The notes under the pieces: generated by a model
The model's database searches: none
What the model was told of the DNA's origin: nothing
Seen by the model: the letters and a program-made list of their open reading frames with translations, nothing else
Made by a program: the position numbers and the translations under genes
In this document: positions 1-64,000 of the stretch, one piece after another
Position numbering within the stretch: position 1 is the first letter of the stretch
How the letters are laid out: every line of letters starts with the position of its first letter
Assembly (NCBI GenBank): GCA_000165425.1
Contig: CT868043.1
Location: 62,001 to 126,000 of the forward strand
DNA length: 64,000 bases
Reading direction: 5' to 3'
DNA from: Paramecium tetraurelia
Lineage: Eukaryota

Positions 1-491
1 AGAGGAGATGTCATTCCAGGAATATAAGTATATATATTGACAATTTATTAGATTGATGGAAACAACGTATTCTAAGTTAGAGAGACACTCAAATTCGCCA
101 AGAAGCACTGTCTCGAAAAGGGACCAATCTTCATTGAAGCCATGACTTACAGATATCATGGACATTCCATGAGTGATCCTGGTGTCACCTACAGAACAAG
201 AGAGGAAGTTCAATAATAGAGAAAGACTAGAGATTGTATCAACTATGTTAAAAACATTATTCTTGAAAACAAAGTGGCTGATGAACATTAATTGGAAGTA
301 TTTCATTACTTTATACTTTTTAGGAAATCGATAACACAGCTTAAAATGAAATTGATATTGCTGTTGAATAAGCCAAAGTTGATCCAGTTCCACCAAGCAC
401 TGAATTGGCAACCGATGTTTATGTTGACAATTAAAATCATTTCATTAGAGGAATCTTATATAAGGATAGCATTCTACCAAAGAGTTAATGA
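1..491 (+). CDS. PDHA1: Pyruvate dehydrogenase E1 alpha subunit, 3' part (truncated by window)
   Basis: [29 protein letters not shown] signature; two tiny introns; TGA 489-491. Confidence 0.95.
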
Positions 492-1529
492 TAAATTACC
501 ATTTAGAAAAATAATATATATACACCTAATCTATTTTATTACTCTCAACAAAGATTCAAATATCTAAAATATCATGTTCTCCTGCATTGAAGACTAAACT
601 GAAAAAGATATGGTTACATGTGAGTATTCTTAAAATATGTCTTGTGCCAGTCTGACGATATGCCATAATGGTGGCGTTAAAATTCTGAAGAGCAGAGAGC
701 ACTGCATAACTTGCTGTATTATATTATACTTCTTCCTGTGTGTTATCTTAATCATACGCGTAATCAAAGGAGAAGATATACATTGTATACTATTTGGGTT
801 GTTAAAGTATTCTTTAAGATGCTCAGGACCAACTAAATAAATGTTTATATTCATAAGTCTTCGAGAAACTTTGTAATTTAAGGATCTGCATTTTTATTTT
901 AGTCATGCGCTCAATGTCTTTCCTATACCCTAAGATTTTTGTTTGACTAAACACCTGAAAATATACATTCAAATACTTTAGTTTAATACAACATAACATA
1001 AGCGATCTGCAGCTCCTATACCAATTTATGCTTCCTGTAAGTAATTTCGATATTAAACAATAGAATTCTTTTTGATGGGACAAAATCATTACATAAGGGT
1101 ACAAAAAATTCCTATTTAATAAATTCCTGTCAATATGTAATACTAACTACTATAATGCAATGATTATCTTTAGGGATGTTCAATTAATGTATCTTACTAT
1201 ACTTAGAGTATTTCTTCTTCATATTCTCCAAGTTTAATTCAAAAAATTCCTTCAAGATCTCAGGATCAGTAATCCTAATATAGCCAGTTCTTACTATATA
1301 TTGTTATTTCATTGCTCCAATTGTTTCTGATTATGGATCGTCACAGGCTTAGAGTGGATGGAAATTTGACGTTTATGAACTACTAAGTGAGAGAGTGTCG
1401 ATAAAAGAATCTAATTGACGGGGCTTAATGGTTCTCTTTGGATTCTTGATAGATCGATGTCAATATTAATTTGATAGAACTGCTGGAATTAAAGTTGATT
1501 TCGTAAAATATATAAATTTATTATTAACT

Positions 1530-2711
1530 TCAGATTTTTTTAACAATTTAAACGATATCTTCATCTAATAATTAATGATCCTTTCCTACTTTCTATGGAT
1601 TGTATTTCACACTAGCTCCCCAAACTAGTGCATATCTGAAGTCCTTAATCATGCTTTTGTGTAACTTATTACAAAAATCGGTGATTGTTGAAAACTTTCT
1701 TTGCACAATAACAGGAGCATTGTAATCTATTGTAATCTACGATAATAAGTACCTGGTTCTAATCCTTTTGGTTTAGTGTAGATACGAATGAGATCTAAGT
1801 AATCCCAAATTCTTTCCACTAATTCATCCAAATTCCATTCCAAAAAGGCAGAGATGGGCACGTAATGTGGAATCTTGTCCAAAACATTGAGTTCTTCCAA
1901 AGTGATATCGTCAATCTTATTCATTACGTAAAGACATGGGATGTACTTACGATTGCCTTCAATAATGTCAATCAAGTCTTCATCAGTAGCATCACATTTA
2001 AGGTTGATGTCACAATTGTTAATCTTATATTCACGTAAGATGGCCTATTTGATATTAATAGTAATATACTTTAATTGTTTCATCGTCTAATCTTGGAGCA
2101 TCCTGTGTTCTAGAAATGGTGATACCTCCTTTATCTCGTTTCTTGAATTCTATTTATGGTGGTTATTTATTTAATCTGATGCCAAACCCTTCAAGTTCTC
2201 TTTCAATGATTTTTTTATGAACCATAGGTCTTGTGGCATCCAACACAATCAATATTAAATTGCAAGTACGAGCCACAGCAATAACCTGTTTACCTCTACC
2301 TTTGCCATCCTTAGCACCCTCGATAATTCCTGGCAAATCAAGCAATTAGATTTTGGCACCTTTGTGTTGTAACACCTATTAAAATATTGAATAATCTCTA
2401 CTCCAGGTATGCAAGGTCAGAGTTGTAAATTCGTAGGCTGCGATTTTAGAAAACACTCCTGTAAGTTTGGTAAGCAACGTACTCTTACCCACAGAAGGGA
2501 ATCCTATCATACCAATACGAGAATCTCCACTCTTAGAAACTTCAAATCCTTCTTAAGTGCCACCTCCCTTTTTAGAAGAGGAATCGATCATTTCTCTCTT
2601 CAGTTTAGCCAACTTAGCCTTCAATAAACCTAAATGGTATGATGTGGCCTTGTTTTTTTGGGTCCTCATCATTTCGGTCTCAATTTCGGCAATCTTTTAT
2701 GCTGTGGTCAT
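1530..2711 (-). CDS. DRG1: Developmentally regulated GTP-binding protein (DRG1/Rbg1)
   Basis: [66 protein letters not shown]-terminal DEDIVQIVKKI; three short introns. Confidence 0.95.
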
Positions 2712-2724
2712 TTTTAATTAAATT

Positions 2725-4422
2725 ATGATTGTACAAAAACAAATTTTGGGTTCAGGAGGATTCAAGATGTCAGCCGAAATAGAAACAGGAAACAAATCTT
2801 AGCAATAGCATATCAATAATGACCTTCCAACCAAGAATGAATTGTTTAATTAGTTGGGAAATATACGTGATGATGACTCTGTTAAAGCTAATAATGATCA
2901 CAGATGGAATCACTTTAGAATTTCTAAGCAATTAATTCAAATTACCGTATAGTAAGAACAATTGAATTACTTGCCATCTAAACCCCCCACTCCTTAAGTG
3001 ATTAAATAGGAAGTTAGCACTTAGAGACTGACTTCTCAAAGAATTAGAGAAAATGCTGGAGGAGCGAAAGCAACATTTGAGTGGAAATAGCTCTCAAGAG
3101 ATATTAAAATTCGATTTGTATGAGTGGTATATCCAAGTCAATAAGGATTGCTGACATATTCTCATCGTAAAAAGTCATTATCTTAAAAAACACCAATCAC
3201 AGAGGAGGATTTCTTATCTGCTATTTAACCTTAACCGAAATATGGAGATCAATTAAAACAAATGATCATCAATTTAAAGTAACTCGACCATAACCATTCA
3301 ATTTTGATAAGAGAGAAAAAGATCGTTCTTTTTTTATTAGAGAAGGAAGTTTAAGAAATGTTAGAAGAAAAGAAGAGAACTAATTCATGTAGAGTTTCAA
3401 GGCCAAAGCAGTACCACAAATTGTGAAATAAGATGGTCTGTATGAAAAAATACTGAATGATAATGAAAAATTGACTCTTAAAAATAAGAGACCAATTTCT
3501 TTTTATAAAAGAGACAAAAATTCATCAAGAATGCCACGTAAAAAGTATTGGAAAGAAAGATTAAAGTTTGTTTTTAAGGCAAAAGCAATACCTTGACATG
3601 TTGATGTGGAATGACTTAGAAAAATGGAATAAGATGAAGAGCCAAGAGATAGGAAAGTATAGCTAAACATGCTCAAGAATTAACAATGAATTCTAGAATG
3701 CCATCCAGGATGAGAGATAAATATAAGGGTAGCCATAATCACACAATTATATGAAAACTCAAATATCTTACAAAACCAAACCCATTCCAGACTTTGAGAA
3801 ATTGCACTCATCTTTTTAAGACCAAATAAATCGAAATAAACTATAAATGAGAACCACTAAATCTGAACCTTTTAATTTCCAATAATCTCGCAAAGGTGTA
3901 GATAGACCATATCTTGATAGGGAGAATGAAACAAAAATCAATCCAATTAAGGAATATCAAACCTAGATAACCACCATCTATGAAGAAGTGGGAAAATATT
4001 TGCGAGTTCTTGAAGTAAGAAAGAATCAAGAAAGTTAAAAAATTGGAATAAAAGAGTGAGAGTCTAATAATCAGAAGAATTTAAGAAATTCAAAAACTAG
4101 AATAATAGAGGAAAGATAGAATTGCTCAATTAAAAAAAGAATCCAAAGAATAAGAAATGAAACAGAAACGCTTCATTGAAAATTGTTAGAGAAAGCCTAC
4201 TGAACAACCTTTACTTGTTGAAAGACGTAATATCCAATCAAAAAAGTATGATTAGCCACCAAAAGGTCTGTGTAATTAGAGAAGATGAAAAAACTGAGTA
4301 AGAATGATAAAATACTAAAATAAAACGGAGTCATGAATAGAGATGAGTATTTCGATAAAGAAGAAAAGGTTACAATTCTAACAATATCATATTTAATAAT
4401 CTTATTGAGTTATGTTATTTGA
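2725..4422 (+). pseudogene. FAM161/UPF0564-like microtubule-binding protein, disrupted
   Basis: Motifs FKAKAVP, FKAKAIP and KPIPDFEKLHSSFQ..TKSEPFNF; in-frame TGA at 3594 and 3612, frameshift before SRMPSRM, further breaks near 4280; ends approximate. Confidence 0.75.
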
Positions 4423-4550
4423 TATGATGAATAATTATTATTTGATAATCATAAAATGAAATTAATCTAGAAAGAATAAGTAATATATTTAATTAATAAA
4501 ATTCTGATATCCGAATATTATGAATTAATAAAATACTTGATTAGTTAATT

Positions 4551-6216
4551 TCAACGATATTGATATTCGTACGGCTAATGAAACTTTTGATAAGATTGCA
4601 TCTGAATTTGATTTTCTTAAATTGAATTTCCATAAACTGAATTCATTGTTGGTTCTAATCTGTTTGAGGAGGGTACCATTATTGTTGACTTTGTTTGTTT
4701 TTTGTATTGAATTTAACTTCCAAAATAAATAGTGGGCTAATTGTGAATATTGACTTTTTCAGGTTTAAATTTCATATTTCTAGTCTTGTGATTCTGCAAT
4801 TCTTTAACTTTTTCACACTATGGACATTTCTCATAATTTCTATTAATACAACAAACTCCAATTACATGTTTAGAACAACCTATGTCTTACATCACATTGA
4901 ACTCATCAAAAGGAGACAAACAATATGAACATAGCTAGTTTGGGAATTTTTAACTTTATTCACAGAATTATTATGATCGTATTTCTTCCATCTTACTCAT
5001 CAGTTCGAATGGATGTGAGTTTCCCTCTTGGAAATGATCTTTACCTTAAATTGTTTGTGGCTAGTAAGTCCTATTTTCCCATGGTTGATAATTTAAGCCA
5101 TAATATGATTATCTAAGCATAATCCCAGCATAATAACTAGGATATAAACATAAATTACTCATTAGGGTCTAAATCAAAAATTTGTTATCTAGGGAAAGGA
5201 TAGCCATACATATTATCATGATTTTGTTGAATTCGTTCTTGATTTTGTCTCTTATATCGATTTGAATTATCCATGGTTTTTGAATCGTATCTCCTGATTT
5301 CATGGGGATGATCATAGATTTGCTATTATTTCAGATACTTTGCATCTTCATATTTGGATTCCTTTTTACTCTGATCTCCTTTTGTGTCCATTTCATAAAA
5401 TTGTCGTGTGCATAAATGATAGTCATTCAGTATTTAACTATCTTGAGTTTCTTTTATGGCATCTTCCAAAAACTCGTTTTTCAAAATTATTTGTTCGCAC
5501 TCGCATTTGAAAAAATTGTCTTTTGAGTTCTACTTCTAAGTTTAGATACATGTTAAGCAAATGTAATGTTTGCAAGTCAATTTAATATAATACTAAATTT
5601 AAATATTACACTTTGAACATGGGTATTTAGGCAATTATTTAAATTCACAAGGAGGGATAAGGAAATAGAATTCATTATCGTTTTTTAAGAGTAAAATTTA
5701 TTAAACTCCCCTTCCATATTTTTCATTATTGCTATGCAAGAGTGTAATTTCAATTTATAAAAATAATCCTATGCTATCCAAAGACGGCTTCTAGTTTTTC
5801 ATTAGGAAATGTATTCTACACAGTTCATCTAATAGCTTCTCAATCTTTTCATTATAATTCTATTGTTTTGATAAATTCCTAAAAAATTGTTATATTGGAT
5901 TTTAATCTTCAAAACTTTGGAGTATTAATTATCGTAATTATTGAGAATCTTCAGTCAAACTTTTTCCATTGGTGTTCAAAAATTTTTATAGTGGTTGAAA
6001 TTTTTTCTTATTCAAGAAGTAATGAATGATAGAACAAAAAATAGCGAAGTTTTGTTTATTTCCTAACTTTTACCAATACAGCATCCTCTCTAATTTCTAA
6101 AATTGACTTCTAATTTTACTAGGAATGAAACTAGTGACTAGCATATGAATTAAATCAATTAAAAATAATATTTATAGCAGAATCTAAGATTATAATTATT
6201 GTAAAATGATATTCAT
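4551..6216 (-). CDS. Protein with two RING-like Zn fingers preceded by a degenerate otubain/OTU-like domain
   Basis: CSKC..TCKHYICLTC..CEC (~5490-5620) and CSYC..GCSKHVIGVCC..CPQC (~4810-4935); one 22-nt intron near 5137-5158; start uncertain; OTU call tentative. Confidence 0.65.
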
Positions 6217-6748
6217 TTCTTGATTTTTTCAAATAATTTACAATATTTATAAATCCTTTTAAATTTGAAAACCTACTAATGGCAAGATTAATTTATCATC
6301 CTATAAAATAACGTACTTCATTTGAATCATAGGAATATAATCAATTGAAGAAAACATTAATAGTTTACTCAAAAATGAATACAAAAAAATAATACTATTA
6401 TTGAATTTTTTGAATTTTATAAGTAGGGAATGCATCTTAATATTCATCTACCATCAGATCCCATTTTTAAAATAACCACAGCTCCTTATCTAGAGTTAAA
6501 ATCATTTGTACTAAAAATCAAATCCCAATCTTGATATAATTCATCTTAAAATAATAATTTCTCCGTTTATAAAAGTTTAATTATTAGTTTTTTAATTCTC
6601 TTATGATTTTCATGTTATTAGAAAATTCAACTATCTTCTAAGATTATTCTAGTATATGTAAAACATAAAAAAATATAATATTTATACTTTAGATGAAGAT
6701 TTATCATAAATATTTATAAATTTTACTTTTTTCAATTAATTCTAATTT

Positions 6749-9115
6749 TCATTCCTATTTTCTCTTTAGTCGGTAAGATGATTTATTTTATTTAAGTTTA
6801 ATTTTATATATTTGTGCTCTAATTTCAAACAATTATAAGAAATCTTTATTTACTTTATTCTTACTAATATAATCAAGAGCAATACAAGCATAATAGCCTG
6901 AAAGATTATAATTAGATTTGTCAACCTAAATTGGAAATATTGGGCTCACATGAATTTCAAACTCTACCCTTTCTCTTAGAAGCTAACTAAACAAGTGATT
7001 CAAGCAAAGCTTAATTTCTGTGTAGTATTATTGTGGTTTATCAATTGAATCATAAATTATAACAACTCGTTGGTTTAATTGTACAGAGACTACATAAAAA
7101 AGGGTGTCCTCTTTTATAATGAATGCAATTTTTTAATAAATGTACCAAAATTAATATTAAATGGCTTACAAATCATCCAATTAACTTAGGATCAAATCTA
7201 TACAAATATCATTATTCTATTTATAATTTAATCTATACTCTTCTAAAAAACAACTTGGAAAAATAAATAATCTTGGATAGATTTATCTAATTTTTTTTGG
7301 CAATCTAAAATAAAATACTTATTCTTTAATTTATAACAATTCAGCAAAAGCATTAATTTGGTCGCTAGTTATATATTGAAATTCTTATTAGCTTTATTCA
7401 ATATATCCATAACTATACTCCTAAAGAAAATCAGAAGTTTCGAGGCTGTCTAAAGCTATCCATTTTGTCTTATAAGGTTACTAAATCTTCTAGGGAGAAT
7501 AACTAATTTTTAACAATTTTAAAGTCAGGATACTTTATTATTCTTAATTTTAAATTTCGTCTTATGTAATTAAATTTTAACCTAGATAATTGTTTTTATA
7601 ACTTTCTATTAATTCATTTATATTTTGAGTATTTAGAACAACAGCCATTTGGCTTTCAGTTTAAAATTGTTTTTAATCTATCTTTGGTAATTAAGATTTT
7701 TAATTTTCTGGATTTTTCATTTGTTCTGTTATTTCATTTTTTTAATTTTAAATGCTAATTATTTGGTTTTTTAATTTGAAATATTTATTATTATAATCTT
7801 CCTTATTCTACTGAATCTATTTTTCGATATTCGATGATTCCTCTTTTAATGCTTAATATTAAATTTAAAGATTAGACAATTCATTTTTTTCTTTTTTCAA
7901 ATTATCTTCCTTAAAATAATTATTTAGAATATCCTCTTCATATTTCCTAATTTATGATCTTGATTTCTCTTAATCCATTCTTAATTTATTTTTCTATTCT
8001 TAAATTTAATTGAGTTTTTCATTTATTTCTTATTGAAGTCTTTGCTTTTCCTGCTTTAAGGCTTAAATTTAGTTTTCAAGTTAAGCATTAATTTATGAGG
8101 ATTTATGTTATTCAAAATTATGTCTTCTACTAATTACTTTCCGTGATTGATCATAACTTTAAGTAGATTGAAATTGCTAATTTTCATGTATTTTCATTTT
8201 TAATTATTAATTTATTGAGTTCAAGTAGTTGTTCAGACTTTTAAGTTCTTCTTCTGTATTTTAATCAATTTTTATTATTTCATAATCTTTTATTTCTATC
8301 CTTTTCTATAAAATTTATATTCTCCTTTGAATTGTTTCATTATTTGTTTATTTGTTGAAATTTTAGCCACCCTGCTCAATCTTTTCAATATTTTCCATCT
8401 TTTATGAAATCTGCAATTCGAACGATGGATAATATTGAATTGTTATTGTATTTTTAATTTACAGCATATCTTCTTATTCTTTATGGTTTAGAGATTCAAT
8501 TTCAATTTGCTTTTACAATTATTCCATTTCGCAATTTTTTTAGTATAATAATAATTCTAGTTTTGATTAATCTTTTTATTATATTAATTATAAAGGGCTT
8601 GGTAATTTTTTTGCTTCTTTTCTTTTTATTGAGGTGCCAATTTTATTATTAGCGAGTAATTATTGTACTCTAATCGTATTAAAATTTAATAGTACATATT
8701 TTGTTACGGATATTCTAAACTCGGAACTGCTCTTGATTGAGGTGGAGATTGTGATTCACTAACTTTATCTTTAAATACTATTTGAAACTTCTAAAGATTC
8801 ATGATTTTAAATTATTCAATAAAAAATTAGGCATTATTCATCTTGAATCTTCTAGGTGCTTATACATTTGGCTTCTTCTAAGTTTTATTCTCTATAAGTT
8901 TTCTTTAAAGTTATAAACTATATAATGCGTTTTAACCTCCTTATGATATGCCTTTCACTTATGTTAATTCTTTCTCACTTGCCTATATGATAAAAGTATT
9001 CTACTTGTAACTTGATGCTTTATGCATCTGCATATTACTACATTTAGTTCAGAGTTTCAAAATTAATGACTTAATGGATACGGATATTGTTTGATTATTA
9101 TTTTTACTTACTCAT
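6749..9115 (-). CDS. Q/E/K-rich coiled-coil protein with C-terminal degenerate Ulp1/SENP (peptidase C48)-like domain
   Basis: Open in table 6 with 22- and 26-nt introns; YITSDQINAF..RLFIFPSCF..VVIIYDSID..PIQVDKSNYNLSGYYAC follows Ulp1 motif order. Confidence 0.6.
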
Positions 9116-9274
9116 ATTAGAACCTAAGGTATTGTTTAATAATTATGCAATATTAATAATACTATAAATTTTACTTTTATATGCTTATAGAATTTGTATG
9201 ATAAAAATTTATATTTAAACATTTCATAAAATAGTTTTATGTATTTAATAAAACTTAGAAGAGAATAAAAAATC

Positions 9275-11739
9275 TCATAAATGTTGCGGGATTTTTGAAG
9301 GCAATCCTTTCTTTGCTCTAATATCTTACAATATTTAATGGGCCTATAATCATAGACAATATCTACTTCAGAGCTCTCCTCTAATGGATCACTATTTAGA
9401 AGAGACCAATGATCAAAAGAACTTAAACTGTATGCTTTATTTTAAGTCATCTCATTTAATTAATCATGAAATTAAAATATATTAGGACCATTCACATATG
9501 CGATGATCTGGATTATAGATATATGTACTTTTTGGAATGATGTTTTAGCGAAACTCTTTTCCTCAATCACTATCCCTTATGCATTATTGATACATTTATA
9601 AACTTAGTCTATGACCTATATATTTGAGTGTATTTCAACCAAAAAGACAGGTTCCTGTAGCCTCGGTTATGCTTACAATTGGCATCCATAAAATAATCTC
9701 CTTGCTGTTGGTAGAATTTAACCTGCTCCTCTATGAATAATATCAGCATGAGATAAATATTTTAGAATATTCACCTATACTCCCCTTTATTCCTCTTCAC
9801 AAAGTGCCCCTTCTTTTGTAAACCATTACCAAGATGTATTCAAATGGTCTATAATTTCAGAAATGTGATGGTAATCCTCAGGACTTGTTTTGTTTACAAG
9901 AATATTTGGTCCTAAATTGTTTGGACCAAAAGCAAATATTTGTAATTTATCGCTTTGATACCAGTTATTTGAATTTATTTTTATGGATTATAGAAATGCC
10001 ATAGATTGGTAATCGGATTCAATTTAATTCAATAGATTATCACTTAATGGGGTTGCTTATGCTCCAATTATGTTATGTTTATTTGGGGTTTTTAATTCAT
10101 TATCTTATGATATGCCTGTGATAGTCTCTTTGTAACTAACAAAATAATTAGATTTTCTAATTTCAACACTTTTTAAATATTTATTAACTAACTCATCCAA
10201 AAAATACTGTAAAAAGTGATAAGAATTCGCAGCCAAAATCAGACAAGGATCTAATGTTAAAGAGATAGTAGGATTCAATTTTATTAACTACCTAATGGCA
10301 TCAATTACAAAAGTCAATTGGGCTGGTTCTACAGGGGTAATTGTTATCTTTACTAATTTATCTTGTTGTAATTGTATAGGCAACATTTAGATTGAAAGTT
10401 GGACATCTGTTATAGTACAAGTTCCTTTGATAAATTAATCAATTCCTTTAATTCCCACAATATTTCCAGATGGCACCTATTCTATATAAGCGGGTTCACC
10501 TATAGGAAAATAAAATGTTTATCCTACTGTTGATTAAAATAGATCAGATTTAGAGCCCTCCTTATATTGAGATCCCAAGATTCTAATTTGCTGTCCAGTA
10601 TGGATTGTTCCAGAATACACTCTCCCAATTGATATGAATTCCTATTTATATGGTATCATTAAGCAAATTTGTATCACCAAAGGCCCTTGTGGATTGCAGT
10701 CTTTAATTGATTCTAATAGTTTGTCTTCCTTATCCAACTTGAAAAGATGTGCTGCTCTGTATTTCTATGCAACCCTGGGAGGAGGTATATGGAATACACA
10801 TGACGACATAATAGAATCTGCTAAATTGATCCAGGAGTTTAGAATTGCTGACAACAATTTTTTACCATCTAACTATCGAATGTCTTCACTTAATTAAATT
10901 CCAATTCGCTCTGTCATTTAAGAGACAACATCTTTTTGACCATTCACAATTGCTTACGATAATTTTAGGATGGGATCTAAGATGAAGGTAACAAATGCTC
11001 TCTTTAATGGTTAACTCTCTATAGATGCATTCTGAGTACTCCACTATTTTTTCGTTGCATCGAAATAGTGATCACCCCATAGCTTTTTTGCTAACTTTTA
11101 ATGCTCAATTCCAAATTTTATTTCATATTATTATGCAAATTATAAACAAGTAAATCCCCATTATTGTTTTGCAGATCCAAATGTGATTTGACCAAAGGCA
11201 GGATTTATTACACTGTCTGGTTCATAGAGATAAATTATTTGATTGATTTTTTCAATTATACGATTTAAATTTAAGTAAATTTGTTCTCCATTAAGGTTTA
11301 GTTTCAAAAATGCTTTGTCAATTTTGTTTATGAAAAACACCATACGGTTTTATTCTTTCAAGAATGCTCTTATTATTGTTTCAATCTCATAATTTATTTC
11401 TAACTAAAAGTTAATTATTACAATGGCTCCATCTGACAATCTTGCTAAACTTTCTGTTTATCCGTGATAGTTATTTTAAGATTTCATTAAATTTATCAGA
11501 TAACCATCCTCATTTCCTTTTTTGCTATTGATTGGCGTATAATATAAATTTTTGATGCCACATTATGATTAGAATTCCTAGTAAAATTGCAATTCATTAT
11601 CTGTAAGAATCGCATCCTTATTAGTTTATACACCCCATTTTTGAATGAAAATGTCATGTAGGTACTTGGACCCATTATCAAGTGAACCAGATATTGCAAT
11701 ATTTCTAATTTAATCTTGAGATTTCTATGCTTAAGTCAT
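9275..11739 (-). CDS. Divergent elongation factor 2 paralog with degenerate GTPase motifs (~806 aa)
   Basis: Colinear with eEF2 (IGRVYSGTI, VPSGNIVG, VSYKETI, FGPNNLGPNIL, HADIIHRGAGQILPTARR, FDHW); two introns (21 and 23 nt); length consistent with an intact frame. Confidence 0.9.
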
Positions 11740-12159
11740 ACTCTTTATCAATTTGGAGTTGTCTTTAATCATTACTAAATTGTTAATTCTTTAATAATTT
11801 TATTATTATTGTAAGTATAGTCTAAAATCTGATATAAGGAATATCATAATACAATGAATAAATATGTATTAGACTACTGATGATAATTAGATCGCAATTA
11901 AAATGAATCAATTATTTTAATAAAAATTTAACAATATTTTTAATTAAATAATTTTTATTAATATCTTTGCAACTAAATTCAAATTAACCTATTGAACTTT
12001 CCTCATTTATTCAAAGCTATTTGTTAGACTTATTTGTAATAATAGTCTCTATCTTAGATCCTGAAATATAGTAGTGAATAAAACTATGATGGTTGAATTT
12101 AGGTATAAATTAAATTTAATGGTAATTGATGTAAATTAAAATGTTATTTTATGTAATAA

Positions 12160-13161
12160 TCATTTTCTTGCATATTTCTCTGGGTTTTCAAACACTTCAT
12201 ACAATACTTTATTTGATTTGACAATGGCACCACCATCTAAGAATCTATGATCAGCACAAAAGTTCAATTAAAAGGTGGGTGTAATAACAATCTATCCATC
12301 CTTGACGAGTGTCTTCTCTACAATTTGATTAACAGTGACCATCAATAAATTTCTCATCATGGGAGTGAATGGAGCAATCGCATTTTTAAATCCGAGAGTT
12401 CCAATAGAAGTCACTGTTGCTATTCCAAAGCAATCCTTCTTCAAACCTAATGCCTTGATTGTAATTCCCAAATTATATGTAAGAAAAGATGTAATTTAAA
12501 TAAGTAAAGCAATGACACTATGAATTTAAACAATAAAAATACAATGGAGGAAAGAACCTGAGCATGCCTGATCTTTATTGATGTTCCTCATCCTTTCCTT
12601 GCTTGGTCATCTTAGCTTTACCATTTATGTATTCAGCAATATCTTCAAAGGTTTTCTTATCAGCATTTTAAACCAACAAGGCTGCTAGGTCGTCTCCCTC
12701 TCCTATGTTCACCAAACATGAGACATCAATAGTAGGAAACTCAACGAATTTTCCGAAGACTATCTTTCCGCAGATCTTCTTTCTGGTGGCACTAATACAT
12801 TCAGCTACGGCTCTAATACAGATGTGGGTTAAGGTCACACGGGAATCTCTTAATAAATTGATGAGATATCTTACTTAGCCTGTTTAGACTGGAGATATTT
12901 CATGGTGTTGGTTAGGTCGATTTCCACTAGGTTATAAATGATTCCTTCAGTTGGAGCACTCCAAAGGGCCTAAGACAATCTTCTTCTGCCAGATCCATAG
13001 CCAACATTGGGATAGCACAAATAGGATAATGCTTGATAAACAGCTATTGGATAAGATTGAGTACTACCTATGATGCCAAGAAATATGTATAGGAGTCTAG
13101 TGTCATAAAGGAATGAGTAGATTAGTACTGACGCTATGAAAGCGTTGTTTACGATTGTCAT
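12160..13161 (-). CDS. 2-oxoacid dehydrogenase acyltransferase (E2-type) catalytic domain protein with N-terminal hydrophobic segment, no lipoyl domain
   Basis: VTLTHICIRAVA, TSIGTLG, catalytic ADHRFLDGG; three introns. Confidence 0.8.
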
Positions 13162-13196
13162 AAAATAAATTAATTAATCAAAAGTATATATATATT

Positions 13197-14050
13197 ATGG
13201 GAAACAGTATGATTATAAAATAATTCAGATTTATGCGGATTGGAGGAGGAGAAGAAACATGTTTTACATCCGGAATCCAAAATCATCACAACCAGAACAA
13301 TCGGTAAAAGCACAATCTCAATAATCCAGGCTGACGTAGCTGAAGAATTGACAGATGTCATTGGTACCAATTGCAATTGATATTAGTGAATGCATCTCAT
13401 GAGCCGGCGTGGTCATATCTATCAAAAAGGTATTATTTTTAACTATTCCATTATGCAGAGATAAGAACAACAAAGCCAATGAGCTCACCCAGCAAAGTAT
13501 GTTATATTCAAATTCAACAATAGTGAAAATAGGGGAAATGATTAAAACTAAAAGCGAAAATGTTAACTCTCTAGAACTATATCACGTGCGTTTACCATAT
13601 TATTAAGTAAGACTCGATATTATTCCTCAAGGATACAAGGGATTTATTATTAATATTTTAGAGCTATCAAGCATGTTTGAGACAAAAGGGATTCAACTCC
13701 ATATCCTTTACTGAGTAGAACTCCCCCAACTTTGCAATTCCCAAGCAATTTCACGCCGAAGTTCTCATCAGAGCAATCTTATAGTTATTGAAATGATTTA
13801 TCCCTTAGATCGATAACAGATGACGAAATTGTTTTTGAACAGATAAAATTTGTTAGTTTAGATTAAATTACTCTGAAGTACTTCTCATATGAGTTGATGA
13901 AATTATTAGATGAGTTCAGAATACCTGAATTGTATAAATGTAGACAATAATAATTTCTCGATTACTTATGTAAGATCATTTTTTATACTGAGAAAATACT
14001 GAAGAATTAAAGCCGGAAGTATACTTATTCAGTACTGGCATCACTACTGA
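13197..14050 (+). CDS. Degenerate macrodomain protein with N-terminal MGNNLCG acylation-like motif
   Basis: ISIIQADVAEELTDVIVNASHE and SISFTEQNSPNFAIPKQFHAEVLIRAI match macrodomain spacing; five tiny introns. Confidence 0.6.
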
Positions 14051-14258
14051 AATAGAATAGCCTGATGGACAATAATGAGTTTATTTTCATCATAGTTATT
14101 TTACCTATCAATTTTTTTAGGATATATATATTATTATAATCCGCTTTTTTCTATATAAGTCGTTAATTAACTATTATCTTTAAATCTGTCACAGGATTAA
14201 ATATCATTGAGAATAACAGCTAAGAATTGCATAATTTTTATATATGAAACTTGAATTA

Positions 14259-16122
14259 TCAATAAAATGCATAAATAATCACACTCACTATCAATGTCCA
14301 CAATGGTAATTACGTTGGTTTCTCTTTCGATTTATTGGCAGCAGATTCAAATTCATACTTCTACTTTATGCTTTGCAATTAACTATCCTACAATGAAATT
14401 GAAGGCAAGTAAACTGATTTCCAAATTCTTTTCCAAAAGTTTCCAGTTTGTATCATCTCAGTGACATTCGTAAAGTAATATAGATACTTATTAATTCTAA
14501 TGTACTTGGGTGGTTTCTTTTAAAATGGATTGCTAGAAACAAAGTCCTCAATATTTTAACCATCCAACATCTTATAAACAAGGTGAATCTAATTTATAAA
14601 CATTACAATTTACTAAATATAAATCTGAAGGATTTTCTTATAAGGATGCAAACCATAATTACCAATCCAATCTAGGTTGATGAGGTACAACAAATGGTGA
14701 TATTTCATTAAGCTTTCCAGGTTTATAATGGAAATGATATTCTAACCATTTGTTGCCATCATCGCTGCCTTCAAAAATAAGTTCAGGTCTGCCATTTACA
14801 CCAGTCATTTTTCTGAATAAGCCATAACTATTAAAGAGATGAAAGGGATATGTGTAACCTTGAATATATTACAAATATTGCTATGGTATGATGGGACTAT
14901 TAATTTGTCTGAGACCTATTCCTTATTGGAATGTCAGATTGGACATGCTAAACATAGTGATAAACACAACAATTTTAATCAATGTTTGTGTGATGGCAGC
15001 CATAGTGCTTTGAGCAGTAGCATTCTGAAGATTGAAATATGTAATATAGAAAAAGAAGAATGTCAACACATATAGTAAAAAATAAGTTAAAGTATCTTCT
15101 GTGAGAAAGTACTTTCCAATATCTTAAACAGTGAACGGGAGTTTCTTGCCCTGCATTATAGTTTCGTAAGGGAAGAAGTTGTAGATTAGTACTCCAGTCA
15201 TATAGAAGCAAATGACAATTTCAGAGTATTTGTAAATTCTTTTGTTCTCTTTTTAATCAAATTCTTCAATTGTTTTAGGCATATTAATAAATTACTTTAT
15301 TTGACTGGGGAAGTACTTATAAATGAAGTGATCATCCAACACTACCATTGCAAGGACAATGGATAACAGATTAAAAAAGTTATAATTTCCTGTTAGGATG
15401 ATGCCGATTTGCATTAAGAATTGCAAAATGAATCCAAATATTCTCATAAATCTTCTGGGGAAGTAGAAGTAAATAGCTCCAAAAATAAGTACATAGAAAT
15501 TGGAAGCCACCATCAGTTTTTTGAGTTCCCCTGGTAATTGATGTGCCCACCAGGATAGAAAGTGAGGTATGCATTACGATGCAAAATGATGATGCAATGC
15601 AGTCAGATTCCACCATGTATCGCATTGACTTAAGAGTTTGACCAATCCACTGGAAAAGTAGAGTCTAAATGCAAGCCAACGAAGCAATTCTCTTCCTACA
15701 ATGGGTGTAATGCAAAAGATTATACAAATGAAGCCAGTCTCCAAAAGCATTATGTCCCATTGGAATTGGCTGAAGTCCTAACCTACTGTATAAAGGGAAA
15801 GGTACAACACCCACAATATAAAGAAGGTGTACCATTTAATGAATTTGGAGGATGCAAATGCTAATAAGCCAATGAGGGTGCCCACAATTGTAATCATGGT
15901 AAGAAAGGATGCTTTTTTATATAGTTGGAGGAGAGTGGGCATTTTGGTGACATCGTACCATTCCATTTTGGATATAGGCATCAATCCATTGTTAGCATAG
16001 AGTGCTGGTATTTGGTAGTACCAACTGGAGAAGGCAAATGCATAGATTAGACCAATCAATCTCAATATCAGTTGTTGCAGGTATTGGATTTTCTCTCCTT
16101 GACAATTTTTGGAGGTAAGCAT
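14259..16122 (-). CDS. LMF: Lipase maturation factor family membrane protein
   Basis: [74 protein letters not shown]. Confidence 0.92.
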
Positions 16123-16143
16123 TAATAATAAATAAATTAATAA

Positions 16144-16541
16144 ATGAGATTAAATACTTTACCGGATGTTCTATTTCCAAATCCCATTCAGCATCCGAAT
16201 TACAAGATCTCCTTTCTAGGGAAGGTCAAAGAAGAAATCTTTAATGTATATGCATGATTTGAATGTAGAATCAATTCTAAATTGAACCCATGAGAATGAG
16301 CAGATAAAATATGACAATACGTTCACTAAAGAGAGGATCAATTAGAGTTGTTAGTGCATCGAATGTCACATCTCAAAACAACACGCAAACTAATTTTAGA
16401 TCTGGATCTTCAAAGTTCAAGATAATCAAGGAGCATTCTCAGATAGAAGAAATGGATGAAACATTTTCTCGAACAAGGACACCTTCTCAACTAGTAAGAC
16501 GATTAAAAAGAGGACTATCAATGTTTGAAAAATAGCTGTGA
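16144..16541 (+). CDS. Small hypothetical protein
   Basis: ATG..TGA open in table 6 after removing a 23-nt GT-AG intron near 16246-16268. Confidence 0.6.
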
Positions 16542-16544
16542 TTA

Positions 16545-17076
16545 GAGATTTTTTAAACGCATCTTTTATCAGTTCACAAAAAATTGCACAAGATTTGCCC
16601 GATTGCTTAAACCACTTGTACTCTTCATCATCTTTAAAGTATGTCCATAGTGGTTTATAAATATCTGTTCGATCTTTCTTAAATCTTCATTATCTCTGAC
16701 GGGATATGTGTTGTTATGTATTTATTGCATTTTCTATTATATTACATTATTACTAATTTGGTAAGAATGAGTTTATTTTGCATGTTGATAATCTTTTTGA
16801 ATATCTACGTCTTAAGATATTTTGTTTGCATTCTACAATGTCGTTTACTACTGTAATTTTAATTAGAATATTGTAACTAATATAGAATACTCCTTAAGCT
16901 TCCTTTTATATCTAATCGATCAAAATTAAGATTTTAATTTTTCTTTAATTTTAAAGTTTAACCAAGTAGAATTAATATAAACAATCGACTACTTTTGTAC
17001 TATTTTTCGATATTCTATATATCTAATTGATCCTATTATTGTATTCAATTATAAAGATCAAATAGGAATACTTCAT
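16545..17076 (-). CDS. Hypothetical protein (boundaries uncertain)
   Basis: Coding-like frame KDRTDIYKPLWTYFKDDEEYKWFKQSG; start and stop not resolved. Confidence 0.3.
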
Positions 17077-17677
17077 AACATCTTCTGATTTTAGGGATAT
17101 TTCAAAACATAAAACATTTCATTATTTTTAATGAATCTTGATGGCCAATAAAGAGAATAGTCATGATTATGTTAAACAATTGATTGATTTGAAAGTCTTT
17201 CAAGGGATAAGAAAATAAAGTAGAAATCCATCAAGTGGTATTGAATCAATTATAAAACCTGAAAGACAGTCAACTTATATTAGTCTTATCAGAATTAAAC
17301 AAATAAAAATCTGAAACTATTTTCAAAAGATTTAATATGAATCAAGTTTGATCTTTGATAAAAGAGATAATTATTATAATATTTAATGTAATAATAATGA
17401 AATAAATAGATGATTACAATTATTTCATTTTGAATTATTTTCTATCTAAATTTATTAATAAAATGAGGATTGATTGTGAAGATTACCATAAAATTTGACC
17501 TTCACTTCTCTTCATCTAAGGAAATAGATAAAATCAAAAAAAAATCGAATAAAAATTGAAGTATTTAATAAACTGAAACTATTTGACTTATTTTTTACAT
17601 TACTATGGTCTTACTTAAAAAGCTTAAGAGATAATACTAAAATTTAATAACATTATTTATATTTAATTCTTGGTTCA

Positions 17678-18785
17678 ATGCAAGATCAATAGAGCATGCT
17701 TTCAATATACAGTAACCCTTGGAATAGGTCGAATATAACAAAGGAAAGAGGTTACTTCTTGGCAAAGTCTATTGATAAGCATCCAGAATTTAAAACAGAA
17801 ATTTTGGATTCTGCAGGTTAATAATAAACTAGGAACATCTTTAAAGATCCTATAAGTGTGTAATTATGCAAATACGACTCTACGATTGGTCCAAAGTTAG
17901 AGAATAACAAAATTGTTGTGCGATCAATAGTTGGTAAACCAGACATTTTCAAAAGGAAATTGAGTCAATTGACTGGATAGGATCCAAAATCAAGTAGTAG
18001 AAGAACAATTGCTAAGGGAAACACCACAAACACTTTTAGGAATAACAACACAATAAAAACATAACAAGTATTTACAGGAGAGGAGTTATTGGCTAAAGTT
18101 AATTTGATTGAGAAGAATTTGTTTGAGTCCAGATTGAAAGAGGATCAGGAATTAATGAAGATGCCATTCCAAAAGAAATAGATTTTGTTGAAAGAAACCA
18201 GGGCATTGGAAGAGTATTTAAAATTAGAGAAGGATTAAAACAATGTATTGATGGGGGTGTCTAAATAAGTGAATAAAGATCCAAGCAAATCATTGATGAT
18301 AGATTGCTATAGATTTCGTAGAAAACAAGAATATTGTAATACCAATGACTCTTTGAATAGAAATAACGAAGACAAGACTTTGAAAATATTGTAATTAACG
18401 TTTTTTAATTAGGGAAATAGATGACGATAGTGGTTATCCCTTATTCATGATGTCATAAAATGATTAAGTGATACGGAAACCAAGTATCATTAATCAGGAT
18501 GAGACTACTCAATCCATATTGAAATAATTGAATGATGAACCAGTTTATCGAAGCTTCTCTAGCAAGGATTACTTGAAATCCCAATCGAATAGATATGCTA
18601 AGATAGCTGCTGATAAAATCAACATAAACATAGACAATTTGCTTGTTTAAGGATATAGTAAACTGGATTAGGAAATAAAGTTTGACACTAACGGGAAATA
18701 CTTGCTTAAGACAATCGAAAAGGGCAATGGAGAGGAGACGATTACTGAGAACTATTCAGGATAATATAAAATAAATTATAAATGA
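17678..18785 (+). CDS. Hypothetical protein
   Basis: Long table-6 frame (SIVGKPDIF..SLMIDCYRFRRKQE); needs introns near 17820 and 18390. Confidence 0.6.
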
Positions 18786-18915
18786 TAATAATTAAAGTTT
18801 GCATTAATTGTTAAACACTATTTATAGAGATGGATAAATATAGATTTATCAATATGTTGTTTATATATATAATCAATAAAACCAAGCACCTTTTTTTATA
18901 ATCTCCTCTGTCCTC

Positions 18916-19743
18916 TCAATCGATTTTCATTCGTTCCCATACCTCTAAATGAAATGTGTTCTTGCATCCACCAATTATGAATTAATGATCCAATACTTAA
19001 TCAATGGTCATTCTTTTTGCTGGATCTGGCTCCAACATACCTTGGATGAGGGAGCGGAACTCATCATCATATTTTTTTTATTTGTCGACTGCCTACCAAT
19101 ATTTAGCCCATTGTCCGTTAGAAATTAATCTCCAATAAGGACAAGCCTTAGTGGTTTATCTGAAGGGAGGATGGGCAAAGGCGGTTAGGAAGAGACACAC
19201 TCCCAAGGAGAACACTTCTGTGATAGGTAAGGCCTCAGTATTGATTTGGCCTTGACCTTACAACTCTGGGGCCAAATATCCCTAAGTACCAGCTGATCTG
19301 GTAACATATCCTCCCTTGATTGCTTCAGCAAATCCAAAGTCACAAATTTTGATATCCAACTTCTTGTCCAATAGAATGTTTTCTATTTTGATGTCTCTGT
19401 GAACAAAACCCAATTTATGAATATATTGGATTGCCGCTGTTAATTATAAAATAATGTATTTAATAGAAGCTATTGAGAATGGTTTCTATCCTTTGGCTAA
19501 AATGTCAAAGAGATCCATTTTCTCGAGAAGCTCTGTTATCATGAATCTTTCCTCATGATTTCCATCTACTAAATGAACAACGTTATGATGGTCTATTTAA
19601 GAAAGAATGTTAATCTCTTTTTTAATTTATTGTGTCGAGATGTTATCCTTGAATAGTTTGATAGCGTATTCTTCACCCTTGATCTATACTTTTCTGACTT
19701 CGCAAGTCAATCCAGAACCCAAGATTTCTTTTGAGATATTCAT
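18916..19743 (-). CDS. Ser/Thr protein kinase, 275 aa, intronless
   Basis: [32 protein letters not shown]. Confidence 0.95.
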
Positions 19744-19911
19744 CACTTAAAATTTTAGTATAAGTTAACTAGTTTAAATATTTTTAAATTAAATCCAATT
19801 CACTTTCGTCGGGAATTATTAAATTCTTTTATAAAACTTATCAGAAATTATATTTAATCAGAATAGTAATATAGAATTCATTAATCAATGCACTAAAACT
19901 AGCAAAAAAGG

Positions 19912-20763
19912 TCAGTTTTCAAAACTAAAATTCCCTTTTTCTCTCTCGATCTCTTTCAACTTAAGATGGACTTTTTGCATCTCATTCACATACTCAATTT
20001 CATTTACAGGCTCAATCCTATTCAGAATCTCATCCAAAGTGAATCGATTTTTTGGATTATTTTAAATCATGCCTTGAATTAATTCTAAACAATGAGGGGG
20101 AATCTATTAGGTCCTCCTCCTCTAAAAATGAAGCCAGAATTCCTCCCATCTGTTTTCAATTATTAATCTATAATAAACACTCGATTTATTCGCCTATTTG
20201 AAAGGGGGATGTCCAAACAGTAAAATGAAATATAAGACACCCAAAGAATGGATATCACATTCTTACAGATTTAAGGCACTGATCTCCCCATAGTGATTAA
20301 TTTCTGGTGCCAAATAATCAAATGTGCCCACTTAATTTTTAACTTTCCCTTCATCCAAACTCACACTTACATCAAAATCACAAAGTTTGATTTTGTAATT
20401 CTATTCATCCACTAACACATTATCCAATTTTACATCCCTATGTGCAATTCTTTTTTGATGCATGTATTTTAACCCTCCAACCAACTATTTTAAAATGCAG
20501 TTTGAAGCATTTACTGACATTGATCCTGCATTTTTTATAAAATCAAATAAACAAAATGGACTCATTAATTCTGTAATTATGTAGTCTTTATTTCCCGAAA
20601 TGAAGTTCACAATGTTTGGATGCTTCAGCTATTAATGAATTAGATATTCATTTGATCCTTGTCTACTGTTAAATTGTTTGATTGCATATAAATTATCTTC
20701 AATTTTCACCTTCTTTACGTAACCAACTGCTCCTTCTCCTAAAGAGATCTCAATAATTTACAT
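19912..20763 (-). CDS. Ser/Thr protein kinase, tandem paralog of 18916-19743
   Basis: GEGAVGYV, YAIK, HRDVKLDN, DFD (for DFG), GTFDYLAPE. Confidence 0.92.
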
Positions 20764-20924
20764 TTCAAATATTAATTAATGTTTCCTAACCTTATTATGT
20801 TAATTTCTATTTATTTATATTCTTCTAATTTCATTTTCTATTAAAATCTATTTTAATTAATTATTACAAAAATTAAGCATTATTCATTCCATAAAAATAT
20901 AGATTAAAAATCAAATCATTAATA

Positions 20925-22101
20925 TCATTAATTTTCAACTACTTATTCAGCATATATCTATACTTCATTCAAAATCTATTGCCCTTCAGATTTTTGTGGT
21001 GTTTCATTTTTCTAAAAGATTATCGAATTATTCTCCTATTGTGTTCTAATTATCTTTGAATTCATTATTTCTCTCTAAGATATTTATATTTTGTATTACC
21101 TATGTCGTTCCATTTGTTTCAAAATTATCTCCATCTATTTAATTGAATTTATTTTCCTCATCCTGAGGTAAATTCTAATTTAAAGGATGCCTCGATTACA
21201 TATCTGTTTCGCGTTATTCAGCATTATGAGACCTGATAATGCTTCGGCCTTCTAGAAAAATGGATTTTTTAGCTTAAAAATTTTAATTTTGAGGGGTTGA
21301 GCATTAATGACATATGATTTTCTTATGTATTTGACTTTTGAATTAATTAAAAAACCAAAATTTGCAGTGTTGGTTATCAATACACCTTCCAATTTTGCTT
21401 TTGTAATGTTACTAGAGGTAAAATAATTGATTTTCTAGTAATGTTTCTTTATAAGTTCTGAACTTTTCAAGGCCCAAAATTTATAAAATTTACACTTGTA
21501 ATTTTTAATTACAAAGGCACTATAAAGTAGGAGATGATAGTTGTAAATTGTTGTAAATAAATTAATCAAAACAGTCAGGGTGATAAAAATGTTAACAGGG
21601 AGTGGATATTATATCTTATTTAATATCCTGATGACAATAGAAACAATTCATGTTTTGATAAATAATTTATGAGAACATTTGGCTTGATTGTTAAATTGAA
21701 ATTATGCTGTAAGGAACTTTACCTTCATTATTATCACTTAAATCATACTAAGTGCTCATCTCTGATTTCAAAATTTTGGTCTATGTATTTTCTAATTATG
21801 ATTAGTTATTTTCAATTGATGACTACTCTCTTATTTATTATAATTCTTGGTAGTCAGCAATTAGCGTATCTATATCAAAAATCACTACTTTCAAAGGTTA
21901 ATTATCTTTGATATATTTATCAAAACTATCACTAGAGTCACAAGTTATGCCATCAATTTTAACAGCTATATCCTTCTCAGCCAGCCTATATTGTTCACAT
22001 AAAAATTTTTTAATCTTCTCTATTCTACTAACTACATATTAATTGTTCGGTTCATTTTTATAATCAACCTTGATAATTATTTTGTCTTATTAAGCATTCA
22101 T
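20925..22101 (-). CDS. RING-H2 finger protein
   Basis: CFYC..TPCQHFYHPDCF..CLC; open in table 6, one intron inferred from length. Confidence 0.65.
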
Positions 22102-22123
22102 TTAATTATTTCTATTAATTATA

Positions 22124-22450
22124 ATGGCTTTTTCGTACTTTATGAATGAAAGATTATTAATGATCTTTATTTGCTTTATAACAACAACACTATAAAAAGG
22201 AAAATGTAGAAGGCAGCATGAATTCAAAAAATAATTGAAGCAAAAAGAAATTTTAAAATTATAACTATATATTAATTTAAATTATAGTTTTAAATAGAAG
22301 GATGACAAGAATAATTTCAAGAGATTAAGGAGATTTGGAACCACATGCGAAGATGTTTTAGATACTAGCTAAGTAGATTAGTTAGCAATCTGGGTAGATA
22401 TTAGAATGCGAAGTTTGTTGAGATGTTGTATTCAACTTAAATATCATTGA
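22124..22450 (+). CDS. Possible small hypothetical protein
   Basis: 109-codon table-6 ORF only. Confidence 0.3.
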
Positions 22451-22488
22451 ATGAGTGGACAAGAGTTTATAATTAATATAAAATATTT

Positions 22489-24504
22489 ATGAATTAATAA
22501 TCGTTGTTAGTGGAGAAGAATCTAATCTATCGTTTGTTTGAAAAGGACAACATTATAGGCAAGGGCAAGGATTTGATTCACGGAATAAGTTCAAGCATTT
22601 ACAAATTGAAAAAAAATAATCATGTAACTTCAGATTTTAATGGAGAATGGGGATGGCATGCTCTTCAAATATATGAAAACCTCAATCTGGAGGTGTTTGA
22701 GACCAAAGTAATTCAATTATAGAAAGCGATGACAACTCATTTGAATCCATATTCAACAAGAATAATTTTAATTGGAAAAGAACAAGTGCATTAATAGTAA
22801 TTTAATTTGCATGTTGTATATGAATTTGGATCAGTTAATGATGACTTCAAAAGCATGAGGGATTAGAAAGAAGGTCTGGATGACGAGGAAGCAACAAATT
22901 TCTTGAGTTTCTTGTGTCATAATTATATGTTGGGTTCTCAATTTACAAATGAATTTTTAGATATTAGTCCTCAAAACATATTCTTTACCGACTAATCCTA
23001 CATTGTATCTAATTTTGGAATAACCTATGCTGGAACCAAATTTCATAGATCCTATTTACCCATCACAGATCCCATTTTAAAGGAGAAAAAGCCTTCTAAA
23101 ATTAATATTTTGTATTCATATGCCTTTAGAGCAGGATTGCTTGTTTTGACTCAAATGACATAAATAGATCCTAAGGATTTATTTTTTGAAGATGGCTAAT
23201 TTAAAGAACAACTTTTAGATAATATTTTATACCTAATCTAAGATGGAGATGAGAAGGAAAAAAGAAAGGATAAGAAGTTCATCACCCAAATTCCTTAGTT
23301 CTTCGATACTCTAACTCATTCAAGAGAGCAGGATTATAATGAATAAAAGGCTAAAAATCAAGGAAAGCAATTTAAGTATGTCAAATCCTAAAGGTTTCTA
23401 CAACACAAATATCGTAAAGAGTTCTTGGACATTCTTAAGAAATTGCTTAACGTGAATAATATCTAAAGTCGATCAATTTTCTAACTTTTGATTGCTCAAC
23501 CAGAAAATATACTCTAAGTGCAAGCCCCTTATGATGAAAGATCGGAGGACAAATACAATTACTCGAATGGGACAATTGAGAATAACAAATTGAATGGATG
23601 TGGAATCATATCAATAGATAAAGGAGATGAGAAGGGCAAATAGAAAAATGTTGAACTCATCCAAATGTGCGGAAGGTTTGAGAATGGAGAGGTTAGTGAT
23701 GCTTTTAATATCATCACCATTCATAACATCAAATATGAATGCAAAATGTTCCATTTGCAATGTGACTTAGAGTTTAGGTATGTCTATAATGAACTGTTGT
23801 ATTTGAATGAGGAGATTGTATCTCCCATAAATCCGATAGGAAAACTCAAGAAGGAAACCATATACTACTTCAAGGGTTAGATTGAAGAAGGGCAATTTAA
23901 ATAAGGAATCTCATATCAATTGGACAATACGATATTTGAGGGAGAGTTTAAGAACAATCAACCGTATGAAGGGACTTTGACTTATCCCAACTAGGAGGTC
24001 TTTGAAGGGACTATGGACGGTTTCAATAAAAAAAAAGGTAGATTAGTTGTAAAGGGAAGAACATATGATGGCCAATTTATGAATGATTAATTTTTCAAAG
24101 GACATATAGAATACGAAGATGGGGGAGTATTTTATGGTAATTTTAAAAATGGATAAAAAGGTATTCTTAAATCTTGATTATTAGTCAAGGCCGGAGTTTA
24201 TCAATATCCGAACTCGTAAATTTAATATTAAGGTTTATATGCTGACGATCTCAGACATGGCAAAGGGTAATTCATTGACAGATCAAAGGAAAATTGTGTT
24301 CAAGAGGTTGTTTACAATTATGGATTGTGCGAAACTAAACTCATTGAGCATTTTGAAAAAGCCTTGAAAGAAATTTAAGAAAAATAGAAACAACAAAAGA
24401 GTCTCAAAAAACAAGGTTAACAAGAAGAAGATAATGATGAAGAAATAGAAGAAGATATCGAAGAGAATCCAGGCGATGACAATGAAGACGGAGATGAAGG
24501 CTGA
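22489..24504 (+). CDS. Pseudokinase + MORN-repeat protein, copy 1, acidic tail
   Basis: IIGKG, EFLDISPQNIF, SNFG; MORN-like FEGEFKNNQPYEGTLTY, YQGLYADDLRHGKG; DE-rich C-terminus. Confidence 0.75.
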
Positions 24505-24528
24505 TTTTAATATATATCTATTATATTA

Positions 24529-26484
24529 ATGTTGCAATAATACAATTCATTAGTAGTGGATGCCAGTTTCATTAATAAGAACTTTGTCTAGGTCAGTGTA
24601 ATTGGAAAAGGCCTTGATTTCTATCTAGGAATCAGCTCAATCAGTTACTTGATGCACCATAAAAAAGAACAAGGCAGATACATCTTACAAACCTATGAAA
24701 ATTTAGGACATGATCTTTTCAGAACCAAAGTTGGGCAACTACAGAAAGCTATGTTAGAATGTGTTAATGATGTCAACACAAGAATTATCCTATTAGCTGA
24801 GAAATAGTTGAATGATAAATAGTCTGATTTGCTAGTCCTTTACCAATTGAATGAACTCAATAAGAGATTAGATCAACAGGAATAACTAAACCCGCAATAA
24901 GCAGAACAGCTCTTGATTACTTTCTGCTAAAATCTTCTCATCACAGGTTTCTTATTAATTGATTCTTAGGTCGTGTAACTTATGAATTTTTAGACCTGGC
25001 TCCTTAGAATATCTACGTCGAAGAGAATCGTTTCGTTATATCAAACATGGGAATCTCCTATAAAGGGTCTAAATTTCATAGACCTTATACTCCAATCACA
25101 GATAACTTCTATAAAGAGAAAACTCTAAAACATATGATGCACACATATTCCTTTTAAGCTGGTTTAGTTGTCTTGTGTGCTATTACTAAAATAAACTCGG
25201 CAGAATTCTTTTTCGAAGATGGTTAATTGAAATCTAACTTATTATAAGATGTTTTGAAATTGTTTAAGGAAAATTAGCCAGATTTAGAGAAATAGAAGAT
25301 AAAGTTGAAGAAGTAGTTTGCATCTTTGGCTAAAGTAGAAAAGCCATTTGACGCTAATATTTCAAAGATCATCCCCTTTCTATCTCTCATACTCTCTTTA
25401 GATCAATAAAAAAGATCTATATTTTCATTACTAATATGTCATCCAGAGAATCCACTTAAAGTAGAGAATCCATTTTTCTAATAAGCATTAGATGTTGAAT
25501 AACAATATGTGGGATTTGGAAAATTGGATGGTGTTAAAATAGTACCTCATGGATATGGACATGGAAAGTTTGGTAAAGAGTATCATTACGGAATGTTCTC
25601 AAATGGAGTCTTAACTGATGATGGTACGATTGAGATTAGAGTGCAGAACAGCATTATTTATATACTAAAAAATCTGATAATCTCTTAAAAATATCAGAAT
25701 GCAGTTGCAGAGCTTAATAAGCATATATTTTGGGGGGAATTTGATAACAAATCATATAAACCTAATGGGTAATGTTTATTGCTTTATGAAATTAATACTT
25801 AAAAGCATCTGAATAAAAAAAGATAGTCAAGTTATTTTGAAGGAATATTAAAATAGGGAATTAAATAGGATGGTCAGGAATTTTTAAAAAATAAAACAGA
25901 ATTTGATGGAACCTACTTAAATAATTAGCCTGCAGAAGGTAAAATAGTTTATGGACCAAAACATGTTTTTGATGGAATCATCTAAAATTACTAAAGAGTT
26001 AAAGGTATCTTGGTATACAAGAATCAAGTTTTTACTGGTGAGTTTGAAAAAGATCGAGTAAAGGAAGGAGTTATCAATTATTCTGATGGCAGTGAATATG
26101 AGGGTCAACTAAAGGATGGATTGAAATGTATTAAATAGTAGTATAATAGGTTCTTAGGAAGGTAAATTTAGATTTTGGAATCATAAAATAGAGTATTCTG
26201 GAGGATTCTTGGATGATGAATTCCATGGTAAAGGGATGTTGACTATCTTGTAGAATAATGAATAATTGGAAGTGGAGTATAATAAGGGGAAATGTTTAAC
26301 TGAGATTCCTGAGGCGTTTAAGTAGTTAATGTAGAAGAAATAAATGTAAGAGGTCAAAAAATAGAGTGATGGTAAGAAAAAGGATCAACAGTAGAAGGAA
26401 GATGAGGATGATGGAGGAATAGAGGAGGATATTTAAGATGATGTCCAACAGGATGATAATGATTTTAATGAGGAGGAGGGTTGA
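24529..26484 (+). CDS. Pseudokinase + MORN-repeat protein, copy 2, acidic tail
   Basis: VIGKG, EFLDLAPQNIY, SNMG; YEGQLKDGLK, YSGGFLDDEFHGKG; same architecture as upstream neighbour. Confidence 0.75.
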
Positions 26485-26505
26485 AAATTTATAATAAAAA
26501 ATTTA

Positions 26506-26969
26506 ATGATAAATAAGTAAACAGAATAAATATTCTCATAACTGTAAGGAGCCTTTGCGTGGGTTGAGAAGATGAGAAAGAAGAAGCCAATGACTTCGGA
26601 TATGCAAATTAAGGAATTGTTATACTTTTTAAATATTGATGCTACGAATGAAGAGATTGAAGCTTTGAATGAATTGGCTAATCCTGAAGGAGAACAAGAC
26701 ATTTAATACGAGAAATTATACAAAGTGTTTATGAATGATTAGCAATAAGAGTAAAGAGAGGTGTTGGAGGCCTTTAGGTTGCTATCAGGTTCAAATAGGA
26801 TTGAAGTAGATAAATTAGAGAATTGGCTCTACATTTATGACAAGAAGTACCGAAATAATGTAATTTCAATTTAATAACTAAGACCAAACAATTCATAGCT
26901 TAATTGAAGCAGTCCCCAAGTTATAAGCAAGGATATTTGGACTTTGAGAAATATGTGAAAGAAGGTTGA
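26506..26969 (+). CDS. Divergent calmodulin/myosin-light-chain-like EF-hand protein
   Basis: LQGAF..ATNEEIEAL..IQYEKL..EVLEAFRLL..GYLDFEKYVK, CaM-like size with degenerate Ca loops; one 23-nt intron. Confidence 0.65.
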
Positions 26970-27024
26970 TAGTTATAAATAAATTAAATGTAAAAAACAA
27001 ATATAAAATCTGTTACTGCTCGAA

Positions 27025-28521
27025 ATGAGTAAGCGAAGGCTAAACTTACAAAGTATGAATGCATTTGAATCATTAGAGAATAATTTCTGACTCTAGCCAA
27101 AATGTGTTAGAGTACGAGTACTCAATAATTGTTGAATAAGAAATAGCCATCCCAATAAAAACCTGTGTTGGCAAGTTAGTTGAATATTACTCCAAGAAAT
27201 AACACTCCAAAAAGTTGTAGAACTGCACAGGAAGTATATTCATTGGTTTAAATCATAGATGAAATATTTTCTTTATCAAAAGAATCTAGTTAAAGACTCA
27301 ATCAATAAGCCTTAGAATCATTCTTAATTGCTCCCAAAGACTAAGAACAGTTTGCATCGTAATTTCTCTTAGTTGGAAAAATCATCAAACAGCTAGTAGA
27401 ACAATGGGTAATCAACGGCACCGAATACTGTAAAAAAAAAATACAATTTGCTTTCAACTGACTCAGCAAATAAACTAGATTATCGTTTCTCCTCTGTTCA
27501 GTTTGCATAACAAATAGTCTAACAATTAAAAAAGAAGTTTGAACCGCAGTAACCACAACAAAAGAAAGAAAACTTGCATGTTAGCTTAGATGACTTTGTG
27601 ACTTAAATAAACAGACCACAGTCTATTATTTCCCCCTTCAAACAGACCAAATCGTTATCCCCTTCAACAAGAGTCAATAATGTTCCTTCCAAAAGTATTC
27701 ATCCATCTTTCAAATTTAGAATCCCTTTATTATGTCTCATCCTTGGTGGAATCCTTCAGACACATTTTGCCATAAAATCAAGAACAACAACTCTTCAGGG
27801 ATCATGCTGTATAAACATTTAATTGTGTTTCGTTCTGTGTAAAATTGCAAGAAGCAACATAACTGATTTTGGAACAAAAACGAATGGACATCCCTATGAA
27901 ATCACATTATAAATGTATCATCAATTCTATAGATATGTAGTCAAGAAAACTGTTGTATTCGATCTAGATGAGACTCTGATACATTGTAATGAGAATCAAA
28001 ATCTGAAGGCGGATGTCTATTTACCAATCACATTCCCTTCTGGAGATACAGCCCAAGCTGGCATCAATATACGTCCCTATGCTAAATGGATCTTGTAAGA
28101 GTTGAGCCAACTTTGCGAGGTCATAGTTTTCACAGCATCTCATCAATGCTATGCTAGTTAAGTGATTAAATTTCTGGATCCAAATTCAAACCTCCTCTCT
28201 GGTTAATTATTTAGAGATCGATGTGTGTTGTCCTAAGATGGAGTACACATCAAAGACTTGAGAGTCTTGAATAGAGATCCCAAGGACATAGTCTTGGTTG
28301 ATAATGCAGCTTACAGCTTCGGAGTTCATTTGGAGAACGGAATCCCAATAATTCCATTTTATGACAATAAGGAAGACAAGGAATTGAAAATGTTATATGA
28401 TTTCTTGGTTGACCAGGTATTGCCTGCGCCAGACTGTAGAATAGTTTTGTAATCGGTTTTCAGATTAAGGGAGTATTACAACTATGGAGAACCAAAACAA
28501 GCGATAGAGAAATTATATTGA
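27025..28521 (+). CDS. NIF/FCP1-SCP family CTD-like phosphatase
   Basis: KTVVFDLDETLIHC, IRPYA, VFTASHQCYA, FRDRC, IKDLRVLNRD, LVDNA. Confidence 0.92.
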
Positions 28522-28619
28522 TTTTATATATAGTTTGATGATTTACATTTAACAGGGAATTCGCAATTTGGAGTATAATATAAGGAAATTAAAATAATTA
28601 TTAATTTTTACCACAATTA

Positions 28620-30105
28620 ATGACTCTTTCTATAACCATTTCTCAATAGATCAAGGCTTATAATTTGGCTGCATGTCCAACCCTGCCTGAATTCCTGGAA
28701 ACAGCTTACAAAACTCAGAAGTCTTTGAAAAAGAACGAGCAATTTCGCAAGCGCATTGAGGTCATCCAAGGGTTTGAATTCAACACTGCCTCAACCCAAA
28801 TCGAAGAGAGCAAGGATCAATAGTATATTGTTGCAGCAGGACTCTATGCTCCATCAATAAAGATATTCGAAACATCATAATTGTCCATGAAATGTAGTCG
28901 AGGCCTTGATTCAGAGATAGTAAAGTTTTGCATATTGGGGGATGATTATAAAAAAATAGCTATGGTTTGTGAGGATCGTAATATTGAATTACATGCCCAA
29001 TATGGAAAGCATTTCAAACTGAGAGTTCCCAAATAACCAACTGACATGGTATTATTTATAAGTACTATTTAGATTTATAATCCTTACAATTGTAATTTAT
29101 TGGTGTCCTCTTAGAATGAAGATATCACTAGATTGAATCTAGAACTTGGTTCATTTGTAGAATCATACACTCTTTAATAAGAGACAGGTGTGAACTGTTT
29201 GAGTATGCACGACTCATTGTAATTGGGTCTTGTGGGAGGCAATAAATAGCTGAGTATCATAGACTTTAGAACCGATTAAGTTGTTTAGCAATTGGGAGTG
29301 AGTGATGTCACTAGCATAGCTACTCAGAATCTTTAGGTTGCTTTGGGAACTAAGGAAGGCTAAATTAAACTATTCGATTTACGAAAGCACATACCAATTC
29401 ATGTCCATTAACATTAATATAGATTACCTATCAAGAAGATCGTTATGAATGATGATATGATTGTGTCTTGTGATGCAAAGATATTAAAATTCTGGTAGGG
29501 AAATCGTCTGTTCACTAACATAGAACCATAAAGTGAGATAAATTCATTTACTTGGGTTAAGAACTCAGGAATGTTTTTATTAGCATTGGAATAACCAAGA
29601 ATGGGTATTTATTTCATTCCATAATTGAATGCTGCTCCTAAATGGTGCCCATTTTTGGATAATTTGACTGAAGAAATGGAGGAAGAAGAACAATAAACAG
29701 TTTATGATGAATATAAGTTTTTATCATATGAAGAGTTGGAGAAATTGGATGCATTGCATTTATTAGAAACAGCCAATGTTAAAGCCTTATTCACATGGAT
29801 ATCTTATTCATTTGAAATTGTATCTGAAATTAAGATAGCAAAAAGGTTTGGATTTTGAAGATTACAAGTAGAAAAGAACTTAATAAAATTATGAAAAATA
29901 ATTGGAAGCTGAAAGAATCAGCAAAGGTTATGTAATACCTGAAGAACAACCAGAAGTTGAGTAGCCTGTAAAATAGGTTGATCCAAGATTTTAGAAGATG
30001 TTAAAGGATAATGATTTCACAGTAGATAAGAAATCAGAAGCATGGAAAAGAGCTCATCCTAGTGAAGTAAGAGTCAAGAAATAAATAAATAAGAACAGGA
30101 GATGA
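28620..30105 (+). CDS. NOL10: Nucleolar protein 10 / Enp2 (WD40 + NUC153); apparent +1 frameshift at ~29772
   Basis: [66 protein letters not shown]. Confidence 0.9.
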
Positions 30106-31130
30106 ATTTTTTGATCTATTTCTAAGTTTTAGTTTGTATATATAATTATTTTATATATAAATTAATGAACAACTTTTAAAAATTTAGCCATGATAATTGA
30201 AGAAATCTTTGGCAATTAAAGAATCTATATTCCTACCACTTCGATTGAAGTGATTTCTCATGAATAAATAGTATCAATAAAAATGAAATGAGCCAAAAAA
30301 TTCAATCAAAAAATAGATCATCAAATATATTACTTTATGAATCTCATGGAAAGAGGAGACATCTACCTTTATTCCAATAGCAAATATATTTGTTAGATAA
30401 GTGATTTTTGTAAAGGTTGATATTATGCAGCACAATAATATATTAATATGCATTATGTTGAAGTAAATATTTATTCAATTTATGGTCAGTGTAAAATATG
30501 CAAAGAGTACTAGTGTACTAGATTTTGTTTATTTGTAATGATTTATCTCAAATCATTCGATCTATACATAATTGGTACACAAGATTTAAGTTAAAATAAA
30601 TTGGTTTAGATGTTGGTGGTTCAAGAATCACATGTATATCTGAGACTAAGAATATTCCTTAGGATGATTCAGCTATAAAGTCTCTTTTTGAATTTGTGCT
30701 CTACTAATTTGAGAAAAGTAATAAAAATATTGTAAACATTTACTTTGTCTACGTAATATTCGAACCTGGAATTCATTAATTCTTAATATGTATTACGGAT
30801 TACAGAAATGTTCCATCCTTGATCTGACTAAATAAGAATATTAAGATGAAATCATATGAATTAAAAATACATACTTAAATATTAAACAATATTGAATGAG
30901 TTAGGAATTATCATTTATAATTATTACAGACTTGAGTACAAATTTATAAGGATTAAATGTCTTGTAGATAAAAAATAGAAATGTAATATTGTTGAGTGAA
31001 TAGCTGAGGTCGAATGCAGTCTCTTCACTTGTGTTGAGTAAGTGTAAGTATTCATCTTGATTGGTATTTTCGGTGAGGAGCTTTTGTGATAAAAAAATTA
31101 TTTTAAATTAAAATAAATCCTTATTTAAAT

Positions 31131-31797
31131 ATGGCAGAGGAATAAGTTGTCACTGTGAAATTCGCCAATTAGCCAAAACTTTTCGGAAAGTGGGACTACG
31201 ATGAAGTCTAAGTAACAGACCAATGTTTCAAAGACTATATTGCAGTTCAAACATCTAAATCAAGAGTCTTCGTTCCACACACTGCTGGAAGGTACAGCAT
31301 CTGAATCCATATCTATTTAGATATTAGAGAAAGAAGTTTAGAAAGGCTCAATGTCCAATTGTTGAGAGATTGGCTGGTGCTCTTATGTTCCATGGTCGTA
31401 ACACTGGTAAGAAGGTGAAGGCTGTCGCTATTATCAGACATGCTTTTGAAATCGTTCACTTGCTCACAGGAAAGAATCCTCTTGCAGTTTTATCATTGGC
31501 TGTCCAAAGAGGAGGAGCAAGAGAAGATTTCACCAAAGTCGGAACAGGGGGTGTGGCTAAACAATAGGCCGTTGATGTTGCTCCAATCAGAAGAGTCAAT
31601 GAAGTACTCAGACATAATAATTTAAGGCTGTTCACAATTTGGCTAAGGGAGTTAGAGATTCAGTCTTTAAGAAGATGAAGACCATTGCAGAAGCACTTGC
31701 TGACGAGCTTATTGCAGCTGCCAACGAAGATGGACAAAAATCATACACAATCAAGAAGAGAGACGAACTTGAAAAAGTCGCAAAAACAAATCGTTGA
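31131..31797 (+). CDS. RPS5: 40S ribosomal protein S5 (uS7)
   Basis: [49 protein letters not shown]; two introns. Confidence 0.97.
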
Positions 31798-31838
31798 TTT
31801 ATTTTTAGTATAATATATTATCTATATTTAATATACAT

Positions 31839-33185
31839 TCAATCAAGCATTTTCAATTCCAATTCTGTGCTATTTTGTGATATTACATATTTTTTGTTGT
31901 TGAAATATTTTGAGTCTCTGTAGAAGAGCAGATAATTCATTGAGGCTCCTAAGAATGAAATCAGGAGTAGAATTCCCAACATATTAGAGTAAGAGGCTTA
32001 GGTTTCCTCTTAGACTACTTTGCCAATAAAAATGGACGCAAAGGAAATTCCCACACTAATACTCGAATAGACAAAGCCAAAGGCAGTTCCAGACAATTAA
32101 GGAGACACCACCATTTGAATGCAAGGCCATAAGGTTACAACATAGGCAGCAAAAAATATTCCATTCAATAATTAGCTGATGGCAGGAATTACCAAACAAG
32201 TGGTCTCACAATTTGGCATGAGATACACCAATGAAAACACACTCATTTGAATAAGGCTTGTTATTTATAATCCTTGCATTCTATACCCATGTTTGTCAAC
32301 CAAATGACCTAAATATGGAGCTATGAAAATAGCCATGTAACAAGGCAGTCCATAGAGTGTGGCTGCAGAGTAAGATGATAAATGATACCTATAAATGAAT
32401 GAAAATATCATATTACATAGTCTTAAACATTTCTGCATTATTGTAGGAGTATATGTAATAGCTTGTATAGCAGAAGATGGAACTCAATGCAATGATGTAA
32501 AAGTCAACATTGAATTAGGTTAATAAGGAGAATGAAAAGTGAGGCATGCTCTCTTGTTTGGCTTCGACTTAATACATCTTATCAATAGCTGTAACAGTAT
32601 TCAGACCGATAAATGAAAACATAGAGAGCAAAAGACACGATAATATAGCCGTATCCAGGCTATAATTGTTGACTAGGTAGGGTAGCAGAATTGTAGATGC
32701 AATGGTACCGCCACAAATGAATGCGGTGTCAACGCTTATAATAAGGTTACTGTTACCTATAGGCAAATGAGGCCTCTTTAAACCACTTGGCTAAAATTTT
32801 GTAAATTCCCACATAGCAACTTTCCAAAAATAATCCCATAAAGAATCTTCCTATGAGCATCAGTGTGAAGCAATTCAAAATAATTGACAAGTAGCAAAGA
32901 ACTAATATATAATTATTCTTAACATGTGCCAAAAATGATGAACAGCATAAATCCAAAGAGTCCTCTTCTTGTTCCGTATCTATCCAGCAACATTCCTCCA
33001 ACAAAGGGCATAACAATATTGGGAAAGGATCTGAATGAAAACAATAGGTTTATTTGAAATTGATTCACGAGGAAATGATCCTTGATCTCAGTAGCCAATA
33101 GTGATGGGTAATCCACGAAGGCTCGGAATGAGAATTAAGACAAGCTTGTTAGAAAGAGAATGACCCATTTGGTTTATGGTTTCAT
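31839..33185 (-). CDS. MFS transporter (MFSD1-like)
   Basis: SFPNIVMPFVGGMLLDRYGTR, MLIGRFFMGL, WPCIQMVVSPQLSGTAFG; multiple TM segments. Confidence 0.88.
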
Positions 33186-33685
33186 ATAATATTTAATTGA
33201 CGTATTACTATAAATTTTAACAAAGTGCTAATTTAGAAATGTGCTTACTATCACGCTTTATATTGTAACTAATTTTCACCAACCAATTGATTTAGTTATC
33301 AAGATTGCAACGCTTTCTCTTCTAAAAGAGAATCACCAATATTCCGAGTGGAATTGAAACTACACCCATTTTTTTGGGCCTACAAAAATGTGTAGCCATT
33401 TCTCTTCAAATTCAGTACTTTACTCCTAATTGTGTAATGGATGGGAAGTAATATAAATTTACTATTCTGAAATTACATAATTTATCATTTATATTAAATT
33501 CAGAAATTTTAATCTTTAACCCCTTATCAAGAAAATTAATTGAATCTTTGGACAGCAAACAAAAGAATAAATATATGTATTGAATTCTAATTTTTAATTC
33601 TTCCATGACCTGGAAAAGTGTTTTTATCAGGCCATGAAACCCCAATATTGAATAATTCGAAGATAAAATAAAATGATTATAATAA

Positions 33686-34738
33686 ATGTTAAAAAGTTAA
33701 TCAACAGAACTATTTGTCAGTCCTGAGGAATTACAGAGAATCACATTCTTTGCCACTCAGAATCAAAGAAACAGCCATAAATCCAATATCCCCGCTGCCA
33801 AACAGGAGGAATACACCTTTAAGCCTCAGGTAAGAAATAATGGGACAATTAATCGTAGATCAACAAGAAATCAGCCACCATCCAAAGAACAGTTGATGAT
33901 CTCCTAAGATGGAATGAAAGGAAATCACAAAGATTGCAACAGTGCTATGATGATACTGTAAATGTGCATCCCAATCAAATAGACATAAGAATTGCAATAG
34001 AATGCCAACCGCTTGACACACGAAGTTGACACAAATTAGCCGAGTGTTTTCGAGAGATTGTATGTAGTAAGGAAGAGTAATGAAACCATTTAATGTAAAT
34101 GTTCCCTTGAAATTCATTTATAATTAGAGACCACCAAGCGTAATACCTCCGACTCGCATCCTTACTTCACCAAGAATATGTCCAACACACTTTACTCTGA
34201 ATACAAAAAGTAAATCAGTGGCTCTCCAGAATAACAAGAGAGTGAATATCAACAAGTCTAAGAATAAGAAGTACCAACTCCCCAAAAAGCATGTCTGCCC
34301 AACAGATTCTATTTTGATCAATCAGAACAGCAACAAAATACTGAACCTGAGGTATCATATTATATCCTATTCTACAGCCCAAAGTCACAATTCCATAGCA
34401 CATGTTTGTAGATTTTAGATAACAAATCAAATAGATTAATGAGGAACCAGAACCAGTACCTTCCAAAAAGCCTTTGAATAGGAAAGAGATAGATCTCATG
34501 GTGGAAAGGTAAAGTATACTTAATATCTGCAATTAGAATGAACAATTGGCTTCAAAAAAGAAACTATAAGGTCTAAGAACAATGGGATAGACAAATCCAA
34601 AATGAATCCAACGAATGTACTTTCTATCCAAAACTTAGCTGCGTCAAACAACCAAAAGCACAGCAATCTATACAAAATTCTCAAAGAGTTTCATAACAAT
34701 CCTCATATTCCAATTTATTCAAAAGCAAGAACAATTGA
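33686..34738 (+). CDS. Hypothetical protein with YTFKPQI / VFERLY / ECTFYPK motifs
   Basis: Open after removal of about five tiny introns; motifs typical of protist cytoskeletal proteins (inference). Confidence 0.65.
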
Positions 34739-34788
34739 TATTTATCTATTTCATTATATATATATAAGTATTATAAATAATCGGTTCC

Positions 34789-36242
34789 TCACTAATCCTC
34801 CGCCTCCGTTTCTGACATTACACTACTTATTATATTATTAATACTTTCTCAAGTTCTCCTTAACTTAATTCACCAATAAGTCATAATCTTATAATGCCAC
34901 TCCCCACACTTTACAAAATGACTTCACTACTTCTTCCACATTGTCACTCCTTCTCAATGCCAACCTCCCAACCTTACTAGGACCAATCTTGATGTCAATA
35001 TAAAGAATTGGAATTTCCTTCTAAACCTTGCCTCTCTGTAACATGTCTGGTGGAATAAAAGCCATCCTTTTCACTTTTTCATATTTCTCCCCACTTGGCT
35101 TATGGTTTAATTCAATTTCTCTCAAATGCCTTTGATCATTTGCTCTTCTCAATCTCTCAACTGCCTAACCATACCCATTGACTCCAACCTGCTCCATATC
35201 AGGCATACACCCATTTATTTAAGGTTAAAATGAGCATTTACTAAACTCCTAGTCTTACTTCTCAATTTCATTTTATTTAATCTATTCTTCCACCTCCTAT
35301 CTTGTCTTCACTTTATACAACCTATCAACCACATTAGGCAATTCCTTCCTAGATATTATTTATGGTTTGAAAGTGCATTATTTCATTTCCTCAGTTTCCT
35401 ACTCTAATTTGAGCTAATTTATTTTTTAATTCGATTATTATTTCTTTCTATAGAGTTAAGTCACTTTACTATCTGTTGATCTTTATGAATGCTAAGATTC
35501 TTGATTTTCCCTTTTGCATGACTCCCGTAACAATGCTTCACTAATTGGGTTGATACTTGGCTTGAATGTATGTGTTTTCTCGTATGTATCTATTAGATTC
35601 TATGCTAGATTAGCTTTTAAATAGCCTGTTTTAGCTCCTGATAGTCTTGTTTTTTGATACAGCTAAAATTCCTAGCAAAATCTCAAAATAGATTCGTGAT
35701 CAACTTGTTTTTCCAAAATCTTCTCCAAGTAGTCTATCATTAGAGATGCTGACTTTGCTGGCTCCAAATTGTTTGGGTCTTGGATGATTCTAAAAAAACA
35801 AAAGGCTGCTTGAATATCCGCGTATTCCTCTCCCTGTGATACTATAGCAAATGCCTTCTCATGTAAATCAATTTCTAATTGCCTAAGAGTAATAACTAAT
35901 TTTAAAACCTTTATGATTGACTGTTGAGTCCCTAAACTTCCATTTCATAATTTTAATCGTATGATATTGCTTGGAATATATCTAACATTGTAAATATCCT
36001 TCCCATTTATTAAATATTCACTTAACCCTCGTTTTTCTCATCTACCTCTTGCATTATCTAAATTTACAAATTTCAAATACTTCATTTAATTTTTACTCCA
36101 AACGAGTTGCTAATAGCTTTGTACTTGATTAACTCATTAATTTTTATTAGCTAAGTACTTGCTTACCAGTTTTGTTTGATTTATTATTTTTTGAACATAT
36201 TTGCTCTATTAGTTCTCGTTCCCTTTCCGATAAATTTATCAT
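34789..36242 (-). CDS. Hypothetical coiled-coil protein with HTFKPSI / CTFKPQI / VVDRLY / CSFQPQI repeats
   Basis: Long table-6 frame with repeated FxPxI motifs. Confidence 0.65.
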
Positions 36243-36577
36243 TATTGTTATTTATTATTTTTAATTTGTTTATTAAACATAATCAAAATTAATTAACGAT
36301 TCCTAAGCTGGACTCCCTACTTTAGATAAGACTTAGAGTTAATTTAAATATCATATATATATATTATTTAGCAATATTTTCATACCTCGATCCTTATTGA
36401 TCTCATTTATATTATAATAAATTCAAGATATGAATTAAAATATCAATTATTATATATTTGATGCAAGGTAAGTATCAATTAGAAGCCATTTTAATTGTTA
36501 GTTTTTCAATTTTTGTATTAATAATATGGTAATAAGAATCTTAAAAATTATATATAATAAATATTTAAACATCTTTT

Positions 36578-37870
36578 TCATTAATATTCCCTTTCTTATA
36601 GGCTCTTATTAGAATGGTACTAAATAATATAGATTATGGAGGAATACCATTTCACTAATTGATTTTTATGATCCAATTGATTTGGTTTATTTTTACATCA
36701 TTTTGCCTGTTTTATCATATTGATCGATAAATTCTTAATTCTCATTCTCGTCTTCAGTCTCTGGTTCAATTAACTGTAATATTAATCAATGCTATATATT
36801 TACTTCAGATATATGAATTCTTCTATCAATAAATTCTTCATCTGGCAAGACTTCTTTAAAAATTCTCTTTCTATCTTCTAAATCCATTCCATAGAGATTT
36901 TCTGCCTTAACGATATCTTCTGGAGGAACCTATACTCCATCCAGATTTCTCAAACCTGGCAATTTGTATAAGACTTACCATCTATAGTATCTTCTGTTTT
37001 ATATTGGGTTGTAACAAAGATCAAGGACACTAAGAAATACTAGATTTTCCAGAAAAGACAACTCTTTAATCCTGGAAATCTTATTGTTTGCCATTCTCAA
37101 TTCTCTGACTGAGATAAGATCAACAATTCCATTTAGACTCTTAATTTAATTTTGAGAGAGTTCAAGTTTCCTCAACTTTGGTAATTAAGTCAAACCATCC
37201 AGGATTGTAATTTCATTCCCAAATAGATCCAATTCGGTCAGATTCATTCCATCCAAATTTTCAATATGATCAATATGGTTGTTAGCCAATTTCAAAACTT
37301 ACAAGTACTTGTTTTTTTGAACTCCTTCAATCTGCCTAATCTTGTTATAGGAGAGATTCAAATAACGAAGAAAACGATGACAACTGAGGTCTGGAATTAC
37401 TTCAATTTCGTTGTTGCTGCAATCTACATCCATTATTTGCAATGGAATATGCCTGATATATAATAATGAAATACTTTAAGTCCAATAATTTTGTCAATCT
37501 GTTATTGCTAGCCTTTAATGTAATTATATATTTCAATCCATTTAATGGTTTGAGTGACTTAATAGAGTTATTGCTGACATCAATGTGTTAAAGATGTTTG
37601 AATTTCTCAATCCCCTAATCATAATAGATATGTGAGTAATACATGTAAACTAGTTAAGTCTAAATTATTTGCCATGAAACTCAAATATGCATAATGTTAT
37701 CCTTCAGCAGTTTTACCATATGTAGTTAGAGCCTTCTTCAACACATCTTCTGAAATCGGTTGCTTTGCTTCTTTTTGTTTACCAGCCTATTCTTAAGCAA
37801 AAGAAAACGAAGAAAGAGAGACCTAATAAAGCTTTTCCTTATAAAAGGTGTCCTTGATTAAATGTGTCAT
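36578..37870 (-). CDS. Leucine-rich repeat protein (LRRC23/LRGUK-like)
   Basis: About ten LxxLxLxxNxI repeats and LRRcap (NPI..YYRWQVLYKLPGLRNLDG). Confidence 0.8.
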
Positions 37871-38392
37871 TTTTATAATACTTTATTGATAATATAAGAA
37901 TAAAATACTAAAATGATTAAATATCATGAACAAAAACACCTATCCAAAGGGGATTACAAATTATGTGAATAATTGGTTACTCAAGGATTTATAGAAACTC
38001 AATTATATAACGATTGAATACACTTTATTGGGAGATATTGTTTGGTTACTAGCATTGATGATCACGTAAATTTTTGATTATTATTATAACTACATTTGCA
38101 TTGAAGCTGATTATTATAAAAGGATTTACTAAATTAGACAGAACTATCATATTTTATGAGATTGGGCGATTAAGTAATTTACAATTATATCATGTCATAT
38201 TTGATTTTCTTTTTAATGTTCAGTCATATACTAAATATATATTTGAATAATATCTGTTCTTGTGATTGATAATTCAATAAGTTCTTTAAGACTCTTCCTC
38301 ACTTGTTAATAGACATTGAAATAAAATTTTAAATTTATTAATTTTGAATATATAACTTTTATCCATACATTTATTACTTAATAATATATATC

Positions 38393-40466
38393 TCAATCTT
38401 GCTTTTAATTTTATTAACTCTTTGATTTGAATAACTTATATCCTAAATACAAGATAAATGAGCCAGAAAAAGCTGATATTATTCCTACTTTCGACTTGAT
38501 TCCACTCTTCACAATGAATGAAGAAGCACCAGTAGCAACAGCAACAGAAACACCTAATATACCAATTTCTTGGGGCACTTATTAAAGTATTTACGAAAAA
38601 GGTGTATTAGTATCACTTTTGTGAGATCTAATTGACGATTATTATTCGATATTAGTTTATGGTAACAAAGGTTCTTAATTTTGAACTTATTAAGTTTGAC
38701 TTTCAACAAATTAAGGAACTAATTCTTATTTTTAATTGAATGACTTATTCTCTTAATCCACTTGCTATACTTCTACTTTAACAGCAGCATCATGACTTAC
38801 TTAAACTTATAATTATGGCTTTTGTTCAATGACTTCTCTTTTCTCAACATTAACTATTTCATGAGATGGTTGATTTTCTATAAGAGTTTGAGCTTATTAT
38901 ATAACATGAACCTTCTCTTCTTCTTGAACTAATTGTGTTTATTGTTACTTTGCTTCCACCTTTACTATTTATTAAGGTTCAGAACTAGCTTTAGTATCGT
39001 TAACCTAAATTTCTGTTTAAGGAGCTTTGACAGAAATTTGAGTCTATTTCTATTATTCAATAATTGCTTATGATTTATGTTCAAAAGAGTGTGGACGGGG
39101 TTGAACTTATTCGATGAATTGATTGACCTCTAGATTAACTACAGAGTGTTCAAGAAGAGTTGTAGTTTATGCGTTAATTGGAATTTCAACTTAAGGACGC
39201 TTCTCCACTTGATTCTCTAAGTTTCTTGATTCCAAATTGATTTCTGGTTTTGAAGCATCTTAGTGAACTTCTAATTACACAGCTGGTGCTTCTTATATGT
39301 ACACACTTTCATTTGGCTTTTCTGTTTACATTTTTGTACTCTTCTCTGTCACAATTTTACTTTAATGATTTTAAATTTCAGTCTAAGCCTAGCTTTGATT
39401 TTCTGATTTCTGTATGATTACCTCTTATCTATTTTATGGTTATTTCTCTACTTCGATTTATTAGTGTTATTCTATATGTGTTTTTGGTTAGATTTCAATA
39501 TGGGTTTGTTCCACTTATTTATCCATTTTTTATTCTTAGACTCTCTCCAAAATGACTTCATCATTTTATTTCTTTAAATTGGTTTTTGGAGCACCTTCTA
39601 TAAGTACTTGGTCATTTTATTTTTCCACAACAATGGGAGCCTATACATTCAAAACAACTTCCTATTATTAAGTCTAAGCATTGAGAGGTTACTAGATTGG
39701 ATCCTATTAGTGTTGTTAAACTTCTTTTTATTTTTTTTGGCTTGATACACTTGGTTTTGAAGAGGGTTTCATTGTATTTTCATTTGTAGAATCAGGTGCA
39801 GATTAAGTTTGCAATTTGAGTTCTTCAATTTAATGTTATAGTTCCTTTTTATTTTATCCTTGAGTTTCGTTTTCGTATTAATGATCTTGATTTTTGATAC
39901 TGTCTACTTATAAATTAGAAGTTCCAGAACTAATAATTTCTACTTTTTCCTGTTATTGTTGTTATTACTTTTCAGCTGTCTATTAAATTTAAGTCGTAGA
40001 TTTGTCTCCTTAAGAAACTTCTTAAGAGACCTACTCTTGAGGCTATTGAACTTCTTCTTATGTTTTAATTGACTCTTCTTGGGTCTTTGTGATGCTATCC
40101 TCTTATTTTTATTGTTACACATCTCCAAACTAGTTGTGGTCATTTTCCTCATCTTTTGTTGTTTCCTGATGAGCATTATGAATATCTTTTTGTTGATCCT
40201 ATTGTTATTATTATGTAATAGAATTTTAAACTTAAACTTATTCTTGTGCTTATTCCTTATTTTCGACTTTCTATATTTATTCTTGAGCTTATTCAATGTT
40301 TTAATCTGAAATAAATTAAATTACTACTTTATTCATTTTTAATTTCCTAATCCTCTACTTTTTTATCTATGTCTTGTGCTGATTGTATTTGATCTTCTTA
40401 TTCGGTTTGATCTGTATTTTGATCTTATTTATTTTTTGTATTTTATCTCTTATTTTTTCTTGGCAT
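38393..40466 (-). CDS. Low-complexity Q/E/V-rich protein with C-terminal hydrophobic segment
   Basis: Long table-6 frame; GILGVSVAVATGASSFIV near the end; last exon and stop uncertain. Confidence 0.6.
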
Positions 40467-41116
40467 AGAAATTAAATTTATTACTAATCACTTAATTCCC
40501 ATTGATAAAATTTATAGTAAAATAACTCTTATATATTGTAAAAACTAAGTCATCACAATCAAAATTAATATAAATGTATTTTGAATAATATAAGCCCCGT
40601 AATTTTAACCATTAATTTACTTTGACTCTCTATTCTCCAAACTTACTCTACTATACATAACCACGTAGGTCTACCACATTTAAGCTTCGTATTTTAATGC
40701 ACTTTAATAAATTCCATATTCCCTCTTGTTTCTTCATCATGGCGATAACAATTTCCTAAATAATGATACCAGCATTGTTTATATAAAATATCTATGTGAC
40801 TAAAATTATCGATTGCTTATTTGGTCATCATTCAAAATACACTTCATAATTAGTAATGATAATACCTCTACTCAATTACTTCTCTAATAAATTATTACTT
40901 AATTACTACATAACCAAATAGATTGTTTTATCTACTTTATTTTCTTCTATTATTTGATCGATTGTGGAATCTATAATTTAATATATTTGATTGATTCCAG
41001 TAATTAAAATAATTACATTTCATACTCACTTACTGCAATAACAAAATTTAGTTCTCTTTTCACCAAAGAAGAGTATAATAGATATGAATAATAAACTTTC
41101 AATATTATAATGAATC

Positions 41117-41899
41117 TCATTCTTAAACAGCCTTAGCTAATACAACAGTTGAAAATGACACTTCATTTGGATCTCTTTCAAAGAACTTTTGAATGACTTT
41201 AGACACATCAGCTAAAAATGTTTCTGGAGTCGATTTGCCATGATTAATGGGAAATTACTATTTAATTTAAGATTGTAGTTTACTTTACAGCCATCTAATT
41301 CATAGATATCACCATCCTTTAACACAAAAGCTATGAAATGACGATCGACATCATCACAGCAAGCGCTTTCCCCTTATTAGACAGCCTCTTTATGAACCTG
41401 TTTGACCTCTTTAGCTTATTTTAACGCTTATCCAATTTCCTGAGGAGTCTTCCCTTAAGCTTTCTTTTTAAAATCTGCCAAATAGCTTCCCTCTTGAATG
41501 ATGGCATTGTCAGCATTAAGAGCCACATGAACAATGGCGATTGTGCCACAGGCATTCATAGCAAATTACTTCATATAGAAAAGATTTGGAGAAACATGTT
41601 AACTAAATACATCCACTCACGATACCCTTTCTCTTAAATTTAAGCTGCTTCTTATTCTACAAATTGCTTCGTGTTCTCTTTGAGTGGAAAATTAAACAAC
41701 ACTCCATAGATTGGTTAGGGAATCATCTCGAAAGCCCAATCTTCAAAACCCAGCAGATCATGGAATTAGGCTAGTTCCAAATTAATGCCTTGTTTTGTTA
41801 ATGCTCATAAGACATACCGAGTTTGATTGCTTATTCGTTCATAACTTGGGGATTGGATTCAAGAGGCATCCAATTATCATCTTCTTATTCAGCATCCAT
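41117..41899 (-). CDS. UCHL3: Ubiquitin C-terminal hydrolase, peptidase C12
   Basis: WMPLESNP, QFAMNACGTIA, HFIAFV, LDG; three introns. Confidence 0.93.
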
Positions 41900-41979
41900 T
41901 TAAAATGATTATATTATTTATTATTATGTTACCCAAAGATTTAAGCAAATATGTATTTGAAATATGTATTCATGTTTGA

Positions 41980-43635
41980 TCAATTTAATTTTTTGAAAGA
42001 ATCTAATTTAGTTTAACTCTTGATCTAATCAATTCTCCCCAAAACACCAAGAGTCACATAATCTTATTTGTTAGACATCCAACCAGCAGTCATAATGGTC
42101 ATTTTGTTGATGTGTTTTAGGACATTCTTAGCCTTCTAATTGTTAACCTTGGTAGTTTAAGATTCACACCCAACTTCATCCATTTGTTAATCTGTTATAT
42201 TATTCATAGTAGTTTATATAGAACCCAGAGGGATATCAGTCGGACTAGTCTGAATACTGCACATTTGAGATTACAATTCATCAATTATCATAATCTATTT
42301 TGACAATTTATCTTGGTAATCCTGATTGATTATATCTATTTCTTTCACCTTGTTGTCTTCCACATCTACCAACTATTATTTCAATTCAGTAATATGGATT
42401 ATCATTTACTCTTGTTCCTCCTTCAACTTTCTGTTTTGATCAGTTGTATCATCAATAACCTTCTTCAATTCTAGGATCTCCTCACTATACTTAACCATGA
42501 GCTAAGTAAGTTAGTCTTAGATGTTCGCATCGTTCTCTAATTGTCGATTCAACCCATCAACTTTCCAATGGTCACTGTCCTTAGAAGAATTTAGGTCATG
42601 TTAACCAACTTCGATGTCACTTTCCTTATTAAAGATCTTATAGAAGTCACTTAACTATTATTGCATGTCAGCAATTATACGTGTCTTTGTATCTAGTATC
42701 TCATCTCTTAATTGTAATTCTATATATATATACAGGGATTAGTACCTTATTCTAAGAAAGTAATTTGATCATCACTATTAAGTTGAGCATTCTTGTTTTT
42801 TTGGTTAGCTGATGTCTGACATCGACTTCTAGTTCTAATATTTTTTATTGGATGTTCATCATCTACAATGGCATTGACTTGATTTTGAGAGTCATCATAT
42901 TGACATCCAAAATCAATTGAAGGAGGCTTCTAATTAATTTATTAATTTTCAGCTGATTATTTGATTTCAGTATTAAATTAACATGAAAAGTCTTGTTTTA
43001 GAGACTATTCCTTTTAGAATTGTAAAGTAAGTTGGATCTACGGACAAATCGTATTCTACTGAGCGCGTTTACTGCTCAATAATTTGATCTCATCGATAAC
43101 AGATATGTTAGATTCATTATGATCTTGAACCAAATCATTCAGACCTTGAAACACCATGTATTATTTCTGGAATTCAGTTTGGCATTCCTAATTAACAAAT
43201 GTACATTGTAGTTTGGATTGCTATAATTATGACATGTATTGAGAGAGTCCCACTCCTGTAAATTATTATTCTTTGTCATCGTTCTCTGTGTTCTCTCTCG
43301 GAAAGCTCATCTTACTTGAATAAGCCGTTTGACTATCGTTTAGTTTTTGCTGTGTTTTCATTATATTAGTATTTTGTATAGACTAAGCTAAGGAACTATT
43401 GTTTTCATCCTGCAATTATTTTCTTTCTAAAATGTTATTCGATAATACATTAGTACTTTTCCAAATACCGCTCCAACTTGTTTTTGCTTGTACTGGATTC
43501 CAGATTGCCTTTAATGGCAGAAGAAGGTTTCTGAGGTATTTTGGAATTCTTTGAATTTTCCTGGAGATGATTGCTTTTTATGAAGACGTCTTGGAGAGTT
43601 CCCAATACATCCTATTTTGAAACATGATATTGCAT
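41980..43635 (-). CDS. Hypothetical coiled-coil protein
   Basis: Open table-6 frame with two tiny introns. Confidence 0.6.
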
Positions 43636-43792
43636 ATTGAAATCACAAATATAAAATTAATATCATAATAATTCTGTAATACATTGAACTTGTATTGAGA
43701 TTATTAAACAAGATTGAAGAATATATAAAAATTAATTCATTCTTTATCGAATTTCAGTATAACTTAATTTAAGATTTATAATCTAATTTATC

Positions 43793-44613
43793 TCACTCAT
43801 AAAATTCATAACTGGGACTGGATTTCCACCTTCCATTCTCCATTTTGGATTTGAACTCTTTAATTCCATCCTTCAAATTTGGGTAGAATATTCATAATTC
43901 AAAATATTACATATTCCATTCCAGGATATCTTTCTCATTTAATCCAAATTATCTCATTCCTAGCATGTCCTCTTCTAGACATGCAACACTTGAAGTTTTT
44001 TCAAAATCTAAGATTTTCTTAAGTTTGTTTGTCCAATGGTTAATTTATATTTATAAACGACTCTCAAAAAAGAGCAAATGAATTTACAAGAAAGATGTAG
44101 TTCTAAGAAAGGAATAAATATATTTCTATCATTTATAATAATGCTCTTTTAATTCCTAAATCTAAATTCGCCTTATCATATCCATTTGTTTCTTGATGAA
44201 AGCCTGTTTCTAAGTATTCTTTTAATTATAAGGTGACTTCAGGAGTTGGAGAAGTTTATTTGATTATGGAAGTCTCCTCTTTGAAGGACTCCGTGCACTG
44301 TTTGGATTTCTCAGTCCCTTTTCAACTTGAATTTAACCAGCCCTAGGACTACCTGGCCTTGTAGATAGAGGAGTCACATACTTAAAACCCTTTTTCACTT
44401 CTGGCAGCGTATCTCTGCTGGGTTTGCTTGTCTCCTAGAATGTAGAGATTCCAATCATACCTGAGTCGAACCTGAGATAAGTGAGGAAACCTTCTCCTGC
44501 TTATCTTCACCATAAAATTGAAGGCTCAATTTCTAATAAAATTGGTCGATTTCATTATCAATATTGTTATCTGGATCAAAGCTATGAAGGGAAAAATGTT
44601 CATCATCTGACAT
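43793..44613 (-). CDS. Hypothetical protein (3' end unresolved)
   Basis: MSDDEHFSLHSFDPD.. frame with intron near 44437-44460; all three frames stop near 43870-43900 unless spliced. Confidence 0.45.
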
Positions 44614-44635
44614 TTTTTGTAAAATAAATTATTAA

Positions 44636-45165
44636 TCACTACTTTAGTTTCTTAGCCTAGTAGTGTGCCTCCTAGTCTATTTGACTTGAAATAGCAGTAC
44701 TGTCTTCAGTTGACTATTTTAATGAATGCAAAATAATGCTTAGGATCTCCAATACCTTGAGTGATTTCAAACTTCCTGAGTTCCTCTCCTTATAAGATCA
44801 TATACTATTTCTCACATAGTTGGAATAAATGCTTTTGAAATCTCTCACTAAAATTCTTCAATCGTTGCATCACTTCTCCAAATTCTACATTTTGATCATA
44901 ATTAATAGTCACTTGGAGTTCGGCATTTAACTAGTAGATATTTTATAAATTCATGAAACTTCTTAAAATTACTCCTTTTTGGTATCCAAAAAAATCAATA
45001 TTTAACAATTGATAAGCTTTTGTGTAGTTTTCAACATTTATGATGAATTTACTTAATTTCACTTTAATTTAAGTTGTTGAGACTTTTAAATGGTTAGTAT
45101 AAATCTTTATTGTATTAAACCAATTCAGAATAAAGTGCTCATATATTTTCTTAAGATTAATACAT
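44636..45165 (-). CDS. Hypothetical protein
   Basis: Coding-like table-6 frame; splicing not resolved. Confidence 0.35.
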
Positions 45166-45617
45166 TTTGTTTTACTTAAATATAAATTTCAAAGATTTAA
45201 CCTCCCTTTTTAGACATCTAATGAGTGGGTAATACAAAGGCTTTTCAAAAATGATATATTTGAAGTTATAGAAGAATCCCATAATTTAATACCTATTTAA
45301 CTTAACTTTTAGATTCATGATATAATTTCATGGAGATATTGACTGATATAAATATTGTATTCAAGACAATGTATCAGAATTTATAGAGAATAGATTATGC
45401 TTAAATATGAAAATAGAATATTAAGACGTGATAGGGTTCTAGTGACAGAAATAGATATATGGTTATTCTATTGTATGTTATTTCTATTTAATTGGGTAGC
45501 CTCAACACTCTGGAAATTAAAACGGTGTGTTTAATGAATATTTTTCATAATTTATTAAATTGATTTAATATTGTAACATTTGAATTTATAATTAAGTTTT
45601 AAAAAATTAATTAAAAA

Positions 45618-48155
45618 TCATATTTTGTCTAAATATTCGTTTAGGTCTGGGAGCTAAACCTTGATTCCCTTTCTCTTTCTTATACTCAGTACCAATTCAT
45701 TAATTTTTGAACCAGGCTCTAGTGGATCACCATTGAGTATAGCCCAATGATCAAACACACACTAAGGGAAGGCTTAACCTTGAGTAAGACCTCTGAGATG
45801 GGCTGTGAATCCGAAAGACTCAGCAACAGGCAAATATGATCTAATCTAAAAATATTAAATTGATATAATTACTAATGATAGAGGTGTTCCTGGAACTTGT
45901 TCTTCTTCAATAATCACTCCTCTTCTTGTATTCAAACAGTTATACACACCACCAGTTGAATCAATAGGCACAGTAATTTCTGCTAAAAAGACGGGTTCTT
46001 AAAGTTTAGGTTATGCTGTCAATTCACAGGCATAGTACAATCTTCTGGCTGTTGGTATAATTTGTCCTCCTCCTCTATGAATGGCATCAGCATGTAAGAC
46101 ACAATCTAGGATATTTACTCTGACTCCCCTTTGGTTCTCTTCACAAAGTGGACCTTCTTTGCTAGACCATTACCAAGCACTTTCCATAGATTCTCTAATT
46201 TCATTCATATACTGAACACCTGATGTTTTTTCCATCAGAATATTTGGACCTGAATTGTCAGGACCGAAAGTCCATATCTTAAGGGCATCATCCTTATCCC
46301 ATTCATATTGTTCTGATAGTATTTTAGCTCTTCCTTTATTATCATCCTTCGCTGTGACTTCTCCTTTCTCGATGGCATTTTGAAGTCCTTCATGAAGTGG
46401 CTCTGCTTAAGCATAGAGTCTGTTGTGACTATTAGGAGATTTGGCCATACATACAATTTTGGATGTAGCTGAAACAGTCTCCTTATAAGATACGATGGGA
46501 TCTGATCTTATGATTTCAATGTTAGCGAAGTCCTTCTCTAAATCATTCAAGCATATCTCTACATGCAATTCTCCACATCCTGCTACCACATGCTATCCTG
46601 ACTCCTCAGTTGTACAAAGCACCAAAGGATCTGATTTAGCTAATCTCTTCAACCCCTCTACTAATTTTGGTAGTTCTCCTGGGTTCTTAGGCTTGACTGC
46701 CACTCTCACTACAGGTGATACTGAATATTTCATTGATCTGATCAAATGACTTTCAGGATTATCTGAGATAGTACCTGTCTTCAATATGACATCATCCACA
46801 CCAACTAGACCAACAGTATTACCACATGGGACATCAGGTATGTATTCTACTTTACTAGCCATCATCAATACTGTTCTTTGGACTACCTTCTCAAACAAGT
46901 CTTCTTTCTTTCCAGGCTTATAATTTGGTCCCATGATTCTCACCTTCTATCCTGTGCCTATGGTGCCTGAAAACACTCGACCAAAGGCAAAGAATCTACT
47001 TCTATCAGAGGTTGGTACCATCTTTGATACATACATAATCAAGGGTCCTTTGGGATTGCACTCTCTCATTGATTAAGCTATGGCATCATCCTAAGGTCCT
47101 TCATAAAGATAAGAGGTTCTGTATTTCTAAGCCTCTCTAGGTGATGGCAGATGACAAATAATCATCTCAATCAAGGTGTCTGCAGCATTAATCCACTTTG
47201 ACATAACAGCTTTCAAGAGATGCTTACCATTCAACTTCTACTCTTCCTATGTAAGTTTCAACCCTAAGACATTGAACATCTTATTAGCTACTTCCATATT
47301 ACCTTCCATGATAGCATTGGCCATCTTACATATGGGATCCATAATGAAGGCAACGAAAGCTCTCTTCAATTACTTTCCTGAAGCTCCTTCACTATCCTTC
47401 CTCCAACATTTGCTCTCATCATCAAAGTAGTTGTCACCCCACAATCTTTCTTGTAGTTTCTTTGGTTCAACCTTGAATTTGGCAGCATATATCATGGCGA
47501 ATTTCGAACATGAAAATGCCCAGCATTCCTTACCTGATCCAAAGGCTACCTACCCAAGTTCTGGTTGTACTTATAGTTCTCCCATGTCCTCTTGTTGATA
47601 GGTGGAAATGATCACGTTCACATTATCAATGACTCTGACAAATTTCTGGTACATAGTCTCACCATCAAGTTTTTGTTCCAGTATTGCTCTATCAATCTTA
47701 TTTATCATCACCACTGGCTTGATCTTCTCTTGCATGGCTTGTCTGAGTACTGTCTCTGTCTGCACACAGACTCCTTCCACACAGTCCACAACTACCAAGG
47801 CTCCGTCAGTCACTCTGAGAGCTGCTGTGACTTCAGAACTAAAGTCTACATGTCCTGGAGAGTCTATCAAATTGATCAAGAACTACTCCTTGACGTTGTT
47901 GTAGTTAATATCAAATTCATAGTACAATGATACTCCTGTAGACTTGATTGTTATCCCTCTTAATTGTTCATCCTCTCTTGTGTCAGTCATTCTCTTGTCT
48001 CCACTCTCTTTGGCTGACAAGATCCCAGCCTTACAGAGCAAAGAATCGGTTAGAGTTGACTTTCCGTGGTCGACATGAGCGATGACTGACATGTTTCTGA
48101 TGTTCTATTGCTTATTCATGATCTCTCTTATTTGATCTACAGTGAAGTTAACCAT
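45618..48155 (-). CDS. EEF2: Eukaryotic translation elongation factor 2 (836 aa)
   Basis: [64 protein letters not shown]; one 27-nt intron at 45846-45872. Confidence 0.98.
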
Positions 48156-48728
48156 TGTTTTTTATTTTTTATTTTAATTATTGAAAATTAAATGATCCTA
48201 AACTGCGCTATTTAAGCCAAAATTTTCTGGTTAATTCCGGTAAAAAGTAAATTCTTTACTAAATTTTTAAATGATGTTATTATAAATTAATAATAATTAC
48301 AATTTTAATAGTCAATATTTTAAATATATATATAGTTAATTAAAATCATTCTAAATGCCATAGTGTTTAACTACTCCTTCCTAAATTATGTTAACTATAA
48401 ATTTTAAACTAAATCGGAAATTCGGAAATTCTTCTCATTATGGAAATTAATCATACTTTTATCTCTTAAATCTAATTAAGAGTTTGCTATATGAAGTAGA
48501 AATAGCAACAACTTCTACCTATATTTCATTAATTATAATAGTCTCTTTTATTATAGCTCTATGTTTCTTGAAGTTCTTGATGTTCTTTGAAAATAATGGT
48601 CTGAACCCCTTTAGATTGTTCTTAACCCTTTTTAATTTATTAATTGGAAACTCTTACTTATATAATTTGTTTAGTTTATGTAAAATACCTTTTCTATTCT
48701 TTAATTTACATTAAATTAAAAATAAAAA

Positions 48729-50200
48729 ATGAAGAAAGCAATCAAACAGAAAGTAAAGATGTTAGGGGCTTTGGAATTGGATCGACAGATTAAACGCAAA
48801 TTGGAATCCACTAATTACTCAATATTATAGAATTTTGATGTATATCAACTCCCATATTGCAGTACTTTCGATCTCTTTTAGGAAGACCTCATAAACACTA
48901 TGCTGATGTTGAGTAATTGAAGAAATTCTTATAGCACATACCATATCTCAAGGAAATCACTGAAGGCATGTCGATGAGATTGGTTGAGAAGATCATACAT
49001 CAATTATCATTAAAATTCCTGCCTGCTAATAGTTAATGTGATTCTCAATTTCAGATAATGTTGAGTGGAGAAATCCAAATAGGCTAAAGAACATTTGTTT
49101 AGACTGACACTCTGAATGAAGTGGGGACAGTTATAAGAGATGCTTGGGTTTTGGTATTAAGTAACGAGGGATACAATGACCTCATTAGAGAATATCATGA
49201 GAATCTGTTGGCTTAGAAGTTACATCTGATTCAACAATATTCAGTATTCAGCAAAATCAGCATTCAGAGGTTGAAAAATCAATTGGATTAATTTAAATAA
49301 GAATAGGCTACCAACAACACAATACTATATTAAGAAAAACAACCAGCCGATTCATTCTATTTAATAGTTTAGGGGGAAATCAAACTGATACAAGAAGATA
49401 TTGAATTATAATTGTTGGGACCTAAATGTGTTTTTGGAGAAATGGAATTGGTCGAGGGAAATGAACTCAGATTACACAAAGCCATTGTTACTCAACATAC
49501 ATCTTACTATAGAATAGGATATCATCAATTAAAAATACTCTTGAATTCAAGTTGCTTATATGAAACATTTTGTTAGAATTATCACATTAAAGCCTAATTT
49601 TGGAAGGCGAGAAAGTAACAATGCAAAAAAGAAGTAATTATACCCATTGACTACTCTGAATTCAAACATGAGATCCCTAAGACATATCATAACTACCTCT
49701 CTGCTTCCAAATTGCTAAAGTATGCAAAATAAAGCACTATTGTTACATAAGATGATCAATAAGAAACAAAAGAGGATAAAGTACTTGAATATTACAAATA
49801 ATTCAATCATCAAATCAAATAAAATTTTAAAAACAACCATTTACTTAGAAAGGTATTAATTTAGGCTAAGTAAACTAATCATGACTTACCCATTATGAAG
49901 GGATTGCAATTAGAAAGATACTTACCCAAGAACCATTTCACTCATAAGAAGTCACTTAAAATTATTAATCAGTTCAATGAAACAAAACAATAAGGATTTG
50001 TATTAGATATAGAATCATATCCAACAACAACTACGTTTGTGAAGGGATCCAGATTATTTAGTGCTGCAACCAGATAACAATCTGCTGCTACCTGTAGGTT
50101 ATAATCAGCAGCACCAAAGTTATTTACAAGTCCTTCGTAATTATAATCTTACAGGCCGATGACAGCAGTTTAAAGATCAAAAACAAATGAAGCTAAATGA
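48729..50200 (+). CDS. Cyclic-nucleotide-binding domain protein
   Basis: YQEKQPADSFYLIVQGEIKL..VFGEMELVEGNELRLHKA, preceded by a degenerate first cNMP domain. Confidence 0.75.
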
Positions 50201-50240
50201 ATAAATCTAAGATTTTATATACTGAAAACACATCATATAA

Positions 50241-50947
50241 TCAATTTTTATGTTTTTTTGTATTAACTTTTGTATTACTAACTTTTTTATTAACAATTTT
50301 AGATTGCTTTTTGATTTTTTTAGATTTGGTTTAATTGGTCTTGGTCTATTTTTGTGGATATTCCTTACTTGGTCTTAATTTGAAATCTAAATTATTGATG
50401 AAATTTACTATTCAATTTGGGAGTGACTTCAAACCCAAAGGATTTACACAATCTCATGGGATTCAATTTCAAGACATCATAATTCTGTTGATCTAATTTA
50501 TGTTGATAAGTCTAGTATAAATTTGATATTGTACATAGACAAAATCTTTGTATGCCTTATCAGCTAGACAATTAAGATTATAGTTGCTAGAAACCAATTT
50601 CATAACTTCCTGAGTTGCGAATTATTCCTATTTATTCTTCTCCAACTTGCTTTCAGTACAATTAGGTATCTTCTCTTCTGGCAGAACAAAGACTAAGCCA
50701 CTCTTCACTTCTGTCAAAGGGGGATCATAGTAAATTTACAATGATTGATTAGCTGGTTGTTAGTACGTCCTGAAATTAGTTTTTATTCCCATTAAGATAA
50801 AGAGCTCTTACAAAAACTATATGTTGTGAATTGACTTACATTGATTTAATTTTCAGAGAAGACTACGACAGTATTGGATTTAATTCTCTTCACGATACTT
50901 ATCAATAGTTAAAGTCTTTCATCTTGCTCCACTAAAATGTAATTCAT
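50241..50947 (-). CDS. Minimal Has1/DDX18-derived protein (~212 aa): RecA2 remnant + DUF4217-like extension + Lys-rich tail
   Basis: MNYILVEQDERLQLLISIVKR..VVVFS..YYDPP..LVFVLPEE..KLVSSNYNL..AYKDFVYTY..RLCKSFGFEVTPKLN; introns 50817-50839, 50512-50534, 50387-50408. Confidence 0.75.
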
Positions 50948-50966
50948 AAATTAAATTATAATTAAA

Positions 50967-51447
50967 ATGTCTCTTATATTGAGTCAAATCAATAAGGATA
51001 ATGTGAAAGTGGGCAAGGGTTGTTGTATAGCTTTGGGAGTGTAAATACTCTCAGAAGTAGGGGAAATCGTCATTGGAGATTACACGATTATAGAGGAAGG
51101 ATGCATCATTAGAAATAATCATTTCAAGAAGATGGTCATAGGTTCTTATAATGTTTTTGAAATTGGATGCAAGGTTGAAAATTCTAATATTGGTGATTGT
51201 AATGTATTTGAAATGAGATGTACTACTATATCTAATCAAAGGTATGATTGAAAGTGGCTGTACAATCGAAAACAATTGTAGATTCGGTATTAATTCAAGA
51301 GTTCCACCCAAACAGAATTTTCCTAACTTCTCTAGGGTGTATTACCCTTTTAATGTCTTAAAAGTGCCACCCTACGATTCATCATAGCATAAAGAAGAAA
51401 TCACAGAATTGTGTGCTGCATTATTTTAGATTGGATCAAAAAAATGA
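50967..51447 (+). CDS. DCTN6: Dynactin subunit 6 (p27), left-handed beta-helix
   Basis: GEIVIGDYTIIEEGCIIRN..MVIGSYNVFEIGCKVENSNIGDCNVFE. Confidence 0.85.
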
Positions 51448-52434
51448 TATTTACATATGTTTACTTAATCAAATTTAAATAAACATATTGTATTTCAAAT
51501 CAACTCAGTAAAACTAAACTTAGATGATCATTTATAACTCTTTTTTTAATTTTGACATTCTCATAAGTGTGCTTGAAAGCTAGAATGAATGCTAATTAAT
51601 TAGAATTATTCGATAATCTTATTAGTATTATTGTTTATTAAATATTATATGCTAAGCACTAAAAATGATTTTATTAGCAATATTAAAATCTTAATCTTTT
51701 TTTATCTTAACTTAATAATTTAACCTCCTATATTATTATTCTAAGTAATCAAGTATTTTTTAGGTTTGAAACTATAATTAATACATTTTATACTTCAAAA
51801 TAAATATATAATTGAAATAATTCTTTTTGGAGTATTTAAAATATATATACAATTTTCATTAGAATTAATAAAAATACTAGCCAAATGTAATTAAAGCTTA
51901 ACCTTTAGAATTATCATCCTATTCGTATCCATAATACTTACACAATTATTTATTTAGGAACACCTTCAATGTTTTGAAACATATGAAACTCTTGAATCTT
52001 GTTTGAAACTATTTTTAATTGTTAAATTAATCAGTTCTTATATTGTTTTTTATCTGGGTTTTATAATTTAACTATACCCTCATGATATTTCAATTGCCTC
52101 TTTTTTTGATGTGAAACATTCGTATAAGTTATAAACACAAATATATTTTCTAGATTTAATTGATATAGCATATATCGTAAATTATCTTTCTTCCATTTTA
52201 AAATTCAACTGATGAAGTCTAATTTATTAAGTAGTACTATTTAGAATATTTCATGTCACCGATATTTAATTGTGATAAATACTAGAAAGAGATCCGTCGT
52301 CAGACTCAAAAATAATTAAGGGTAGGTGTGAAAATATATATTTAAATTTTGTTAGACTTAATCCATATATATCAAAATATCAACATTCTTCTCTGTGTAT
52401 GATTTTCATAATTATATCATCAATATTAGTTATA

Positions 52435-52885
52435 ATGATTAATCGATAATAAGAGATTTCGTTTTAGTCTCTCTTGGAATCAGAGCCATCTATCTAATAG
52501 GTCAGATCTATCTAGATCTAGAGCAGCAAATACAAAACTTAAAGGAAGGTGAGTCAATTTGAGTCTGAAAGTTTGGATAGTGTAAAGAGTGTTTTCAATT
52601 CTGATTACGATCAAAAACCTATCTTCGAATCTTCATCTCGGATGAGCACAGCCAATACAATCCATAAGAAAAATAGAAGGGTGTATGGATTTTAGAATTC
52701 TCAAAATGTCAATTAGAAATTAGCTTAACGAAAAAGAATTCAGTCGTTTCGATTAGATGAAGATGTGTAAAGTTACGAGGAGGAGGAGAGTCTCCCTGAA
52801 AAACTGATGGATGTCGATCTCTACTTTAGACAAGATGCTATTGTTTCAGTCTAAAAAATTCTTGAAACAAAAAGAAAGCTTTCAT
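52435..52885 (+). CDS. Hypothetical protein
   Basis: About 150-codon table-6 ORF with coding-like composition; ends approximate. Confidence 0.5.
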
Positions 52886-53291
52886 GATCCAACTTTTCAC
52901 ATTTATCAATATTATTGTATATAAGTCTTTATGGTTTTCTTGATTCAGAATGCGATAGCATTTGATGGTCATAGGAATTAAAAGCTGATAATTAGAATTT
53001 TGGTATTTTGATACTGAACTCATTATTTGTTGTTTGATATCTCAATTTTTATAAACTCAATTATTTTTATAATAAGAATTTTCCAACATTTAATAGAACA
53101 TTCGTATATATGATGTAACACACTCCCTAGTTCTCTCTTTAGACTAATTTTAACCAAATAAATGCCAATTAACTAAGTAGCATTTCATAAATCACTTATC
53201 TGATTATAAATTAAATAATTTAAATTTAAGTTAATATGTTAATAACACTTTACAACTAAAATATTTGATCACAAATCAATATAAGTATAAA

Positions 53292-55112
53292 TCAATCAAA
53301 TTTAGTTTATTCACAAAAATGGTTATATTTCTAAGCATGATATTGTTTCTACTATTAAACTTTGCAATTGATGCCATAGTAACAATCTTCTCTCATGAAT
53401 ATGGGTTCATCATACTTCATGCATTGAACATATTTAAATATAATGAAATTGATTAACTTCCTATGACATAACCAGCATATTGGCTAAATAGATATATATA
53501 AATAATTACTGAGTTTGGAGATATTTTCACACTAATTTCTTATAATGGATTATTAAAAGTAGCTTTGTTTTATTCAAAATAGAAATAGCCTTTGCTTATG
53601 TAATTTTCCATCATAAAGTTAAATATTGTAGTCTAAGGTCTTCCTCCAAGATGTTAGATTAATCTCTTATATTCAGCGGAGTTTACATATTGATACGGAA
53701 TTACCATTTGATGCTATATATTTTTGACTAGCATAAATTTTTAAAGTGCAGCATTATTGCAGTCTCCATAATAAAATGCACAATGATATGCTTTACATAT
53801 ACAACATTACATCTGCAACACTTCATTGTCTGCCTCACCTAAATGTATTAATAATATACTTACTAGGATCTAATTTTGGCATTAACCTGGCACAGGAAGC
53901 ACAACCTACATGTTATTGTAGGGGAGGACATTAAAAGTTCTTCCAAGTTTGTCCATTACAACTCTTGCATACTTTGTTTGGTTGCATGAATTATTGTTAA
54001 AATACATTCTATCCAAAACCTAGTTGGAAATTATTTTGATGAAAAAAGGGTGGCAATGCTTGGAAAGCATGATTATTTTGATGGTATTACAAAGGAAAAA
54101 GCTATTATTATTAAAATTATTAGTTCTATCTATTATCATCAAAGTTTTCATCATTACTTAAATACTCATCGTCCTCCTCATCATGAGAATAGTGTTCACC
54201 TTCCTCATCCTCATCCTCATCACTATTCAATTCCTATTAATTCTATATATTTTAGAGCAATTAGACTTTCTTCTCCTATTTATCGTAATTTAATTAGGCA
54301 TTTAAATTGATATATTACTCGGGATTTTTATAAATGAGATTTTCCTCTTTCATCTTATTCAATAGCTATTCAGTCCTTTTTTCATGGGGATTAATCTTTA
54401 ACCATTTCTCAACGAGATTGTTGATGGTTCTTGCCTACATTACTCCAGTTAGTTTAGCTCTGCAATTTGGACATTCGTATGTTTACTTTTTGAACCAATT
54501 AGATAAGCAAGAACCGCAGAAATGGTGATTACAAGGGTTTGCTGCAACAGCCTCAAACAAGTAATCATTGCAGATTGTACATTGTAATTCATCTTCTAAA
54601 CCATCAATTTTTGGGACATGAATGGGTGATTGTTCTTTCCTTTTGGGTGGTTCATTAATAATTTCTGTGTCAACTATATTTTCAACTAATTTTGTGTCCA
54701 ATAATTTCTCATTTTATACTTCTCTTTTTCCATCAGAAATTTATCGGTCTATTGATTCGATTGATATTTTGGAAGCCTGTTACTCATTGTTTGAGCACAC
54801 AAAAAATTCAAAACCAATCACTTCATAGTCCTTAACCTTCTAAATGGGTAACAAATGAATCTTATCTCCATTTAAAATAGATACTGTGTTTCCTTTACCA
54901 ATCTTTTTTTCATTGATATATGTTCCATTGCTAGATAAATCCGTCACCGTAAATTGGGAATCCTTGTATTCAATTGTCAAATGGATAGAACTTACCTTGA
55001 TATCCGAAAACACTTTGTCATTCTTCTAATCTCTTCCTAATGTAAATATAGGTTTCGATATTTCAATCGATGGCGATGTACTAGGATTAAGAGAGAGTAG
55101 CTTTGCAAACAT
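53292..55112 (-). CDS. CHFR: CHFR-like E3 ligase (FHA + RING + Cys-rich + PBZ)
   Basis: FHA (TLGR..VSSIH..DLSSNGTYIN), RING CTICNDY..PCNHHFCGSC..CPNCR, terminal REDCYYGINC..HAQKYNHFCEQTKF. Confidence 0.88.
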
Positions 55113-55855
55113 ATCTAGAATAATTTAATTATAAACTATGAGGCATTAATAAATCAATTTGAAAATAGTCTTTCTAAACTTTAAAATCCTAATAAATCAC
55201 AATAACTTCCCTCAATTCTTATAGGTTTCAATTTAATAAACTAGGAATTGCTGGATTGTTAATAAGAAAATTTAAACTTTGTTTTTCAATTCCATCTCTT
55301 TCTCATTGTTTCTAGCTCAAAAAATTAATCGATTTAAATCTTATACTATATATATTTACTCTTTAATTTAAGGATTCAATCTGAATTTATAAACAATCAT
55401 TTAGGATTATTCAATTATGGAATAGGAAATGTTTCCAAATCATCTTAAATGTACTAGTATAAAAGTAATTAGAGAATTAATTAAATATTGTCAATCCTCA
55501 CAAATTAAGATGTTTTATTTTCTTAGAATTATGCAATAATAAATAAATTGCCAATTAAGAAGTTATATTCAATTTGATTAAGAAATTGGATGAGATGAAT
55601 TATAAGTTTACTTAGATTTGTTAACAAATACACTTGCTTTAGAGACTAAATGTATTTTCAAAATCATAAGTTAAAAATGAATTTAATTATAATGATAGAA
55701 TATTTTGTTTAAATTTAATCTTTTGAAATAGCCAATTAATAGTAGTTATCCATGTAACATTATTAAGATCTTACAAATACCAAAAGACCTTTCATTTAGT
55801 ATAGGCGATTATTAAAATATATTATATTGAGTAGTAATTTAAATAAACTAATATA

Positions 55856-58675
55856 ATGCTAGTGCAGCCTCATCCAAACATTCAATAAGGTTCTTGCTCT
55901 CGATCGATGTCTATCTCAATGGATGATTCAATATACACATAAATCCAACCGATAGTCTAAAAAATGACTGTGGTCAATAAACATTAGCTACAAGTCAGAA
56001 AGCCATCTGATGTAGCCTAAGAAATGATCCGATCGCCTCTGACTACTAGTGTTACCCCTCAGATTGCATCAGACAGACAGCCATAGAGCGAGATGAAGGA
56101 TTTGCTACTAATAAGGGAGGAACCAAGCAACAAAGAACACTCAGTCCAAATCAGTGATCGTTGTAAGAGGACTCATAGAACAAGAATGAAGAGCATAAGT
56201 TAATAAAGCATTTTGATTGATGAAAAGCCTTTGCATTCCTATAGCGATGTTTAATGGAGTGAATTGATGTCATTAAAAACTGTGAGTGCTCATTCCCCCT
56301 TGTAGCAACATCTTATATGTGATAAGGCAGCTGATATATATCAAAATAACTCAAGTGGGAGACGTTTCCAGCCTAAGAAACAAAATCGATATTATCATGC
56401 TAGCAATGCTGCGTATTGTTTCTATATTTGTTTCTTTATGAGCTAAATGTTGATTAATTTACATGAGAGTTTTTAAAAGCAAAATGCTTATTAGATATTA
56501 TTAATAGTCTTTTAAGTGATCTACATTCTCAATCAAATTCTATTTGAATAGTATGATGATGGTGAAATCATTAACAACATGGAATAGTTAATACAAATGT
56601 ATTTAAAAAGATAATCAATTTTTGATTTAATCACACTAATTCCAGTGATCTTCGCCTTATCATCAGAGCGTTGTCATTTCATCTAGCTAGTACACATAGT
56701 TCGTCTTTGGAAATTAAGATAATTAATGAAAGAGTTGGAATAACTCTATGGTAGAATTTTCAAGTACATTTATTATCTTATGGAATTCCACTTTGTCTAA
56801 TTTATTGCTTTGTCTATACTCCAATATAATCAAGATAGGAGGATCAACTTTTATAATGAGTTCATTGTATTGATTTACAGGTCAGAGGACAGTAATGCAA
56901 TAACGTATTTTATTCGAATGCTTACTCTGATTTATTACTGCTTTTGTGTTTTTAGATTGACTATCAGAGATGATGCAGAATTATTAAATAAATTGGAATT
57001 GCGATGCTGCACTAGGTAGTAAATAAACACTTACATGAATAAATTGAACTAATAAAAACCTGTTGATTTGAATTTCCTATCTCAATTACCTTAGACATTC
57101 GTGGATGATGTCAAATCTTAGCGTTATCTTCATCTGCTCTAAAACATGCCTATTTTTAAATCTTCTTTCTCAGAAAACACCTTGAAATAGATTTGCAGTT
57201 TGATATAAGAGTACACTTACATCCCAAATTAAGTTGTTTTAATGCAATAAACGTCTAATTAACATTTGTTCATGATATTATCAGGTGGTGTTTAGATCTC
57301 CTAAAGGAAGGAGGGTTCTTCTAATCAAGACTTTAAAATTAAAGTGCTTGGAAAGAATTCCTTTTTCAACAATCAGGCATTCTTCAAAAATGCATACTCC
57401 AATATCAATGCAACATCAATAGGATACTCTCAAATAGCTCAATTAGATTTGGATCAGTTTTTAGAATGTATAAAATCTCATTATTAGGAAAGATAAAAAT
57501 ATAAGATGATGGTTGATCAAATAGTACTGTATGAATTTTATAGTTTATGTTAATTGTGTTGTTATGCATGTGGCAAATTTCATGACATCGATGAATGTGA
57601 TCATGTACATTATATTCCAAAAAAATCTAAATTGGTAGAATATATCTAATCAAATGACTTACAAATTCGTAGAAATTATTTAAGAAGAAGGAAAGGTAAA
57701 CAGAAACAAAGAAGATTAAAATCGAACATTCTCAAAATAGAGGAGGCTGCTCTTCATTATTAACAATAGAACTTTGAGTCGGATATTACAGATGATAACA
57801 AAATATACTAAGATGAGGTGATCAGTATTCAATAGGCTTACATGGGAGAAATGAGCCATCGTTAAACAGAGAGATAGAATTCATTGTAATAATCTTAATA
57901 GACTCAAAGAAGAGGTTCATAATGCTCCATGCGTGAATCATTGCACTCTTTGTAATAGCAATAACAACAACCATAATAACAACAACATCAATTGATGGAT
58001 ATCCCAAACATTAGTCCAGTGTAGTATGTTCAATAACCACAAAGTGGAATGTCTCACAGTTCTTTTGGTTAATTGTTTAAAGATGTCTCAGTTAATCGGA
58101 AGAACATCAATGGATCTTCGGATAAAAATTCGAGTGGTAATGTGTTTTCCTTACCTTACAGCAGCAATGGCAGTAAGAACACTGTAAACAATATGATTTC
58201 GATATAAGAAAAGGATGAGCTATTTAATATTCAAATGAAACGACTCATGTTATAAGATAGTGTGTATTATCATCAGAAGCGAATACAGAATCAGGTGGAT
58301 AATTGCAGTCAGAATACGCTATCAAAATATCAGAAGTATAACACAACCCAACCGTAATAGTAATAGTAATAAGCATAAGCAATACGTTCAGATAGAAAGT
58401 CCAATTCCTGTATCTCTGAATCAGAGATAGGGGATCATCAACTACTATAGCAATAAGACTTGCAACCATCCAGATATGGGATTCAATCGTCCAAGTTTAC
58501 AGGAGAAACAGCTAAACAATTCCTGAAAAACCCGTTGGAAATGCCTAATCTAGAATTTCACCAGTCTTTTGAGAATAGTAGGTAATTCAGTGAATACTTT
58601 CCTCAATACAATGTGGATTACACCATATAGTGTTACAAAAATTATTAATAAGCTCGATCGAGTGCATATAAATGA
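55856..58675 (+). CDS. CNG/EAG-like cation-channel family protein with cNMP domain and degenerate pore
   Basis: FDLITLIP, S4-like HIVRLWKLRQL, C-linker FLSQLPQTF, cNMP domain LFMILSGGV; 940 codons; no GYG. Confidence 0.75.
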
Positions 58676-58784
58676 ATAAATTATTATGTTATTAATATGA
58701 TATCCTGGTAATATTTTAAAGGAGTAAACAAAATGAGGAATCTGACATTTTATTCTAGTTTTTATTTTATTTCAATAAAACAAA

Positions 58785-59799
58785 ATGAGCGCTCTCAAAG
58801 CAAAGGGGAGAAAAATCTTTGAAATTCCAATATGCACAATTTGTTTGGAACCAATGATAAAGGATCTGTGTGTTTTTACAGTGTGTGGACATGTGTTTCA
58901 CTATAACTGTGGTGTAAATTGCCATTAAAATTCAAGAAAATGCCCTAATTGTCGTATGAGATCTACAGAAATACAGTCATTGCATTATGCGGTTGAGGAG
59001 ATAACAGGTATTGACGAATAGATGAGCAAACTATTGAATGATTTGAGTGTTGATTAGAAATAACACATGTCGAAATTATTATCAGATCACGAAGAATTAC
59101 TGCATGAAAATCGAAGAATAATGTAAAGAAATAAATTTGTTGAAGAAAAGAATGAATCCATATAGACTGAAGTGTAGCATATCTAAGCAGAACTAATGCG
59201 AAGTTTGGAGAAGAGTAAGGAATTGGAAATAAAAGAGAAATCTCAATGCAGTTAGTTGAAGACACTAGAAGTTTGTTTGCAATCACTTGAGGAGGATAAT
59301 AAAAGATTGAAACAGGAAGTTGAAAATAATGAGATTCAATTGAAAGGATATCATTATTTGGAGACTCTATCTAAAGTAATTAACAACCCAAATGAGGATA
59401 CGTATTTAAAATTAATTAGACAAAAGAGTCCAAGTGAGTAGGCAAAGCAGATTTATGATTTATATGTGATCAAAGTGGGACAATTCAAGACAGTTTAAAA
59501 GGAAGTGACTCAGTTATAAGAGTAACGAGAATAACAACAAAAGAAATACGAATAATTGCAGTAAAAGTACGAAAGAATGAAAGATTTGTATGAGGAACTT
59601 CAGAAGGAGAATATGTCCATCAAAGAGCTTTCTAGAACTCAAAATCAGAATCCTGTGTAGAAGATTATTGAACATTATGAGGATCAGAAGTAGGAGACTG
59701 AATTAAAGGAGGAAACCTGTGAGCATGTAAAAATTAGTATCATTTGGATGCTCTTAATTAAGGAAACAACCACTGAGTTAAAGTTTATTGAAAAAATGA
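58785..59799 (+). CDS. N-terminal RING + coiled-coil protein (TRAIP-like)
   Basis: CTICLEP..VCGHVFHYNC..CPNCR followed by long coiled coil; last exon inferred. Confidence 0.7.
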
Positions 59800-59812
59800 T
59801 ATTAATTAATTT

Positions 59813-60330
59813 ATGTCTTAATTACCTGAATTCAAGATTCCAAATGTCGTGGATCCTAAATTGTGGCCAAATCCTCGTACTATGACTCCACAGTAATTGC
59901 AAACATTCACATCGTTGGACATGGTCAAATTGAACTACACATTCAAAACTTTGAAGAAATCAGCACCATACATCGTTGGTGTGTTAGCAGGATGCTTTTT
60001 TACAAGTCTTATTGTTGATAAAGTTGTGAAAGTACACATTTTTGGTGAGAATGGTATTCTTTTTATGTTATCTGTAGGAAATGGTGGAACACTCTTGCAA
60101 ATGAAGACATACAACAGCATTGGCGATTATACTTACAATAGATAATTCTAGAGAATGAGATATCTCACAGAAATGCCAGCAGGTACACTTTAGTTGTTCT
60201 ATATATAGGCGATGATCCTCTTGTGAAGACCAGCGATTATTTATTACATGACTTAGGTGTTACAACTCAATAAGTTGGTGTTTAACATGGTATTGTCAAG
60301 AAAGTGCCACACGATAAGTATCTATTGTGA
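59813..60330 (+). CDS. Ciliate-type mitochondrial ATP synthase membrane subunit (resembles Tetrahymena ATPTT12, from memory)
   Basis: LWPNP..single TM..IFGENGNGG..YNRQFQRMRYLTEMPAGDDPL..PHDKYL; two introns. Confidence 0.6.
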
Positions 60331-60366
60331 GTAATACGGCAAATATAATATATACAATAAATTAAT

Positions 60367-61286
60367 TCAAAATATACTACAATTTATACATGTTTCAGAA
60401 GATTTCTCTTTGATTTCATTTGTTATTTCTTTCAAAACATTGATCCTCTGTTGTTCGCATAATTCATAGGTCTGTGATTTGTTTCTACCAAAATGTTCTA
60501 TAAATGATATATAAATAGTGACTCACTTTCATTGGTTGATGAATTCCTTGAGTTTTCAAAATTAGTGGATTGTGACTCGAATTCCTCATATTAAATGAGT
60601 TTTTATTTCAAATTTTCAAGATTCTCGATCAGCTGATTCAAATTTTTGAACTACATAGAACTTTCACATTATTACATATTGTGTGATGATGATGATATTG
60701 TCATCAAGTAGCATTTCCTAATATGATTGATTAAGGATATCCAAGGAGTGACTATTTGCATTATTGGGATTGTTTTCTATCCTATTGAAATACTCATTGA
60801 CATATTCCATCTCACTTTGGTAGATTTGCACCACTCTCATAATATCCAAATGCTCAAATTGATCATCATCCTTATTCTCCAGGTTTTGAGACTATATCTA
60901 TTGAAATTTGGGATGGATTTCCTGATGTAACTTAAAACCGTCTTTGATGGATTGTTCCAATTTGGCAATGGAGCCCTTCAAGAGCATGAGATCAACTTGC
61001 TGGTCAAAGATGATTCGACTCTTCTTGATCTTGCTCTGTTGTCTCTTTGGACTATGAATGAGTTCTTCTTGACAGAGCAAATCATTGATGATCTTAGAAA
61101 CAAGACGAAGCTAGGGGATGATTGCATAGAGATTCTTACCTCTGTGATCTTCTTAATCAAATAAGTCTTGTGCACCTAATTGGATTTCATTTGATCTAAG
61201 GTGGCAACCAATCCCGAGATGCACTTGATTTTGTCGCCATAATCCATAGTATCAAGCACTGATTCGATTGGTAAGTCTTATTTCAT
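60367..61286 (-). CDS. Hypothetical protein with C-terminal CaaX (CINCSIF)
   Basis: Table-6 frame with tiny introns ending ETCINCSIF-TGA. Confidence 0.55.
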
Positions 61287-61430
61287 CTGCGATTTCAACA
61301 GTACGATTAATTATAAAATAAAAAAATCTTTGCTTCTCAAACATAACAAATTTTGAATATCACTCGTTTGGATATTAGTAAGAATCACTTGGTTTAAGTA
61401 AGTGATTTAATTTTATAATTAATATTAAAT

Positions 61431-63031
61431 ATGTTTATATGTTGTGCTAGCAACAAGAAGCCGAAAGTTGTGCAAACTTAAACATAAATACCTCCTTTGC
61501 AAGCTCAAACGAAACAACCTAAATATCAAATAAGAACCTCAAATGATCAAGATCAACATTCCACTAATTTAACCAACATGGAAGGAACAAATGATAAGAT
61601 CAATCTCAGTTTGCAAGAAGTCGAGAAGTTCATTTTGCATGACAAGAAAACCTTGGAGCAAGAACGCGAATTAGTTACTAAATTGATTGAATTGCCTGAG
61701 AAGAGTCACCTCATCGAATTTAACTGGGCCATTGCATACACCAATTACATCAAAAATGCAGGATTACATCCAGGTGAGATTAGCAACAAAATCCTCTATG
61801 ACAAATACAAAGCCAAAGAAGAATTGGTATTGGATAAGGATTACGTATTGGTCAATGATTAGGTCTGGAATGTGTTGGTGAACATCTACAAAGGAGGACC
61901 TATGATGACAATCAATGATTTGGATAGAAAAAGTGAAATCAATATCTTGGATCAATCACTTAAGGTATTTGCATCACCCTCAATGAATGATCTCGACATA
62001 AAACAAGCCAAAATTAGACACCTCAAATAAATGTCAATCAAGGAACTACAAATAGTTGGACTGGAGAATGAGATCTACTTTTGCTACCTGAATAGTGTCT
62101 TATAATGTCTGATGGGTATCCCATAATTAAATTCTTACTTTCTGATTTCCTCTTAATCTGAGTGCAAACTCTTTAGTTATGCCTATTCACTACTTTTAAG
62201 AAAGGCCTCCAAAGTGCATTACAAAGCACGCATAGTGGCCAAAGAGTTGATCAAAGTTCTACAGAAGCATTTCTCAATCTACGAAATGCATGATAGTTCT
62301 GAATTACTGCTCTTCATTTTGGATAAATTCAAAGAAGAAATATTCATTAATAATGCTCTTCAATTGAATCAACTTCAATAATGCCAATTCAAGTAATCTA
62401 TCACATTTATTGACGAATTATTCCATGGACAACTCACTTCATTCATTAAATGTTCAGATTGCAATAAAATTAGTCAGCATCAAGATCCATTCTATGATTT
62501 AAGTCTACCACTAGTGGGTAAGAATTTCATGTAGCGAAAACTAACAATATAGGAATGTTTAAGTAACTATTTCAAAGAGGAAATGATTGATGGGGGTTGG
62601 ACTTGCTCTTTTTGTAACCAGAAGTTTAGGACCATCAAACGGCGTGTTAAAATCTCGTTTGCACCTAACATCTTGGTTTTGCAATTAAAAAGATTCCAAG
62701 TCTACCCTTTGTAGAAAAAAATCAAAGAACCAGTCGTCGCTGATATGGAATTGAATATAAAGAAGTAGAATCATCATTTTATTGATTTAGTTTTTGTGTA
62801 TCAGAGGTAGTTGATACCAAATATGAGTTGCACTCTATGATTGTGCATTCAGGCACTATAGATTAGGGTCATTATGTGGCTGTGGTCAAGCGGAATCAGA
62901 ATGTATGTTTATCTTAATGATTTGTGAAGTTTTATCTCTTCAATGATGATGAAATTGAGCGTCTCTCCCTTAACCAAATCAATCGAATCGATTCTGCTTA
63001 TCTATTCATGTATCATAGGAAAAGTGATTGA
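61431..63031 (+). CDS. Ubiquitin-specific protease (C19) with DUSP-like N-terminal domain
   Basis: PGEISN..DYVLVNDQVW..YKGGP; Cys box GLENEIYFCYLNSVLQCL; LQLKRF; His box HSGTIDQGHYVA..FNDD. Confidence 0.92.
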
Positions 63032-63071
63032 TTAATTAACTTTTTTTATTATATTTTCTGTTGAAATTTGA

Positions 63072-64000
63072 ATGAGTTCCAACACTCTCCTCACTTACCT
63101 CCAAAATCAAATCACCCAATTGACACTCAACATAGAACATATACAGAAAGACATTTCTCTACTTCACACCCAATTTGAACAGAAAATATTCACAGCCAAA
63201 AGAGAATGTACTATCATTTTTAACATAAATCATAGTAAATAGTAGAGATGACTCAAACCAAATTTCTATTGAACAAATCAAATAATAATTTGATTACACA
63301 ATCAAAGCCTTAGAATTGAAGATGTTGCAAATTGATGAAAACAAAATGGATCAAAATGAAGCTTATTAAATGATGGAATCCAACAGAAAAACCATACAAG
63401 AAGATGTAGATCTACTCAAAAATGAAATGGCCTATTAAAAAAAGTATTTTGACGATCTCCTCAATGAAAAAATACGCCGTTTAGAAATCTCCACTCTGAC
63501 TGAATAAGTACACTAATTCAAAGATCAGCTCAAACAATACTATTAAGAGGAATAGAGATAACTAAATGAACATCAAACACTTACCAAGTCTCTCCTTAAT
63601 GCAAATAAAAAAGCATTCTTTCAAGAATTAGAAAGAATAGTTCAATAAGTGGACTCTATGAAAATAGAAATTCACGATTAACAATAATTATTTATTAAAA
63701 AACCTGAACTAGAAACTAAAATCAATTAGATTAATTTACAATTAGAATTAAAGTCAGATTTGATTGAAGTGTAGAATGCTCTAAATACATAATAAATCGA
63801 TATTGCCTAAAGATTTTAAGAATTTAAAGATGAAGTCCGTACCGTTTTGGAATTACAAGGAAATGAATTTTATCAATTAATCAATAAGAAAGTATACATA
63901 TTATCTTACAATAGGCAAATCACTCCGAAATCATCTCCCTCTTATAAAATAAAATAGATATGGAAGCACTTCTAATGCATACAGAAGACAAAGTTCCTCT
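63072..64000 (+). CDS. Hypothetical coiled-coil protein, runs off window
   Basis: Open table-6 frame, intron near 63893-63914. Confidence 0.6.

What the first reader, a model, noticed from the sequence alone, without database searches (positions are those of the whole stretch)
9275..11739. Intact GTPase-dead eEF2 paralog that keeps the diphthamide loop
Seen: a full-length ~806-aa EF2-like frame with no lesion found. Compared with the canonical eEF2 in this window, G1 AHVDHGKST becomes GSLDNGSKY, switch I RGITIKS is unrecognisable and G3 DSPGH becomes KSQNN. G4 NKID and the domain IV tip HADIIHRGAGQILPTARR are retained. Known: G1 Lys-Ser/Thr and DxxGH are required for GTP binding and hydrolysis, and the retained His is the diphthamide site, which EFL1/Ria1 and Snu114 generally lack. 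Inference: selection keeps ribosome-contact surfaces but not catalysis, suggesting a ribosome hibernation or clamp factor, a stage-specific translation inhibitor, or a decoy for Dph enzymes or ADP-ribosylating toxins. I recall EF2-related, developmentally induced genes being reported in Tetrahymena; this needs checking before claiming novelty.
Basis: partly seen in the sequence, partly recalled or inferred. Interest (0 to 1): 0.8.

Follow-up and report, generated by a model that had tools for sequence, protein, structure and literature searches.

The report
GTPase-dead eEF2 paralog in Paramecium
Paramecium keeps an intact, weakly transcribed copy of translation elongation factor 2 that has lost its GTP-binding motifs but kept the ribosome-probing tip with the diphthamide histidine, which makes it a candidate GTP-independent ribosome-binding regulator.

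Summary
Window 11739..9275 (- strand, three exons) is the annotated but uncharacterised P. tetraurelia gene GSPATT00035363001 (806 aa). It is 38% identical to the canonical eEF2 that lies 34 kb away in the same window. G1, switch I and G3 are destroyed. NKID, the diphthamide loop and the second domain IV loop (TPNKHN) are kept.

Orthologs exist in P. octaurelia, P. pentaurelia and P. primaurelia, each on the same contig as a canonical eEF2. They evolve about four times faster than that neighbour. Their sites still vary less where canonical eEF2 is invariant (p=0.0004), most clearly in domain IV and the G'' insert and not in the G core.

The paralog clade sits among ciliate eEF2s. Grouping with Snu114 or EFL1 is rejected (AU p about 0.0005). 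It is transcribed at a low level from the sense strand. Intron 1 is spliced, but the only RNA contig that covers intron 2 retains it.

The function is untested. My best inference is a nucleotide-independent occupant of the ribosomal factor and A site. dN/dS and stage-specific expression could not be obtained. In my library searches I found no paper on it. Nine other 50%-identity clusters, including Aphanomyces and Entamoeba, show the same motif pattern.

The parts
9275..11739 (-). Annotated coding region of the eEF2 paralog GSPATT00035363001 (806 aa, three exons, TGA stop at 9277-9275)
   Evidence: The spliced translation equals P0003.
11770..11772 (-). Upstream in-frame ATG, the probable true start. 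It adds MIKDNSKLIKS and gives 817 aa.
   Evidence: The orthologs are annotated at 817-818 aa with homologous N-terminal extensions. This is an inference.
9529..11739 (-). Exon 1 (737 codons): G domain remnant, G'' insert, domains II, III and IV, and the start of V
9508..9528 (-). Intron 1, 21 nt (GTA...CAG), phase 0. It sits at the same alignment position as the 27-nt intron of the canonical eEF2.
   Evidence: It is removed in RNA contig X12 record 1. Sequence, position.
9367..9507 (-). Exon 2 (47 codons), domain V
9344..9366 (-). Intron 2, 23 nt (GTA...TAG). Its removal is needed to reach the conserved eEF2-like C-terminus.
   Evidence: The spliced frame gives AHQILQDIRAKKGLPSKIPQHL, which is conserved in the four orthologs and homologous to the canonical C-terminus. 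However, the only RNA contig across it retains it.
9275..9343 (-). Exon 3 (22 codons plus stop), the C-terminal helix. It lacks the last six residues of canonical eEF2.
11662..11688 (-). Remnant of G1 / P-loop, residues 18-26, GSLDNGSKY (canonical AHVDHGKST)
   Evidence: It is not conserved among the orthologs.
11470..11484 (-). Remnant of G3 / switch II, residues 86-90, KSQNN (canonical DSPGH)
   Evidence: KSQNN in three of four orthologs, KPQNN in P. octaurelia.
11317..11328 (-). G4, residues 138-141, NKID, retained
   Evidence: It reads NKIE in P. pentaurelia and P. primaurelia.
10072..10089 (-). Second domain IV tip loop, residues 551-556, TPNKHN (canonical SPNSHN / SPNKHN)
   Evidence: Identical in all four orthologs.
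9697..9750 (-). Diphthamide loop, residues 664-681, HADIIHRGAGQILPTARR. His669 (codon 9735-9733) aligns with the modified histidine.
45618..48155 (-). Comparator and probable parent locus: canonical eEF2 GSPATT00035387001 (836 aa after removal of the in-frame 27-nt intron 45846-45872)
   Evidence: the spliced translation equals P0361

Best explanation
What is shown. This is a Paramecium-lineage duplicate of eEF2 that has become a pseudo-GTPase. The P-loop, switch I and switch II are gone, and domain III, which couples the nucleotide state to domain IV, has been rewritten. The five-domain fold is still predicted. The G'' insert, domain II and the domain IV tip with the diphthamide histidine remain recognisably eEF2-like. 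The gene is kept intact in at least four aurelia species and is transcribed at a low level.

What is inferred. The protein no longer binds or hydrolyses GTP and cannot drive translocation. It can probably still dock in the ribosomal factor site with domain IV in the A site, as eEF2 does on dormant 80S ribosomes. It would then act as a GTP-independent occupant, that is, an elongation brake or a ribosome-parking factor. It is probably still a substrate for diphthamide synthesis.

I put the descriptive part at about 0.9. The ribosome-occupant mechanism I put at about 0.4.
For: Motifs: G1, switch I and G3 are lost. G4, the diphthamide loop and the second loop are kept in tet and oct. The diphthamide loop and TPNKHN are identical in type in 4 of 4 orthologs. 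Pfam GTP_EFTU scores 37 bits against 174 bits for the canonical protein, and there is no EFG_III hit.

Descent:
- Best PDB sequence matches are eEF2 (489 bits), ahead of Snu114 (372 bits) and EFL1 (177 bits).
- In the 26-row tree the paralogs are sister to Paramecium canonical eEF2 (SH-aLRT 92), inside a starred ciliate-type group (98).
- AU rejects union with Snu114 (p=0.00049) and with EFL1 (p=0.00056).
- Intron 1 lies at the same position as the canonical intron.
- Paralog and canonical eEF2 share a contig in 4 of 4 species.

Maintenance:
- Full-length orthologs exist in P. octaurelia (91.1% identical), P. pentaurelia and P. primaurelia (76.9%). The syntenic canonical eEF2s are 97.6% and 94.0% identical.
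- Among the four orthologs, 67/317 columns that are invariant in canonical eEF2 vary, against 148/451 other columns (Fisher p=0.0004).
- By domain, the variable share of invariant versus other columns is: G'' 5% vs 36%, IV 17% vs 33%, II 16% vs 30%, G core 28% vs 32%.
- tet-oct differences are 4/148 at sites where pent and prim keep the invariant residue, against 65/620 elsewhere (p=0.002).

Fold: the AlphaFold2 model has mean pLDDT 86.7 and pTM 0.79. Foldseek top hits are eEF2 structures, TM 0.70-0.78.

Transcription: sense-strand poly(A) reads at depth about 2-3 in 3 of 3 raw runs, and a spliced RNA contig.
Against: - No ribosome binding, nucleotide binding or modification was tested, and none could be.
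- dN/dS could not be computed because no ortholog DNA was available. The case for selection rests on protein-level patterns and on automated gene models, which can hide frameshifts inside tiny predicted introns.
- The reciprocal constraint test is not significant: pent-prim differences are 4/153 against 20/615, p=1.0.
- The G core and domain III contact the sarcin-ricin loop and uS12 in canonical eEF2 (my recall of structural literature). They are the most altered parts, so stable factor-site binding is not assured.
- Expression is low, about 2-5% of the neighbouring E2 acyltransferase gene, and the growth conditions of the runs are unknown.
- The single RNA contig across intron 2 retains it. 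That would replace the conserved C-terminus with an unrelated tail (868 aa).
- No ortholog was seen for P. sonneborni.
- With other long-branch sequences included, the paralog groups with them rather than with Paramecium eEF2. The AU test cannot decide between the two placements (p=0.415).
Confidence: 0.45

Rival explanations
1. Non-ribosomal neofunctionalisation. The eEF2 scaffold has been recruited to another machine, much as Snu114 was recruited to the spliceosome. The domain IV loops are kept for a new RNA or protein partner.
For: The stem branch is very long (about 2 substitutions per site). 112 of 317 canonical-invariant columns are replaced by a residue that is fixed in all four orthologs. 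The G core and domain III are rewritten. EF2-family precedents are Snu114 and EFL1 (Atkinson 2015, PMC4342817, passages seen).
Against: The best-kept ancestral residues are the A-site tip loops, including the diphthamide histidine, and these have no known role off the ribosome. The protein has no added domains or extensions.
Confidence: 0.2
2. Decoy or sink. The protein exists mainly to present a diphthamide loop, either as a competing substrate for Dph enzymes or as a target that absorbs ADP-ribosylating toxins from bacteria.
For: The loop H-x-D-x-x-H-R-G and the neighbouring residues are retained in 4 of 4 orthologs.
Against: Transcript levels are low compared with what a stoichiometric sink for abundant eEF2 would need. 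Constraint extends well beyond the loop, to the G'' insert and domain II. No toxin context is known for this locus.
Confidence: 0.1
3. A relaxed duplicate drifting towards pseudogene status. It is still open only because TGA is the sole stop codon and because too little time has passed.
For: Expression is low and intron 2 is retained in the only contig that covers it. The gene evolves about four times faster than its neighbour. The pent-prim test is not significant. No P. sonneborni ortholog was found.
Against: The frame is open in four species, while the off-frames carry 18 and 33 TGAs. Site variability still tracks eEF2 constraint (p=0.0004). The crown divergence is small relative to the stem. 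Synteny and the conserved C-terminal frame after intron 2 are maintained.
Confidence: 0.1
4. It is still an NTPase that uses non-canonical residues, for example the shifted Lys25 in tet and oct, and acts as a slow alternative translocase like some bacterial EF-G2 proteins.
For: NKID and GSAK are kept in tet and oct. In B. thetaiotaomicron, fusA2 is an alternative factor induced under carbon limitation (PMC6989115, passages seen).
Against: The Lys is absent in pent and prim (GTFDNGQQY / GTFDNGQQQ) and G4 becomes NKIE there. The Asp and Gly of DxxG and the switch I Thr region are missing in all four orthologs.
Confidence: 0.05

Closest known systems
Canonical eEF2 (Paramecium GSPATT00035387001 in this window; yeast eEF2, PDB 1N0V/1N0U)
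   Same: It shares the five-domain architecture, the G'' insert, the HxDxxHRG diphthamide loop, the second tip loop and one intron position. It lies on the same contig, and the phylogeny nests it among ciliate eEF2s.
   Different: G1, switch I and G3 are absent. Domain III is only 19% identical. The last six C-terminal residues are missing. It evolves about four times faster and has far lower transcript depth and GC3 (0.24 vs 0.36).
Bacterial EFG II / EF-G2 paralogs (Margus et al. 2011, PMC3150367, listing only; B. thetaiotaomicron fusA2, PMC6989115, passages; mycobacterial EF-G2, preprint 10.64898/2026.05.25.727771, abstract)
   Same: These are a second, divergent translocase copy with impaired GTPase motifs. 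They are expressed at low levels in growth and are described as stress-specific factors. This is a functional analogy.
   Different: They are bacterial and arose independently. EF-G2 proteins generally keep a P-loop and bind nucleotide; the usual loss is of the catalytic His (my recall, and earlier scan notes). Here the whole nucleotide pocket is degenerate.
Archaeal aEF-2p (Narrowe et al. 2018, PMC6143161; passages seen)
   Same: It is an EF-2 duplicate judged unable to act as a translocase.
   Different: It is the mirror image. aEF-2p keeps G1-G5 and loses both domain IV loops. The Paramecium protein loses G1-G3 and keeps both loops.
Snu114 and EFL1/Ria1
   Same: They are ancient eEF2-derived paralogs with new roles.
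   Different: Both keep the GTPase motifs and carry large extensions or insertions. Union with either is rejected by AU (p about 0.0005), and their PDB sequence scores are lower.
Uncharacterised degenerate eEF2-like proteins of other eukaryotes (for example Aphanomyces euteiches KAF0731449, Entamoeba marina KAL7712479)
   Same: They show the same combination in alignment columns: no GK[ST], no DxxG, no catalytic His, and HRG kept. This holds for 10 of 108 complete sequences among the 150 best representatives, the Paramecium protein included (names).
   Different: They are at most 36% identical to it. Common origin versus convergence is unresolved. I found no literature on them.

Membership tests
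eEF2 (EF2 subfamily of translational GTPases) | Five-domain architecture G(+G'')-II-III-IV-V | tested here: met
   Pfam finds GTP_EFTU, D2 and EFG_IV, with a weak EFG_C hit on exon 1 only. The AF2 model has pLDDT 86.7. Foldseek matches eEF2 structures at TM 0.70-0.78. Domain III is not recognised by Pfam.
eEF2 (EF2 subfamily of translational GTPases) | Functional G1 (GxxxxGK[ST]), switch I Thr and G3 (DxxGH) motifs | tested here: not met
   GSLDNGSKY, no RGITIKS counterpart, and KSQNN. The motifs are degenerate in 4 of 4 orthologs.
eEF2 (EF2 subfamily of translational GTPases) | Domain IV tip loops: HxDxxHRG with the diphthamide His, and SPNKHN | tested here: met
   HADIIHRG and TPNKHN are present in 4 of 4 orthologs. 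The loop definitions are from Narrowe 2018.
eEF2 (EF2 subfamily of translational GTPases) | Phylogenetic placement inside the eEF2 clade | tested here: met
   In the 26-row tree it is sister to Paramecium eEF2. AU rejects Snu114 and EFL1. With other long branches included the exact position is unresolved.
eEF2 (EF2 subfamily of translational GTPases) | Ribosome-dependent GTPase and translocase activity; diphthamide actually present | not testable with these tools
   This needs biochemistry and mass spectrometry.
Snu114 | Long acidic N-terminal extension, retained G motifs (GHLHHGKT type), clade membership | tested here: not met
   There is no extension (806-817 aa). PDB sequence score is 372 bits against 489 for eEF2. 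AU p=0.00049. That the GHLHHGKT-type rows are Snu114 is my assignment from motif and length, supported by the PDB names.
EFL1/Ria1 | About 1000-1100 aa with a large insertion, retained G motifs, clade membership | tested here: not met
   Length is 806 aa. The Pfam EFL1 domain scores below its cut-off (23.6 bits, cut-off 30.9). PDB 5anb scores 177 bits. AU p=0.00056.
Pseudo-GTPase (a descriptive class, not a homology family) | GTPase fold with loss of residues needed for nucleotide binding or hydrolysis, maintained by selection | tested here: inconclusive
   Motif loss is shown. Maintenance is supported at protein level. Nucleotide binding was not measured and dN/dS was not computed.

The most novel reading that the evidence does not exclude
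This gene is a genetically tractable example of an unrecognised, recurrently evolved class of eukaryotic nucleotide-free, diphthamide-bearing eEF2 mimics. Such proteins would sit in the ribosomal factor and A site without GTP and act as dedicated ribosome-parking or elongation-brake factors. Counterparts with the same motif pattern occur in oomycetes, Amoebozoa and other protists.
Probability: 0.25. Interest if true: 0.8.

Novelty: new variant of a known kind. Interest (0 to 1): 0.6.

Why it matters
eEF2 is among the most conserved eukaryotic proteins, and its known ancient paralogs (Snu114, EFL1) keep their GTPase motifs. A maintained copy that has discarded the nucleotide pocket but kept the A-site tip and the diphthamide histidine separates the two halves of the molecule in nature.

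If it binds ribosomes, it would show what domain IV and diphthamide can do without GTP-driven movement. That could make it a eukaryotic counterpart of bacterial stress-specific EF-G2 factors, or a dedicated version of the eEF2 seen on dormant ribosomes.

Paramecium offers RNAi by feeding, tagging and staged starvation and autogamy, so the question can be tested. The same motif pattern in unrelated eukaryotes suggests a wider class that has been overlooked.

Tried and rejected
- Whole-genome search of the window's own assembly: no genome is held. I could not look for further copies or obtain ortholog DNA, so no dN/dS.
- Stage-specific expression: the supplements of Arnaiz 2010 are PDFs that cannot be read here. 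The one readable supplement of Arnaiz 2017 does not contain the gene id. The gene id occurs in no searchable full text. Unseen supplements and ParameciumDB may hold autogamy expression data that bear on the stage-specific idea.
- Literature searches that gave nothing relevant: eEF2 + paralog + ciliate (24 papers, top 15 listed); 'elongation factor 2' + pseudo-GTPase (0); Paramecium + 'elongation factor 2' + autogamy (0); Tetrahymena + 'elongation factor 2' + conjugation (5); pseudoGTPase + 'elongation factor' (1, on septins); Tetrahymena + EF-2 (6).
- Earlier scan notes: none on this sequence or topic. Notes on bacterial EF-G2 served only as a lead.
- treekit's AU test on the 45-row set did not finish in four calls. 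I ran the test with iqtree2 under the PMSF model on the saved trees instead.
- The regex motif survey was replaced by an alignment-column survey.
- I did not use the conformation of the AF2 model (closest to ribosome-bound eEF2) as evidence, because predicted conformations reflect the training data.
- I sent no complex-prediction job, because no specific binding partner is claimed.
- An N-terminal-region search for orthologs with the same degenerate G domain found only the tet and pent clusters above 37% identity.
Full report
**1. What is there.**
Under the ciliate code the - strand carries an open frame from 11847 to 9112.
- exon 1, 11739-9529
- a 21-nt intron, 9528-9508
- exon 2, 9507-9367
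- a 23-nt intron, 9366-9344
- exon 3, 9343-9275, ending in TGA

The spliced translation is 806 aa. It is identical to the public protein XP_001433631.1 / CAK66234.1, 'uncharacterized protein GSPATT00035363001' of Paramecium tetraurelia. The coding frame has no TGA apart from the stop, while the two other frames have 18 and 33.

An in-frame ATG 33 nt upstream (11772) would add MIKDNSKLIKS. This matches the 817-818-aa annotated orthologs and the N-terminal length of canonical eEF2. I think it is the likelier start.

**2. The motif claims.**
The window's canonical eEF2 (48155..45618, - strand; 836 aa once its in-frame 27-nt intron is removed) is identical to GSPATT00035387001. It aligns with the paralog at 285/752 = 38% identity.

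| Element | Canonical eEF2 | Paralog |
|---|---|---|
| G1 | AHVDHGKST | GSLDNGSKY |
| Switch I | RGITIKS | no counterpart; the stretch is shorter |
| G3 | DSPGH | KSQNN |
| G4 | NKID | NKID |
| G5 | GSGK | GSAK |
| Second domain IV loop | SPNSHN | TPNKHN |
| Diphthamide loop | [18 protein letters not shown] | HADIIHRGAGQILPTARR |

These are shown. Pfam still detects the G domain, but at 37 bits against 174 bits for the canonical protein. It no longer detects domain III.

**3. Relatives and synteny.**
- A word-indexed search found only two close clusters: P. tetraurelia and P. pentaurelia at 76% identity. The next hit is at 34%.
- A search restricted to residues 1-240 gave the same picture.
- An exhaustive HMMER search of 1.84 billion representatives put the protein's own cluster at 1823 bits and the next at 488 bits.
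- Cluster look-ups added P. octaurelia (CAD8181979) and P. primaurelia (CAD8076081).
- In all four species the paralog lies on the same contig as a canonical eEF2, 24-52 accession numbers away.
- No P. sonneborni ortholog appeared. These searches are limited by length range and annotation, so this is weak evidence of absence.

**4. Descent.**
- PDB sequence matches favour eEF2 (489 bits) over Snu114 (372 bits) and EFL1 (177 bits).
- In a 45-row tree that included many other divergent eEF2-like sequences, the paralog (stem 1.7 substitutions per site) fell among those long branches.
- The tree that forces it together with Paramecium eEF2 is only 3.8 lnL units worse and is not rejected (AU p=0.415).
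- Without the other long branches (26 rows) it is sister to Paramecium canonical eEF2 (SH-aLRT 92), within a starred group of ciliate-type eEF2s (98).
- Forcing it with Snu114 or EFL1 costs 36 and 42 lnL units and is rejected (AU p=0.00049 and 0.00056).
- Intron 1 sits at exactly the alignment position of the canonical gene's only intron.

Together with the synteny, a duplication of eEF2 in the Paramecium lineage followed by a burst of change is the best reading. Its date is open.

**5. Is it maintained?**
I could not obtain ortholog DNA, so dN/dS is not available. At protein level the pairwise identities are as follows.

| Pair | Paralog | Syntenic canonical eEF2 |
|---|---|---|
| tet-oct | 91.1% | 97.6% |
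| tet-pent | 76.9% | 94.0% |
| pent-prim | 96.9% | 97.8% |

The paralog therefore diverges about 3.7, 3.9 and 1.4 times faster than a gene under strong constraint.

I classified alignment columns using nine canonical eEF2s only. Among the four paralogs, 67/317 canonical-invariant columns vary, against 148/451 other columns (Fisher p=0.0004).

| Domain | Invariant columns still ancestral in all four | Variable share, invariant vs other columns |
|---|---|---|
| G'' insert | 81% | 5% vs 36% |
| IV | 64% | 17% vs 33% |
| II | 45% | 16% vs 30% |
| V | 35% | 18% vs 24% |
| G core | 34% | 28% vs 32% |
| III | 17% | 31% vs 45% |

The number of invariant columns per domain is 21-88, so the per-domain values are rough.

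Two branch-independent tests gave different results. tet-oct differences are depleted where pent and prim keep the invariant residue (4/148 vs 65/620, p=0.002). The reciprocal pent-prim test, with only 24 differences, is not significant (4/153 vs 20/615, p=1.0).

The P-loop remnant itself differs between orthologs (GSLDNGSKY, GSLDNGTKQ, GTFDNGQQY, GTFDNGQQQ), and G4 is NKIE in pent and prim. This argues against any surviving nucleotide pocket.

**6. Fold.**
AlphaFold2 with a 65-sequence alignment gives mean pLDDT 86.7 and pTM 0.79. Only residues 578-597 fall below 50. Foldseek returns eEF2 structures first.

**7. Transcription.**
- In three oligo-dT, stranded raw-read runs the gene body has a mean depth of about 2-3. 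All of it is in the orientation expected for a - strand RNA.
- The intergenic bin 11841-12007 has depth 0. The neighbouring 2-oxoacid dehydrogenase E2 gene has depth 40-150.
- Contigs of a fourth RNA run cover 9314-11554. One of them lacks exactly the 21 nt of intron 1, so it derives from spliced RNA.
- The same contig retains intron 2. With that intron retained the protein would end in an unrelated 868-aa reading.
- The spliced reading gives a C-terminus that is conserved in all four orthologs and homologous to eEF2's. I therefore accept the intron, but its splicing efficiency is unexplained.
- The conditions of the runs are unknown to me. Stage specificity could not be checked.

**8. Mechanism.**
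Shown: the nucleotide-binding and catalytic motifs are lost. Domain III, which in EF-G and eEF2 relays the nucleotide state (established knowledge), is rewritten. Ancestral constraint persists in domain IV, G'' and II.

Inferred: the protein cannot use GTP or translocate, yet it can still insert domain IV into the A site. Canonical eEF2 is found on dormant 80S ribosomes; several such entries appear. A copy dedicated to occupancy would not need a GTPase.

The residues I recall as required for diphthamide formation in yeast eEF2 (H694, D696, I698, H699, G701) all have counterparts, so modification is likely but untested.

The rivals are a non-ribosomal role, a decoy, a decaying duplicate and a non-canonical NTPase. 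They are weighed in their own sections.

**9. Known and new.**
- Atkinson 2015 notes in one sentence that P. tetraurelia has highly divergent duplicates of core translational GTPases (passages).
- Narrowe 2018 describes archaeal aEF-2p, which keeps G1-G5 and loses the domain IV loops. It is the mirror image of this protein (passages).
- Bacterial EF-G2 proteins are the nearest functional analogy.
- I found no paper on this gene or on GTPase-dead eukaryotic eEF2 paralogs.
- Among the 150 best representatives, 108 cover both the G and domain IV regions. Of these, 10 (this protein included) lack GK[ST], DxxG and the catalytic His but keep HRG. A further 11 have lost the diphthamide His as well.
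- Named examples of degenerate eEF2-like proteins come from Aphanomyces, Entamoeba marina, Dictyostelium, Pelomyxa, Pyxidicula, Adineta, Dactylellina, Mycena and Cladochytrium.
- Whether these are convergent is unresolved.

**10. Verdict.**
This is a real, intact, maintained and weakly expressed pseudo-GTPase derivative of eEF2. It is a new variant of a known kind, with an untested but testable ribosome-occupant hypothesis.

Noticed in passing
window 45618-48155 (-), intron 45846-45872: The canonical eEF2 GSPATT00035387001 has one 27-nt intron whose length is a multiple of three and which has no in-frame TGA, so retention would simply add 9 residues. The paralog's 21-nt intron 1 has the same property. 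I recall that such stop-free 3n introns are under-represented in Paramecium (Jaillon et al. 2008; not checked here).
   Followed up: partly
proteins P0361, P0362, P0377, P0230 and the cluster members: Paramecium 'canonical' eEF2 is itself a small family. There are two subfamilies about 84-86% identical to each other. The window's copy is 89.5% identical to another P. tetraurelia eEF2 in the same 90%-identity cluster, presumably its whole-genome-duplication partner. P. tetraurelia also has several partial gene models (507, 430, 429 and 174 aa). For eEF2 this is unusually high within-genus divergence.
   Followed up: partly
representatives P0076-P0223: Many eukaryotes carry eEF2-like proteins with partly or fully degenerate G motifs. 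Named cases are Dictyostelium, Aphanomyces, Entamoeba marina, Pelomyxa, Pyxidicula, Adineta vaga, and the fungi Dactylellina, Mycena and Cladochytrium. None appears in the literature I could search.
   Followed up: partly
window 9344-9366: Intron 2 of the paralog is retained in the one RNA contig that spans it, even though the same contig has intron 1 removed. The raw-read runs were too shallow at this place to judge.
   Followed up: partly
window 12160-13000 (-) and 14548-16359 (-): The neighbouring genes are ordinary. One is a 2-oxoacid dehydrogenase acyltransferase (Pfam PF00198), transcribed 20-50 times more strongly than the paralog. The other is a lipase maturation factor homolog (PF06762, PF25179).
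   Followed up: yes
window 38393-40336 (-): This open frame has 100 TAA/TAG codons read as Gln among 647 codons, which makes it very Gln-rich or low in complexity. I did not examine it.
   Followed up: no

Follow-up and report, generated by a model that had tools for sequence, protein, structure and literature searches.

We identified in Paramecium tetraurelia a short gene, GSPATT00035389001, that is real, expressed, protein-coding and kept by selection, and whose 212-aa product (P0009, XP_001433657) is a Has1-derived half-helicase; in this analysis, it was seen nowhere but in Paramecium and a few further sources. Has1 in yeast and DDX18 in human are nucleolar DEAD-box helicases of 90S and pre-60S assembly. 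Like them, the mini protein carries a CTE_SPB4 extension and a basic C-terminal tail; unlike them, it has no RecA1 domain, none of motifs I, II, III, V and VI, and about 58 residues of RecA2 are gone. The aligned full-length rows have 433–784 aa, vs. 212 aa for the mini protein. The gene, annotated and uncharacterised, lies on the minus strand (50947..50241) of the window, i.e. the whole 64-kb stretch of DNA analysed.

The gene model was obtained by an exhaustive search for GT..AG introns on the minus strand between 50241 and 50947, using genetic code 6. In this brute-force search, a single model with four exons and three introns, and no other, translates to P0009, the spliced product being identical to the annotated protein (Table 1). 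All three introns have the form GTA...TAG and lengths that are not divisible by three. Intron 2 is required by the model because its retention leads to an early TGA. The RecA2 remnant begins in exon 1 with a strand, a helix and the motif-IV-like strand TVVVF, and the peptides FLQELFILMG, LQIYYDPP and GLVFVLPEE are landmarks of exon 2. The neighbour starting at 50967 is on the plus strand, divergent from the mini gene. A gene of about 212 aa with its own ATG and three canonical introns, as proposed by a sequence-only reading of this DNA, is what the splice model recovers.

Table 1. Features of the GSPATT00035389001 locus, in window coordinates.
Feature	Position	Strand	Description
Exon 1	50840..50947	-	Residues 1–36; ATG 50947–50945; splice model matches P0009 exactly
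Intron 1	50817..50839	-	23 nt; GTAAGT...TATAG
Exon 2	50535..50816	-	Residues 37–130; remaining cut-down RecA2 core and first CTE helices
Intron 2	50512..50534	-	23 nt; GTACAA...ACTAG
Exon 3	50409..50511	-	Residues 131–164 and first base of codon 165; conserved CTE core YDVLKLNPMRLCKSFGFEVTPKLN
Intron 3	50387..50408	-	22 nt; GTAAAT...TTTAG; phase 1, codon 165
Exon 4	50241..50386	-	Residues 165–212; TGA stop 50243–50241; lysine-rich tail
Intergenic spacer	50948..50966	.	19 nt between mini-gene ATG and neighbour ATG (50967)

Transcription was followed in three stranded oligo-dT RNA-seq runs (X20, X21 and X22) from one study, chosen by species label. In all three, RNA covers 50288–50945 solely on the strand of the mini gene. 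The depth peaks in exon 2 at 20 (X20), 51 (X21) and 78 (X22), for about 10–24 in the neighbouring gene. On the gene's strand, exon 1 displays a depth of 3–38 in bins 50852–50945 and zero reads were found over 50946–50992 in the three runs; the ATG itself is thus not covered. At the other end, reads in exon 4 occupy 50288–50386 and the depth is zero in 50241–50287 in every run. Intron 1 is spliced: the depth drops across it (bin 50805–50851) and the loose ends of reads at 50816 and 50840 match the exon on the other side (5 and 8 reads, respectively, in X21; 6 and 15 in X22). Intron 3 is spliced as well, with loose ends matching the other exon at 50386 (4, 6 and 13 reads in X20, X21 and X22) and at 50409 (6 reads in X21 and 20 in X22). 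For intron 2, the depth drops in bins 50476–50569, with no junction reads among those listed for the three runs. The strand-specific reads switch strand at the 50948..50966 spacer. With the short reads of these three runs, at least the last 47 nt of the CDS lie beyond read coverage.

In the structural model, the RecA2 core, cut down to five strands and two helices, is predicted to take up residues 1 to about 96 of P0009, and the helical CTE_SPB4 extension (residues 97–164) would pack on it. The tail (residues 165–212) is strongly basic (17 K+R vs. 1 D+E in 48 residues; pI 10.9) and is predicted to be disordered by AF2 (pLDDT <50 over residues 175–212). The N-terminus falls at the RecA1–RecA2 linker, where MNY is aligned to the conserved QGY of Has1. 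Pfam CTE_SPB4 (PF13959, formerly DUF4217) was detected at residues 114–162 with 34 bits (E = 2.9e-8), for a gathering score of 27 bits; in window coordinates, this match runs over 50585–50416, across intron 2. In the HMM search that the sequence-only reading had suggested, CTE_SPB4 matches 10/10 members of the mini-protein alignment at E <= 1, and Pfam Helicase_C and DEAD match 0/10, a further difference from Has1/DDX18. The P. bursaria protein P0014 scores 20.9 bits with CTE_SPB4, under the gathering cut-off. Single-exon translations gave a weak CTE_SPB4 match (E = 0.001), the whole-protein scan being stronger. The same reading had placed the start of the protein at the beginning of RecA2 and had described a retained C-terminal extension with a basic tail; YILVEQDERLQLL is indeed present in P0009, as are KLVSSNYNL, AYKDF and KSFGFEVTPKLN.

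The catalytic motifs were searched with regexes for their consensus (I, GSGKT; II, DEAD; III, SAT; V, T/S-D-x-x-A-R-G-x-D; VI, HRxGR). All five were recovered in 8/10 canonical Has1/DDX18 rows, the remaining two being without motif I alone, and one of these also without its N-terminus. None of the five motifs was detected in the nine full-length mini proteins. Motifs V and VI are present in 10/10 canonical rows vs. 0/9 mini proteins. Moreover, tblastn with two full-length Has1 queries (code 6) detected no RecA1-like sequence in the 64-kb window, in agreement with the earlier statement that RecA1/DEAD is lacking. In the alignment, the mini proteins have the motif VI segment deleted, and seven residues separate YYDPP from GLVFVLPEE in P0009, the jump that had been noticed from the letters. 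A missing motif V segment had also been proposed. The motif itself is absent from all nine proteins; depending on the alignment, its region shows up as a deletion or has TNFRTYQQP in its place, and the borders of the internal deletions are alignment-dependent, two alignments disagreeing. The removed parts also include two strands, the QxxR helix and about nine residues after LPEE, and P0009 spans yeast Has1 266–489 minus the missing RecA2 residues. The claim that just the catalytic motifs had been removed is therefore too simple: RecA2 has lost structural segments along with them. Judged by the RecA1 motifs and by motifs V and VI of RecA2, the mini protein does not qualify as an active DEAD-box RNA helicase, and it has lost everything needed for ATP binding/hydrolysis or canonical RNA clamping.

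To place the mini proteins among helicases, a profile of ten of them was compared with the PDB, where eight distinct sequences match at E <= 1. Five of the eight (E <= 4e-5) are Has1/DDX18, the sole family of helicases so matched among solved structures: C. thermophilum (2.9e-13), yeast HAS1 (8.4e-10), S. pombe has1 (1.1e-8) and human DDX18 twice; the other three are lipocalins (E about 0.01). Two stretches match, query residues 3–46 with yeast 268–313 and 81–181 with yeast 405–503. In addition, the named full-length relatives looked up after a library-wide search are DDX18/HAS1 according to their source annotation. The mini proteins are 22–30% identical to the aligned Has1 and Has1-like rows, the residues best conserved with Has1 lying in the CTE (NY.L...A..AY, F/YDV through KSFGF, and P.K/R). 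In a tree built with a quick method on a cut alignment, with 12/24 inner branches open, they stand apart from the DDX10-like group (SH-aLRT 96) with a stem branch as long as 1.31 changes per column, and the tree gives them no sister group. One outgroup row (Dbp7) fell inside the ingroup of this tree. Descent from Has1/DDX18 rather than from other CTE-bearing helicases, already suggested by the sequence-only reading, is supported by these comparisons. A search for longer relatives of P0004 scored 484 candidates, none at E <= 1e-3, which is weak evidence. With the Blepharisma Has1-like protein P0031 as a query, 454 matches were obtained at E <= 1e-10; the best 120, which were listed, are mostly bacterial DEAD-box proteins, and no ciliate canonical Has1 is found among their named rows.

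The predicted fold points in the same direction. The single-sequence model provided by the ESM Atlas itself (pTM 0.69) resembles Helicase_C + CTE_SPB4 clusters with a TM of 0.67–0.77 by query length. The AF2 model, from a 32-sequence alignment (pLDDT 76.3, pTM 0.72), superposes on Has1/DDX18 chains with Z scores of 16.9–20.7 (rmsd 1.8–2.2 A, 153–166 residues aligned), vs. Z <= 15.6 for other helicase chains, and Foldseek gives E-values of 5e-11 to 6e-6 with Has1. This model leans to the Has1 fold because the 32-sequence alignment included Has1 proteins; AF2 from the ten mini proteins alone reached a pLDDT of 38.2 and its model was not used. The predicted RecA2 + CTE fold superposes on solved Has1, residues 1–168 of the AF2 model corresponding to yeast Has1 266–489. 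Two cryo-EM entries model just 194 or 167 Has1 residues, within 267..481, and the span modelled in both is the half kept by the mini gene.

We then investigated how widely the gene is conserved. Same-size copies with the same deletions were found in P. octaurelia, primaurelia, pentaurelia, sonneborni and P. bursaria. The nine full-length copies, from six named species including the early-branching P. bursaria, have a common start, deletions and length. Eight intact copies of the P. aurelia complex share 84–99% identity, and residues 1–49 are identical in seven of them. The P. bursaria ortholog (P0014, 220 aa) shows 44–49% identity, with start, deletions and tail alike. The ohnolog of the mini gene is GSPATT00036568001. 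Two intact copies are retained in several species, and degenerate copies also occur (P0015, and P0016 with P0008), with scrambled or split frames; the 142-aa P0013 is perhaps another one. From a metagenome scan, 71 stretches fit the pattern and one locus was confirmed (L001). This syntenic relative has an intron at the codon position of intron 2 (nt 102–123) and is without intron 3, its reading frame being continuous through the site. Selection at the DNA level was measured over residues 98–199 only, against this single relative, with saturated synonymous differences (pS 0.73–0.88). The CTE part has a pN of 0.10 and a pN/pS of 0.14 (Fisher p = 1.3e-14), the tail a pN of 0.38 and a pN/pS of 0.44 (p = 6.7e-5), and the neighbouring cNMP-binding gene a pN of 0.18. 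Purifying selection on the CTE part is shown by this substitution pattern. Selection rather than random decay of the mini gene, as the sequence-only reading had favoured, is well supported by the same-deletion orthologs in five further named species, by the pN/pS of 0.14 and by spliced polyadenylated RNA. Expression, orthologs with the same deletions and similarity to DUF4217 were all found, i.e. the opposite of the three results that had been named beforehand as fatal to that reading.

As the gene is expressed and has been retained by selection throughout the genus, the mini protein is probably a passive binding module. In yeast, the RecA2–CTE site of Has1 is atop the ITS2 'foot' of pre-60S particles. 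We give about an even chance to the mini protein being a module that docks, independently of ATP, on nucleolar pre-ribosomes at the Has1 site. The functional part of the sequence-only reading, a scaffold or RNA-binding module for ribosome biogenesis, is likewise an inference. The mini protein would take the place of the RecA2–CTE half of Has1, the CTE and RecA2 remnant acting as the contact surface for protein and rRNA, with the basic tail anchoring it unspecifically to rRNA or in the nucleolus. Its part would be that of a placeholder or passive assembly factor, and it may supply or modulate the 'physical presence' role known for yeast Has1 on pre-60S particles. Yeast Has1 joins these particles without ATP binding or hydrolysis (PMC3763536; PMC6846684) and its pre-60S role is reported to be ATP-independent (PMC3763536; PMC9196750), so that the role cited in the sequence-only reading is in print. 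However, rRNA helix H16 of yeast is clamped between both RecA domains (PMC9196750); a RecA1-less protein therefore cannot dock identically, and the removal of about 58 residues from RecA2 may have cost it surfaces through which Has1 makes contacts. The literature searched by gene id gave no mention of GSPATT00035389001, a search for Paramecium with DDX18 gave nothing relevant, and no stand-alone DUF4217 protein was found in the literature retrieved under DUF4217. A division of the Has1 jobs in Paramecium, ATP-independent docking on nucleolar pre-60S particles by the 212-aa mini protein and ATP-dependent remodelling by a full-length helicase, seems unlikely to us. If true, the mini gene would amount to a naturally occurring separation-of-function allele that predates the radiation of the genus and was maintained ever since, and the RecA2–CTE half of Has1 would be an autonomous pre-ribosome-binding module.

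Instead of helping assembly, the mini protein could be a natural dominant-negative fragment that competes with full-length Has1 or sequesters its partners, tuning ribosome production. The putative docking half is kept with all activity gone, the ATPase-dead K92A form of yeast Has1 has a dominant-negative effect when overexpressed (PMC3763536, citing earlier work) and Has1 self-interaction was obtained in two-hybrid assays (PMC6846684). The depth, which varies about fourfold between runs (20, 51, 78) when that of the neighbour is steady (about 10–24), would also fit regulated expression. However, the two intact copies of several species fit dosage-sensitive constructive factors at least equally, and a canonical Paramecium Has1 was not retrieved, as no ciliate one is among the named matches listed; we regard an antagonist as doubtful. 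Recruitment outside ribosome biogenesis, in which the RecA2 remnant and CTE would serve as a generic fold for binding protein or RNA and the tail as an anchor to nucleic acid, is likewise a minor possibility. The long stem branch (1.31 changes per column) and the 22–30% identity to Has1 rows suggest a burst of change after truncation, and the CTE_SPB4/DUF4217 domain itself is described as having no assigned function (PMC9960301), but the residues best conserved with Has1 sit in the CTE and all detectable relatives are nucleolar ribosome-biogenesis helicases.

A transcribed, decaying relic of a duplicated Has1 might have been expected in a lineage with many whole-genome-duplication duplicates and ongoing gene loss (PMC10195154), all the more as frames easily stay open when TGA is the sole stop codon, and degenerate copies do exist (P0015; P0016 with P0008; perhaps P0013). 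This pseudogene explanation is nevertheless highly improbable and largely refuted by start, deletions and length being alike in nine full-length copies from six named species, by a pN/pS at saturated synonymous sites that is tighter than in a bona fide neighbouring gene, by the L001 frame preserved although intron 3 is absent, and by three introns that are not multiples of three, with splicing shown for two. The exact position of the N-terminus at the RecA1–RecA2 linker (MNY vs. QGY) would also suit a misannotated piece of a larger gene, or half of a split active helicase with its RecA1 elsewhere. Yet same-strand RNA ends before 50946, the next gene is 19 nt off on the opposite strand, no RecA1-like sequence occurs in the 64-kb window, motifs V and VI, needed by an active split enzyme, are missing in 9/9 copies, and the N-terminus is predicted alike in the other named species; this explanation is largely refuted too, and its probability is almost nil.

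For the docking module that we favour, Utp25/Def is a precedent of a helicase fold kept as a non-enzymatic part of the pre-ribosome: this DEAD-box-derived 'pseudohelicase' of the SSU processome has dispensable helicase motifs (PMC9539457). Utp25 keeps both RecA-like domains and belongs to a separate ancient family, and it is set apart from the mini protein here by description. Yeast work suggests that part of what Has1 does on pre-60S particles requires its presence but no ATP, and genetics can hardly tell this apart from the enzymatic role on 90S particles. A selected protein made of RecA2 and CTE only would be direct evolutionary evidence for a function of that half of its own, and a ready-made tool to ask what CTE_SPB4/DUF4217 binds; RNAi by feeding and GFP tagging are feasible in Paramecium. 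This 'half-helicase' form would join the few non-enzymatic ribosome-assembly proteins that derive from helicases, and the gene is a clean case of domains being lost and the remainder retained in the long term after duplication in Paramecium. Finally, Has1-like proteins with degenerate motifs were found in Blepharisma stoltei (P0031), Chytridium lagenaria (P0050) and Tuber aestivum (P0062), together with two further ones (P0070 and P0040). These five have Pfam DEAD, Helicase_C and CTE_SPB4 with several catalytic motifs lost, P0050 being also without the motif VI segment; unlike the mini proteins, they retain full length and both RecA domains. They seem to represent separate losses, because the tree places none of them as sister to the mini proteins.

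The window has the features of ciliate DNA, with a G+C content of about 30%, TAA and TAG codons within open frames and introns of 22-23 nt. A brute-force search of all GT..AG triples gave a single three-intron model which, translated with code 6, yields P0009, the 212-aa product of the P. tetraurelia macronuclear record GSPATT00035389001 (XP_001433657; UniProt A0C643). The compact three-intron gene described by the sequence-only reading is thus confirmed, and every peptide string quoted there was found in the translation. All three introns are of the GTA...TAG type and none has a length that is a multiple of three, as is usual in Paramecium genes according to the consulted part of PMC11334263. 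The product of this mini gene already carries an automatic name in databases, either "unnamed protein product" or "SPB4-like C-terminal extension domain-containing protein". No published description turned up in full-text searches of the literature; supplementary tables of Paramecium comparative genomics may list the ohnolog pair.

Features of the mini gene and its surroundings (window coordinates)
Feature	Coordinates	Strand	Remark
Exon 1	50947-50840	-	splice model yields P0009
Intron 1	50839-50817	-	23 nt
Exon 2	50816-50535	-	splice model yields P0009
Intron 2	50534-50512	-	23 nt
Exon 3	50511-50409	-	splice model yields P0009
Intron 3	50408-50387	-	22 nt; phase 1, codon 165
Exon 4	50386-50241	-	splice model yields P0009
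Convergent gene	48839-50200	+	cNMP-binding domain (Pfam E 7.7e-13)
Divergent neighbour	50967-51447	+	ATG at 50967
Intron of divergent neighbour	51220-51241	+	22 nt; spliced in RNA reads
Open frame of higher G+C	45618-48311	-
Match to MORN-repeat N-terminus	23857-24297	+	tblastn E 1.2e-5

Expression was investigated over positions 50100-51500 in three oligo-dT, paired, stranded raw-read RNA-seq runs (same species label, one study). From 50288 to 50945, reads show the minus-strand orientation only, and those of the divergent neighbour the opposite one. Peak depth for the mini gene was 20, 51 or 78, depending on the run, against about 10-24 for the neighbour (50967-51447), and this roughly fourfold variation beside a stable neighbour could reflect regulated expression. 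Depth falls at all three introns. Moreover, loose read ends carry the sequence of the opposite exon at intron 3 (4, 6 and 13 reads at 50386; 6 and 20 at 50409) and at intron 1 (5 and 6 reads at 50816; 8 and 15 at 50840), so the splicing of these two introns is directly seen; none of the junction reads listed for these runs spans intron 2. At the 5' end, no read covers 50946-50992 on the mini gene strand, which leaves the ATG uncovered. At the 3' end, the final 47 nt of the coding sequence (50241-50287) and what lies beyond have zero depth in all three runs, and many fragments end at 50329, adjoining an A-rich stretch. We suspect, as a guess, internal oligo-dT priming and end effects; polyadenylation within the annotated coding sequence is another possibility.

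We then investigated the ancestry of the mini protein. When all PDB chains were searched with a profile of ten mini proteins (P0009 among them), eight distinct sequences came up at E<=1. Has1/DDX18 accounts for every one of the five at E<=4e-5 (C. thermophilum, 2.9e-13; yeast HAS1, 8.4e-10; S. pombe has1, 1.1e-8; human DDX18, 1.2e-5 and 4e-5), and the remaining three are lipocalins with E of about 0.01. In the profile alignment, residues 3-46 correspond to yeast Has1 268-313 (start of RecA2) and residues 81-181 to 405-503 (end of RecA2 and C-terminal extension, CTE). The Pfam domain CTE_SPB4 (formerly DUF4217) was detected in all ten mini proteins (34 bits for P0009, cut-off 27), Helicase_C and DEAD in none of them, as expected from the earlier claim of a retained extension without catalytic motifs. 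A search of 1.84 billion representatives returned 50 matches at E<=1e-3, and the named full-length ones that were examined bear DDX18/HAS1 source names. A quick maximum-likelihood tree groups the mini proteins in a single clade with a long stem branch (SH-aLRT 100). This clade falls within a Has1 assemblage of unsettled branching order, has no settled sister there, and is set off from a DDX10-like group (SH-aLRT 96), with one outgroup row misplaced. On these sequence comparisons, the mini protein descends from the Has1/DDX18 lineage and belongs to the CTE_SPB4 domain proteins.

The predicted fold points the same way. An AF2 model from the ten mini proteins alone was unusable (pLDDT 38). With Has1 relatives in the alignment, on which the model therefore leans, pLDDT rose to 76.3 and pTM to 0.72, with residues 1-174 confident (five strands and two helices, then the CTE helices) and 175-212 disordered. 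The best 18 Foldseek matches (E 5e-11 to 6e-6) are Has1/DDX18 chains or chains with their numbering. With VIA-align, this model superposes on Has1/DDX18 chains with Z of 16.9-20.7 and an rmsd of 1.8-2.2 A over 153-166 residues, Has1 rows having been part of its alignment. A second helicase chain from the same particles, which we take to be Spb4, gave Z 15.6, followed by Dbp10-state chains (about 11-12), Mss116 (11.8) and eIF4A (7.8, residues 1-93 only). As an independent check, the single-sequence ESM Atlas model (pTM 0.69) matches Helicase_C + CTE_SPB4 clusters over residues 1-186 (TM 0.67-0.77). The tail is lysine-rich and predicted disordered, with 17 K+R and a single D+E in 48 residues (pI 10.9).

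In an alignment of 32 sequences, the mini proteins start two residues ahead of the conserved Tyr that opens RecA2. They lack four blocks of Has1. The first is 2 residues past the VVVF strand; then come a block of about 30 residues (strand, QxxR helix, strand), one of about 17 residues including motif VI, and one of about 9 residues past LPEE. These borders move in a second alignment and only the total missing is firm: about 58 residues are gone in the structural alignment of the predicted model (166 aligned vs. yeast Has1 266-489). A regex scan found motifs I, II, III, V and VI in none of the nine full-length mini proteins, and motifs V and VI in all ten canonical Has1/DDX18 rows. Judged on these defining motifs, the mini protein does not belong among the active DEAD-box helicases.

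The half-size Has1 form was seen only in Paramecium, apart from a few fragments. Same-size proteins occur in P. octaurelia (207 aa), P. primaurelia and P. pentaurelia (two copies of 203 aa each) and P. sonneborni (205 and 203 aa). Identity among the eight intact copies of the aurelia complex is 84-99%, and seven of them show no difference across residues 1-49. Their identity pattern fits two lines issued from a duplication predating the species splits, which we infer to be the recent whole-genome duplication. P. bursaria, an early branch of the genus, has a 220-aa ortholog with 44-49% identity to the intact aurelia copies. Same-size orthologs sharing the deletions, as the sequence-only reading had anticipated, are therefore present on both sides; the identical start and gaps indicate that the mini architecture is older than the divergence between P. 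bursaria and the aurelia complex. Additional copies are degenerate or short: P0015 of P. sonneborni (175 aa, scrambled, 54-58% identity), P0016 and P0008 of P. octaurelia (80-aa and 112-aa models on one contig, apparently split) and P0013 of P. tetraurelia (GSPATT00036568001, a 142-aa model without exon 1 and tail). They are consistent with the continuing loss of one duplicate in some species.

Could the mini gene be a mis-annotated or split gene, or a relic? Its ATG lies 19 nt from that of the divergent neighbour, so both 5' UTRs are necessarily tiny or overlapping, and its stop lies 40 nt from the end of the convergent gene. The divergent neighbour weakly resembles left-handed beta-helix/hexapeptide families, under Pfam cut-offs (LbH_GLGC 23 bits, Hexapep 20 bits). 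When two full-length Has1 proteins were compared with the whole 64-kb window (tblastn, code 6), the sole match was the CTE region of the mini gene, and no RecA1-like sequence was found. Given this layout, the mini gene is not the terminal piece of a longer gene at this locus, and a mis-annotated or split gene is the least probable of all explanations. Decay did affect some duplicates, but a relic is hardly more credible. In one metagenome locus (L001), the 3' part of an orthologous mini gene faces the cNMP-binding neighbour's ortholog (L001 339-1550) tail-to-tail, so synteny is kept; the stops are 5 nt apart vs. 40 nt in the window, and the cNMP-binding proteins are 71% identical (280/393). 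Intron 2 occupies the same codon, its sequence being unrelated save for the GTA and TAG ends, and intron 3 is missing (L001 124-333) while frame and protein run on, i.e. a tiny intron was gained or lost among related species. A Nei-Gojobori count (code 6) against L001, covering the CTE part and the tail, gave a pN/pS of 0.14 for the CTE part (67 codons, 54 identical; pN 0.104, pS 0.734; Fisher P = 1.3e-14), 0.44 for the tail (35 codons, 14 identical; 0.384, 0.874; P = 6.7e-5) and 0.21 for the cNMP-binding neighbour (393 codons; 0.18, 0.878; P = 1.6e-94). With saturation at synonymous sites and a CTE under tighter constraint than the bona fide gene next to it, a relic is all but excluded, and selection rather than random decay, as first proposed, holds for the compared part.

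The mini protein is expressed, conserved and unable to bind ATP or to clamp RNA in the DEAD-box manner; it is made up of a trimmed RecA2 core followed by the CTE and the tail. The ATP-independent role of yeast Has1, mentioned in the sequence-only reading, is in print for pre-60S particles, which it enters without ATP binding or hydrolysis (PMC3763536; PMC6846684, both consulted in part). In the consulted accounts, it sits atop the ITS2 foot, where its neighbours are Rpl8, Rpl36, Nsa3, Nop15, the C-terminus of Nop16 and the tail of Erb1; its state is open and inactive, and the ATP pocket is empty. In two cryo-EM entries, just 194 or 167 Has1 residues are modelled, within 267..481, i.e. the part kept by the mini gene. 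By analogy, we give an even chance to a mini protein that would dock on nucleolar pre-ribosomes through its RecA2 remnant and CTE, with the lysine-rich tail contacting rRNA, and would serve as a passive assembly factor or placeholder. Yeast helix H16 is held between both RecA domains of Has1 (PMC9196750, in the part consulted), so this docking cannot match that of Has1 exactly; Has1 contact surfaces may also have been lost with the deletions, and both points weigh against the proposal. An antagonist or decoy of Has1, which would likewise draw on the retained region, is clearly less probable, and we grant the same low weight to a new function outside ribosome biogenesis. In the mini gene, nature provides a neat test case both for the ATP-independent role of Has1 and for the function of the CTE domain.

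The nearest known concept is Utp25, the pseudohelicase of the SSU processome (PMC9539457, consulted in part), which differs in retaining both RecA-like domains and in being of a different family. Has1-like proteins of full length that lack several catalytic motifs (e.g. DDAN or DSAD replacing DEAD, HRxGR absent) were found in Blepharisma stoltei (P0031), Chytridium lagenaria (P0050, with the motif VI segment deleted) and Tuber aestivum (P0062), and in P0040 and P0070. From their sequences, they look like recurrent "dead Has1" paralogs, so the loss of catalytic motifs in Has1 is not unique to the mini gene.

Elsewhere in the window, the frame at 45618-48311 is long and open, forms the sole stretch of higher G+C (0.40 vs. 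about 0.30) with a strong negative GC skew, and reads by eye like translation elongation factor 2 (GTP-binding motif AHVDHGKST). The match at 23857-24297, obtained with the MORN-repeat N-terminus of the Has1 query P0036, suggests a MORN-repeat gene.
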